Below, piece by piece: positions 1-64,000 of a stretch of DNA of 64,000 bases. The position numbers and the translations under genes were made by a program. This DNA is from Mobula hypostoma. Its lineage: Eukaryota. Each line of letters opens with the position of its first letter. The first letter of the stretch is position 1. The stretch lies in the NCBI RefSeq assembly GCF_963921235.1, contig NC_086097.1, positions 65,100,001 through 65,164,000 of the forward strand, in the 5' to 3' direction. The notes below the pieces were generated by a model, which saw nothing but the letters and a program-made list of their open reading frames with translations, ran no database searches and was not told where the DNA came from.

Positions 1-361
1 TCCAATCATGAAAGCTATGGAACTTCAGTTGAAAATTATATTAATATAAATGTTTGTAAACTGCTTAATATTTTACAGATGTCCTTCCTCTAATCTTCCT
101 GCAATCATAAGATCAAACACGATGTATTAGTACTAAACTAAGATGTTCAGTTGTTTTGAAAAATAAGTTTGTAGCAGATTCAACACCAAAATTCTGTGTT
201 CTGTATTTACCGTCATCAAATTCCAACTTTATTCATTGACTACCTAACTTAACATCGAAAGGAACCTAATTAAGAAAATACTGCACCAGCACAATCTCAT
301 TGAAAATAGGAAGGAGTTGTTCATGAATAAAATTAGGCTCACGTCTATCCCGTACCCAGCA

Positions 362-928
362 TATTGTTGCAATTACAAAGAAGCTATTTCATTACGGGTT
401 TGAGGAGAATTGGTATGTCATCAAAGCCAATTGCAAATTTCTACAGATGTACCATGAAGAGTTTTCTAACTGGCTGCAACACCATCTGGTATGGAGGGGC
501 AACTGCACAAGATTGGAAAAAGCTGCAGGAAGTTGTAAAGTCAGCCTGCTCCATCATGGGCTCTCTAGCATCCAAGCTGCCTTCAAAAAGCGATGCGTCA
601 AAAGGTGGCATCCATTATTGACCCCTATCACCCAGGACATTGCCTATTCTCATTGCTGCCATCAAGGAGGAGGTACAGGAGTCTGACCATGCACACTCAA
701 CATTTCAGGAAGAGGTTCCTCAGATTTCTGAATGGACAGTGAACCCATGAACACTTCCTCAGTACTTTTCCCTCCATTTTTGCACTGATTTATTTTATTT
801 TTTTATGTACTGTACTTATTGTAATTTATAGTTTTTATTACTATTTATTGCAATGTTTTGCAGCAGCAAAACAATACATTTCGTAACATGTGCCATTAAT
901 ATTGAACCTGATTCTGATTCAGATTCAG
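362..928 (+). mobile_element. Rex1/Babar-like non-LTR retrotransposon, 5'-truncated and degenerate
   Basis: Translation resembles the RT C-terminus (RSYFITGLRRIGMSSKPIANFYRCTMKSFLTGCNTIWYG, related to the copies at 6.9, 11.7 and 40.2 kb); ends in a (CTGATT)n-type tail at ~908-928. Confidence 0.75.
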
Positions 929-3900
929 TGATAGATAAAAACAAATGTTTTATATCAACCTCAGGCTTAATTTCACACATACCATTTGCCTCAGACGCCA
1001 TGCAATCTTTAGCTGATATTATGTCTTCATTGTGTAAGGATTTTCAGTTATTACTCAGTGCTTACTACTGTTTGACTTTACCTTCATTTATGTATGTCTT
1101 CAAAATCCACAGAATTTACATGGCCTTGCAGCAGTGTTTTTTTAAATAATAATACTGGTTCAGTTTATTTTCAGCTACAAAGCAATTCTCAGCCTATCCT
1201 GTGGTACCTTGTTCTGATCTACATTTTATAGACAATTGGTCCACAAAAGTGTGACAATTTATTGGAAAAAACTATTCTTTATTCCTAACTTACACTTGGT
1301 TACCCAAGTTCTGCATTTTTGGACTTGTACATTATAGGAGCAGCCATTAAGAATAACTCTACACTACATTCTCATCTTGTTATAGATGTGTTCTGAAATA
1401 TTTCTTCATATATTTGTTACAGCATCGTAGTTACCTCATTTCCATGTTTAGTTTAAATGCACATTTTACATCTTTGATCCAGATGGGAAAGAGACATTTG
1501 CAATGCCTCTTTACTTCCATAGAATATATAGGAAAATTTATCCTTCATTTATCTATACCATCTTTGGCACAGTTTTTCTTCACATCTCTCTGTGGAATTA
1601 ATGTAATGAACACTGGATTTTCATTTTTTCTTCTGTTCATTCCCCACAGAGATCCTTCTTCCCTTCCTGACTATAATCTTACATTACTCACTGGCTTCCA
1701 GCCATACTTATTCAAGTGGAACAATTCATGCAGTTTTCTTGAAAACATATCAGTCTGAATAGTTATTTTTAACCACATGTCCAATATAATTAGTTAGTGT
1801 GTTCATGTAGCTCACTAGAATACTTTGCAGAAATCTCTACTCCAAGTGCTATACCCAGATTCTATCAGTGGTTTTTTTTGGTTACTAGGTTGATATCCAT
1901 GTTGCCTTCAAGCAGCTTGCATTTACATCAAGGGATCTGCCAAATCATATACCTCAGGTGGTTATCTTTTTTTTTACCATACTTTTGTTTCCTCCAACTA
2001 TACAGGAATTGTTCTACAATAATCTGTACCTTCAGAGTTGGATATTTCCTTAGACTAATTGCTTATACATTGTTCTGATTTGAATTTGTGTGGTTAGATT
2101 TTTAATGAATGGGCATGTTGAAAGTTCAAAAATACTCATTTTTTGAATCTCATTATTTGTTCATTTGCCTCAAAATAAATACGCAACTTTTACAATATAT
2201 TAATTCAGCCACAGCAAATAAAATGCTCTGTAATCCCCTCAACAAATGACACGACAAATAATTCAATAAATAACGATGCTTACTACAGAATAAGTCAAAC
2301 TTTGCAAAATGCACTGTTGGTAATCCTCATCAGAAAACATTTTGTCTATTGAACGTTATATGGAAACTTTAAACCAGTCAGCCGAACATTTATTCCCATG
2401 AAATTCCAAAAGCCTATAATTAGTGTTGGTGATCATACAACTTGAAAATTTCCGCTTGAACAGAGCAAAGCATGAAGGATTTTTAAAATCCTCATTATCT
2501 ACAGCCACATCATTCCCTGTGGGTAACCATTCCCATGCTTTATCTGCATATCACATTAGGACTAGGATTAGAGGAAATGCGAATTAAGCACACTTCACCT
2601 CATGTCAACTTGTTTCTAGCAGCCAATCCTTCCTTCTCAGCTTCTCAATAAGGAGAAGAGGAGCGATGATATTCTATCCCCCTGAGGTACTTAGCTGTAC
2701 AACTTCTGGGTGGATTGGCCCCAATTACCCTCCTTCAACATTTATCTTCCTTTTCCCAAGTTACCCACTGCAGGGAAGGAGGATGGAAGTTCAGAATGTG
2801 TGTACCTCTTTAAATTGACAGAAAATGAATATGGTGTGCCATCATAGAATACCAGAGAAATGAGTTAGATGCCCAGTGTCTAACCTCTTCTATATCTCTT
2901 CAATATTCTGTGTCTGGTAGGTAGGCAATGTTGAATACTAAAACTTTAATAGCTCAGAAGTAAATAATATGTGGCATAAAAAAGTTAAGTACAACTATTG
3001 AAATGTGACAATTAAAGTGGAGGAGGGTGTTTTAGCATTGCTTACTCAAGAGATTGTTCTAGAAATACAACTTTGAGAACACAGAGAGTGACTGGTGATT
3101 TGTGAGGTAAAACCCATCCAGTGACCTATCTGATCTGCACTGGTGAGAATGGAAAAGTTCTTGCAGCCTGACTCTGCAATCCTGGGTGGAATATTCATTG
3201 ATTAATGCCATTGTTACTGTTTTCCAGACAGCATGAATGAAAATTTATGGCAATGAATTGTTTCATCCTATTTTCAGTGATCACTGGATAGGCTTTGAAA
3301 TCTGAATGAATGAGATTATACAGTACTTTCTTCCACTTTCACTTGGAACTATACCTTCTGAACACAGAAGCTGTTTGATAATAATCATAATTCTGTATAT
3401 TCTAAGACATGCAGAGAAGTTGTTTGAGAGTGCAGTGAAAGAGGAATGTACTCTTCCACCCTTGGTTGTTCATTTCTACGTCTTTCACTAAGATGCTTTT
3501 GAAAAGGTCGTGCAGACTATATGCATGTTATCAATCTGTCATTGATTAATATGTAAATGAACAGACCCAGGAAATTTGTGTGCATCTGCCTATAGAGGAC
3601 ACCAATAAATTGAACATATTTTTAAAAAGTAATTCCAATAACTCTACTAAAGTTAAGCAAGTTAAACTTTTGAGAAAGTTAGGACTTTTAAAGCTATGAT
3701 CAATTCCAAAATATGATCAGCTTCATTGTTACAATGTCTAAACTAGAAAAAAATCGCAACTATTTCAGGCATATGTTAGTTAATTGGTTCAAATATGACT
3801 CTTATTAAATAAAATCACAATCAGAATGAAATCATCAGAAAACAAATAGCAGATAAGTTCCGATCTAAGCAAAAAAAATTGAAAATTAGCAGCTAGAACA

Positions 3901-4473
3901 AAAGTCAGCAATGAAATGATTAACAGTAAGTGAAATCAAATAAAATCACTCCAAATATTGTTTTTTCAATAAGCTAAGGAACCAATATTATTAAAAAGTT
4001 TTCAATATCATAATCACTTAAAATATTTAATTCACAAAAGCATTCAGTTACTCATCAACTTTTGAGAAAAAGCTGTCTAATGTCAATGACTTTCACAGAC
4101 ACATTTTCTCTGCCCACTTGTTGTAATGAATATTCTGTTGATAATAACAAAAATAATTACGGGACTAAGCCATCCAGCCTGTCAAGCTGGGTCTGCTATT
4201 TTCCAGAATCTATCTAATTTTTATGTTACTTGCCAGTTTTTTCTCTTATTTTGCCTCACCTTTTTATCAATTTCTTGCTGTTTGCTGAGTTCTATGATGC
4301 TTCCAATCCTCAGGTTTACTGAATCTTATGACAGCTAAAACACTCTTCTTTTGATAGAACACTGCCTTTAATTTTCTCCTGTGCAGAAACTGGTGACAAG
4401 CATATACATAACTGAACTAAAACATTTAACCATATGCTAAAAAGACTACTGACTTCAAATTTGGCATGCCCCT

Positions 4474-4995
4474 GTCAACCTTTGCCAATTGTTATTGTTG
4501 CTCCAGAGAAAGTATCCTATCTGAATGCACAATGGCTTGAGATGTGACCCCAAGAAACTGCAAAGAGTTGTAGACACAGCACAGCTTATCACAGAAACCA
4601 ACCTCCCTTCTTGGACTCTGTCTACATTTCTCACTGCCTCAGTAAAGCAGCCAGCATAATCAAAGACCCTACCCATCCCCAAACATTCTCTTTTATCCCC
4701 TCTTCCATTGGGCAAAAGATGCAATGGACGTACCACCTGGTCCAAGAACAACTTCTACCCTGCTGGTATAAGACTAGTCAATGGTTCCCTAGTACTGTAA
4801 GATGGGCTCTTGACTTCACAATCTACCTTGTTATGAGCTTGCACTTTACTGTTTACTGCACGTTCTCTGTAGCTATTACACTTTATTCTGCATTCTGTTT
4901 TGGTTTAGCTTGTTCTACCCCAGTGACCTGATCTGTATGAACAGTGCGCAAGACAAGATTTTCACTGTATCTCTGTGACAATACTAAACCATTTC
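4474..4995 (+). mobile_element. Rex1/Babar-like LINE 3' fragment
   Basis: KKLQRVVDTAQLIT...KAASIIKDPTHP motif followed by the family 3' UTR. Confidence 0.7.
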
Positions 4996-6365
4996 CAATT
5001 CAAATTGGCTCCTTTACAGGAGAAATTATAAATTAAACACATAGAGGTTCGTCAACGAGATTAGAATGCGTTGATATTGGGGCTAATGTGCAAGGCAGGA
5101 TTGAGAACCAGTTAAGAGACTAAAAGCAAAAATTGGAATAAAATAGTTTTGGAGAGGAGGAGCTGTCAGGTTGTGAAATATTGAGGCGCAGTAGGAATCA
5201 GCTGTTCACTATCTATAACCAAAAAAGGACAAAATGTAATATTCCAAAGCTGGCTGATGATTTCAGCAGATAAGCTTGCTAAATCATTTTGTGTAAATGT
5301 CTGAAGTATCCTGCAGTGTTTCTTCTGGTGGTCTCTTTGATTTTTCACCCTTTGCATGCACAATATGCACAACCTCTAATGTGCTGCTTAAGCTTGTGGT
5401 ATATTTAAACAACATCGCATTCTGAAGCAATAACTCATCAGGGTATTTTTGCCTGAATTTATGTGGCAACAGGTTGATATTCATAAAGCTTTTCTTGGAC
5501 ATTTTCTTTGCAAGGTTCCTCCTCTCACTCTCAAATTTGGAGCAAATCTAACCGGCGTAACAATTATTAGGATTGTCCACTGAGAATATTTGTAATCAAA
5601 TTAATGCTTAAAGTCTTAAGCACTGATCTCACTTTTACAATAAAAAAAATAATACATATAGCCAGCAATGAAAACTTTGTGTGGCATAAAACAGGAAACA
5701 ATTTACTTTGAGCTTTATTGAGATATATGTTGCAGGAAATAGAGAGCAATTACATACATTAGCTGAAAATAATGGATTGTTAATAATGGAAATTGGAACT
5801 CAAAATAAATATGAAAATTCTCATACTACTCTTGAGCAATGAATGTCTCTTTCATCTTTACATTGATAAACAGATTTGCTGTGGAGTTCAGTATATAAAT
5901 AGTCTCTCACCTCTAATCAGTCCAAGATGTTGCATCATCATGGTGTTCAAGAGGGAGATGTTCACAAGCTGATGAAGTCGGAGTTCCTGTACATTTGGGG
6001 CCGGAGAGTGAAGGGGTGTGAAGCCTCAGATTTCAGCTCTCAGCTCTCATTCCTTAGACAACCCTTTCAGCAATACATCCCTCTTGTATAAACTTTGAGA
6101 ATTTTTAAAAATAGTTTTGTTTACACAACTGTAAAGATTTTTTTTCAGTAAAAATGAGACATCAGTGCACAGGCAACACATAATGAGCAATAACATTGCA
6201 GATCCAAGATTGTTTAAAGTCATTTCCTGTACAGAAGTGTAAAGGAGAAGGAAATAATTGTTACTTCGTATCCGTGCAGCACAAAAAAAACAATTAGATA
6301 AGGAGCACAATAATACTAACAAAAACACAATAAATTAAATACATAAGAGAGCATATATAAATACA

Positions 6366-6583
6366 TAAAAGTTGCTGGTGAACGCAGCAGGCCAGGCAGC
6401 ATCTCTAGGAAGAGGCACAGTCGACGTTTCAGGCCGAGACCCTTCGTCTAGTCCTGATGAAGGGTCTCGGCCTGAAACGTCGACTGTGCCTCTTCTTAGA
6501 GATGCTGCCTGGCCTGCTGCGTTCACCTGCAACTTTTATGTGTGTTGCTTGAATTTCCAGCATCTGCAGAATTCCTGTTGTTT
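6366..6583 (+). mobile_element. Non-autonomous Penelope-like (pLTR-derived) palindromic element with 15-bp TSD
   Basis: Inverted arms 6363-6448 and 6456-6541 (3 mismatches), 7-nt centre; flanked by GCATATATAAATACA at 6351-6365 and 6584-6598; arms related to the termini of the Penelope remnant at 44.6 kb. Confidence 0.8.
6449..6486 (+). ncRNA. Minimal type I hammerhead ribozyme motif
   Basis: Stem I TAGTC (6449-53)/GACTG (6482-86); core CTGATGA (6454-60); stem II AGG-GTCTCGG-CCT; GAAA (6474-77); loopless palindromic stem III ACGT; GTC cleavage triplet ending at 6481. Confidence 0.75.
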
Positions 6584-6750
6584 GCATATATAAATACAGT
6601 AGATTGATTGTATGTCTATAAAGTGATACTAAGCACAGGAGTGTCTGCACATAAGGTGACTGACAGGAAATGATAAAGTAGTGCTGGTTGGGGTGTGGAG
6701 GGGTGGGTTAGTGGTTGGAGGTGTTGATCAGTCTTACTGCTTGGGGTAAG

Positions 6751-7387
6751 TCCAAAAAACAAAAAAGTTGATTGTGAATTACAGGAGGAGTGGAGGCGGG
6801 TTTGGCCCGATCAATATCAATGGGTCTGCAGTTGAGAGGGCAAGTAGTTTCAAGTTCCTCGGTATACACATCACTGATGATCTTCCCTGGACTGTAAACA
6901 CTGGCTTTGTGACAAAAAAGCACCACAGCATCTCTAACACCTCAGGCGACTGAAGAAGTTCGGCATGGGCCCCCAAACCCTCAAGACCTTCTACAGGGGC
7001 ACCATTGAAAGCATCCTGACTGACTGTATCACCGCCTGGTACGGGAACTGTACCAACCTTGATTGCTGGGCACTGCAGAGAGTAGCACGGACAGCCGAGC
7101 GCATCTGTGGATGTGAACTTCCCTCCATTGAGAAGATTTATAGCAGCAGGCTCATAAAGAAGGCCTGGACACTAGTCACCCCAACCATAAACTGTTTCAG
7201 CTGCTTCTGTCTGACAAACGGTACCGCAGCATTAAATGTACAAGTTACGAGACAGCTTCTTTCTACAAGCCATTTGTCTTTTAAATTCACATAGCTCTAC
7301 ATTGTAATGGAGTCGTAACGCAAAGATTTTTACTTCCTCAAGTTGTGGGATGGATGTAAGATTTAAATAAATTATATTCTATTCTAA
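6751..7387 (+). mobile_element. Rex1/Babar-like LINE 3' part nested in the minus-strand host
   Basis: VERASSFKFLGIHITDDLPW and TFYRGTIESILTDCITAWYGNC motifs; (ATTCT)n tail at ~7376-7386. Confidence 0.75.
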
Positions 7388-9338
7388 CTGTTTTTGAGTC
7401 TGGTGGCCCTAGTGTGGGCCTCCATAGCCTCCTCCCTAATAGGAGTGGGATAAACAGTCCATGCCTAGGGTGGGTGGGATTCTTCATGATGTTACTGGCC
7501 TTTTTGCTGGCTCCTTTTTGTATATTTGTCTTTGATGGCAGGTAGGCTGGTGCCAGTGATACATGAGGGCAGTTTTGACTACCCATTGAAGAATCTTTCT
7601 GTCTGCCACAGTGTAGTTTCCATACTATGCAGTGATGCAGCTTGTTATGATGCTCTCTACTGCATATCTGTGGAAGGATGTGAGTGTAGGTGTGCATAGT
7701 CCGGCTCTCTTCAGCCTCCTTAGAAAGTAAAAGGCATTGCTGATCTTTCCTGACTGTGAAGGGTGTGTTCTGGGACCATGAGAGGCCGTGTGAGATGTGC
7801 ACTCCTAAGAGTTTGAAACTGCAGATTCCACTGTTGTGCTGCTGAGGTAAAGAGGGGTGTGAGTGTTGTGAGTTCTTCTGAAGTCAAAAGCCATCTTTTT
7901 TGTCTTGTTGACGTTTGAGGAAGAGGTTACTTACCTGGCACCAGGCCTCGAGCTCTTTCAGCTCCTCTCTGTCGGCCATTTCAGTGTTGATGGCAGTGAG
8001 CCCCACTGCTGTCGTGTCATTGACCAACCTGACAATCTGACTACTTGGGTGTTGTGTGTGAGCAGAGTGTACAGCAATGAGCTCAGCACGCAACCCAGAG
8101 GGCACCCATGTTGAGGGTGATGGAGAAGGAGGAGTGGTTGTGCATCCTGACTATCTGAGGTCTGTTGGTTAGGAAGTCCACATTCAGTTGCACAGTGGTG
8201 TGCTTAGACCGTACACCAGGTTTTCTTCCAACGCCTTTTTGAAGGATTAGCTAATCTCTTAATTCCAGTCCAAGGAATTCTTGATTTTCATTCTTATTAC
8301 AAGAGCTGTCTGTTTACTGTGTAACCTCAAAGCTGAACCATGAAACAGATATCAATGAGTAGTTCTGTTCATCAACTATTTAAATATTAAATACTAGAGC
8401 TGTTTTGTAGAAGCAATGACTCAAGAACCAATCTTTGTTTAACTTACATTGCATTGCTTTCATATGTTTAGTAAATAACAAACTTTCAGTGAAGAAATCA
8501 AGTTTTCATAAGTGAAAAATACTTCCAATTATGAAATGTAACTTTTCATCTACAGAAAATGCACACACATGACAAAAAGGCTAAAGCCTTAACCATAAAC
8601 ATGTTTTAGGTGGGATGAAAATTACTCTGAAATTTATGAAAGTGGAGAACATATTCAAAAGCTGCTTTATAGAAACTTGACACGGCACGGGGGTACTTTT
8701 CTGTTTAGCAGATAGGATATCAAAACTAGCATATCCTGCTTTTGTTCATTATAAAATCATCAATGTGGCATTAAAATTAAACAAAGTGAAATTTAGTTTC
8801 ACAAGAAAAACTACACATCAGAATAAATACTTACTTAGAATTAGATTACATGCTCTTCACTGTAATAATTACTGCTTAAATCAATAACTGGAAAAGTACA
8901 AAAGAAGATTAAATGAAAACTGATGCACAATAAATTCATAAAGGCCAAAAAAGAGCCTTTTTTAATTTATAATTTATTATAGCTACCTCTGTGTGAAAAA
9001 ATTGAAATATATAAAAGCATTTATGAACACAAACTATGAAAAAAGCTTGAAAATCCACAATATCTGGTAATATAATCACACACTAACTTTGCATTATGAT
9101 TTGTTTTATCAATACAATATTAATCTTAGCCTCTTTTCTGACAATTCACCGGAAATTTCCTGAATTCATTTTATTACAGTTTAGGTCCTAAACCACAAAT
9201 TTATTTTGCAATATTCATTCTGCAATCTCCTTTTGAGGTTTCAGCATTGTAATTAAGTATCTTTTACTGACGAAGTGCACAGATAATTTTAAATACTATT
9301 GCAAACTGAGATTTTCTAAATTCACTAAATGTGCAGTC

Positions 9339-9657
9339 TACCATTTCCTCTAAGCTGTGGGTGTGCATGGCTGCAAGTAACTGAAATGCTCCCATGCACG
9401 TAGGCTTTGTGGTTGTGCAGCTGGAATTGGATACAGCAAGAAAAAGTTTACAAAACTTGAAATATTTTCTTTGTTGCACTGCATTTTATTATATCCTTTA
9501 ATTAATAAATAAAATCAAAAGTATGTGATTTTTCAATTTTTATTCTAAATATTCCAAGTATGCATATTACAAAAAAAAGTTTTCAGGCAGTGCAAAAGTT
9601 TCCAGCATAGAGCAATGGTTGGTCCGCGCAGATTAAAAAAATTTAGAGGGAAGGTTG
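9339..9657. mobile_element. hAT-type MITE
   Basis: 8-bp direct repeat GTGCAGTC at 9331-9338 and 9658-9665; degenerate TIRs (taccatttcctctaag / tttagagggaaggttg); no coding capacity. Confidence 0.65.
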
Positions 9658-11399
9658 GTGCAGTCCACAAAACAAAATTGTATACATCAAAGAATAGGAT
9701 TGTATGACATCATCTTTAATACATTCATCTAGTTTTGTCCCAAGTGTCAGCTGATTTCCCTGACTGATTGAACATGCACAGATGTTGCTTCTCTACAGTA
9801 TCATGTTAAGTACACAAGGCTAGAAATTTGTTCACATTATTCCCCAAAGTGTGCAGCTGAAATCAGTTACTCTGGAATATGCCAATTCTGCTCACGTTTC
9901 TGGCTCCATTACACCCACTGTCTACTGATATTTCACCAAGTTTCATTTTCTTTAGTCCTTTCCTTCCCACACAAAAACACCTTCAAACATACGTAGTTCA
10001 TCAGCTGTGAGATTTTCAAACTCACTGGTCATAAGAAAAATAGTTTTCATTTACACATAGACTGCCTTTTAAAATCACTCTTTCACTGGAAAATCTGCTT
10101 TTTAAAGGAACTGAAAATTTTGCTCTCACTGACCATTAACAGATTTCTAACTTTGCTTACTCCAGTCTGATTCACTGAGGAGATCGACAGACTACATACT
10201 CAAAGAGCAACCCAAAGAAGAACAGATACTGATGCTGGCATACAGGCATTCACCAGAAACATGTGAGTACTGTACTCATACCTCTGAGATGGTTTCTGGC
10301 TGGAGTTCTAGAAGGGCTTGGTGACCCCATACACAAAGAAACAATGATCACAGTGAGCACTGTTCTTCAACAGCCTGAGTCCCAGAAAGAGATGCCCACC
10401 CTTGGCAACACTCCCTCGTAGTCGGAAGAGTGTTGCTTGAATAGTGTTGTGTCCTTCTGAGAGCTGACTGCCAGGATCATACCAGCTATGCCGCATTGTT
10501 CCAGGAATGAGAGTTTGCAAGATATCATTGAGAACATCCAGCTGAAACCAAGAATGTCAATTTCGGCTCAGAGTTACACAGAGAACCTTGTGACTTTCGC
10601 AAACAAGATTAGAGAGACTCAAAAACATAGTTTGCATACCAAAGCAAACCAGGCATGGAGCCATTTCCAATCTGCAATGTGTACATTACCAAGGAAGAAG
10701 GAAAATAATATGGGTCATAACTAAATTCCTATAATAACTGCCAAAACGTTGAAAATAAAGTTCACTGTTGGATGAAAACAGTAGAGTTATTGGTTTTGTC
10801 AAACCCCACCCAGAAGCATTTCCCCTGCCTCCATTGACTATCCATTCTGTAAAGTGCAGTTTTAGGGCCCAGGGTGGGAGCAGAGTGCTCGTGTGTTGGG
10901 TGAGTGAGATACAGAGATGTGAGGAGCAACAGCTGTGCTGCACGTTCGGGATTGAAGTCATGTGTAATCAGCTTGGCACAGATCAGTGATAGAAGTGGCT
11001 GGGAGGAGAAATTACCCTTTTTATTCCATTTCCCCCCAGCACACAGGGTATTCGGCTTTGGTCAAAGCCATTGACCTGAGATGATTTTTTTCTCCATAGA
11101 TTCTGCTGGATCTGATGGACATTTCCAGCATTTTCAAGCTTTACTTAAGATTTTGCAATGTCAGAACGTGTTGCTTTTGTAAGTTTTTTAAAAATCTTAA
11201 TTTAACTTCAAGCATAAAACCACATCTTAATATATTTGGAGCTTTGTTTTAATTTGGGGTTTTCATAAGTCAACAAAACCCTTAACTATTTGGGGTACTG
11301 GAGCAGAATTTTAAACCATTCAAGGTAATTAAATTACATTTGATTACTATTTGAGGTGCAATAAATCGAATAAAGGTGTCAATCATTTCCAAGGAATTA

Positions 11400-12440
11400 T
11401 TTTTCAGGGCTGTGTGCTCTGTTCACTGCTGTTCACTCTGCTGACCCACGACTGTGCTGCAACACGCAGCTCGAACCATATCATCAAGTTCACCGATGAC
11501 ACGACCGTGATGAGTCTCATCAGCAAGAACGATGAGTCATCATACAGAGAGGAGGTGCAGCGGCTAAGGGACTGGTGCAGAGCCAACAACCCGTCTCTGA
11601 ATGTGAACAAAAGAGGTGTTTGTTGACTTCAGGAGGACATGGAGCGACCACTCTCTGCTGAACATCGATGACTCCTCTGTAGAGATCCTTAAGAGCACCA
11701 AATTTCTTGGTGTTCACCTGGCGGAGAATCTCACCTGGTCCCTCAACACCAGCTCCATAGCAAAGAAAGCCCAGCAGCCTCTCTACTTTCTGCGAAGGCT
11801 GAGAAAATTCCATCTCCCACCCTCCATTCTCACAACATCCTACAGAGGTTGTATTGAGAGCATCCTGAGCAGCTGCATCACTGCCTGGTTCAGAAATTGC
11901 ACCATCTCAGATTGCAAGACCCTGCAGCAGATAGTGAGGTCAGCTAAGAAGATCATCAGGGTCTCTCTTCCTGCCATTACAGACATTTACACCACATGCT
12001 GCATCCGTAAAGCAAACAGCATTATGAAGGACCCCACACACCCCTCATACAACTCTTCTCCTTCCTGCCATCTGGCAAAAGGCACCGAAGCATTCAGGCT
12101 CTCACGACCAGACTATGTAACAGTTTCTTCCCCCAAGCAATCAGACTCTTCAATACCCAGAGCCTGGACTGACAACAGCCTACTGCCCTCTACTGTGCTT
12201 ATTGTCTTGTTTATTATTTATTGTAATGCCTGCACTGTTTTGTGCACTTTATGCAGTCCTGTGTAGGTCTGTAGTCTAGTGTAGTTTTTACGTAGTTCAT
12301 GTAGTTCTTGTATTGTTGTATGTAGCACCATGGTCCTGAAAAACATCGTCTCATTTTTACTGTGTACTGTACCAGCAGTCATGGTCAAAACGACAATAAA
12401 AAGTGACAATAAAAAGTGACTTGACTTGACTTGACTTGAT
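11400..12440 (+). mobile_element. Rex1/Babar-like LINE, 5'-truncated and relatively young
   Basis: QGCVLCSLLFTLLTHDC...IIKFTDDTTV RT motifs, frameshift into the 216-aa ORF (KFLGVHLAENLTW, KAQQPLYFLRRLRK); (GACTT)n tail at ~12417-12440. Confidence 0.85.
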
Positions 12441-15400
12441 TTCAGAAACCTGTACCTGGAGTCAAGAAAACCACATCACCTCTGATTATCTAGCCAGGTA
12501 TATTCATATTTCAAAAGTGTCCAGGAGTTACAATTCAACAATTTAAACAATTGTTAACCTTTTAACAATTGTGTAAAGGAAGGGTTTCATTCTTTTTAGC
12601 ATTGTTGTTAGTCCACTTCTCCAGTAGTCAGCTGAATGGGAATGGCTAATTTGCAGGTACTTGCTGCACTGTTTGAATCTAGTATCTGTGCTGCTGTTAA
12701 TCTGCTAGTTTTGCAAAAGAGAATGATAAATTCACTGGATGTGGTGATACAAAGAGGGTAGTACAGTTCATGAGTCACACACAGGGATCAACTAGGGACT
12801 TTTAAAATGTGGCTTGGCATTCTGTTGGAGATATTTTATGCACTGTGTAGAATCAAAACACTCTTAATGTTGCCAGCCTCAGAATTCTAACATTATTGTG
12901 CTAGTGATTGGTTCCAGACCCTCAAATAGTTTATGTTTTTAAATAATATCCATCATTGTGAAACTGTTCATATAATGGCACTTCTATATTCTACTGTTCT
13001 GGCAAGAGTAATGCTAACATACAATTAGACAACTTGATTTTAATTGCATCCCCATATTTCCTTGTTTGATGTGTCTAACATTAGTCTCAGACCTATTGTT
13101 TTGCATGACCAAGTTAGAAATTCTTGGGGTTATAAGAAACAGAAATATTTGGGCCCCTTCTATCCATAAAATACAATCATGTAAGAAACTGCATGAAGGA
13201 TCACTCCTCTATTATGTTGCATATTAATAACAAGGCAAATGGCATCACAATGCTCAATTGAAGGAATCTGGCAGGGGTTGGATATGAGTCTGGTTTGCTT
13301 AGCTTTAATCATTTCAGCTTTTCAATCCTCTTGCACCAGTTCAATGCAATTGTTAAGCAAGTCCTTGACATCTTAACATTACACAATACATTTTGTGTCT
13401 GTCCAGTTGTATGAGGAACAATGCCATGGAATATATGTTGTAATATTTTCCACCCAGACTAATCACCCTAACTTCTGTGATCACCAAATGCATTTTCTAT
13501 TACTGTATAATCAATTTCTTCATCAAAACTAGACTCTGCATTAATAAATCGAGAATGTTTCTTTTCTTTCCTTTTTGTGTTAGTTTTAAAAATATTAAGA
13601 GAGATTTAGGTAGCGTAATTATGGACTTTCTGACTTAAACTTATCAACACAATTTAAATCACAGCTTCAGTACTTATCAATGTAATCATCAAGTGGCACG
13701 CAAAGGTTCGTTTGAGTTACATCAACACTCCAAAACTTAACGTAGGTCGAAGATTTAATTATGCAAGTTGTGTATTCAACTGTACAAGCGAACAGATGGC
13801 TCGCTAGACTGCGAAAATCCAATCACTCTTACAAAGTAGAATATGACTTTCAAAGCTTAACCAAAAACATCAGTTTAGGAAATAGTAGTTCTTTGTCAGC
13901 TTTGTGTCGTCGAGCTCCAGGACTTGAAATCTCAGTAGAGAGTGAGTGACACTGCAGCACTGAACCAGAGGTGCTGCATATTCACATATAACAAAATAGT
14001 ATTGCGTTTCTTGAAAGAAGGGCATGGTCTTTCAAGAAATTCCATCGCGCTTCAGGCCAATAGCCATCTCTCATTTAATAGCACTGATGATGTTATCTGG
14101 TCGTTCAGCTCACCATCGTTTTTGAGTTCTCTGCACAAATTGACCGTAACCAATTCAATGTTTTTTACTGCCGAGCATCTCAGGGAACTGCGAAATACAC
14201 CAAATAGATGGAAATTATTTATTCAAAAAGCTAGGCAGAAACTTGTTATAGATATAAACTTCAGTTCGGCTCCTGCGTGGGGTGCTGAATGCAGGTTTCT
14301 GTGGCCATTTCGTGTCACCGGCTAAACACTGCGCATTTTACCGAGCTTCTAAAGGGCATCAACAAAATGGATATTGCATCCTGAAAAGCTTTTGGGCTGT
14401 TTATAAACTTTTTAGAGTATGTAAACATGAACAGGCGGGAATTCCCATCGAGTTTGAATTCAAGTACGATCTAACAGCGGTGGCAAAGTTCTGCTTAGTT
14501 CCAACAGTTCTTCAGGTGTTGTCTTTATAAGCATCATTCTGAAAGCGACAGCACAGGAAAAAATGGACCACGCTTAAACGCTTGTTTTTTCCCTCTCTCT
14601 GACGGGCAAATAAATAAATTGAAGAATTCAGCATATGTAATTGATCGGAATCCAAACGAATAATCTACCAATAACACCGAAAAACTGAATAGTCCCCCTC
14701 AAACAACAGAAAATATAGAACGATTTACAATTATCATAATACTGTCAAGACGTGGATCTTTTAAAAAATCGAACATATGGAAAGACTTAAAATGTGTTTG
14801 AAATACTTTGCAGTGGGCGATAAATGTCTCTGTTGGCCGATTTAAAATCAAAAACACCAGGCGTAACATTGCGAACTCATCACTTCAAAAACAATCATTT
14901 TTCAAATTTCATCAACATGCAGCGTTCTAAAGTAGTAAGCGGTGAGAAAAGAGGCAGCGCAGATATAGTGTTGGTCTATAAGTATACTGTGAGAAGGAGA
15001 TGGGAACACGATAACCCTCGTGCGCATATATTCTTAATGTTCTATAACCATAAACATATCGTACACATAGTCTATATCCTACTGAGGGAGAATAGTGAAG
15101 ATACCAAATATGAGCTTATAACACGATTGTGTTATTGATGAACGAGTTTTAAAAGGGCGTTGCAGAAAATGTTTCTCAATTGGTCCGGCGATATTTTCTC
15201 CGTCTGCCGATAAATAGCCGCAGAAGCAGTTCCCAACCCTTTACAATACATAATTAAAATGAATGGCCTTATACTTCAATATAAGTGTTACGTACACCTC
15301 CGTACAATCACCTGCATAGCACTAAGCTGAATATATTGTTGCTTCTATCCATATTGCATCACATTTATTCACAATTATTAAATCGAAATAATTCAACCGC

Positions 15401-15819
15401 GCGATTTAAGTTTAAATATCAATATAATTCTGCGATAAAATACGATTTTCAAACTGGCGAAGGAAGATAATTATTAGTACTGAATAACAGTGGTGCCAGC
15501 ATCTCACAAGAATAAAAGGGTGTGGGTGAAGATTTGGTGAAAGTAAATAACGCGTTACGGCTTTTTAAAAAAAAATTATGGTGTTAACAATAGCAAATCA
15601 AGCTTCTTGAGATTGATCACGTAATCGGAATTTGGGTAAACTCTGAAACACCAAGCTAAATGACCATCCGAAATTTTCGAAATATATGAGTTTAGATGCG
15701 CCGCCTTGCCTTGTTTCTAATTCATTAAATAAAAACAAATTGTCGTTGAAAAGGCAAAATAATTACAATACAGCTATTCTGATAAAACGTCGCCTTGCCG
15801 TGTTATTCAGTCATAGAAA

Positions 15820-15940
15820 GGAACATTTGAACAATTTACGTAGAATAGACACTAACGAATATTGTCTCGGATAGAAATGGGTGGTCCTCTTTGGATTTCC
15901 AATTGTCTTTCATAGTCTATATATTCATTATTCTATTAAA
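15820..15940. promoter_or_regulatory. Candidate GLI/SOX enhancer
   Basis: Perfect GLI consensus TGGGTGGTC (GACCACCCA on minus) at 15878-15886, with SOX-like AACAAT (15830-35) and ATTGT (15861, 15902) in unique, CpG-retaining DNA. Confidence 0.55.
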
Positions 15941-16609
15941 CTAATACTTATTTTCAAAATTATTAAAAAATAGTTGATAGTTTGTTCACTGCATTGCAAG
16001 CAGTTTCAATATCATTCATATCTGGTACCGATTGACAGTATTTTTAATATTATGGTTTGAGGAAATGATAAATGGTACTGGTGAACATTGTAAATCATTT
16101 GACTAGATTGTGCGATGACTTCTGCACTTATTACGATGGATGCTGATAATACGGAACGGCTATTTCTTTTTCCTTACCTGCCAGCTGTAATCGGGAGGTG
16201 GCGCCAGATCCCGACAGGGTTTCTTTCAACTCAAACGTCGCGTTGGAAACAAGCCAATTCTGCGGTTTTAGAACAAAATTGACGGTAGAGATGATTTTCA
16301 ATTAAAAAATGAGATAGTTTAAGAAAAATCTAATTACATATTCAAAAAAGAGAGGGAAAATAACAAAAACAGTTGACGCTGATGATCGCGGGAGTGAGCA
16401 ACGGTTGTGCAAGGGAGGATATGTCTCGATAATTCCAACGACAATATCATTTAGAATAATTCATAAACATCTTTTATTTAAAAGGAGCGATAAAAATAAG
16501 CATGGGGTGTCGAATGCGAGCGTGTTAATACAGCGTCATTTAATAATAGGGCAGTCGTTTGGGTAAATAAGCTTCCAGTAAGTCGTGGAAGGTTCGCTGA
16601 AAATCGATC

Positions 16610-16800
16610 CTCAAAGTTCAAAATAAATTTACTTTCAAAATATACATATGTCACCATACTCAACCATGAGATTCAATTTCTTGCGGGCATTCACAGTAAA
16701 TATAAAGAAACCCAATGAAAAACCCCAAACGACCAGTGTGCAAAAGACAACAAACTGTGTAAATACAAAGAGAGAGAGAAAAAAACAAAATAATCGTTAG
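16610..16800 (-). mobile_element. Short Rex1-type 3'-end/SINE fragment
   Basis: Reverse complement of the recurring tail gaatctcagggt...tatggtgacatat...tttgataataaatttactttgaact also seen at 21.2, 40.9/42.5 and 57.8 kb. Confidence 0.65.
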
Positions 16801-19800
16801 GGTCAGTGAGGAAGGGACACGTAATTCAAATTTACATAGCAATATAATCTGGATAGTCCAAAATATTGATGTACCTTTACAGAATACTAAGCTTCCTATT
16901 CTACTCCTTTGCGATGTTGAGGAGGAAATGCAAGATTTTCAAGAAGTCATATTCTCTAGCTCTTACTTGAAAACTTCAATAGGTTCACTCCGCGAATTTA
17001 TTTTTAATTATGATCCTCTCATATCAGTGTTATTGGCTGGAAGTTTTGTCTATTTCGCACTTAGTAACTTAGTTTACTTAATTTAAAAATAAATCTGAAC
17101 AAATTGAACAACGTATACGATAAAGTGCATTCCTAGTTTTGGAATATTATATATGTCATCATTTATAAAATTATATATATTTCACAATTTTGTTATACCA
17201 TTAGGTTATTTTTAATAAGCCAAGTTTTCTGTTAAAAATTCGGTTCCATAGAAGCAGTTAATAAATATATAACCATATAATTGTGTTCTAAATTACTGGG
17301 GTTCTTTCAATTATATTATGAAAACTAATTTACTCCGTATGAGATTACATAGCAAAATCTTCAACTGCATAAATATCGAGGTTTTGTATATTTGCAATTG
17401 ATATACTTTTGTTTTCTCTGGAATATGTTTTCCATGTGTTTTTTCCCTCTGTGTCCGTACTGTATTCCATTATATAAACAATGCGACTAAATTGTACGGT
17501 GAAAAATTTTAGGTATGGTCGTTTAAGTTCCATTTTCTTTCGCTGATATGGGATTGTAATATTTTACATACAATGTAAGTTTTTGTGGAGATTACCAGTG
17601 ACAACAAGTTGTAATTACACTAAGTGTCAATGCAACGTCCATAGAACAACGAACATTTTAATTATTCGAAAGTCAGTTTTATCTTATTCACAAATTCCAC
17701 AAAACTTACTTTCAAGAACTTATTTCCTGTCTTTGTAAATAGAAACACGTCTTAATTTCTTTTAAATTTAGTGCCAGAAGAATAACAAGCTCAAAGCATT
17801 TGCTGAAAAAATATGTCCAAACATTAGCTAAATCAACAGATTTTTAAAATGACAGAAATAAAAGTAATGAGTTCAATATGATCTGTTCAGCACATGGAAC
17901 GTTTGGTTGAAAAGCATCAAATAACCAGTTCGAACGACATTCTTACAACAGAAATTTTTTGAGCAGAAAAATTTGAAGAGTTTCCTTCTTTAACTCTATA
18001 AGCTGTAACTTAACGCATGGAATTCGGTCAGTTAGCTTGGTCCAGGCCATTAACTGAATCACGAAAACTACAAGTGGCAAATAATGTATGTAACACACTG
18101 TACATGTCCAATTGAAAACGGATTTTTGGCCGGGTTTGAAATACTATAGGTAATAGATAAATATAACTATTTTATGGCAAATAATTTGTTTGTAAGATTG
18201 TGGGTTTTTTTCTAACACGTCCTCAGTAGCTGGCGACTTCAAGCCATTCGACTCGCCTCAAAAATATACGCAGGGTAAAGACACATGCCGAGTTACACTA
18301 CATTTCTTTCCGGATCCAAATTGAGCGTTTAGAAAGGTTTTGTGCTAATTTGGTAGAGTCACAGTCATGAACCAGTTGATGTAGGTTCCTGGTAATTGCA
18401 GCAACAATTAAGCTCATAATCTCTGATAAGTGCAGCGCAACATCATTTCAATTTTACAGAGAGGTCCTTGGCGACGTAGTCATATTTGTATTAAATTCAA
18501 AAATGAAGATAAGATGTGAATACAAGAAATAAATTACGAATTCTAGAAAACAAACAAGATCCTGCCTGCATTTTAAATATCAGATAATTTCCAGGCCTTA
18601 TGCGTTGAACTTGAGAAGCAGCGTCATTGCAATTGGGCATTTTCCACCTTTTTATACAAAAGAGAATTTGTATTTTCAAAGCCGCTTCACAATACTCTCC
18701 GTATTCATTCCAAGAACGAAGGGGCTTGTATGATGCACTATGTATTGTTTTAATTAACGCAATCTGCATTATGAAAATATGCTTTATGAGTTTATCAAGA
18801 GAATACGTATACAATCACTTACTGGCCCCCAATCGAAAAAAAGTTTACATTCTTTGCAGTTTGCACCCACAGACCACGAGATAATATGCGAATTGCATGC
18901 CGTCATGTTACGATAGTTTAGCCTTTTAATTAACCTGGGAAAAAAAACTGATTGTGGGGTGTTCTGGCTCATTTTTGTGAATTTGTAATTGTAACAACAT
19001 CCTCCTGACTCTTATTCTGTGCGATGGGCCAGCTGATTGAAATCGTTGTACTGTTTAATTAACCGGGGCATTTATGGCAATAAGAAAGTTATCTCTGCTG
19101 CGCTGCCTCCAGTTTGTAAAACAGTTCATCTGAAATGGCGAGATTGGTAATTCGTGTCTAATACTCAGCACTAATATGTTTGATATGCGCCGCAGATCAC
19201 ATGGCTGGCGTAGCAAATATTTTGTAACACGCTTTATCTCACTGTTTACACTTTAAATACACGCTTTTATTTTAGGGGATCTCGTTCTGTTTACATACCC
19301 TACAACATCATTTTCCCAGATTATAGCATTATAATTGTAATGTAAAAATTGTGAATTTGACTTTCATCCAATTAACATGTACGCAAATAATTTATAAATC
19401 CAATTAATTATAAAAAAAATCTTTAAAACGTCTTTAGTTAAGAAAGACACCATCTTGAAGCTTGTAGGAACCGAAATACAAATGTACAGGGGTATTCAAT
19501 GAAATATGAACAGATATGAATAACTTTCCTTTGGATAGTGTATATTATTGAGCTAAGCGATATTTGAAAGATCAGGCTCAACTTGCATTCGATTTTTTTT
19601 GCCTCTGGCTTTCAAGAAGGGTAAATGTACGTGGGTGTGATCTGGGAAATGAAGGGCATTTAAACGGTGATCTTCAAAATGATAATTCCATTGAATAAGC
19701 ACAAATTGAGGAATTTGGCATTTAATTTGAGGAAATATTTACAGGTCATACTTGACTATTGAATTATTTCTAAAGCTTTTTTTATGCTAAAATTAGGTGT

Positions 19801-21004
19801 GAAAGTTACCTTCCTACAAATTTCTGCTGCCCTCTTCTGCTAAAATCTGTATCTGTTTTTCATCTTAAGCATCAAGAGGCAAGACAACCAGAAAACTTGT
19901 CATTTGCAGTGAAGTAGAGCCAGGTTTCCACATCACTATTTAGATTAATTGAGAGAGAAGTGAAACAAGTGACCAGATTTCAAAAATCCTCTGTCTTTTA
20001 TTTTTTTTACATGGTCTCACCCTTGCCTGACTCCATAAACACCTCTAGCCACCACAGTCCAGCTGCTCTCCAACCCCATTAACCAGATATTTGAGCCTTA
20101 CCAATTCTGATCTCCTCATCATCTCCAATTTCAATGGCTGAAGTATTGGTGGTTCAGCTTTCATCTGGTAAAACCCTGAGATGTGGAATTTGTTGCCCTC
20201 AGCATTCTGCATTAATATTTGCCAACATGACTAAGTCTCAAATGTTGTTTCATAATGCACTTCTGAAATATTACAATGCTTCATCATATATTTGGTGCCA
20301 CATAAATACAAGGTGTTGCTGCTGTTTAGGACTGAAATTTGGAAATACATTTTTACTACTTGGAATTTTCTCCCAATAAAATGACAATACATTGATTACG
20401 TTTTCAAGGCTGAGATGAATAGAATTTGAAGAATTAAGCAGACAAATTAAACTGAGATACAAATCACGCACACACTGATTAAAACTGGAGAGGTAGGATA
20501 AGCTGTTGCCGTTTCAGGCAGCTTTATAATAAATTCTTGTTAAAGTAACAGCCCTGATATGAATGCATCTCAATAAAACTGATGAAATTATTTACTTTAT
20601 TTATTATGCATGGAATATAAAATGCAATTAGGCCCTTCAAAATTATTTGTTTTCAGATCATCTGAACTTGTTTTGGTTGTAGAAAATGTTTTACTAATAT
20701 GATTGTTATGTATCTACCTGTAAATGGATAAAAATTAACATTTAGTGTAACCTTCTGATATATTCACTTCCCCTTTCACATTACCCGAATAGCTGAAGTT
20801 AGAAACCTAACTATGTTATGCAACAAAGCATTCTGGATGTTCTACCTGTTTTCTTTTTTGAAAGCCAGATATTATTTATTTAAGCAGGAAGAGGCGGTAA
20901 GAGTTTGTACGGTTCTTCACACCTATTTTTAAAAGTTAGATCACCATAGATTTAACTCAATAGTAAAGAACATCTTGCAAATATTTCTTCAAAATCATTA
21001 ACAC

Positions 21005-21283
21005 CAAAACTTGCAACCACAACCTATGGACTCACTTTGAAGGACTCTTCATCTCATATTCTCAATACTTATTGCTTATTTATTGATTGTTTTCATTTCT
21101 GTCTTCATGCACTTGCACAGTTTGCTGTCTTTTGCAGTCTGGTTGAAAGCACAAGTTGCTGTAGTCTTTCATTATAGTTATTATTCTATTATGGATTTAT
21201 TGAGTATGCCTACAAGAAAATAAACCCTAGGGTTGTATAAGATGACATATATTTATTTTGATAATAAATTTACTTTGAACTTT
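21005..21283 (+). mobile_element. Short Rex1-type 3'-end fragment
   Basis: caacctatggactcacttt...aaggactcttcatctca matches 40660-40700; ends in tttgataataaatttactttgaacttt. Confidence 0.7.
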
Positions 21284-22717
21284 AAAAAGAAGTACATTTA
21301 TTTCAGTTTTTCAATAGCTTGAAGAATTGCACACTAAACATTTGTCAATTACAATTTTGGATCAAAAAGTGACTTTGTAAAGTGTGACATCTGCTTGTTT
21401 TAGTTTATATCTAATTTTATACGTTACCTAACAGAAAACTAACATCTTTGTCTTTTTGATAATGACATCCTAATTTTCTCAAGAAAAAGAATCAGAATTA
21501 TTTTGAGTAAGGAAATCAAAATAATATGCAAATCTGTTCTTCGGTGTAAAAAGACATAAATAACTCAGTATTTTGGAATATCAAACATTAGTATGAAATT
21601 CATCAGCATTATTATTTTACCTGATGACACTAATTGTCAATGATTATTTTACTCCTTAAGAAATTTGAGTGTTAAATCTTGAAGGATAATCCATTGGTAA
21701 TTGAACAGCAGTAGGTAATAATAAGCAGTTTGAACTCAGGAAACTACATTTCGAATTAAGATATTTGATGCAAATGTTCATAGCAATATAACAGATCAAA
21801 ACTGGAAACGTTGAAAGTACATTTATTTTGAAGAGAGGAACTCGTGAATAAAAGACAAATTTGCGAAATTAATTATATGAAGGCATTTTGCATTTTAAAC
21901 AAACTTATTCTGAAATGGAACGGTCAGTCTGAAAACGATTTAACGTTTGTTGGGGAAAACAATTGCGGATTCATCCCGTTAGAGCTCCTCTGCTCTTTAA
22001 TGGGCCAGTGTATATCTGACCTTTCTTATTCAAGACACACTCAGCACCTCAATGGAAACAAGTTAAGCACGTACGGCTGTGGTAAACATTTATCTTTTCC
22101 ACCAGAGACTAGCCCTGTGCAAACGAGCTCTTCCCACACTGAGGGTTCCAGCCTCACATGCGGCGCACAGATTGGAAGGAGAGAGAGGATGAAATCGGGT
22201 AACGAAGCAGCCCCGAATAAAACAGGAATCGCGGCCTATACAGACGAAGTGTAGAAATAAGAACATGTCCTAAAGAAATTGCGGAAATAATCAGAATGGA
22301 AAAGAAATGAAGACAAAAATAAAGACGAAGCCAAAAGGTTTTACCGGATTACAATAAAGCTTGTACAATATCAAAGACAAGCAGTAGAACGGAAATGCCA
22401 TTTGATAACTGAATAAGATACTGTACCAGAGGCTGGTAGGTTGAGCTGTCCGTTACTATCATTAAAGTTGATATCTTTGATACATTGGTGCATGCAGTAG
22501 ATAAAAGGGCAAATACACTTCTCCGTCAAATCTATTAAATAACATAAAATAATAATTGAAACAAGGCGACACTATTTTTAGACTACTTAATTTTATTGGC
22601 AGGAAACGGTTATATATCTTCATCATTGCATAACCAAATAAAGACTGAGATCTTACATAAATATTTATCCTGAATTAAAATGAAGCATTTTGACCTGTAC
22701 GTTCAAATAAACATTTT

Positions 22718-22900
22718 AAGTTCAAAGTTCAAAATAGAATTATTATCAAAGTACGAATATGTTACCACCCATTGACCTTTATTTCTTGCAGGCATTTACA
22801 AGGAAAATAGAAATTCAATAAAATTTTACGGAAAACTATAAACAAAGACTGACAAACACCAATGTGCAAAGGACATATGGTGCAAAAAAAACCTCGAGAA
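22718..22900 (-). mobile_element. Short Rex1-type 3'-end fragment
   Basis: Begins aagttcaaagttcaaa...ttattatcaaagtac, the reverse of the same tail. Confidence 0.6.
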
Positions 22901-23739
22901 CATGTGTAGTAAATAGTTCTGTAGATCGAATTTAGTATCGAAGTTAGTATTTTAGGGAAGTACTTTAACTTTGAGAATTCAGAAACCACTTCAAGGTTTA
23001 CTTTACGGTGGGTTTGGAACTCATCTCAAAACGCGAAAGCTAGGGCGCATAATTCTCTACAAAGGTAAACAGATACAAACTCAAAAACATAAATTTCTTC
23101 TTGTTTTGAAATGGTTCGCAGCAATGAAACAACATAAATCCAGGATTGATGTTCGGTGTCCGATTTTTGTCATTTAGAGAAGACTTTTACCATTATTTTT
23201 ATTTAAGAAAGTAATTTATGAATCGGATGTCACAAAGGTCAAATACAAGAACAAACTCCTGGAACAAATGGACAGGGCGTTTTCTAAATCCTCTTACCGT
23301 CAACTCTCTTATCAGGAACATATTCTGTATATTTTGATTTCAAACCACATCGTGATGCAAACATTACCATTAGTATTTGTTTACAAATTATATATTTTGA
23401 TACATATATATAATATATATATTATGGAAAGGCAATGATTATTACTTCCCACATTACACCATGAAAGCATTTTCTGTTTTAACCTATATCGTACGAGCTC
23501 ATACTTGACATATTAATTCGGAGCAACATTACATAATGATTTATTCAGACTGTCATTTCTTTAATTTAAAAAAAAACATGCTAGCGAATGTTTTGGGGGG
23601 ACAGTAAAGTAACTTTGCAACGGGAACTTACCTACAGCATGACCTATAGTATTCCATTTTAAATAACAATAATTTGATACAATTTATACTTTATTGAACA
23701 TTTCTAAGGTAGTATTTCTTTCATTTAACAGTCCACCAG

Positions 23740-23900
23740 AAACCGCCAGATGTCGGTCAGGCCGATACTAATTTGTGACCAACCTCCAGGTAGTGTTGCC
23801 AGGTCACGTCCGTCCACCAATGGCGCAAAGAGATTTTCCCCCTACCGCCCTCTGACGTCATTGTCACGGGCGCGTCCACGGTGATTGACAGACAGAGCGT
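23740..23900 (+). promoter_or_regulatory. Candidate PAX9 proximal promoter
   Basis: GC/CpG-rich patch 230-400 bp upstream of the ATG with CCAAT (23817-21), perfect CRE TGACGTCA (23853-60) and PBX-MEIS/PREP decamer TGATTGACAG (23882-91). Confidence 0.65.
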
Positions 23901-24134
23901 GTAAAATCCATTTCCCATGCTGTGCTTTGAAATGCAGATCCGAACCACCTCTCCCGAGAAAAAGGGACGCACATATACTCTAAAGTTCTTCGGCAACTTC
24001 GAAGGTGAAATCAGTTTTTAAGCAGCATTTACAAGCGAACCCCGAGTAATCTGTACGGCAAGGGATTTTATTTCTGTTTGTAAGCGTTTCACATTCAGGC
24101 AGTAGAATTGAGGATCGCTCTTGTATCTACCATC

Positions 24135-24138
24135 ATGG
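24135..24138 (+). CDS. PAX9: Paired box protein Pax-9, coding exon 1 (ATG G)
   Basis: atcATGG followed by donor GTAAGT at 24139; splices to AG CCA GCG TTT giving [10 protein letters not shown], the same 4-nt first coding exon as in other vertebrates. Confidence 0.9.
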
Positions 24139-25066
24139 GTAAGTAAGTTTCATTCTGTACATTTTAAATCGCTATCAGCAAAGACACAATTGATCATGAT
24201 CAAGCACTAATTCATTTTTCAACCACTTATCAATTGCAAATACATGCAATAAATCAAATAATGCTTGATTGCCTAAGTTAGCAAGTAGACGGAACTTCTA
24301 GTGGTATACCGAAAATTGTTCTCCATACGAATATGTGACGATGACCTTATAAGCGATTTCTACAGCGTTCAGCTTTTAGAGCGTTAATGAACTCCTGTAT
24401 GGAGCTGTGCTGAAGAAAGAGGAAGAGCAAAATGCTCCACGTAACAAACGCAGTAAACCGAAAGAGTACAATTAATAATACTCTCGGGAATGTCCGTTCC
24501 TCTTCATGAAAATGGCAGATAAATGCAATCCGATGGTAAATAAACCTCAGTGTCCAGGGTGCTTTCAATTCCTTTTAATTAATATAACATATTTTCTACT
24601 TGTTGAAAGAGAATAAAATTGCAATTCAAAAATGCCATGTTAAATTTGGTTCTGCAGTGCTGTGTGTAAAGCAACAGAAAGCTTCGGAGAGTAAAGGAAA
24701 TAGTCTTACTTCAGGTTAACTCAGAAGTAAACCTCGTGCCAATTTCAAGTCGTTCGCATAAAAATTCCTGGCGACTAAGCGTTTTCTTACGAGTTCATAC
24801 GGTGATCACAACTTGATCAACTGTGTCTGGTCCTCTGTTAGAGAGTGTCAGGAACTGTAATATTGGTCGAGCTTGAAGCGTATGCGAACATCACAACAGG
24901 CCCAGGCGACGGATACGCTCCATAATCGTAACAAACTGGAGCTTGTCAGATGTTGGTTCAGAGAACACAAATATCCGCTGCCTGGTTAGGTGCTGTGTTG
25001 TAAAGTGAAACTGCAGTTGTCTTTTTTTTTCCCTGAATATATCCTCTTGTTCTATTCCATATCTAG

Positions 25067-25699
25067 AGCCAGCGTTTGGAGAGGTAAACCAGTTGGGAGG
25101 TGTATTTGTCAACGGCAGACCACTGCCTAATGCCATTAGACTGCGGATAGTTGAACTGGCCCAGCTGGGAATCCGACCTTGTGATATCAGTAGACAGTTA
25201 AGAGTTTCACATGGCTGTGTCAGTAAAATCCTAGCTCGGTACAACGAGACTGGTTCCATATTGCCCGGTGCGATCGGTGGGAGCAAGCCCAGAGTGACAA
25301 CCCCCACGGTGGTCAAACACATTCGAGCATACAAGCAGAGAGACCCAGGGATTTTTGCGTGGGAGATCCGCGACAGACTCTTGGCAGATGGTGTCTGCGA
25401 CAAGTACAACGTTCCCTCCGTCAGCTCCATCAGCAGAATCCTTCGGAACAAGATCGGGAACTTGTCCCAGCAGAATCAGTACGAGTCAAGCAAGACTCCG
25501 GTGCATCCGCCTCCACAGTCGGCTCTTCAGTATAATGCAATTTATTCCTATTCTAGTCCCATCACAACGGCTGCAGCTAAAATACCGTCGTCGCCCGGTG
25601 TGCCCGCCATTCCAGCGCACATGGGAATTCACAGGACCTGGCCTTCATCGCACTCCGTCTCCGATATCCTGGGCATCAGAACATTAATTGAGCAGCAAG
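25067..25699 (+). CDS. PAX9: Pax-9 coding exon 2 (paired domain and octapeptide)
   Basis: Acceptor AG 25065-66, donor GTAAG 25700; [56 protein letters not shown]...[10 protein letters not shown]...; octapeptide HSVSDILG. Confidence 0.98.
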
Positions 25700-27424
25700 G
25701 TAAGCAGCAGAACTCCACTCTAAGGGCGCAAAGGAAAGGAAAGGCCGCGCTGAAGCAGCTAACACTACACGTCTTTTGTCTGAAGTTCAGCACTCACAAA
25801 ATCGGCTTATCAATAAATAATATTCTCCATTTGCTAAAAGAAATCGAGCTGTTCCAGTCGTTAACCCCACTCTTTCCTGTAAACCTAAATTGGCCACACG
25901 TTCCTCTACATAATATCATTTTGCAGAAATCAGTAAAAATTAAAAGCTGCGTTTTTCATTCTCATCAGTGACCACTGCACTGGAGCACAGCAAAACTAAA
26001 GCTTCACTCTAACCGCTTTCATGCTTTGTTAAGCGAAACAATTTCAAAACGTTTACCGAGTTAAATTTTAACTTTTCATTAGATGGGGGCTGAACACTTC
26101 TTTCTCGTTAATTACTTAAATGTTGCTCACTCCTTTCTGACAAAATCAGTTTTCCCACTCAACAATACAAAATAAGGCCACGTCGCTTCTTATATAATTA
26201 TCTCCTCTCCCACTGATCTCCTGATTAGAATGGTCTGCTACTTATGCCCCGTAGGTTTTGTGGGAGAACATCGATTATAATTATTTTTTTCGCGATAATT
26301 CACGTTGGTAGAACTTCTCTCAATATCGAGATTAATTACAAAATTGATGTGTAGATTAATTGCTGAATATAGTATATTATTCCGTTGGTTCTCAAACAAA
26401 ACATACTATATTTGGAAATTAAGGTATAAAGCATTTTGAGGCCCAGTTTGCTGGAAGCCGTTTGACGCTCCTAAATCTCAATATAAATATTTTCTTTGCG
26501 CACACAATGAAAGCCAATGAACCCCATTGTTGGAAATTGCACCCATTGTTATGCCAGTTTCCGGAAATGCCCGGAATGCATTCAAACATATTTTACTGTG
26601 CATAATTTACAGGACTTTTAAATAATTCACGTATTTAATAAAAACAACGTGGAAGAATAACTGATTAACATCAGTTGCTAACGCCAGTTTTTTTAAAAAA
26701 ACATCACGACAAAATATCTTGTCCTGGGTCAGAAAGGAAACACACAATTAAACCACCAATTGCATTTCCTACATAATAATGCACCGCTTCGGGCTACAAA
26801 GCAATATATGAGCAGAAAGTGCATAAATGAATTCTGTAGATATGATGTGGGAAAGTCAAATGAAGTTTAAGTAGGAGGATTAGTAGCTCATTTCCAGTAC
26901 AAACAATCATGAACATAAAGGTTAGGATTTAGTACTGACCAGATCAACTTACACTAACTAGAGCCATCCTAGAAACATTAATCGAAACAGTATTGTAATA
27001 TGCATTTTAATAATTAGTTTAATAAATTAAAATCAACGAAAACGCTGCTTACGCGTTTAAAAGATGTTGACGCTTCAAACTGTACTATTGGTAAGTATCA
27101 AACATCAGAAATAGTTTTGAAATTGTGATAGCAAGGCACTTTGTGGAAAAGTTGATGTGCAAGTGTTGGCTTGCTCACTCACTAATGCATGACGTACCCG
27201 ATTGAAATGCAGACGGCTGAGATGCGTAAACCGGACTTGATCGGGTTAGCAGAAATGAGTAAATGAGTAATTCCGTTGAATTGTTCTCCAAGAAAGTTTA
27301 TCTGGCTGTCTGGACCAAATTGCACAAAATGCTGGAGTCACTGGTCAGAAATAGAGAAGCAAATATCATGTCTGCTACAAGTATTCAGATATAAGTCATG
27401 TCATATAAATATTTTTGTTGTTAG

Positions 27425-27573
27425 GTGCTATTCCCATTAGTGACAGTTCTTCTTATCCTACTAAAGTGGAAGAATGGAACAGTATAAACAGGAGTCACTT
27501 CCACTCCTCAAACCAGTCTGCAGTGAATGGACTGGACAAGTCCCCACTGGAGCAGGAAGTCAAATATACTCAG
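27425..27573 (+). CDS. PAX9: Pax-9 coding exon 3
   Basis: Acceptor ttag 27421-24 (phase 1, in frame), donor GTAATT 27574; (G)AIPISDSSSYPTKVEEWNSINR...VNGLDKSPLEQEVKYTQ. Confidence 0.92.
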
Positions 27574-29665
27574 GTAATTGTAGCTTGCCTTTCCTCTCAA
27601 CAAGACAGATTACAGCGTTTACAGAACTCCAAACTACAAAAATAAACACCTTTCAACAATTACAACCCATATGTAATTAGTATTCTAAATTGCAATGACT
27701 TTTACATGTGGGAACCTCTAATTAATTTGCAAAATTAAGATCGAGGTAAAAAAATCGACCTCTTTAAAAATATAAAGAAGATTATACAATGTCCTCTCTA
27801 GTTGGTATTTTAATGCGTGTATGTCTAAATAACTTTCCATTACTCAGACGGGCGAAATGCTATATCGCAGAATGAGAACAACAAACAAAATAAATACAAT
27901 AAAAGTAGACAGTAAGAAATTTATATACAATTAATTGTTTTATTGGCCACCGTGGGATTGTCAATTGCAATCGACGAAATCCATGATTTATTGCATAAAG
28001 TAAATTGGCAAGAAATGCGTTACGGGGAAATAATCTGTAATTCTTTATGGTGAATAATGATAAAATTTCTATAATCTAATACAGTACATACATTTTTAAT
28101 GGAACGAGTATGGGAGTTTGAAGTAGATCAATATAGAGCATTTTCCCCGTGCAATTCCGGTTTCTTTCACAAAGATCTCTTTTTGATGTTAGTGCACCTT
28201 CAATTTAAAGTTGACTAGTCGTCCCGATGAGGCATGTTATTTTAAAGAAAATATTATATGTATGTTATAAAAGTAGGAATATGGAATAGGACTAGGGCCG
28301 GAAGAGAACTTTAAAATGATTACATTGATAGGTAAAGTAATTATTTGATACGAACTGTGCAAGAAATTATTTTTTTTAACCGAGTTTACTTTACCCTTAT
28401 CCCGGCAACCCAGTAAAATTGTGAATCTTATCTTGATTAAAATGTAGTAATTAGTTAACCGATCCTCAACATGATAATGTACAAAAGGGAGGGGGCGGCG
28501 GTGGGGGGAGACGGAAGATAGAAAGACATTGAGCATATGACCCCAGGAACACAAATAATACATATTATTGTCAAATGAAGAACATTTAGTTGCGGTAACA
28601 ACGGAACATTCCTAAATAGTTTCCAAATTAAACAAAAAAGCTCAAAACACACTCAAGGCCAAATCTGTGGGTTTTATCAGCGCTCCAGATAGGTTAACAG
28701 GTTAAGCGGCATAAGTATAATATCGAATTTAATTTAACAAATTTAATAGATTTACCAGCTATTATGAACGAATTTAATTACAGAACCAAAAATACATGGC
28801 GCACTTTCAAATGTCGATAGGAATTATTAAATCGCCGTATTTACGTGCAATTTAGACAGGTAGTGTTGTGGTAGGGTTAGAGCAGTTCCAACACTTGCTA
28901 TCTTTGTGAATTGTATATTTTTATCGTACTATATAAATTCCAATTCCCAACACACACATCTTAAAACATAGACCGTGAAAGTATAGTTAGTACGTGTTGG
29001 GTTTACATTTTATTTTGAGAATACTGCATTCGGAGCATCATTGTCATTGTCGATTTATCTTTGTGCTGGCCTTCACTTTGTTATTATGTGTATGTGTATA
29101 CATAAATATATATATATATATCATTCTGAGTGTTAACTGCTTTGATTCACTGATGACGCTGAAACACTCATTGCACATTAACACGTGTAATGTGTAACAT
29201 GTGCCAGTAGAACCACGACTTTTTAAACTGGCAATCTTTTTGCTGGATACCTCAAATAAATAATATCAATGTTGTCACATCTGCCTATTTTGTACATTTA
29301 CTTAACACAATTAAATTATATTTAATGTACAGCAATATTTTTCTCCATTTTTTGTAGAATACAAAATTTACGTTAAAATACTAACTGTAGTTAAATGCAC
29401 TGGCATTTGCACCAGCTGAACGTAAATGATACAGTTCTGGCTCACGGTTAAGATATCGTGGCCAGTTTTTTATTTTTTGGGTAATTCCACACTTGATCCG
29501 TTGTTCTGCTTTATGATTAATTTTGCATCCATCTAATGTCTGTTGTATAGCAATTTAATTTTTTTGCACCTGAGGTTCACTCTGCTAATATGACAAAGAA
29601 TATATCGAGATTCTCGTTAATGATGTTTAACTTTAAGTAATTTAACTTTTTTTTTTATCTTCCAG

Positions 29666-29920
29666 GGTCCCAATGGTTTGCCTGCAGTTAGCAGCTTTGT
29701 TTCAGCTTCAACTATGGCTCCTTATCCTCCACCCACACAAGTATCTCCCTACATGACATACAGTGCAGCTGCTTCCAGCTACATGGCAACCCACGGCTGG
29801 CAGCATGCGGCTGGCAGCACAATATCAACGCACAGTTGCGACCTTCCCACACCAGTGCCATTTAAAAGCATTCAAGCAGCTAGAGAAGGTAGCCATTCGA
29901 TTGCAGCCTCTGCATTGTAG
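29666..29920 (+). CDS. PAX9: Pax-9 coding exon 4 (C-terminus)
   Basis: Polypyrimidine tract plus CAG acceptor ending 29665; [15 protein letters not shown]...QVSPYMTYS...[13 protein letters not shown]. Total CDS 4+633+149+255=1041 nt, 346 aa. Confidence 0.97.
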
Positions 29921-32211
29921 TGCACATTTAATTACAATTCAGCGTCTTAATCCCAGCATCAGAACAAACATAGCGATAGCTCTGATAAACACAGACAAAA
30001 GGAAATGCCTGATGTGTGGCAATTTCAATAACTTTATTTAGTTTTCTCAAGTGAGCTATTGGATTTTGAATCGGCATGAGACAAAACAAAACCCACCCCT
30101 CACCTTATGCCTGTATTTATGTCTTCCATGGGATGCAGATGGTAATATAATTGTCATTTTGCAAGCATAATAAGGATCGAATCATACTTCTGTAACCATC
30201 CAGAGATGATGAAACCAAGAGCTACTTATCACATGAGAATAATGCTGAGTGGAATTTAATGTAAGTCATTTCATTTAAAGAGATCTCAGATTCTTAAACA
30301 TTCCTCCTCTTAAGCCACTGTTTCCTAACATTTAGACATAGAACAATATTGATTGCAGCCCCATCAAATTATTGTGGTTTGGACTGTTCCAAATGTCTGC
30401 TTGATCAAGATATTCTGGTGGCAAGTGGTCTTTTTGGGAGCAGGTAGCTGCAATCATTGTTCAGAGAAGTTATATTTCAGTAGAATGGATTCTCCAAAAT
30501 TCTAGATGTCAATAATATTAAATTGATTAATTAGTACAACCACTTAACATGTGCCAACTACTTTTCACAACTGTTATTTCCAAAATAAAATTAAGTTCTA
30601 GGGATTTGCTATCATTAGCTTACTTCTAAAAATAAATTGCATGCTGGCAGATAAGTGGAAAATTCTCTAATGTGCTTATTCTCTCTTTGAATAGAATGAA
30701 TCATTCAAATCATTTATATCTTCACAGAGTTAGTAAAAGTAAACTGAAATATGCTGCCCTGATCAATGCTCAAACGTTTAAAAAGACTGACAAATTTTAA
30801 AAGCCTTTTTGTAAAATTTTCCTTATAACAATTGAGAAGTCTTGCCTTTGGTGCACCCTTTTCAAAATTCAATAATGATAGAGATGTGAATACGTAAAGA
30901 ACCGTCCTCCAACAAATTAATTATATTGAGATAAAGAGGCAAATTATTGAAATTTAGTTATTTGGTGAAGAAATAATCAGTGTTAGGGAGGACTGGTTAA
31001 TGGAACAGGAACTATTTTTCTTTGTAAATTAAAATAAAATGGTCATGTTTATTTTCATATTAATGTGTCAGGCTTTTCTCCCCGAATGTTGCAATTGACT
31101 CTCCAGAAAACATATTCATCAACTAAAGGATGCCTAGCCACTTGAAGAATAAATCAAATGTCAAATATTATGTATATATAGCAGAAAATTCCACATTTTT
31201 TTATGAAGGATGTTTCTTTTCTTCAGCAGAGGACACTAAATCAAACAACCCGCCAAATAAATCGACATGATTCTATATGCAAGCTCAAAGGGTCATTCAA
31301 AAGTTCAAACACAGCTAGGTATAAAGTTAGTTTTTTGAAGACCTGAACAAAATGTTTTTAGAAGTCGATCAGACAGTTCAAGCTTATTGTGAAACCTAGA
31401 AATGGACTCATACAATGGACTTATAGCAATAACCACTGTGAAAAGCAACTCTGGTTGGTTATAGCACTGCCCCTGCAATTATGGTAAATATTAACATGTT
31501 TTTCTGATCGTTTCAAGGAAGTTTCTGTTTGAAATGAATGTACATCTGCTCGCTGTGAAGTTTACATCCATGTAAATAATCAATTTTATTTGTAGGTATA
31601 ATGGTGGTGGAAAATGTTATAAATACAAAATTTATTTAATGGCAATTAGTACTTCATGTAGCAAATATCCATAAATTAGGCCACAACTGTAATTGGGTAG
31701 CCATACAAAAACCTGTACTCCATGAAGATGTAAAAGAACTGTTTAAATTAATTCATAAACATTTTTCAGAAAATGTACATTATATGTTTCAGTTGTGAGA
31801 TTAGTTCACAGGTCTCACAGCTCCTCTCTCTAAAGCTTTCTATTCAACCTGTTAAGTTCAGGAGCAATGTACAGAAAATTAAATCCTTTAAAAAAGGACA
31901 TAGATCAATAGGCTGTACTTGTATATATCTGTAAGAAAACATTTTATTTTTATAAAAGACCTAAATTAAAAACATGAATTACAAAATATTTGTTTAATTC
32001 AGAAATGTAAAAATTGTTAATCATTCTGGGTTAATTTATTGACAGGAGAAAATACTTTACATTTATATCACTTTGCTCTGAATACAGACTTAAATGAAAT
32101 TCTTCTGGAAAAAAATATTCTTCCTGTTTACACAAGTTTATTGAGGACAATGGAACATGATGTTTCTTTTAAGAAAATGGAAGTGTTTTAGTTATCTTTG
32201 TTCTGTCTGAA

Positions 32212-32273
32212 TCAGAAGTTTTCCTGAAGCCAGGCAAAAGAATATTCATAAACCAAGAGCATAACTGCACCTC
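32212..32273 (-). CDS. SLC25A21: Mitochondrial 2-oxodicarboxylate carrier, last coding exon (human exon 10 equivalent)
   Basis: Acceptor cccag; (G)GAVMLLVYEYSFAWLQENF* with TGA at 32214-32212; 62 nt. Confidence 0.95.
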
Positions 32274-32394
32274 CTGGGATGAAAACAGAGAAAGTGATCA
32301 ATACAACTTAGTAAGGGATGTTAAAATGCAAATTATTAAAGGTTTAAGCTAACATGGTTGGTTCATGTATATACAATAAATATATTGGAATTAC

Positions 32395-32447
32395 CTGGCC
32401 CTAGCCGCATGACCTTAGGAACCAAGCCTTTGTACAATGCAAAAAAC
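32395..32447 (-). CDS. SLC25A21: SLC25A21 exon 9 equivalent
   Basis: 53 nt, AG/GT bounded; FFALYKGLVPKVMRLGP. Confidence 0.95.
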
Positions 32448-33289
32448 CTATCAAATAGAATATATATATATATGTTAATGTAAGAAGCCAAATACTCACA
32501 TCTTTAAAAATAAATTCGAAGTAATAAATATTCATCTATTCAATCTTGTTCCCCTTTGAAATACACTTTAAACAAAAATTAATTCTGTTTCACATGCTCT
32601 GAAAAAGGCACCATTGCCTAAAGAAACAAATTATACAAGACAATGATAATATGATGGTGGAAATCATGAGTCAAGCCATTTTTACAATTTGTTTCTATGT
32701 TATAATCTCTGAACAATGTAGCATGCAAGGATTTTCACACATTAAATATATTTTAGAAAAAATTGACTATACTGATGGGAATTACATTTTCTAGAGATCA
32801 AGTACAAACTTGTCTAAATTAATTTTATTTTCTTCAGCTCAGTACAATTAAAATTATGTAGATTTTTAAAATCTGGGTTCAGATCCTGTGATGTAAGTTC
32901 CAAGAGATTCCGTCATTTTGCCTAAAGTGCTCTCGGGATTAGAGGAGGCTCTCTAATTCAAATTAATAGTGAATACAAACCCACTCAGATTTCAGATATC
33001 TTTACAGCATAGCACAAGAAGATGTGGTCCAACCATGTCAGTTCTAGGCCTGCAAATGAAATAATTACTGCAGCCCCTCTCTGTACCATGACTTATTTTT
33101 ATGTGAGGTGCTTCTAAAATTAAAAATAAAATCTGAAAATAAAGTCTAAATTTCTAGACATTTTTGTGAATTCCCATAGCAAATAAAGGGACATCAGGGT
33201 CATAACTTTTACCATGTAGTTAATTGGATGAAAGCCTAAAACAAATGTTAAAAGGATTCAACTGTCAAACTAAATAAAAAGACTCCTAC

Positions 33290-33471
33290 CCTTCCTCCCC
33301 GTGGATGGTTCTGATAGTGCTGAAGCATGTTCTGTACTTAATTTCTCCTTGCTTTGGCTGTGGTCCCTGGATCCTGCTCTTTGCTACATCGAAAGGTATA
33401 TTGATACAAGAAGCAATCGTTCCTGACAAAAATCCAATCCCAAGTTTTCTCAGGAATTCAATTGATGGGTC
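33290..33471 (-). CDS. SLC25A21: SLC25A21 exon 8 equivalent
   Basis: 182 nt; DPSIEFLRKLGIGFLSGTIASCINIPFDVAKSRIQGPQPKQGEIKYRTCFSTIRTIHGEEG with carrier motif Px[DE]xx[KR]. Confidence 0.96.
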
Positions 33472-34603
33472 CTAAAACAAAAAGAGAAACGTAAAATATG
33501 CCTTAGGAGAAAAGAATGCCAATTAATCAAAAATCTGCATGGTTCTTTTTTGTTATTCTACCTAAACACATTAAGGTTCCCCATACTCTTGCTCAGTTTC
33601 TTGACAATCATACTGTTAGTGTTTTTACACATGTTCTAAATCGTTGAAACACACATTTCCTCACACAGGATTTATAAACAAAGTTCTTAAAAAAAAGACT
33701 GCTTTGGCATATGGGGATGATTTGTATAATTAGACCTTACAATGTACTTAGTATTACTGTATCAAAACATGAGAAATCCAAGCAACCATATTAGCTAATT
33801 GACCAGAATACTTTACAAATGACAGTAACTTCCACCATTAAATTTACCAAAATACTGATTTGTACATGAGATCTCACTTGGTTAAAAAAAAATCCTGATT
33901 CTAGTGTCCTGTGTTTTAGTTCTCTTTCCTGCATGCTTCTCTCTTCAGATTTTCTTTCATGTCTAAACTATCCAGTCTATCAAGAAGTAGAAGTTTCCTG
34001 TTATTAACAATCCACATTAGTTCAATTATAGCAGTGACTGAAGTCTCGTCTTTTTGGAAAACAGCAGCAAGTAATTTAATTGACCTGAAGTATTTTTACA
34101 GTACACCACTAGTTCAAAATGCTGCTTGTCTCAGATTTGCCGTACACAGATCTGTACTGTAGACATTTCAATAATGTTTTATGTTGATATATTTGAATCC
34201 ACACTTCCTTCTGTTTTACATTAGTAATTATTTATGCAGGCCTGCCATCCATTGCAGTTTGATGGATAATTAAATATAATAGCGTAATGATTTACACTTG
34301 CAAAACACTGAAGTTGAATATAACATTAGTTATGGGTAACTTTTTGCAAGATTAGTAAACTACATGATTGAAAAGGAAAAGCTATGACAGATGGCCAAAT
34401 GATATATTCTTCCTGAAGCCCAACATAATTAGGGCATTGCGACATATGTAATGCCTTAGCTTCAACTGAAGATTTGCATGAGGAAATGAGCTGAACTAGA
34501 GCAAAAGCAACATGAAAATCCACTGAACAGAAATGTACACTAACAGTTCCTGGTTTCTCTTACACTGTTTCATATTGGCTATTTAATTAGATCAAATAAT
34601 TAC

Positions 34604-34768
34604 CTTATTTGCCGGAATAATATTCTTCACATTGAAGTAAAATCCAAAATAAATCATGTTAAATGCACCATGCCGACCTAATGTTGCTGTCAGACCCTTG
34701 TTGAGGCCCCGTAGTCCAAAACCCTGAGTTCGGATCATTTCACGTGAGTAAGCAAATGTGGATGGCTG
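34604..34768 (-). CDS. SLC25A21: SLC25A21 exon 7 equivalent
   Basis: 165 nt; QPSTFAYSREMIRTQGFGLRGLNKGLTATLGRHGAFNMIYFGFYFNVKNIIPANK. Confidence 0.96.
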
Positions 34769-36299
34769 CTGTATTGAGACAAATGTCACATGCCATTATT
34801 TTCAATCTAAATAAAATTTCAGTCTAAAAGGTAATTACCTCATAATAACTTTGTATTCCTCTTAAAATATTTGGAACGAACCCCTGCAGTGTTGTTTATT
34901 GTGCCAGCTTGGAGCAGAGGAAAAGAGAAGCGGGAGTGGGCCATGTGTGGTTGCTTCTGTTCCACCTTTCAGCTCAGTCATGGCAAAGCTTCTGGTTTTA
35001 GTTTGCTCCCCATATCTCTTGGTGTCCAAAACTCCAACATTTTCAGCCTTGAATATATTCAATTGCTAAGCACCCACAGCCTTCCGAGGGTAGAAAATAT
35101 CACAGATTCACAACCTAAACTTGAGTTATTCCTCCACAGTTCAGTACTAAATACAAACGTTTGTAGTTGATGTCTTACTCTGCAATTATGGTTAGAAATT
35201 TCATGACAGCTTGTTTTCTTACATGCAGTGAGAAAGAGATTAAACTATTTGTGGTGCATAAATGTGGCTAAATAACACAGATCACGCTAGATTGATAGCC
35301 GTTCTTGGCTTTTCTGTGTATGCGTGATGTATTTGCATACATAGCATATGGAACATGAATAAAACACATAAAACCCATGCAACACGTATTTAGATCCTCA
35401 AGATTGAAGTTCAATGGTACATTTCTGATTAATGTATCATGAATGCTACTTTCAGGAAATATTGATAACATACATAGCACTTGCACTTTTGGTGTCCACA
35501 ACCATAGCTTTAGTGGAGGGTCAGATGCAGACCAACTCAGTTCCTCCCAGGAATTTGAAATTGTTGCTTTAAGTTTGATGGCAGTCTGGTTGAGCAATCT
35601 TTAGTTGCTTTCCTATAGGACTGACAGCACATCGAGGAGTTGGAAAAATTTCATGACAGCTTGACTTGAATCCAAGCCAGACTTGTCAGAGGAAGAAGCA
35701 GGAAGGAAAGAAGAGAATTTGCTATATCAGTCTATTAGCCAACAGTGCACAGGGAGTCAAACACAACCTTTAACTTTTCAAAAGCTAAGGTTTATTAAAT
35801 CAGTGGTGACAGAAACCTGTCACTTTTTTCATGCAGAACTCCCATTTATGCACCTGTCCCTGTAAATGTGAAGGCGTGGTTACCCTGACTTTACCTTATG
35901 GATTGTTCTTGGTACGGTTGTTAATGATATACTTTACAGTGTGCAGGAAACTACTGCATTAAAGTTATCACTGATTTGCTCCATTCAAAGAGAACAACCT
36001 TCATCGTAATGTCACCGTACAGACACCAGCTGATGCTGTCAGCATTAGGTTTACCAGAATTATGGGATTCCCGAGGTTCAAAGATAGACAAATAGCACTC
36101 ACGTAGCACTTGGGATTTCTCATGTGATTCCAAACTCTATATTAATGTTCTGTCTGATTATTCTTTGTATTTAAACTTCTCTGCAACCATAAGGTGAAAT
36201 TCTTCATGATGAATATCATAAATCCATGAAGAACACTTAACTCTTTCATTCCCAGATAGTTTGCTGTGTCCAACGTACCTCAACCATCAGATCAAGTGG

Positions 36300-36530
36300 A
36301 AGGCTTGCTCTCGTGGGACAAACGCTACCCACTCCCTCCTTAGTCTTCAACTGCATCCATCTGTCACCCCTCCCCAATGTACAATGGACAGAGCAAGTAG
36401 GAGCACAGAAGAGAAAGCTATTGGAATCCTCACTATGAAATTCTGGTGATTGGGGCAGAGAAGGAAGAGCTTTAAACTTCATTGCCACAAGCTACATGCT
36501 CCACAATCTGGCATCACTAGGATACAGCCT
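36300..36530 (+). mobile_element. Fossil PIF/Harbinger transposase fragment
   Basis: Broken-frame remnants (G)DKRYPL, STEEKAIGILTMKFW and FIATSYMLHNLA resemble the Harbinger motifs GDKGYPL, IEQTIGILKMRF and CCMLHNL, in the correct order. Confidence 0.5.
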
Positions 36531-37729
36531 TTGCCTGTGTAGCAAAAGCAGAAGACACAGGAATTGGTGCATGGGGAGGAAGACAAGGCTGCAAGTAGCA
36601 ATTGCTAGGAACCTTCTCCTGCCCAGGACCATGTTGCAACTGAATGTGTCTTGATATGTTTGCCAAGGTTGAGTAACAGTGAATGCATGTGAGACATAAT
36701 GAGTTATAATGAGTAAAAATGAGGTGAAGATGGTGTTGATCTGAGGTCTCCATTGAATTTGTGACTGCAACAGTTTTTTAGGTTCATAGGGATGATTTTG
36801 GGGACAAAAAAGGGATTTAGGGCTCAGGTTAGGGCTTAAGGACAGGGATGTGGGAGTTGGAGGTCAGGCCGAAGTTCAGGCCTCCGCTCCATATTCCATG
36901 TTCGAAGGCCAATGACATGGACATGGTCGAATATTGGGCCAAGGATGAGGGCTGGTGGCCCTGCCCCAGGTCAACAAATCATTGGTGAGTTCAGGGATTA
37001 GTGTTCCATGTGGGCAGGGGGCATGAGGGCTGGTGATACCTTAGGTATATGAGTCGGTGAGACCAGAGCTCAGGCATTATGTTTGGGTTCCGGTCATTTG
37101 ATGTCCAGGTGTAAGGTCTGGAGTTCAGGATCCTCATTATTCATCACTGGCAAGTCCTAGGGTCAATATCAAAGACTAAAGCCCAAAGGTTGACTGGAAG
37201 TCAAGGGCTGATGGCTGGAGCTCTAGGTCTAGAAGTCTACGGATCCACCAGGAAAGCTGAAGGCCCGATGTCTGCGAGTCTGCATGTCCACTGGTGGCTG
37301 GAAGCCAGAGGTGGCTTGTCCTGGGACTGGAGGCTATCTGTGTGTCTGCATGGGTGGGTAGGTGGGATGGAGGAACGGAGTTTATTTTGCTGTTGTTTTG
37401 TTGCTGATGTTCTGTTGTTGTTTGCTGTTTTTGCTGCTTATGTTCTGTGACTATCGTGGGCATGTGATGTTGGTGCCGGAATATGTGGTGACGCTTGTGG
37501 GCTGCACCCCAGCTGATACTTAGGTTTTGTTGATTGTTAATATGCACAATGCATTTCACTTTATGTTTTGATATACAGTAAATGCGATAAATAAATGAAT
37601 CTAAATCCATGAGATGCCTGTGACTGATGCAGTGATGTTAAGGTAAGTGTGTGATGTTTGCAATGGCAGAATTATTGTAGGTGTCTGAATGGCAAGACAT
37701 TTGTGAAGTAGTACATGAGAAGGAACCTC

Positions 37730-38990
37730 AGCATTTGTCACATGTACTGAAATACAGTGAAAAGCTTTTGTTTGTATACCATCCAGAACAAATCAAGTCA
37801 CGCTTAATTATATCAATGCATTCAAAAGAATACAAAATCTGGTGTTGCAGCTACAGGTAAACATTATAAAGTGCAAGGGTCACAACAAGGCGTTGGTACT
37901 GGTTTATTATTGTCACATGTACCAAGATACAGTGAAAAGCTTGCCTTGCATACTGTTCATTCAGATCATACCACTACAGAATGCAATGAGGCAGAGCAAG
38001 GCAAAACAATAACAATGCAGAATGAAGTGTAAAAGCTACACAGAAAGTGCAATGCAGATAAAAAAGTGCAAGATTATAATGAGGTAGATTGTGAGGTCAA
38101 AAGTCCATTTGATCATGAAAGGTCCATTCAAGAGTCTGATAACAGTGGGATAGAAGCTGCCCTTGGGTATGGTGGTACATGCTTTCAGGCTTTTGTATCT
38201 TCTGCCCAATGGGAGAGGGGAGAAGAGAAAATGCTAAGGGTGGGTGGAGTCTGACTGGGCTGGTTGCTTTCCTGAGGCAACAAGATGTATAGACAGAGTC
38301 CATAGAGGGGTGGCTGATTTACATGATGTGCTGAGCTGTGTCCATAACGCTGCAGTTTCTTGCAAGCACCTGCAAAGCAGTTGCCATGCCAAACAGTATA
38401 CCTTATAAGTAAAAATTGGTAAGGGTCGGTGGGGACATGCCAAAATTCTCTAGCCACCTGAAGAAGTAAAGATGTTGGTGTGCTTTATTGGCCATGAAAT
38501 CAATGTGGTTGGGCCATGATAGTTTAGTAGTGAAGTTCACCCCAAGTAACTTGAATCTCTCAACCTCAACACAATTAATATTAACAAGAGCATATGCACA
38601 CAGCCACCAATTCCTGAAATGAATGACCAGCTCTTTTGTTTTGTCTCCCAGGTAGACTGGAAGATCAACAATTCATCCTTACCTTATGAGAGGTCCAAAT
38701 CAAGAGCTTGACTACAGCATCATAGAAGCATCCAGTGAGTCTGGCTGCACATTCTTTCAATTTTTTGCATCTTCAGCCCAATAAGAAGAGAGAATGAGTA
38801 GAGGTGGGAGCAGTTCTTGTTTATATTGGCTGCATTCCTGAGACAGTAGGAGGTGTATGCAGAGTTAATGGAGCAGAGGTTGCTTTGTATGATGAACTGG
38901 GGTACATCCACAATCCACTGCAATTTCTTGCAGTCTTGTTCAAAGCAGTTACTATATCAAGCTGTGATGCATCTGTAAAAATGGTAAGAA
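37730..38990 (-). mobile_element. Cluster of degenerate Rex1/Babar-like LINE fragments
   Basis: WHGNCFAGACKKLQR, DSVYTSCCLRKA and YTSYCLRNAANINK remnants on the minus strand plus family 3' UTRs. Confidence 0.65.
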
Positions 38991-39859
38991 CTGTGCCACT
39001 AACTTTAATGGATGCAGTCATTACATTTTTTTTCTACTAAGGGCTCTCATCTGCAACGCCTCATTTCCAGCACCGATCTTTTGGCCATTTCCTCCTAGAT
39101 TGGAGGAGAGGGGCAGGGTTGTCCACCTGACATCTGACTGTCAAACTGCCTTTGCAGCCCTTCACCAGGACATCCAGATTGCCATTTTTATAGATATTTG
39201 TTAATCCTATAGAACCTGCAATATTTTAATGACTCCAAGTTTGAAATAATGAATATTCTCCTTTAAGATTGATGTTTCAAGCAACAAGTGGTTAAACCAC
39301 ACTAAAGGGGAATTTGCAATGTTTTGTGTGTTAATATGCGCATATTCCTGCACAAGGAGCGTGACTCTGGGTCCAAAAGGCCCAAGAGCCTGCCCAATTC
39401 CATTTTAGTGGATGATTATAAAGAACTGAAGACTTCCAAAGCCTTTGGCCCTTGGTTCTAGAGTTCATTCTAAGAAACAGATCTGGAATCACGTCAGCTC
39501 AAAATAGGCTGATATTTTAAAATAACCTGAATAATTAAAGCTCATTGTAGTACTACAACAATTATTGTTTCAAGGCTTTTAATGGTTTTAGTCAAAAAAG
39601 GAAGTAATATAGATATTAGCATAGCTCCACAATAAATCTCTCCAAATAATTATTTTAGTAAAGGTGTTCTACTTTTTACGGAAAATACAGCAAGGCTTCC
39701 ACTCAATTAGGAGAGAATGAATGAGCAGATTGAGCAATCAGTCACCCTCCCCGGAAATTTCCACAGGGAATTTTGCGAATCATCCACAGTAACAAATTGA
39801 AAATTGATGTGAATTGTCATATGATCCATTTTTGCAAGATTTTGTCAGTTTATTACTGA

Positions 39860-40888
39860 CAGAGTTTGACACAATCTCCATCTGCACAGATGCATCACAA
39901 AGTTATGTGCTTAGCCCCCTGCTTGTCTTGTTCTATATTAGACTAAGCACAACTCCAACACCATATTCAAATTTGCTGATAACACCACCAGCTGAATCAA
40001 AGGTGATGATGAATCAGCATATAGGAGTGAGATTGGATTGTGGTGCCACAACAACAACCTCTCACTTAATGTTAGCAAGAACAAGAAGCTGATTATTGAC
40101 TTCAGGTGGAGGAAACTGGAAACTTATGAGCCAGTTCTCTTCGAGGGATCAGAGGTGGAGAGGGTCAGCAACTTTAAATTCCCTGGCGTTATCATTTCAG
40201 AGGATCTGTCCTGGGTACAGCATGCAAGTGCCATTACAAAGAAAGCACGGCAGCACTTCAACTTAGTTAGAAGTTTGTGAAGATTCAGCATGTCATCTAA
40301 AATTTTGACGAACTTTTATCGATGTGTGGTGGAGAGTATATTGACTGTATCATGGCCTGGTATGAAAATACCATTGGCCTTGAAAAGAACTACCTACCAA
40401 AAGTAGTGGATATGGCCCAGGCCATTACAGTTAAAGCCCTCCCCAACATCTACATGGAGCACTATCACAGGAAAGCAGTTCCATCTTCAAGGACTCCCAC
40501 CATTCATGCTGTGTTCTTTTCTCACTGCTGCCACCAGGAAGAAGGTACAGGAGCCTCAGGACTCATGCCATCAGGTTCAGCAACAGTTATTACCCCTCAA
40601 CCATCAGGCTCTTAAACCAAAGGGGAGAACTTCACTCAACTTATCACTGAATTGTTCAAACAACCTATGGACTCACTTTTAAGGACTCTTCATCTCATGT
40701 TCTTGATATTTATTGCTTATTTATTATTATTTCTTTTAGTTTCTTTTTGTATTTGCACGGTTTGTTGTCTTTTGCACATTGATTGTTTGTCCTGTTGGAG
40801 GCAGTCTTTCATTGATTCTATTCTGTTTCCTCTACTTACTGTGAATGCCCACAAGAAAATGAATCTCAGGCTTGTATATGGTGACATA
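39860..40888 (+). mobile_element. Rex1/Babar-like LINE whose tail is split by a Tc1 insertion
   Basis: WCHNNNLSLNVSKNKKLIIDFR...VERVSNFKFPGVIISEDLSW; the tail resumes at 42507-42546 (tatgcactttgataataaatttactttgaa). Confidence 0.8.
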
Positions 40889-42506
40889 CAGTACCTATAA
40901 AATGTATTCACCCCCTCCCCCTTGGAAGTTTTCATGTTTTATTGTTTTACAGCATTGAATCACAGTGGATTTAATTTGGCTTTATTGACACTGATCAACA
41001 GGAAAAAAATCTTTCATGTCAGAGTGAAAACAAATTGGTGTAAATTAATTACATTATTAAACACAAAATAATTAATTGCATAATTACTCTCCCCCTTCAA
41101 ATCAGCATTTAGTAGAAGTATCTTTGGCAGCAATTACAGCCTTGACTCTGTGTGGATAGGTCTCTTATCAGGTTTACACATCTCATCTGGACACTCCAAT
41201 ATTTCCCAATTTTTATTTTACAATACTGCTCAAGCCTGTCAGATTGCACGGGGACCATGAGTGAATAGTCATTTTAAAGTCCAGCCACAAATTCTCAATT
41301 GGATTGAGATCTGGACTCTGACTTGGCCACTCCAGGACATTAACTTAGCCGTTTTTCAGCAATTCCTGTGTAGCTTTGGCTTTATTCTTGGGGTCATTGT
41401 CTTGCTGGAAAACAAATCTTTTCCCAAGTTGCAGTTCTCTTGCAGACTGCATCAGGTTTTCCTCCAGGATTTCCCCGTATTTGGCTGCATTCATTTTACC
41501 CTCTACCTTCACAAGCCTTCCAGGGCCTGCTGAGGTGAAGCATCCCCACAGCATGATACAGCCTCTATCATGCTTCAAAGTAGGGATGGTGTGTTTTTGA
41601 TGATATGCAGGCCAAACATAGCATTTAGCCTGATGGCCAAAAAGCTTAATTTTGGTTTAATCAGACCATAGAACCTTCTTCCAGCTGACTTCAGAGTTTC
41701 CCACTGCCTTCTGGCAAACTCTAGCCGAGATTTCATGTGAGTTTTTTTCCCCCCAACAGTGGCTTTCTCTTTGCCACTCTCCCATAAAGCTGCAACTGGT
41801 GAAGCACCCGGGCAACAGTCGTATGTGCAGTCTCTCCTATCTCAGTCACTGAAGCTTGTAACTCCTCCAGATCTGTCATAAGTCTCTTGGTGATTTCCCT
41901 CACTAGTCCCCTTCTTACATGATCACTCAGTTTTTGAGGACTACCTGCTTAGGCAGATTTACAGCTGTGCCATATTCTTTCCATTTCTTGATGATTGACT
42001 TAACTGTATCACAAGGAATATTCAGTGACTTGGAAATTTTCTTGTATCCATCTCCTGACTTGTGCTTTTCAATAACCTTTTTGCGGAGTTGCTTGGAGTG
42101 TTCTTTTGTCTTCATGGTATAGTTTTTGCCAGGCTACTGACTCACCTGGGCCTTCCAGATACAGGGGTATTTTACTACAATCAATTCAAACACCTTGACT
42201 GCACACAGGTGATCTCCATTTAACTAATTATGTGACTTCTAAAACCAATTGGCTGCACCAGTGATGATTTGGTGTGTCATATTAAAGAGGGTGATACTTA
42301 CGCAATCAATTATTTTGTGTTTTATATTTGTAATTAATTTAGTTCACTTTGTAGAGATCTGTTTTCACTTTGACATGGAAGGGTTTTTTTAATGTTGATC
42401 AGTGTCAAAAAAGCCAAATTAAATCCACTATGATTCAATGTTGTAAAACGATAAAACATGAAAATTACTGGGGGGGGGGGGATTTGAATACTTTTTATAG
42501 GCACTG
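40889..42506 (-). mobile_element. Full-length Tc1/mariner (DD34E-type) transposon with a decayed transposase
   Basis: TA at 40887-88 and 42507-08; ~200-bp TIRs (cagtacctataaaa.../...tttttataggcactg); minus-strand transposase from ATG at 42115 (MKTKEHSKQLRKKVIEKHKSGDGYKKISK), VLWSD*TK, FQQDNDPK, SPDLNPIE, with stops and frameshifts. Confidence 0.92.
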
Positions 42507-43849
42507 TATATGCACTTTGATAATAAATTTACTTTGAAATTTGAACATAGAGAAAAGGCAGGAAAACATTTGACAACAACTTTAGCTGTAGCTTTAAATT
42601 CGAGTCTGATGTTTTTTGTTCTTCCCATACCTAGTGGAAGGCAGGCTGCATGCAGATGATTGAGGTTCAGATTTATTTATCACATGCACATCAAAACATA
42701 CAGTGAAATGCATCATTTACATTAACCAACACACAGAAGAATGTGCTGATATACACTTTATCTGCAATAATCTGAGTTTGTCAGTAGTTTTAATTGAAAT
42801 GATTGCCATAACCCCAATGTGGCCCAAAACATTTAATCCTGTCAAGGCTTTGCACTTATGCAGGTGGTATTACAGCTGCAGCAGCAAGCTCAGATACGTG
42901 CAGCAACAGGAATGGTCATTGCCTACAGTTACTTCTGGCAGCCATCCACAAACAACAGCCAGAAGGCTCCAGCCTGAAGACAGACAAGAAAAACGTAGAA
43001 TTTCGGAATCCCCATTCAGTTTCCACCTAATCAGCTTAGATGCTGAAGCGCTGAACTGAAACTGGGCTAGAAACAAAACCTGCCAAAGTGGCCCAAAGTT
43101 TGCAGTCAGTGGTTAAGCAATGGTGCTCATCAGAGAAAAAAAGATCTCTGCAGATTAACCAATCACACAAGAAATTCTCACAATCAGCTCACTGGAAGCA
43201 AGGACTACTATTTTTCTCCCTCTGCTAAATAAAAACTGAAGTATAAACATAGAGATCATAAATAAATTGTTCAAAAATAGTTTTGTTTTAAAACGTCTTT
43301 GCCTAGAATTTGGATCATGTACAGTTCTGATGAAGTATTAATTGCTTCTCTATCTACAAATGCTGCCTGACCTGCCAAATGTTTCCAGCATTTCTATTTA
43401 TATATTAGGGAAGTGATTGATGTTCTGTACTCCAGTTTTCCTTAAGCAGGCACAATGAAACTGAGTGGTTATGCAAAGAACAATGCCAAATTAAATTTTG
43501 TACTAAATACTACCTAATCATCTTGGTAATTTCCCTTTGAATGCTTTCCAACTGGACTTCTTGGAGCTAGTATGGAACACCATGTCATTTTGTGGTTTTG
43601 CCAGCCTGGGGAAGGTCTCCTTCTTTTCACCTGGGTGAACTGCAGATGCCAATGATGGGACATCATGATGAACTCTTGTCCTGGAAGAGCTGGCTGGTAA
43701 CTCAAGAAAGAGATTGTCTCCTGAGTTACAGGCAAGGGTATTGTCCAAGAATCAGTGCCAGGAAGAGAAATGGTGCCCTCCTGAGGGAAGGCAGCAGTTC
43801 CGTGCTCCACACTGAAACTGGAACCTATGGGATGGGACAGATGACAGGC

Positions 43850-44680
43850 TGCTGTGTTTGCTACGTGCAACCTACACCCTCACCACCATCTAGGGATCCA
43901 AACAGCCCTTCTAGGTCAGACAAAGGCTTACATGCACCACCTTTGGTGCTCTCAATGTGGCCTCTGCTACTTCAGTGACGCTAGGTTACTGTTTTGCTGA
44001 GCGCCAACGTTCTGTTCACAATGCTTATCCAGGCTTCCAGGCTGCATGCCATTTTGACTTCCCTTCCTATTCCCACATTGACTTGTTTATCTCCAACCTT
44101 CTCAACTGCCAGGATGAGGCTCAACATAAATTAAAAGAACAACAGCTTTCTTCTGCTTAAGGACTACAACCTGATGGAACATTAAATTTCTGTGATCTCT
44201 GTGCCCCTTCTGGTTTCTCACTCCACCTTTCCTTTCACCCAGTTTCATTCTTCCCCCCCAGTTGGTTCTATCTGTCCCTCTTCCATTCCTCATCAGGTTC
44301 CACACATCAATTCCTTTACCTATCAGATCGTCACATTTGCAGTCTCTTGTTTCCACTCAATATCTTCCAGCACCTATCCCTGCTGTCACCTTCTCCTCCC
44401 ACCATCTTGCTCCATCTACCCCATCTTCTCTTTCCCTACCTACCAGCCACCGTCTCCTGACCCCAGCTGCCCTCATTTTCCTACCCCACCTGACTTCATC
44501 ATCTCCCCACTCATCTGGTTCCACCTATTGCCTGCCAGACCCTGCCACCCCTCTCTATTCTGCCACTCTTTTCTGTAAACTCTATTATGATGCCGGGTCT
44601 CAACCCGAAATGTTGACCATCTCCATGACTCCACAGATGCTGCCTGACCCACTGAGTTTCTCTGGCAGTTTATTTAATAC
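43850..44680 (+). mobile_element. Degenerate Penelope-like element (GIY-YIG C-terminus, pyrimidine-rich 3' region, pLTR)
   Basis: LGYCFAERQRSVH...ACHFDFPSYSHID...CQDEAQHKLKEQQL resembles the PLE endonuclease C-terminus; ends in a decayed hammerhead-like atgatgccgggtctcaacccgaaatgttgac (~44587-44617) then gatgctgcctgaccc. Confidence 0.7.
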
Positions 44681-45114
44681 TGTGATCCAGACTGGACAGC
44701 AAGTATTAAAGTCTCCTAATCCATGCCAATACAAATTATCTGGGCCTACAAGGCAGCAAGCTGTCATTTGCTGCCAGCACCATGCTCCTGTTCATCAGTT
44801 TTCTGTGCTTGCAGAACAGCTATCAGAAATTTCAAAGCTCTCCTTATTTCAAACAAGTGCCAAAATTCTCCTGAAGACAGCAAAAAAAAGGCTCTGCCAG
44901 AGTAGTAGATGATGTTGGCTCACCTCCAACTATGTCTCCAGGGAAACAGAAATCTGCCTGTGTGGCCACTGTCAGGCCCAAGTATTACTAATGGGCAGCA
45001 CAGAGATGCATGGCAATCCCAGAGCTTTGCAGACCAATACTTCTGAAATCTTTGAAGCCTCCTGCATTTTGCAAGCAGGCCGGTGTGGTAAACATCCTAT
45101 ATGTATATTTTATT

Positions 45115-45340
45115 TACAGATACAGCATGGTAACAAGCCCTTCCTTGCCAACAAGACTGTGCTGCCAAGTTACACCCATGTGACCAATTAACCTACTAAC
45201 CCATATGTCCTTGGAATGTGAGAAGAAACTAGAGCACCCGAAGGAAACACATGCAGTCACAGGGAGGGCATACAAACTCCTTATGGACAGTGGTGAATTG
45301 AACCTGGGTCTCTGGCACTGTAACAGCATTACTCTGACTG
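45115..45340 (-). mobile_element. HE1-like V-SINE
   Basis: Minus strand reads B-box-like ggttcaattc, then V-domain-like ggagtttgtatgccctccctgtgactgcatgtgtttccttcgggtgctctagtttcttctcaca, then a CR1-like 3' end. Confidence 0.7.
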
Positions 45341-46439
45341 ATTTTGATAAGGTATGTGTTGTCCCTTTGCTGTGACAGGGGTGGGGGTGGGGCAGAGGGA
45401 AGATACAAATGGTCAAGGTCCAGGCATACAAGAGAGATTCAAGCATCCTCAAATGCAACAGGTGCTGTGGACCTAAAGCATCAATGTCCCTCTGGAGGAG
45501 AGCACTTTCCTCCAGTATGCTGATCTTCTGGTATAGAAGGATCCACATTCACGTAGAAGTCAAACGGAGAATGAATTTTACATTACTAAAGCGGTTTATG
45601 TGTATCTCCAAAGTGTTTGTGGTTGTGCATTAACCATGATGTGTCTTGTAAGGGCAAAGAGTCATAATCATACAGTACCGAAGTAGGCCAGTCAGCCCAG
45701 TACATCTGTGCAACTATCAAGTATTTATTAACACTAATTACATTTACCAGCACTTGTTCTGTAGCCTTCATTGATGATGTAAGTGCTCATCCAGATTATT
45801 AAATGTTGCAAGTTTACCTGCCTCCACTACCCCATCAGTAAATGCATTCCAGATTCAAACCATCTTCTGAGTGAAAAAGTTCTTCTAATTTTGTAGCTTG
45901 GGAAAATACACATGCAGGACAACAAATACTTTATCAGGTCTTAAATTCTTTTACCTGTTTTAGATGTTTTAATGCAGAAAGAGGGTATCAAAATAAAAGC
46001 AACAAAATGAATTGAAAAAAAAATTTTCAGCTGTTACAATCTCAGCTCAACTTCAGTCCACACACTCGTGTATCTCAGTATGAAAATAAATTAAACAAAA
46101 TATACAAAACCTATACAGTAGTGGCAATTTTTGGCACGTACATGTCTAACTTCCAAACACCTATAGGCTAGAGCCTGAAATAAATTCTCTTCACCCACGC
46201 TACTAGGCCAATAAGGAACTTCGCACAATCGCGCTATCCAGCACTGATACCTTACTCGCGAAAATCTGGGGGAAAGTATCTCTCAGCACTCGGCATTCAT
46301 TCTCAAACATTGAAACTCTTCTTTCTACTCTGCACATGCTTAATGAGGTCACCATTTTCTCTTAAAGGCACAGGCAGCTATTTTACCATTACCAGGGTGA
46401 ATACACAAGTGCACTTTAACACTAAAAATAATTTTCAAC

Positions 46440-47085
46440 GGTCACCTGGCTACATTTAGATCCTCCCCAAGCCAAAAGGCCCTTACTCTAAACCTATGAC
46501 CTCTGATTTTAGATACCTCTAGCATGTAGAAGAGATTTCTACCATCTGCTCTATCACTGCACCTTCTCCTCCAGTCTAAGGAAAGCAAATTCAACTGAGC
46601 TAACTTCTCCTCATAAGTGAAATACCAAACATCTTGATAAATCTCCACAGCACTCTCCCCAGTGCAGTCAGCTCATTCCTGTAGTGTGGCAATGAGAAAC
46701 ATAAACAACACTCCATCTGTACCATAACCTCCCTGTTCCTATATCTGTGCCCTGGCTAATAAAGACAAGTTACCCCTAATTCATCTCTTTTGCTGCTATC
46801 TTCAGGGATTCTTGCACGTACATAAAGGTGCCTCTGTTCCTCAATACTCCCCTTGCCTGCCATCTGTTAGACATAGGAGCAGAATTAGACCACTGAGCTC
46901 CTCGAGTTTGCTCCACTATTTAATCATGGCTGATTGACCTTCCCTCTCTGTCCCATTCTGGTGCCTTCTCCCTGTAACCTTTGACACCCTTATGAATCAA
47001 CAACTTACCACCCTCCACTTTAAATATATCCAATGACTTGTCCTCCAAAGCTATCTGTGGCAATGAATTCCACACAGATTCACCA
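46440..47085 (-). mobile_element. Old CR1 fragments; the 3'-end copy from ~46870 hosts the young CR1
   Basis: YEEKLAQLNLLSL...RGHRFRVR remnant; host sequence cacagattcaccattct resumes as ctggctaaagaaattcctcct at 48580. Confidence 0.65.
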
Positions 47086-48575
47086 TTCTGGACTAGTTCC
47101 TGAGGATTGGAGGGTGGCTAATGTAACCCCACTTTTTAAAAAAGGAGGGAGAGAGAAACCGGGGAATTATAGACCAGTTAGCCTAACGTCGGTGGTGGGG
47201 AAACTGCTGGAGTCAGTTATCAAGGATGTGATAACAGCACATTTGGAAAGCAGTGAAATGATCGGACAAAGTCAGCATGGATTTGTGAAAGGAAAAACAT
47301 GTCTGACGAATCTCATAGAATTTTTTGAGGATGTAACTAGTAGAGTGGATAGGGGAGAACCAGTGGATGTGGTATATTTGGATTTTCAAAAGGCTTTTGA
47401 CAAGGTCCCACACAGGAGATTAGTGTGCAAACTTAAAGCACACGGTATTGGGGGTAAGGTATTGGTGTGGGTGGAGAATTGGTTAGCAGACAGGAAGCAA
47501 AGAGTGGGAATAAACGGGTCCTTTTCAGAATGGCAGGCGGTGACTAGTGGGGTACCACAAGGCTCAGTGCTGGGACCCCAGTTGTTTACAATATATATTA
47601 ATGACTTGGATGAGGGAATTAAATGCAGCATTTCCAAGTTTGCGGATGACACGAAGCTGGGTGGCAGTGTTAGCAGTGAGGAGGATGCTAAGAGGATGCA
47701 GGGTGACTTGGATAGGTTGGATGAGTGGGCAAATTCATGGCAGATGCAATTTAATGTGGATAAATGTGAAGTTATCCACTTTGGTGGCAAAAATAGGAAA
47801 ACAGATTATTATCTGAATGGTGGCCGATTAGGAAAAGGGGAGGTGCAACGAGACCTGGGTGTCATTATACACCAGTCATTGAAAGTGGGCATGCAGGTAC
47901 AGCAGGCGGTGAAAAAGGCGAATGGTATGCTGGCATTTATAGCGAGAGGATTCGAGTACAGGAGCAGGGAGGTACTACTGCAGTTGTACAAGGCCTTGGT
48001 GAGACCACACCTGGAGTATTGTGTGCAGTTTTGGTCCCCTAATCTGAGGAAAGACATCTTTGCCATAGAGGGAGTACAAAGAAGGTTCACCAGATTGATT
48101 CCTGGGATGGCAGGACTTTCATATGAAGAAAGACTGGATGAATTGGGCTTGTACTCGTTGGAATTTAGAAGATTGAGGGGGGATCTGATTGAAACGTATA
48201 AGATCCTAAAGGGATTGGACAGGCTAGATGCAGGAAGATTGTTCCCGATGTTGGGGAAGTCCAGAACGAGGGGTCACAGTTTGAGGATAGAGGGGAAGCC
48301 TTTTAGGACCGAGATTAGGAAAAACTTCTTCACACAGAGAGTGGTGAATCTGTGGAATTCTCTGCCACAGGAAACTGTTGAGGCCAGTTCATTGGCTATA
48401 TTTAAGAGGGAGTTAGATATGGCCCTTGTGGCTACGGGGGTCAGGGGGTATGGAGGGAAGGCTGGGGCGGGGTTCTGAGTTGGATGATCAGCCATGATCA
48501 TAATAAATGGCAGTGCAGGCTCGAAGGGCCGAATGGCCTACTCCTGCACCTATTTTCTATGTTTCTATGTTTCTA
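47085..48575 (+). mobile_element. Young 5'-truncated CR1 LINE with an uninterrupted RT ORF
   Basis: PEDWRVANVTPLFKKG, NYRPVSLTS, YLDFQKAFDKVPH, GVPQGSVLGP, SKFADDTKL through to the stop at 48478; 3' UTR and (TTTCTATG)n tail; ATTCT at both junctions. Confidence 0.95.
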
Positions 48576-49044
48576 TTCTCTGGCTAAAGAAATTCCTCCT
48601 TATCAAAAGCTTTAGTGAGGTTCATTTGTCATTTGCATTACCCACATCAAAATAGTGCCAGTTAAGGGCTGGTACCCTTCCATAAGTAGTACTGAAAGAT
48701 GCCAAGAGGCGCATTAAATTCAAGGAGCAAGTGCTTGGACCCATGCAGATAGCCATTTAAGGAAGAGCTAGGCAGGGCAAATATGGCTCCATGCTTTCAC
48801 CATGTATTCAAGGATGAACAACAATTATTTCACCATCATTACCATGGCCATTATCTTTCAGCCCTGTCAGTGAACTTATTGGAAAGTGAGGCAAGAAGAC
48901 CACTGCCATAAACACCTCTGTACTGTTACTCTGTAGTCTCAGTTCAACAGCTGGCCTTTGCTGATGTTTGTTGCAGTGGATTTACCCTGCTACTCTTGTT
49001 CTTTGTAAGTCCTAGGAGAGCTCTAAAGGGTCAGAGACTCAGAT

Positions 49045-49645
49045 ATGATTATGATTATGAAGACACGCAGTCCTCTTTTATTGTCATTTAGTAATGCATG
49101 CATTAAGAAATGATACATTATTTCCTCCGGTGTGATATCACAAAACACAGGACAGACCAAGACTGAAAAAACTGACAAAACCACATAATTATAACATATA
49201 GTTACAACAGTGCAACAATACCATAACTTGACGAAGAAGTCCGTGAGCACAGTAAAGTTCAAAGTTTCTCAAATGTCCCACATCTCACGCAGACGGGAGA
49301 AGGAAGAAAAACTCTCCCTGCCATGCCGACCACAATCCAACTCTGAGTCATCTGAAGACTTCAAGCTCTGATCAGCTCTCCGACATTGAGTACTGAGCGC
49401 CATCTCTGTCCGAACAATTCGACCTCCTTCTCGGTCACCAAAAGCAGGCAAGGCTGGGGATTTTGAGGCCTACCCTCCGAAAGATTCCCGATCACACCGT
49501 AACAACAGCAGCAAACGGGCGTTTCAGAAATTTGTCCAGATGTTCCTCTGTGCTTTCATGTCCATTCTCCATCAAATCAGAATTGTCCACGGCCCCTATT
49601 TAACAGATATGATATCATTTTTCACTGGAGGGCTGCGCACACGCA
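49045..49645 (-). mobile_element. LINE 3' UTR / SINE with (ATAATC)n tail
   Basis: gattatgattatg tail and minus-strand AATAAA near 49077-82; CpG-rich relative to the flanks, which suggests a young copy; family not assigned. Confidence 0.55.
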
Positions 49646-50899
49646 GGTGTGCCGCCACCTTCTCACTGGGATGTGCATATTTGTTCCTAGTAGCTAAAAG
49701 TTTTCTAGAACATCCAACTAAAATATGAATGACAAGTCCCAATGGTCTTTCTGGTTAAGCAGTTGAACAGTGCGGATATGCAGACTCCATGCAGACTATG
49801 TTAACCATTGTGAAGTGTTGTGCAGCAGTTTAAGTGCCTCAGGCACAGGAGAGCAAAAGTCAAAAGTTTCTTTATCTTCCTGCAATTATTTTGTTTAAAT
49901 ATGAATATCTGAGAAAATGCACAGTTGACGTACAATAAGAAGCACGACCTTGCACAGCTGTGCTCCAGCCAATATATTTCATTACAGACAGTACTTAAGG
50001 ATTTACCTGACAATATGAAAAACTGCCCCTATATGAATGTCACCACAAATAAAAACCTGGAGGAGTGTAATCTACTCTAATCATAATCTATCAACAGAGC
50101 AATGCAAACCATGGTTAGCTCTGCAATTAAGCCATATAAGCTCATGTATATACTGGTCACTGGTGCTCAGTTTGAATTTTGGGGGGAATACTTCACTCTT
50201 CCAGCCTTCTTCCAAATTTGGACTAAAGAGATGAATTCCAGAGTCAACTTCAACCATGTAGATGTACCGGCCAAGAAAGTACACCAGCTCCTCTACTTCC
50301 TCCGAAGTCGTGTATGTGTGACAATAATAAGCCAATTACTGATTACTTTCCAGTCTTCAAGATTATCTCGAATAAGAATGAACTATCATGCTCTAGCAAA
50401 ATATTTCTATTCCTCTCTCCACAGATGCTGCCAGAATTACTAAATATTTCCAGCATTTTCTATTTTACTTTATAAGAACCACACGAACTTTAATTTACTT
50501 CTGAATAAATTACAAAACTGAACAAGTCCCATTTGACTGGGTTTGGCCCATACCTCTCCAGATCTTTTAACACATCAAGGAGAGAGCAAGTGGTACTTTT
50601 GTCGTAAACACATGATGACATTATTTTGCTGTATGTCCACAGTAAGTATCATAAATAAATATACAACAGTCTATATGGATACAGAAACAAGAGATGCAAC
50701 AGATAGCCAGAACGCAGGCCCTGGAAATCTGAAACCCATGAAAATACTGGAAGTTATCAGCATCACCAAGGAGGAAACCAGAGCTAACAACTTATGCTGA
50801 GGACCATTCATCAGAACTGTGGAAGTGAATAATTGTTTCTCACGCTGTCAGCAACAGTACAAAAGTGATCTTCTAGGCCTTTATTGGGCACACAGTTCT

Positions 50900-51820
50900 G
50901 ATAATTTACCGAAAGCAGGATATAAATTTAAAGTCTGCATAGGTCATACTGGGAAATACCACATATGACAAATTATGGATGACATAGGCAAAATGGTAAA
51001 AATTAATAGCCAGAAGGCAAATGATTCTTAATACAGAAATTGTGTATTTTGGAGGAAATAACGTGGAAAACTGAAAATGCTGAAGGGTCCTGAAAGAGTG
51101 GCTGTGGAGAGAATGTTTCCTCTTGTGGGAGAATTTAGAACTAGAGGTTATTGTTTCAAAAATAACATGCAATCCATTTAAGACAGATGAAATATTTTCT
51201 CTGAGAATTGTCAGATTTGTATTGCTTTTCTTCAAAGGGTTGCCAAAAGAAACAGAATCTTTGAATTTTTAAATACAAAATTAGACTTTAAGTAGGGAGT
51301 GAGAAGTTACTGTGGGTAGATGGGAATGCAGAGCTTTTGTGGCAGTTAGTTCAGCTATGATCTTGTTAAATGCAGAGTAGGCTTGAAGAGTTGAATGGCC
51401 TTCTCTCGCTCCTAATTTGTATGTTATATGTAAGTATATAAACATAATATTAACATGGGGACTGGAATAAGTGGGAGTAGAGTGGGGGTAACAGAAACAA
51501 ATCTTTAACATGGCAGGAAATTTTTGAAAAGTTGATTAAAATTATGTAGAAGGGATCCTTGGTTTTATTAATGGAGGAAAAGCAAATAAGTTACAATAAG
51601 TCACAGAATGTTCTTTAGGCTTCAACAGAAGTCAGCAATTTTGAGCCCTGCACTTTAGGAAGGATGCCAATATTTTAACAAGGTGAAGAAAAGATTGACT
51701 GGAATAATATGAGGGACTGGCAACTTCAGTTACATAGAGAAAATGAAGTTGGGATTGGTCTCACAGAAGCCATAGCTGACAAGAGATCTGATAGAGGTTT
51801 TTCAAAACCACGAATGATTT
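50900..51820 (+). mobile_element. Highly degenerate CR1 fragments
   Basis: CR1-type 3' end (gcttgaagagttgaatggccttctctcgctcctaatttgtatgtt) and decayed RT-like sequence on either side. Confidence 0.55.
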
Positions 51821-53694
51821 TGAAAAAGTACCATGATATCTCAAAGGGAGGTGAACAATGCCATAAGCAATTGTGTAGCTTCAGAGTACTGATAGGAGTG
51901 GACACCTATTTCAATGATATTGATTTGGCATCCTAGATAAAGAATCAGAAGAATCTGATCAGAGGGCCTACATCTTAAAGGTGCCAGGACTCCAACAAGA
52001 ACCAAATGAAGAGTCAATGGAAGGCAAAAGAAAGAGAGTTAAATTTCTTTAATTATGTTCCAGTAATTTAGACCTAGTCTGGTAGAATAATTCTGGCATA
52101 AATCAGAATCAGGTTTATTATCACTGACATACATTGTAAAATTTGTTGTTTTGAGGCAGTACAGTGTAAGTCATAAAAATTATTATAAGTTACAATAAAT
52201 AAATGGTACAAGAAGAGAAACTTGTATGTCACTTATGAAAATTGGGACTAAATACATCTATTATCAATTGCAGTGATACAATTACATACTAAACATTAAA
52301 CCAAAGCTCAGACACAAATCACATTTTGTACCTTACAACTAATCAGCTACAGCAGGCATATCATATATTGTAACACAAATATTTTTAGGAGGGGTAATCT
52401 AACTGATGCCTTCAGCAAAAATGTATAGGACTGTACCATGCTCACATTCTTAAGTATTTGAAGCAAAGGATCTAGTTAACTGGGCTCAGTTGCCACACAG
52501 TCAGAGTCCAATGAAAGCTCAGAGATCATGAACATAACAATATGGTCATGACTGCTGTTTCAACACATCACATCCCACTCACTGAAAATCTCTTTCCCTT
52601 AAGTAACTCAGATGATTTAAATGTACTCCTCAATGCAGATTGACATGTGGAGGCTGGAGCTCTAGATGGCTGCAATCATTTACTTCCAAAATCTGCAAAC
52701 CAATAAACTGAAGAGATATGCGTGCCCAATGCTTTCTAAACAAGGAGAAAGGGTTGGGGGACGGGGAAGAGGAGATGGTTTTTCTATCTCATTCACTGAA
52801 AGAATCATGACATCATGCATCAAAGGTTAGAAGGATGGGCGAAAGACCAGATCATTCACGACGTCACTGAGTGAGAAACAAGCAACATGGCCCATTATGA
52901 TTTCTAATGTACACAGCAATGTATTGCCCATTGTGATTTGTGGAAGTATAAGAAGCTTAGAATGACAAACACCACTTACTCAGGTAATACATCAGAGGCA
53001 TGGTGCATGACTGCAGCAATACGTAAGATGACGGTCATTACTGACTGAATACATGATCTTTATTAAGATAAAGCAAGAGCACCACTCTCCATCTCTGCTG
53101 TCTTGCTTCTTTACAAGGGGGGCTTGAAATTTGGTCCTTCTCATAACAGTCTTTGGGTGAAGTAGGACTAAAAAATGAGGAAGTATCGGTATGTATAGGT
53201 AAAAAAAAGTATTGACCTAAAAATTGTTTCCAAAACTTCAGACAAATTGCAGCTCCAAACTTGACTGTGGCTAAGTCCTTCTGTCACCCTCACCCCTGCA
53301 TAGAGAACAGCAAGTGATGAAAGGGCCCTTTAGAAAGTACAGATGTAGGGCTTGTCTGCTCTTGCTGTACAGATCTGATCACTTGTGCATGTTATACACA
53401 GATTGATATTTGCATATACATGAATCATTTGTATGGGATTGACATTAATTTTACTAGGACAAGGATTGATATCAACTTTGCTTCATGCATGTACATGTCA
53501 TGCACACAAAAGCATGCATTTGAAAACTATAAAAGATTTCATGTTACATTTAAAAGAAGAATACACAATTGAATTTTTGAACTGTTACCTCTGCTGACCA
53601 ATCTTTTTTTTAGTTTTTGTTCTGTTTATTAATTGAAGGATTTTTCTCAACTTAACCTGTCCAAGGTAAACATAATTGGTTTATGCCTCCTATA

Positions 53695-54253
53695 CACTCA
53701 GTTGCCACTTTATTAGGTACACTTGTACACCTGTTCATTAATACAAATACCCAATTAACCAAACATGTGGCAACAACTGAATGCATAAAAACATGAGGTT
53801 CAGTTGTTGTTCATACCAAATACCAGAATGGGGAAGAAATGTGATCTAAGTGACTTAGACCATGGAATGATTGTTGGTGCCAGATGGGGTGATTTGAGTT
53901 TCTTAGAAACTCCTGATCTGTTGGGATTTTCACATACAACAGTCCATAGAGTTTACAGAGAATGGTGTGAAAAACAAAAAAAAAAGCACATCCAATGAGT
54001 GCCAGTTCTGTGGGTAAAAATAACTTGCAATGGGAGAAGTCAGAGGATAATGGTTAGACTGTTCAAGCTGTCAGGAAGACAACAGTAATTTAAATAATCA
54101 TGCATTACACAATGGTGTGCAGAAGAGCATCTCTGAGCGCACAACAGGTCAAACCTTGAAGTGGATGGGCTACAGCAGCAGAAGGCCACAAACATACTCT
54201 CAGTTGCCACTTTAGTAGGTACAGGTGCTACCTGATAAAGTGGCCACTTAGTG
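53695..54253 (+). mobile_element. Non-autonomous Tc1/mariner deletion derivative
   Basis: TA at 53693-94 and 54254-55; TIRs cactcagttgccactttattaggtac / ctacctgataaagtggccacttagtg; N-terminal HTH remnant MGKKCDLSDLDHGMIVGAR...TVHRVYREW. Confidence 0.88.
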
Positions 54254-54334
54254 TATCTCAAACAGGTAATTAGCATAACAAGACAACATTAATAAGGAAA
54301 AATTAATGCAATATAGAGTTTAAATTCTACTTAC

Positions 54335-54442
54335 CTGTGAAAAAGAATTCCATTGAGCTTGTAGGCTAACCTTGACTACTTCAAAAGGATTGACAACGAT
54401 TGCTTCTGTGAGACCAGATCCAAGACCAGCCAGTGTAAAAAT
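54335..54442 (-). CDS. SLC25A21: SLC25A21 exon 6 equivalent
   Basis: 108 nt, ctag acceptor and gtaagt donor; IFTLAGLGSGLTEAIVVNPFEVVKVSLQAQWNSFSQ. Confidence 0.96.
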
Positions 54443-57029
54443 CTAGAAAATTACCAATAAATGCATAATTGGGAATTACTGAGGATTTAAAGAAAATAAC
54501 ACTGTTCTTAGTTTAGATTAGTGTTACCCTTATCTCTGACAGTGATAACTTCAAAGCCTACTTCAAATGATTAACTACATAATCCAAGCTCACACTTTAG
54601 TACCACACTGAAGCAGAATCAGAATCAGATTTATTATCACCGACATATGTCGTGAAATTTGTTTTGTGACAGCAGTAGAATGCAAAGCATCAGATTACTA
54701 TGTTACAATAAATGAATGAATGGGGGGAAAAGTGCACAAGAGGAAAAGTGAGGTAGTGTTTATCAACCATTCAGAAATGTGATGGCATATGAAAAGAAAC
54801 TAAAACATTGCATGTGGGTCTTTAGGGACTGCACCATTCATCAGCAAATTTCAGGTAAACTTTAAAGAAAGCACTTGCCTATTCTCTCAAGTGGACTGAA
54901 AAGATCTCAAGATTAGACAGACACATGAACTGGCAGGAAATATGGGGATATGTGTAGATCAATGGAATTAGATAGATGGACACCATACTTGGCACGATAA
55001 TGGTAGACCAAAGGGTCTAAATGTTCTGCGTTCTGATCTATGTTCTATGTTCATTCTGACAGCATGAACTTGAGGCTTGGAATGATCCCTGTGCCAGAAC
55101 AGCTAGCCTGATATTGAGTCATACACCTTATTTGTTTGTAAACTTTAGATACCAACTGGGTGACCCAAGCAGCTTGTTTACAATTATCATTTCAATTTAG
55201 CAAGAGGTCTCAGTGGGGAGAGTGAAACAGTTGAGGAGCTTTCTAGTTAGACAAAACTCAAATTAAAAACTCTCACCATGTTTTTAAATGTCCCCTCAGT
55301 CTCGTATTTTCCCATCTTTAATTTCCTCCAATCCCATAAAATATAGTTGAAAGCTATGCTCAAGCCAGTTGTCAACTTCAATTACTCCACCATTATTGAT
55401 CATTCCTGAAGTTTCCAGGGCCCTACACTCTAGAATTATTTCTTTCAACTTCTGTACCTTTCCAACTCTCTCTCTGCCTTAAGATAATCTGTTCCTTTGA
55501 ATATCTCTATTAAAAAATGAGACAAAGAAAAGACACATAACCACTCATTAATGTTGTAATTGTTCTAGGCTTTGGTCTCAAAATCAACCCATTAATATAA
55601 TAATAAAATTAACTCTTCATCACAGCAAAACCACAAAGCCTCACAGTTCTCAATATTGATGTATTAACTTGATAACGTTTGATTTGTTAAACCATGCTTC
55701 AGTACCAGGATTTATCATTTTTTAAAAATTCCATTGCTGAAGAACTAGTCTGTTCAGATTTCACACTTGGATACGCTTTGTTTGACTTGAACAGTGCTCT
55801 GCTGTTCCAGTTCAATGGTTTTCAAAGTAAAGAGAAATTTAAGGGAAATTAATTGTTGAATTCAATTTTTATGTAATACTGTTGCTGTAATTTAATACAT
55901 GCCTTTGAGGAAATTGGTTTGAGTCAAGGTGACTTTCCCAAGGTAGAGCTAATGTCGGATAAGCTTGTGTAAAATTAAGCAACTTGTTAGACAATACAAT
56001 AGAATTATTAAGATCTTAGGTTGCAATTGTTCCAGTTGAAACTCTGCAAGTCTATAATTTTAAATTAAACAGATTTGAAAAACGTTCAAAATGAATTCAG
56101 GTGAAATTCACAAACAGTTAATTCATAAGTTATAGGCTGAAAATGTATGGTGTATGTAAATAGTGGACCAAATAAATAAACATCGATTATTCTACCATTT
56201 GGATTAAGATGATTCATCACAATAATTCAATAAAATCAGATAAACTATTTCACCTTCACTGTAATTCAAAAACTACTCATAAGGAAGGACATTCTTCTGT
56301 GGTAATAAACACTGCAATATGCAATAAATATTGACACCATAAAAGGCGAATAATGCAAACATAATAAAGGGAAGCATTTAGCCTCTTGTGCTTGCTCTGC
56401 AATTCTAGAAAATCCTGGGTGATTTTTTTTTTACCACAGTGCCATTTTCCACATATCCCTTTATTACTGTAATAAGTGAAAATCTGGTAATCTCAGTCTC
56501 TTGGTGTATTCAGTTACAGAGCTTTCACAGCCTACTGGGTGAAGAGATTTCTTCTCACCTCAGTCCTAAATAAACACCAATTTGAAACTCTTATGCCTGG
56601 TTCTGGCCATCCCAGCCAGGTAAACGACAACTCAGCATTTACCTTGTCAAGGCCCACAAGTATTTTAAGACATTTCAATGAGACCATCACTCATTCTTCT
56701 AAACTCATGAGAGTATTGGCTCAATCTGTTTACTGAAGCTAGCTTGAAGCCAGTAAAAAGAGCATGCCTGGATTTAATACACAAACTAAGTGATTATTCT
56801 ACTTTGGAAAAGTTTTGCAGTATACAATTGACTAAAATATGAGCTGGACCAACTATATAAACATTATGTTTGTAAAAGCAGTGTAGTAGCTCACCTGCAA
56901 TCCCTTAAAGACCATTTGCCATTTGCAAGTGCTGATCATTATAGTGTAATGAAATACCTCTCACCTGAATTTGAAGAAAAAGCCACAGAGCATGTAAAAA
57001 AACATCTAGGACAAGTAGTTGACCTGATG

Positions 57030-57885
57030 ACCTGCATTCTAGGGATTTAAAGGAAGTAATAGCTGTGGTTGTGGTTATATTGGCTGGCATTTTCCAAAAT
57101 GCCATAGATGTGAGAATTGCTTCCAGAGTGGAAGAAGCAAATACGTATGATCACACTAGTTGAGAAGGATGGAGAGAAGGAACAGTTTACTGTTGATCAG
57201 TTAGTTGGAACAAATACGGGAACCTACTAACAAGTATGTAGTAATACTTGTGCAAGGGAAATCATGTTTGATAAATCATGGAGCTTGCAGAATATATTTT
57301 AACTTTCAGAAGGCTTACATTAAAGTGTACAATTTGGATTACTAACCAAAATTAGAGTACAAAGAATTGAGAGTGCACATTGCATGGATTGCGGATTGGT
57401 TGATAGAAAGCAGAGAGGAGGAATAAGTGGGTCACTTGCAGAATTGTGGCTGGGGGTAAAGGTTGTGATCTATGGGATACTGCAGCGACCTGTACTGTGG
57501 GTGCCCAGCTGTTCACTATCTTCAATGATCAGATGAGAGGATCAAGGATAATATTTTCACATTTGTTGATGGTACAAACTCAGAGAACAACCTGGGTTAT
57601 AAGGAGCATGCAAAGAGATTCAAGAAGTTGTAAGTAGTTTGGTAGGAAGGCAGCATATTGTTTTCCCCTAATGGTGAGAGAATTATGTTCTCAATATTAT
57701 TTATTTACTTATTTATCATTATTATATTTGCACAGTTTGTCTTCTTTTCCACATTGGATATTTGTCAGACTTTCATGTTTAGTTTTTCATTGATTCTATT
57801 GTATTCTATTCTTTGTCCTGCTGTGAAAGCCTACAAGAAAATGAATCTCAGGGTAGTGTATGGTGATTTTATATATATATATATA

Positions 57886-57942
<57 letters not shown>

Positions 57943-58660
57943 GCTTACTTTGAACTTTAGGACTGAAGGTTTTGATTTTCAAAGAACCCTAGTGTCCATG
58001 TACACAAATCACTGAAGGTTAACATGCAGGTAGACCTGGTATTTAGGAAGGCAAATTGCTCTTTAATGAAAGAAGATTTGAGAACAAACACAGAGACGAC
58101 TTACTCTAATTATATGGGAGATTGGACAGATCATAGCTGGAACATTATGTGTAGGTTTGGCCTTCCAGTCCAAGGAAGGCTGTCCTTGTAGTTGAAGGAA
58201 TGCAGTGAGAGTTCACCAGATTGATTCCCAAATTGACAGGTTTATCATATGAGCAGGAAATTATTAAACAGACTGGACCCGTACTTCAAGTCTGGAAGAA
58301 TGCGAGGTAATCAATTTGAAAGGAAGAGATTCTTAAGGAACTTGACAGAGTTGGCATTTCTCTTACTAGAACCAGTAACATAACCTTAAGCAGGCTGTTC
58401 AATCAGAGATGAGCAGAAACTTCTTTATTCTAAGGGTTGCGAACCTTTGTAGTTCTTAATCTGAGAAAACTATATAGATTCAATCACTTCATATATTCAA
58501 GTCAGAGATCAACTGATTTTAAGATGTTAGGGTAAACAAGGGATAGTGGACTATGGGATTAGTGGAGGAAAGCGGCTCAGAGGTTAAAAGCAAATCTGCC
58601 AAAACTGGAGGAGGCCTGAGAGGTTGACTAACCTACTCCTGATTCTATTTATTCTGTTTT
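57030..58660 (+). mobile_element. Degenerate CR1 LINE interrupted by a Rex1-type tail (~57680-57960)
   Basis: Decayed RT sequence (GAQLFTIFND; ttcaccagattgattcc) and a CR1 3' end at ~58610-58650. Confidence 0.65.
57870..57941 (+). repeat. Compound (TA)n(CA)n microsatellite
   Basis: Directly visible. Confidence 0.95.
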
Positions 58661-59724
58661 GACTGATTCGTAAACCATCCTGATGTGTACTACTGTCCAT
58701 TCATTGTTATAATGTCAAAGTCCTGGAATTCTTTGGGAAGAAATAGCGTTGACTCAGAATGTGCAAGCTTCCACTGAAGTTTAAGGGAATTAAAGACATA
58801 AAACTGAGCCATCACAATGCCACCAGTGGTAGATGGATTTAACTACCATACCAACTTTACAGAGGTAATTCCATTCAATTTGGAATTTGGAAATTATGAT
58901 CAAATGAACAAAAGGGATACAAGATAAAAGCCAACAAAAGCTAAGGTGAGATTTTACAGCCAGCTACTGATTTTACAAATTTAACAGCAGAGATGGAAAT
59001 AATGTGTTATCTTCTGGCAATTTGCAATTCATATGGTTTCTCTTCCTCACAACAAATTGCTAGATGAATTGCATTCAATAACAAACGTATACTACAAAAT
59101 AGATTAGATTAGATTCAACTTTATTGTCATTGTGCCGAGTACAGATACAATGCCAATGAAATGTATTTAGCATCTGACCAGAAATGCAAATAGTGTTATT
59201 TACAAAATAAATGCGAATAAAAAAAGTGCTACAGCACACAAATATAAAAGTACTGAGACAGTATAGTACATGTAACTTACAGTATATGTAACTTCTGTAG
59301 TAAAATTCAACCCCATGCAAATAAGGGTAAATGGGGCAGATTACGAAAGGAAATTCTGCATTCGGTTTTTTTATCTCCTTGTGTACCATCTCAATATACT
59401 TACATATGTATACATCTCTCTGGATGGCCTGCAAACCAAAACTTTTCAATGTATCTCAGTGCACATGACAATCATAAACGATTTTCTAATTTGTAAGGTC
59501 AGTAAATGGACACCTCCTCCTTTCATCATTTTTCCATTTGGCATTTCCAAATCATTTACCTTTAATATGAGCAAAGCACCAAGAATCTGAAATTAAAGCA
59601 GCCAGTGCTGGAATGCTCATCATGCTTATTATCAGTAAGAACGACGCAATAAAAGTCCTCAACAAGCTAACGCACTGGAACATAAACATCTAGCCCAGAG
59701 TTTAAATAGTTTGACAATGGAAGT

Positions 59725-59832
59725 AAACATCGACTGTGCTTCTTCCTATGGATGCTGCCTGGCCTGCTGCGTTCCACCAGCATTTTGTGTGTGTTGCTTG
59801 AATTTCCAGCATCTGCAGATTTTCTCGTGTTT
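59725..59832 (+). mobile_element. Solo Penelope pLTR half, same family as the 6.4-kb hairpin
   Basis: aaacatcgactgtgcttcttcctatggatgctgcctggcctgctgcgttccaccagc...gaatttccagcatctgcaga aligns to 6475-6583. Confidence 0.8.
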
Positions 59833-61668
59833 CCTTATGCTGTGCTGTCTTCCATATTTAACTGCTATATCTATATTAATGCCGTATCAGGGTGTATAGG
59901 ATATTCAGGGAGAGGTAGCAATTCTGGTGTCGGGGCTTGTTGTATCCATTCTGGGGCAGCTCACTCACCTTTGGTCCCCATTGGCCACTCAGCTCTCACT
60001 TGTGGCTCCAGTAGCTGCTTGCATGCAACAGCAGCCACACACCAGTATACAGCTTCAACAAGCAGGCTAAATCAGATGAGGGTAGCCAATGGCCTAATAC
60101 CCTGGTGAGATAGGGACATGCCTGTCCTAGCATGCAAAGTCAGCTCTGGCAGATTGGGTGGATGAGATCTATAGTGAAATCCGACAGCCAGGAGGGCAGT
60201 ACTGCACTACTCCATGGAGAGCAAAGGGCATGACAAGGCACAGAAGATGTCATGGTCATCCGCTGCAACCTAGGAAGATCCCAGTTTGTGATGCTTGTTC
60301 ATATCACTGGACCCAGATTTCTGAGGTCAAGAGAGTGGAAATGGCCCAGTGCAACAACTTTTCCACTTTCAAAACTCTCCCACACACAATTTCAGTCATT
60401 ATCATACATGACGTACAATCACCAATGCTGTATCACTATCCAAAAGCATAAGTGCCCTTAAGTAGCAAACAAAACAGCACTTCTTGCATTGCTCCAGGAA
60501 GTAAAAGCACAATCAGTTTCCCTCACCATCAAACAGGGGGTTTTAGGCTACACAGTTAATCACCTGGCCAAAGCATTTCTTTCTGATTTGAAATTTTTTT
60601 TATTCATTATAGTTTATACCAGTTATATTTTTGGCCACTTACAGGACTATAGTTTTGGCACTGGAAAGTTTTGAATAATATATATTACATAAATGCACAC
60701 ATCTGCTAAAATTGAGACCCAAGTTCATTAAAGACCTTTATATATTTTTAAAGTGATTTCTCAACACTGGGATCAATATCAGGAATTTCAAATTAAAGCC
60801 TTAAAACAACTTTAGAGTATCAGAGCCTTTGCGTATTATTTCTCACATTATCCCAAGTAACAATAATAATAAAGAATGTTAGCTTAGTTTGATTTATATC
60901 TCTTTAATTATGTAGCTCTGACAACATCAGTTAAGATCAACTGACAAAGATATCAAGAGTGAAATTCTACTGAAAGAAATGAAAACCAGTTCAAAATTCC
61001 AGATTTCCAATATTATGAAGCCACTTATTTTGTTATTTACATGTAACTTTTAAAAACTCCTGCAACAACATGCCCCTAATCCCTTCCAAATAATCATGCC
61101 TCATACCCTGGGTTTTCATAAACTGGACAGCTTTCCATGATGCCTGTCTAGAAGTCTGTTGATCTGCCAGTCAGCAACAATTTTAACACTAAACTTTTGA
61201 CTTTGTACAAGTTAGCCACTGAGTACGCTTCCCTAACAAGTTCATCCTTAACTAACTCTGTTCAACACCTAAATACACAAGCACAGGTAAACAGGAAGTT
61301 GACAGCAGGAATGCAAGAAGACAAAGGCACTAAACCCTGTGATGAATGACAGCTCATGAACAAATTTACAGTGAGTTAAACTTATAAAACTTAATAGTAT
61401 ATGGAGATTTGGTTGACCATAACATGTAACCTCAAATTATAAAAATAAGTTATTTAAGTCTTTATAAGGAAAATGACAGTTAACCAAAATTGGGGAAAAA
61501 AATAAGTGAAGCCATGTGTTGCATTAAAGAACCATTTATTGTGGAACATTGTAACAATAAATTGTTCACATTTTATCGACATCTTTAGGAAAGTGACTGC
61601 TATGTGAAAGTTTATCACCAGTTTAACTAGATGTAATGCCAATCAAAGGAGCTATAATTTGTACTTAC

Positions 61669-61728
61669 CACACCAGTTGGCAGCGAAGCATAGCCTAATA
61701 TCTTCTTATATTGCTCAAAAGTCAAAAA
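61669..61728 (-). CDS. SLC25A21: SLC25A21 exon 5 equivalent (most 5' exon in the window)
   Basis: 60 nt, ctag acceptor and gtaagt donor; FLTFEQYKKILGYASLPTGV. Confidence 0.93.
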
Positions 61729-61869
61729 CTAGAAACCAAACCATAATGATATAATCATTAGTTCAAATAAGATAACCAAATGTGTTGACCTCTTCAGCAA
61801 ATGCCATTGTGCTGTTCAATTCATTTTCAATCAAAGGCAAAAGTAAATGCATTAAATGAATGCCCACAA

Positions 61870-62585
61870 AATGAAAAGAAAAGCTTTCTTAAGTATATAA
61901 GGGGTAAAAGAGAGTCGAGGGTACATATAGGACCAACACAAAATGACGCTGGATATATTGTAATGAGAGATGCAGAGATGGCAGAGGAACTGAATGCATA
62001 TTTTGCATCAGGTCTTCACAGTAGAAGACGTCTGCAGTATACCGGACATTCAAGAGTGTCAGGGAAGTGAAGTTTGTGCAGTGAAAATTACGACTGAGAA
62101 GGTGCTTAGGAAGCTTAATAGTCTGAGGGTGGATAAATCTCCTGGACCTGATGGAATGCACCCTCGGGTTCTGAAGGAAGTAGCTGGAGAGATCGCGGAG
62201 GCATTAACGATGATCTTTGAAGAATCGATAGATTCTGGCATTGTACTAGATGACTGGAAAATTGCAAATGTTACTCCGCTATTTAAGAAGGGTGGGAGGC
62301 AGCAGAAAGGAAACTATAGACCTGTTAACCTGACATGAGTAGTTGGGAAGTTGTTGGAATCGATTGTTAGGGATGAGATTATGGAGTACCTGGAGGCACA
62401 TGAGAAGATAGGCCTAAGCCAGGCAGAGATAGATAGGTTCTTGATTAGCCAGGGTATCAAAGGGTATGGGGTGAAAGCAGGGGAGTGGGGATAACTGGAA
62501 GAATTGGATCAGCCCATGATTGAACGGCGGAGCAGACTCAATGGGCCGAATGACCTACTTCTGCTCCTATATCTTATGGTCTTAA
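61870..62585 (+). mobile_element. CR1 LINE with a large internal deletion
   Basis: KSFLKYIRGKR, KSPGPDGMHPRVLKE, DDWKIANVTPLFKKG, NYRPVNLT*; jumps at ~62420 directly to the C-terminal AEIDRFL segment, 3' UTR and tcttatgg tail. Confidence 0.85.
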
Positions 62586-64000
62586 AACTTCTAAGAATAA
62601 GGGCCATAATGTTCCATTTTCAAAAAGAAGCAAGTAACATGAATCAGATATAAATACAGCTGTGTGTTCTTTAGTTGCACAAAATAACATTTCAAAATTA
62701 ATTACTGAAGGGAATTGAAGGGAATAAGTAGGGATGATAATGGTAGTTTTAATCTCAAAAAAGACACAATTGAAGAGACATCAATAATTACAAGCCACTT
62801 TCTGAACAATGTAAGGTACCTGAGCCACATTTTTCAATAGAAGTATTTTTAAAAGAAAGAGTTCAACATAAAAAGTCATTCTTGATCAAACAGTGACAGA
62901 CAGGTAATCAGGTATATATTTCAAATTAACACAAAATCAAATTAGCTCCAAATTTTCCACACAGTGAGCCAAACAAAAGAGCTTGTCCTTTAAACTCTGT
63001 TGTCCAACCTAACTTTTTCAACCCACTCCATCCTTTCTACACTAGCACTGCTTTTCCAGATAACTGTGTACCTTACTCCCTTCTTCTCAGTAAGTAATCA
63101 ATTCAGCTGCTTTTTAAACATGTCAATTAGTGTGTATCATTAAGAAGGGAATTAGTCTAAGGTAACAGAGCATTTCAAAGGTTGGTGAATGAACTGGTAA
63201 CTGTGATATGATCACTATGACTTATTCCATTCGATTTAATGAATAAATGACAATTTTTATGCAGTAAAAAAGACATGGAGTGATAGCATGGAATCCAATA
63301 AGGTGCTTAGGTAATACTGATGCTATTTCAACAGTGATTGCATATCAAAACAACTTAATTAGCTGTCAATCACTTTGTGTTCTCCTGAGAAAGAATAAAA
63401 AATATGCTATATAATGCTAGTTCTATATACAACTAACCAATGATTCCTATTATTAGAAATTTTTTATCTGCATGGTGGAAGTCCAGCTAGCTTGGCACAA
63501 TACTATACTGAAGGGTAGACAGGAAGGGACAGGACTAGTGATTTACACTACAATTCCATTTTATAGCAGACTCAGGGACAATCAAGTTAAGACAGAAGTG
63601 CTTTCCATCTAGTGCATAAGAAAGCAAACCAAAAATTATACAATGGGCCAAATCATGCAGCATGTGATTTTCGAGCTGCTAGATCTGTTCTGAGTGAATT
63701 ATGAATATACTGCTATATAATGCTTTTGTTAGAGACCCTCAGCATGAAGGCGGCACTTTGGCTTTGAAGGATAATTATCTTGTGGTAACTTTTACTAATG
63801 CTAGATTGGCAAGGACCAGCTCGAGCAGGATCACTCTCTACTTGCCACAGACCCAGTTTGGAATTTATGTCCTTTCAAAGCTCGACAAGCTCAGACTATG
63901 CTACCATCTTACTCTTGGTGATGGGTAATGAAGTCCACCATCCAATTTATATTCCGTTCCCTAACTGTTTTTAGTGTTTCTTTGAATTGTTGTTGAATAT

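What the first reader, a model, noticed from the sequence alone, without database searches (positions are those of the whole stretch)
6351..6598. Hammerhead-ribozyme hairpin that appears to have mobilised as its own ~220-nt unit
Seen: two ~86-bp inverted arms with only 3 mismatches; a complete minimal hammerhead on the + strand (stem I UAGUC/GACUG, CUGAUGA, stem II AGG/CCU, GAAA, ACGU, GUC); a disrupted core on the - strand (CUAGACGA); no ORF; a 15-bp direct repeat GCATATATAAATACA on both sides, inside an older LINE. Known: Penelope-like elements carry minimal type I hammerheads in their pLTRs, whose loopless palindromic stem III is thought to need dimerisation. Inference: this is a non-autonomous, retrozyme-like Penelope parasite copied by target-primed reverse transcription. 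The long hairpin would compete with the ribozyme fold, so the RNA could switch between self-cleaving and dsRNA states.
Basis: partly seen in the sequence, partly recalled or inferred. Interest (0 to 1): 0.8.

Follow-up and report, generated by a model that had tools for sequence, protein, structure and literature searches.

The report
Fold-back scrap of a Penelope retrotransposon
This 218-bp hairpin is two inverted copies of the short terminal repeat of a very abundant Penelope-like jumping gene, most likely an abortive by-product of how that element integrates and not a small mobile element of its own.

Summary
There are two 86-nt inverted arms (97% complementary), a 15-bp target-site duplication, and a minimal type I hammerhead motif on the + strand with a broken one on the - strand.

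The right arm plus loop (6450-6583) is the complete 136-nt pseudo-LTR of a Penelope-like element (PLE). That PLE is a 3.65-kb unit with a 935-aa open frame carrying RT and GIY-YIG domains. It has more than 59,000 exact copies of its 3' junction in this 3.5-Gb genome. The left arm is the same pseudo-LTR inverted, without the 42-nt "tail".

Four further results argue that these copies arose separately:
- At least 3,786 fold-backs exist, with at least 36 centre types among 50 loci.
- Copies with the window's centre carry at least 10 PLE haplotypes, mirrored in both arms at 115 of 117 comparisons.
- The loop lies in either orientation relative to the tail (9 versus 5).
- Exactly one arm carries the tail in 14 of 14 copies.

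This matches published PLE biochemistry: both DNA strands are cut and extended, and there are two internal RT start sites.

As RNA the hairpin (-180 kcal/mol) excludes the ribozyme fold. Other notes of this scan report the same hairpins elsewhere in this genome. Verdict: an ordinary, probably dead-on-arrival PLE by-product.

The parts
6351..6365 (.). Left copy of the 15-bp target-site duplication (GCATATATAAATACA, 80% A+T)
   Evidence: exact direct repeat; other copies have their own 13-16 bp duplications, 68% A+T on average.
6366..6448 (-). Left arm: an inverted copy of the PLE pseudo-LTR. It lacks the 42-nt tail and the first 7 nt. Its outer end is a reverse-transcription start at the 'no-tail' site, not a 5' truncation. 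Bases 6363-6365 could belong to the arm or to the duplication.
   Evidence: 6 of 13 ordinary PLE copies end in the same zone (...GTGTGTTGC). PMC11167929 and PMC8557442 for the tail and the two start sites.
6449..6455 (+). Centre (loop) TAGTCCT. AGTCCT is the first six bases of the PLE unit (5' strand of hammerhead stem I plus C3 and U4 of the core). The preceding T is either copied from the 3' UTR or added without a template.
   Evidence: full-length copies L091 and L092 begin to align at AGTCC; the first loop base varies among copies, T most often, then A, G and C.
6449..6486 (+). Minimal type I hammerhead motif of the PLE pseudo-LTR. Stem I is 6449-6453 with 6482-6486. CUGAUGA is at 6454-6460. 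The stem II region is 6461-6473, read as an unpaired A followed by GGG pairing with CCU. GAAA is at 6474-6477, followed by the loopless ACGU. The expected cut is after 6481.
   Evidence: sequence. PMC4209133 for the architecture of PLE minimal hammerheads; the core is conserved in a second PLE subfamily; no Rfam hit.
6450..6583 (+). Right arm plus tail: one complete pseudo-LTR of the PLE, from AGTCC to the end of the tail
   Evidence: the 136-nt terminal repeat of full-length copies is 99% identical between its two ends and collinear with this stretch..
6542..6583 (+). The 'tail', about 42 nt present on one arm only. In intact elements it is the first ~14 codons of the RT/EN open frame, so the insertion ends inside the ORF (internal initiation of reverse transcription).
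   Evidence: exactly one tail in 14 of 14 fold-backs picked by centre, and in L045-L047 and L092. PMC11167929 and PMC8557442.
6584..6598 (.). Right copy of the 15-bp target-site duplication
6750..7376 (.). Unrelated older interspersed repeat (LINE 3' part), 150 bp to the right of the insertion. It is context only, not part of the element.
   Evidence: 84-88% identity to thousands of copies. ALKBH8_N hit in copy L086.

Best explanation
Window 6366-6583 is most likely a dead-on-arrival fold-back insertion made by a Penelope-like element (PLE) while integrating.

Shown here:
- The PLE is a 3.65-kb unit with a 935-aa RT plus GIY-YIG open frame and a 136-nt pseudo-LTR.
- That pseudo-LTR begins at AGTCC, which is stem I of its minimal hammerhead. 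It ends either at a 'no-tail' site or 42 nt further on, inside the ORF.
- The window's right arm is one whole pseudo-LTR with tail. The left arm is the same sequence inverted, without tail.

Inferred, by analogy with the Anolis PLE studied in vitro (PMC11167929) and from the genomic patterns here:
1. The element's protein, probably a dimer on one RNA, cut both strands of an AT-rich target with a stagger of about 15 bp.
2. Each 3' end primed reverse transcription at one of the two adjacent internal start sites at the pseudo-LTR/ORF junction.
3. Both cDNAs ran the roughly 90-135 nt to the 5' end of the RNA.
4. One cDNA reached AGUCC (plus one base). The other stopped 7 nt short and jumped onto the first cDNA, using it as template. 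This produced a head-to-head palindrome.

Snap-back of a single cDNA followed by trimming of one tail is a variant of this model that I cannot exclude.

The product keeps only 42 nt of the ORF sequence. If this PLE behaves like the Anolis element, whose protein needs ORF sequence downstream of the start sites, the product cannot be copied again.

The hammerhead is simply the PLE's own motif carried along. In a transcript of the hairpin it would be locked in a roughly 83-bp duplex.
For: Parent element:
- The stretch upstream of the right half continues into the PLE 3' UTR in other copies.
- The parent junction 26-mer has 59,040 exact hits. The RT segment has 147,716 first-look candidates.
- Full-length copies L091 and L092 have a 935-aa open frame, hammerhead cores 3,513 nt apart, and a terminal repeat equal to window 6450-6583.
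- GIY-YIG passes Pfam's cut-off in L043. Homologues carry PF00078 and PF01541.

Fresh formation rather than re-copying:
- 3,786 fold-backs have their centre within 30 nt upstream of the core. There are at least 36 centre types in 50 loci, and the window's type accounts for 1-2 of the 50.
- Independent fold-backs L045-L047 have unique centres, their own duplications and the same one-tail design.
- In 37 copies with the window's centre, the two arms carry the same allele at 115 of 117 comparisons over 4 non-CpG polymorphic sites. The copies fall into at least 10 haplotypes, which match the pool seen in 43 ordinary PLE ends.
- Tail variant CTCGTG travels with the same arm variant in fold-backs and in ordinary copies.
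- The loop is in standard orientation relative to the tail in 9 copies and flipped in 5, each with its own duplication.
- Exactly one tail occurs in 14 of 14. Ordinary copies end at the no-tail zone in 6 of 13 and with tail in 7 of 13.

Published basis:
- Both strands are cut and extended, there are two adjacent internal RT start sites with the tail between them, and the template needs ORF sequence downstream of them (PMC11167929).
- An inverted 5'-truncated copy and a 30-40 bp tail at one end only are typical of PLEs (PMC8557442).
- Pairs of minimal hammerheads on opposite strands 100-700 bp apart have been reported (PMC4209133).
Against: - The same 25-nt centre recurs 53 times exactly and 392 times with up to 2 mismatches. 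That is about 6 times more than an even spread over centre types would give. A compound centre (TCGTCAGGA + CCCTTCGTC + TAGTCCT) also recurs in 6 copies.
- I explain these recurrences by run-off at the RNA 5' end plus preferred jump points. That is inference, and some re-copying of fold-backs is not excluded.
- Another agent of this scan (s1-141886) read a similar hairpin as copied as a unit.
- The first 30 copies were picked by similarity to the window unit, which biases the haplotype sample. The 13 picked by centre alone are few.
- The need for downstream ORF sequence is known only for the Anolis element.
- No RNA evidence could be obtained. The RNA-like runs are contigs that break at the palindrome centre.
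Confidence: 0.75

Rival explanations
1. One reading: a non-autonomous hairpin element. A master copy is transcribed, and the whole ~220-nt RNA is reverse-transcribed in trans by the PLE enzyme, giving a family of its own.
For: - At least 40 full-length copies at 94-97% identity sit on many chromosomes.
- The centre is shared by 53 copies exactly and by 392 with up to 2 mismatches.
- Copies have their own duplications.
- Some copies have a shortened left arm, which could be 5' truncation (L055, L057, L059).
- A compound centre recurs in 6 copies.
Against: - High identity merely reflects the youth of the parent PLE, whose copies are 96-98% alike.
- The copies carry at least 10 parent haplotypes, each mirrored in both arms. 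A single lineage would have to acquire the parent's polymorphisms twice over.
- The loop orientation is not linked to the tail (9 versus 5).
- The outer end of the left arm coincides with the no-tail end of ordinary copies, so it is a start site of reverse transcription and not an RNA 5' end.
- The unit lacks the ORF sequence that the Anolis enzyme needs downstream of the start sites (PMC11167929).
Confidence: 0.15
2. A retrozyme-like element: self-cleaving RNA units that circularise and spread, or an RNA that switches between a cleaving state and a dsRNA state.
For: A hammerhead motif of PLE type is present. Vertebrate non-LTR retrozymes derive from PLE pseudo-LTRs (bioRxiv 10.64898/2026.07.22.740005).
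Against: - Retrozymes are tandem direct repeats with a hammerhead in each unit. Here the repeat is inverted, only one core is intact, and nothing delimits a unit that could be excised.
- The hairpin fold is -180.1 kcal/mol against -121.0 with hammerhead stems I and II forced.
- The left arm is transcribed first, so it would capture the right arm as that emerges.
Confidence: 0.03
3. A miniature DNA transposon (MITE) with long terminal inverted repeats.
For: Long inverted arms and a flanking direct repeat.
Against: - The arms are not terminal: 42 nt of unpaired tail lie at one end only.
- The duplication length varies from 9 to 16 bp between copies.
- The sequence is the end of a retroelement.
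Confidence: 0.01
4. A local rearrangement: a longer head-to-head PLE pair was inserted here and later lost its middle by deletion of the palindrome centre.
For: Long head-to-head PLE pairs exist (L043, L092), and palindromes are unstable.
Against: A deletion would not give the same centre in hundreds of unrelated loci. It would also not place the centre at the element's own 5' end.
Confidence: 0.04

Closest known systems
Penelope-like elements of the Penelope/Poseidon type, with their 'inverted 5'-truncated copy plus one-sided 30-40 bp tail' insertion architecture (Evgen'ev and Arkhipova 2005 as cited in PMC8557442; Craig et al. 2021, PMC8557442)
   Same: RT followed by a C-terminal GIY-YIG domain; a pseudo-LTR with a hammerhead; heavy 5' truncation; head-to-head inverted copies; a tail at one end only; target-site duplications.
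   Different: This is the smallest form of that architecture. Both arms are no longer than one pseudo-LTR, so the whole insertion is a 218-bp hairpin with no coding sequence.
Poseidon element of Anolis carolinensis (PAc) studied in vitro (Frangieh et al. 2024, PMC11167929)
   Same: - The hammerhead lies just upstream of the ORF start.
- Insertions end a short way inside the ORF, at two adjacent zones separated by the tail.
- The target is AT-rich.
- The genomic fold-backs here are what extension from both cut strands would leave.
   Different: - In PAc the start codon lies inside the hammerhead and RT starts at ORF positions 111-118. Here the start codon lies in the no-tail zone, about 85 nt after the core, and insertions end 0-45 nt into the ORF.
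- Nothing was tested biochemically here.
Minimal dimer-type hammerheads of metazoan PLEs (Cervera and de la Pena 2014, PMC4209133)
   Same: Type I; helix I of 5 bp; an unpaired base at the 5' end of helix II; no helix III, only a palindromic ACGU. The paper also reports paired motifs on opposite strands 100-700 bp apart.
   Different: Helix II here is only 3-4 bp, against 7-8 bp in the Schistosoma families. Activity is untested. The motif on the opposite strand is broken by the way the centre was formed.
Non-LTR retrozymes of animals (Cervera and de la Pena 2020, cited in PMC8557442; Li et al. 2026 preprint 10.64898/2026.07.22.740005)
   Same: Short, non-coding, derived from PLE pseudo-LTRs, and carrying the PLE hammerhead.
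   Different: Retrozymes are tandem direct repeats that yield circular RNAs. This is a single inverted pair with one intact motif.

Membership tests
Penelope-like element (EN+ PLE), as the source of the sequence | Single ORF with a reverse transcriptase followed by a C-terminal GIY-YIG endonuclease | tested here: met
   - 935-aa open frame in L091 and L092.
- RVT_1 matches only weakly (E about 2e-4, below cut-off).
- GIY-YIG scores 25 bits against a cut-off of 22.6 in L043.
- Homologues at 30-74% identity carry PF00078 and, in several cases, PF01541.
Penelope-like element (EN+ PLE), as the source of the sequence | Pseudo-LTRs (terminal direct repeat from partial tandem structure) that hold a hammerhead motif | tested here: met
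   The 136-nt repeat at both ends of L091 and L092 is 99% identical, with hammerhead cores 3,513 nt apart.
Penelope-like element (EN+ PLE), as the source of the sequence | [quoted passage not shown] | tested here: met
   L043 and L092 are long head-to-head pairs. Ordinary copies end with a 42-nt tail in 7 of 13 cases and without it in 6 of 13. Fold-backs carry exactly one tail.
Hammerhead ribozyme, type I, minimal PLE variant | Core CUGANGA ... GAAA ... NUH with helices I and II in register | tested here: met
   Read directly from the sequence at 6449-6486. The core is also conserved in a second PLE subfamily whose flanks differ.
Hammerhead ribozyme, type I, minimal PLE variant | Match to a curated covariance model | tested here: not met
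   No Rfam hammerhead model matches at gathering score or at E <= 10. Minimal PLE motifs lack helix III and needed a relaxed descriptor in PMC4209133.
Hammerhead ribozyme, type I, minimal PLE variant | Self-cleavage | not testable with these tools
   The RNA-like runs are contigs and show no molecule ends. Published PLE motifs cleave poorly, as dimers or with protein help (PMC4209133, PMC11167929).
Non-autonomous retroelement (SINE-like parasite of the PLE) | Copies descend from hairpin masters: one lineage, distinct from the autonomous element, with the structure inherited as a whole | tested here: not met
   There are at least 10 parent haplotypes mirrored in both arms. Loop orientation is independent of the tail. 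There are dozens of other centre types.
Non-LTR retrozyme | Tandem direct repeats, each with an active hammerhead, that release unit-length RNA able to circularise | tested here: not met
   The arrangement is inverted, not direct, and the - strand core is broken.
MITE / DNA transposon | Terminal inverted repeats reaching both ends, and a duplication of fixed length | tested here: not met
   A 42-nt unpaired tail lies at one end. Duplications range from 9 to 16 bp.

The most novel reading that the evidence does not exclude
The thousands of PLE fold-backs, this one included, could be more than debris in two ways. Some centre classes may be re-copied when read through from a neighbouring promoter. 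Alternatively, their transcripts may form roughly 83-bp perfect dsRNA that feeds small-RNA silencing of the very PLE that made them, so the element's integration chemistry would create its own brake. Nothing here excludes this, and nothing here supports it beyond the abundance and the predicted fold.
Probability: 0.12. Interest if true: 0.6.

Novelty: new member of a known kind. Interest (0 to 1): 0.25.

Why it matters
For this locus, little: it is an ordinary, non-coding by-product of a known class of retrotransposon, lying in a gene-poor stretch.

The wider pattern is of some use. This genome holds thousands of natural fold-back insertions whose ends, centres and one-sided tails record in vivo what has so far been shown only in vitro for one lizard element. 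That includes cutting and extension of both strands, two adjacent internal start sites of reverse transcription, and run-off at the 5' end of the pseudo-LTR. A census of these fossils could test models of the still poorly understood PLE integration cycle.

It is also a caution for annotation. Many near-identical TSD-flanked copies with the same junction do not by themselves prove a self-propagating family.

Tried and rejected
- Rfam scans gave no hammerhead hit. The strong scores to MIR9408, mir-789 and mir-5681 are generic long-hairpin matches below their gathering scores, and I rejected them.
- RNA evidence: only Logan contigs of runs guessed to be RNA were available. Thousands of contigs match the arms, but none bridges the palindrome centre and no molecule ends can be read. 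This says nothing on expression or cleavage of the hairpin.
- A 5'-end profile by pattern was confounded. The pattern mostly picked up a second PLE subfamily (upstream TTCC, core CUGAUGA), so I dropped it.
- I considered that the centre marks the hammerhead cleavage site. It does not: the cut would be 32 nt further on. A separate small class of 97 fold-backs does centre on GTC|GAC. Because GTCGAC is itself a palindrome, micro-homology explains it as well as cleavage does.
- I considered a transcription start at the TCAGTT just upstream (initiator-like). Rejected, because the arms do not include those bases.
- Pfam on ORFs directly flanking the insertion found nothing.
- Complex prediction, structure prediction and fold searches were not used, because no claim here depends on them.

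Full report
OBSERVATION

One search reports inverted arms 6363-6448 and 6456-6541 (86 nt, 97% complementary, 7 nt between them). It also reports an exact 15-bp direct repeat at 6351-6365 and 6584-6598.

The + strand carries a minimal type I hammerhead pattern:
- UAGUC at 6449-6453, pairing with GACUG at 6482-6486
- CUGAUGA at 6454-6460
- GAAA at 6474-6477
- a loopless ACGU
- an expected cut after C6481

The - strand reads CUAGACGA and has no stem I partner.

No Rfam hammerhead model matches, even at E <= 10. The only scores are generic long-hairpin matches to miRNA models, below their thresholds. So the ribozyme rests on pattern and on the literature for minimal PLE hammerheads (PMC4209133), not on a curated model.

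WHAT THE SEQUENCE IS

A search of the window's own genome (3.48 Gb) with 6366-6583 gives full-length matches of 94-97% identity on many chromosomes.

Other copies of the right half continue upstream into a different, shared sequence. That sequence is itself very abundant, with copies 96-98% alike. It runs back through ORFs with a GIY-YIG endonuclease domain (above Pfam's cut-off) and a weak reverse-transcriptase match.

Two full-length copies (L091, L092) show the whole element:
- a 3,649-nt unit
- a 935-aa open frame
- hammerhead cores 3,513 nt apart
- a 136-nt terminal repeat, 99% identical between its two ends

Homologues in the protein database carry RT and GIY-YIG domains. The nearest named ones are bamboo-shark proteins at 69-74% identity. 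This is a canonical endonuclease-bearing Penelope-like element (PLE).

Its copy number is huge. The 26-nt junction between the 3' UTR and the terminal repeat occurs 59,040 times exactly. The RT segment has 147,716 first-look candidates.

The terminal repeat (pseudo-LTR) begins at AGTCC, the 5' strand of hammerhead stem I. It ends in the first codons of the ORF. It is collinear with window 6450-6583. So the right arm plus loop of the finding is one complete pseudo-LTR, and the left arm is the same thing inverted.

THE TWO KINDS OF END

Thirteen ordinary PLE copies taken by position split into two groups. Six end in a zone around ...GTGTGTTGC. Seven end about 42 nt further on, at ...CCTGTTGTTT(GCGTTT).

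In intact copies the start codon lies in the first zone (allele GTATGTTGC), and the 42 nt are the first ~14 codons. Insertions therefore end inside the ORF.

This is the PLE 'tail' described from genomes (PMC8557442). In vitro, for the Anolis element PAc, it was explained by reverse transcription starting at two adjacent internal sites of an RNA that runs on further (PMC11167929). The same paper shows three other things:
- The enzyme cuts and extends both DNA strands.
- It is predicted to be a dimer.
- Its template needs ORF sequence downstream of the start sites.

In the window, the right arm has the tail (6542-6583). The outer end of the left arm lies at the no-tail zone. That end is therefore a start point of reverse transcription on the opposite strand, not a 5' truncation.

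IS IT A MOBILE UNIT OF ITS OWN?

The 25-nt centre occurs 53 times exactly and 392 times with up to 2 mismatches, against none for the reversed control. The copies have their own duplications, mostly 13-16 bp and 68% A+T.

Five further results point the other way.

1. Fold-backs are a mass phenomenon with very varied centres. A gapped pattern finds 3,786 head-to-head pairs whose centre lies within 30 nt upstream of the core. In the first 50 loci there are at least 36 different centres. The commonest type (two bases, CT) makes up 7 of 50, and the window's type 1-2 of 50. Another 542 have the centre inside the ribozyme body, and 97 at GTC|GAC. Three fold-backs with unique centres (L045-L047) have the same design and their own duplications.

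2. Copies with the window's centre are not one lineage. I scored four non-CpG polymorphic sites in 37 such copies. The two arms agree in 115 of 117 scorable comparisons. Yet the copies fall into at least 10 haplotypes, the same ones and in similar proportions as in 43 ordinary PLE ends. A tail variant (CTCGTG) is linked to the same arm variant in fold-backs and in ordinary copies. A hairpin lineage would have to acquire each of the parent's polymorphisms in both arms.

3. Among copies chosen by centre alone, the asymmetric loop is in the parental orientation relative to the tail-bearing arm in 9 and in the opposite orientation in 5. Each has a clean duplication. An RNA copied from its tail would keep one orientation.

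4. Exactly one arm has the tail in 14 of 14 copies. Ordinary copies use the two ends about equally. This speaks for one coupled event at two adjacent sites.

5. The unit keeps only 42 nt of ORF. If the PAc rule holds, its transcript lacks what the enzyme needs.

MECHANISM PROPOSED

Steps 1-4 are inferred from the patterns above and from PMC11167929.

1. A PLE protein dimer on one RNA cuts both strands of an AT-rich site, about 15 bp apart.
2. The two 3' ends prime at the two adjacent start sites of the pseudo-LTR/ORF junction.
3. Both cDNAs copy the same short stretch up to the 5' end of the RNA.
4. One cDNA then uses the other as template.

Use of one RNA explains the mirrored arms. One start at each site explains the single tail. 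Either cDNA may be the longer one, which explains the two loop orientations.

The window's centre is then run-off at the element's own 5' end (AGUCC). The one further base varies among copies, T most often, then A, G and C, as non-templated addition would give. It is joined to a partner that stopped 7 nt earlier.

Other frequent centres fit short homologies. Examples are GAC for the CT type, and the palindromes CTAG, ACGT and GTCGAC.

Snap-back of one cDNA with later trimming of one tail is an alternative I cannot exclude. It would have to explain the flipped copies.

THE HAMMERHEAD

The motif fits published PLE minimal hammerheads: helix I of 5 bp, an unpaired base before helix II, and a palindromic ACGU in place of helix III, so that two molecules must pair (PMC4209133). 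Helix II is short here.

The core is conserved in a second, otherwise diverged PLE subfamily.

The T at 6458 that gives CUGAUGA is present in one arm only and lies in a CpG. Most copies have C there. It is most likely a change after insertion, at a core position where any base is allowed.

As RNA, the 218-nt unit folds into a hairpin of -180.1 kcal/mol. Forcing hammerhead stems I and II costs about 59 kcal/mol. The left arm is also made first. A switch between a cleaving and a dsRNA state is therefore not credible. In PAc the ribozyme was not needed for insertion (PMC11167929).

COMPARISON AND NOVELTY

Every feature has been described for PLEs: an inverted 5'-truncated partner, a one-sided tail, a hammerhead in the pseudo-LTR, and paired motifs on opposite strands.

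The item is the smallest form of that architecture in a genome where the element is extremely abundant. It is a new member of a known kind.

It is not a retrozyme, because there is no tandem repeat and only one intact motif. It is not a MITE, because of the unpaired tail and the variable duplication length.

Several first-stage notes of this scan report the same hairpins elsewhere in this genome. One follow-up (s1-141886) judged its hairpin the usual by-product in shape but 'copied as a unit many times'. My tests on this centre class argue against re-copying as the main source, without excluding it.

LIMITS

- The haplotype sample is small and partly biased.
- The recurrence of the simple centre and of a compound centre is explained only by inference.
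- The RNA-like runs available are contigs that break at the palindrome.
- No biochemical step was tested.
- The claim 'inside an older LINE' is only partly borne out. An old LINE tail begins at 6750, and the DNA directly beside the insertion was not identified.

Noticed in passing
G000 genome-wide; examples L091 (C76:21264200-21273200) and L092 (C2:158927800-158936800): The parent Penelope-like element is extremely abundant: 59,040 exact hits of one 26-mer and 147,716 first-look RT candidates. Copies with an uninterrupted 935-aa open frame still exist, so the family may be active or only recently silent.
   Followed up: partly
genome-wide, e.g. G000:C1:10834974-10835003: 97 fold-backs have their centre at the predicted hammerhead cleavage site. 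About 36 of the 50 listed are perfect palindromes at GTC|GAC. They could be fossils of self-cleaved RNA templates, or could result from the GTCGAC palindrome acting as micro-homology.
   Followed up: partly
L052, L056, L060, L062 (two copies), L064: A compound centre (inverted arm up to TCCTGACGA, then 9 nt CCCTTCGTC, then TAGTCCT and the direct arm) recurs in at least 6 insertions with different duplications and different haplotypes. A two-step template jump that repeats this exactly is unexplained.
   Followed up: partly
L004:1920-2025: A solo pseudo-LTR insertion without tail starts exactly at TAGTCC. It is preceded by TTGT, possibly a few bases copied from another template's end, and is flanked by the 13-bp duplication TTTAAATATAGCC. 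This shows that pseudo-LTR-only cDNAs are also inserted singly.
   Followed up: no
L079-L084 (C1, several places): A second abundant PLE subfamily shares the hammerhead block from AGUCC onward, with U at core position 7 and C instead of U at the outer stem I pair, but differs upstream and downstream. It could be used for a covariation test of the motif.
   Followed up: partly
L091 and L092 (flipped strand, about 2191-2202 and 2209-2220): The start codon of the 935-aa frame is created by the A allele of a polymorphic site (GTATGTTGC) in the no-tail zone. The commoner G allele (GTGTGTTGC, as in the window) lacks this ATG.
   Followed up: no
window 6750-7376: Old interspersed repeat (84-88% identity to thousands of copies). 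A better copy (L086) has an ORF with an ALKBH8_N/DUF1891-type domain, as found in LINE ORF2 tails.
   Followed up: partly
window 1-64000: The hairpin is the only PLE-derived sequence in the 64-kb window, although the genome averages about 17 exact junction 26-mers per Mb. Another note of the scan places PAX9 and NKX2-8 here, so the region may be kept poor in transposons.
   Followed up: no
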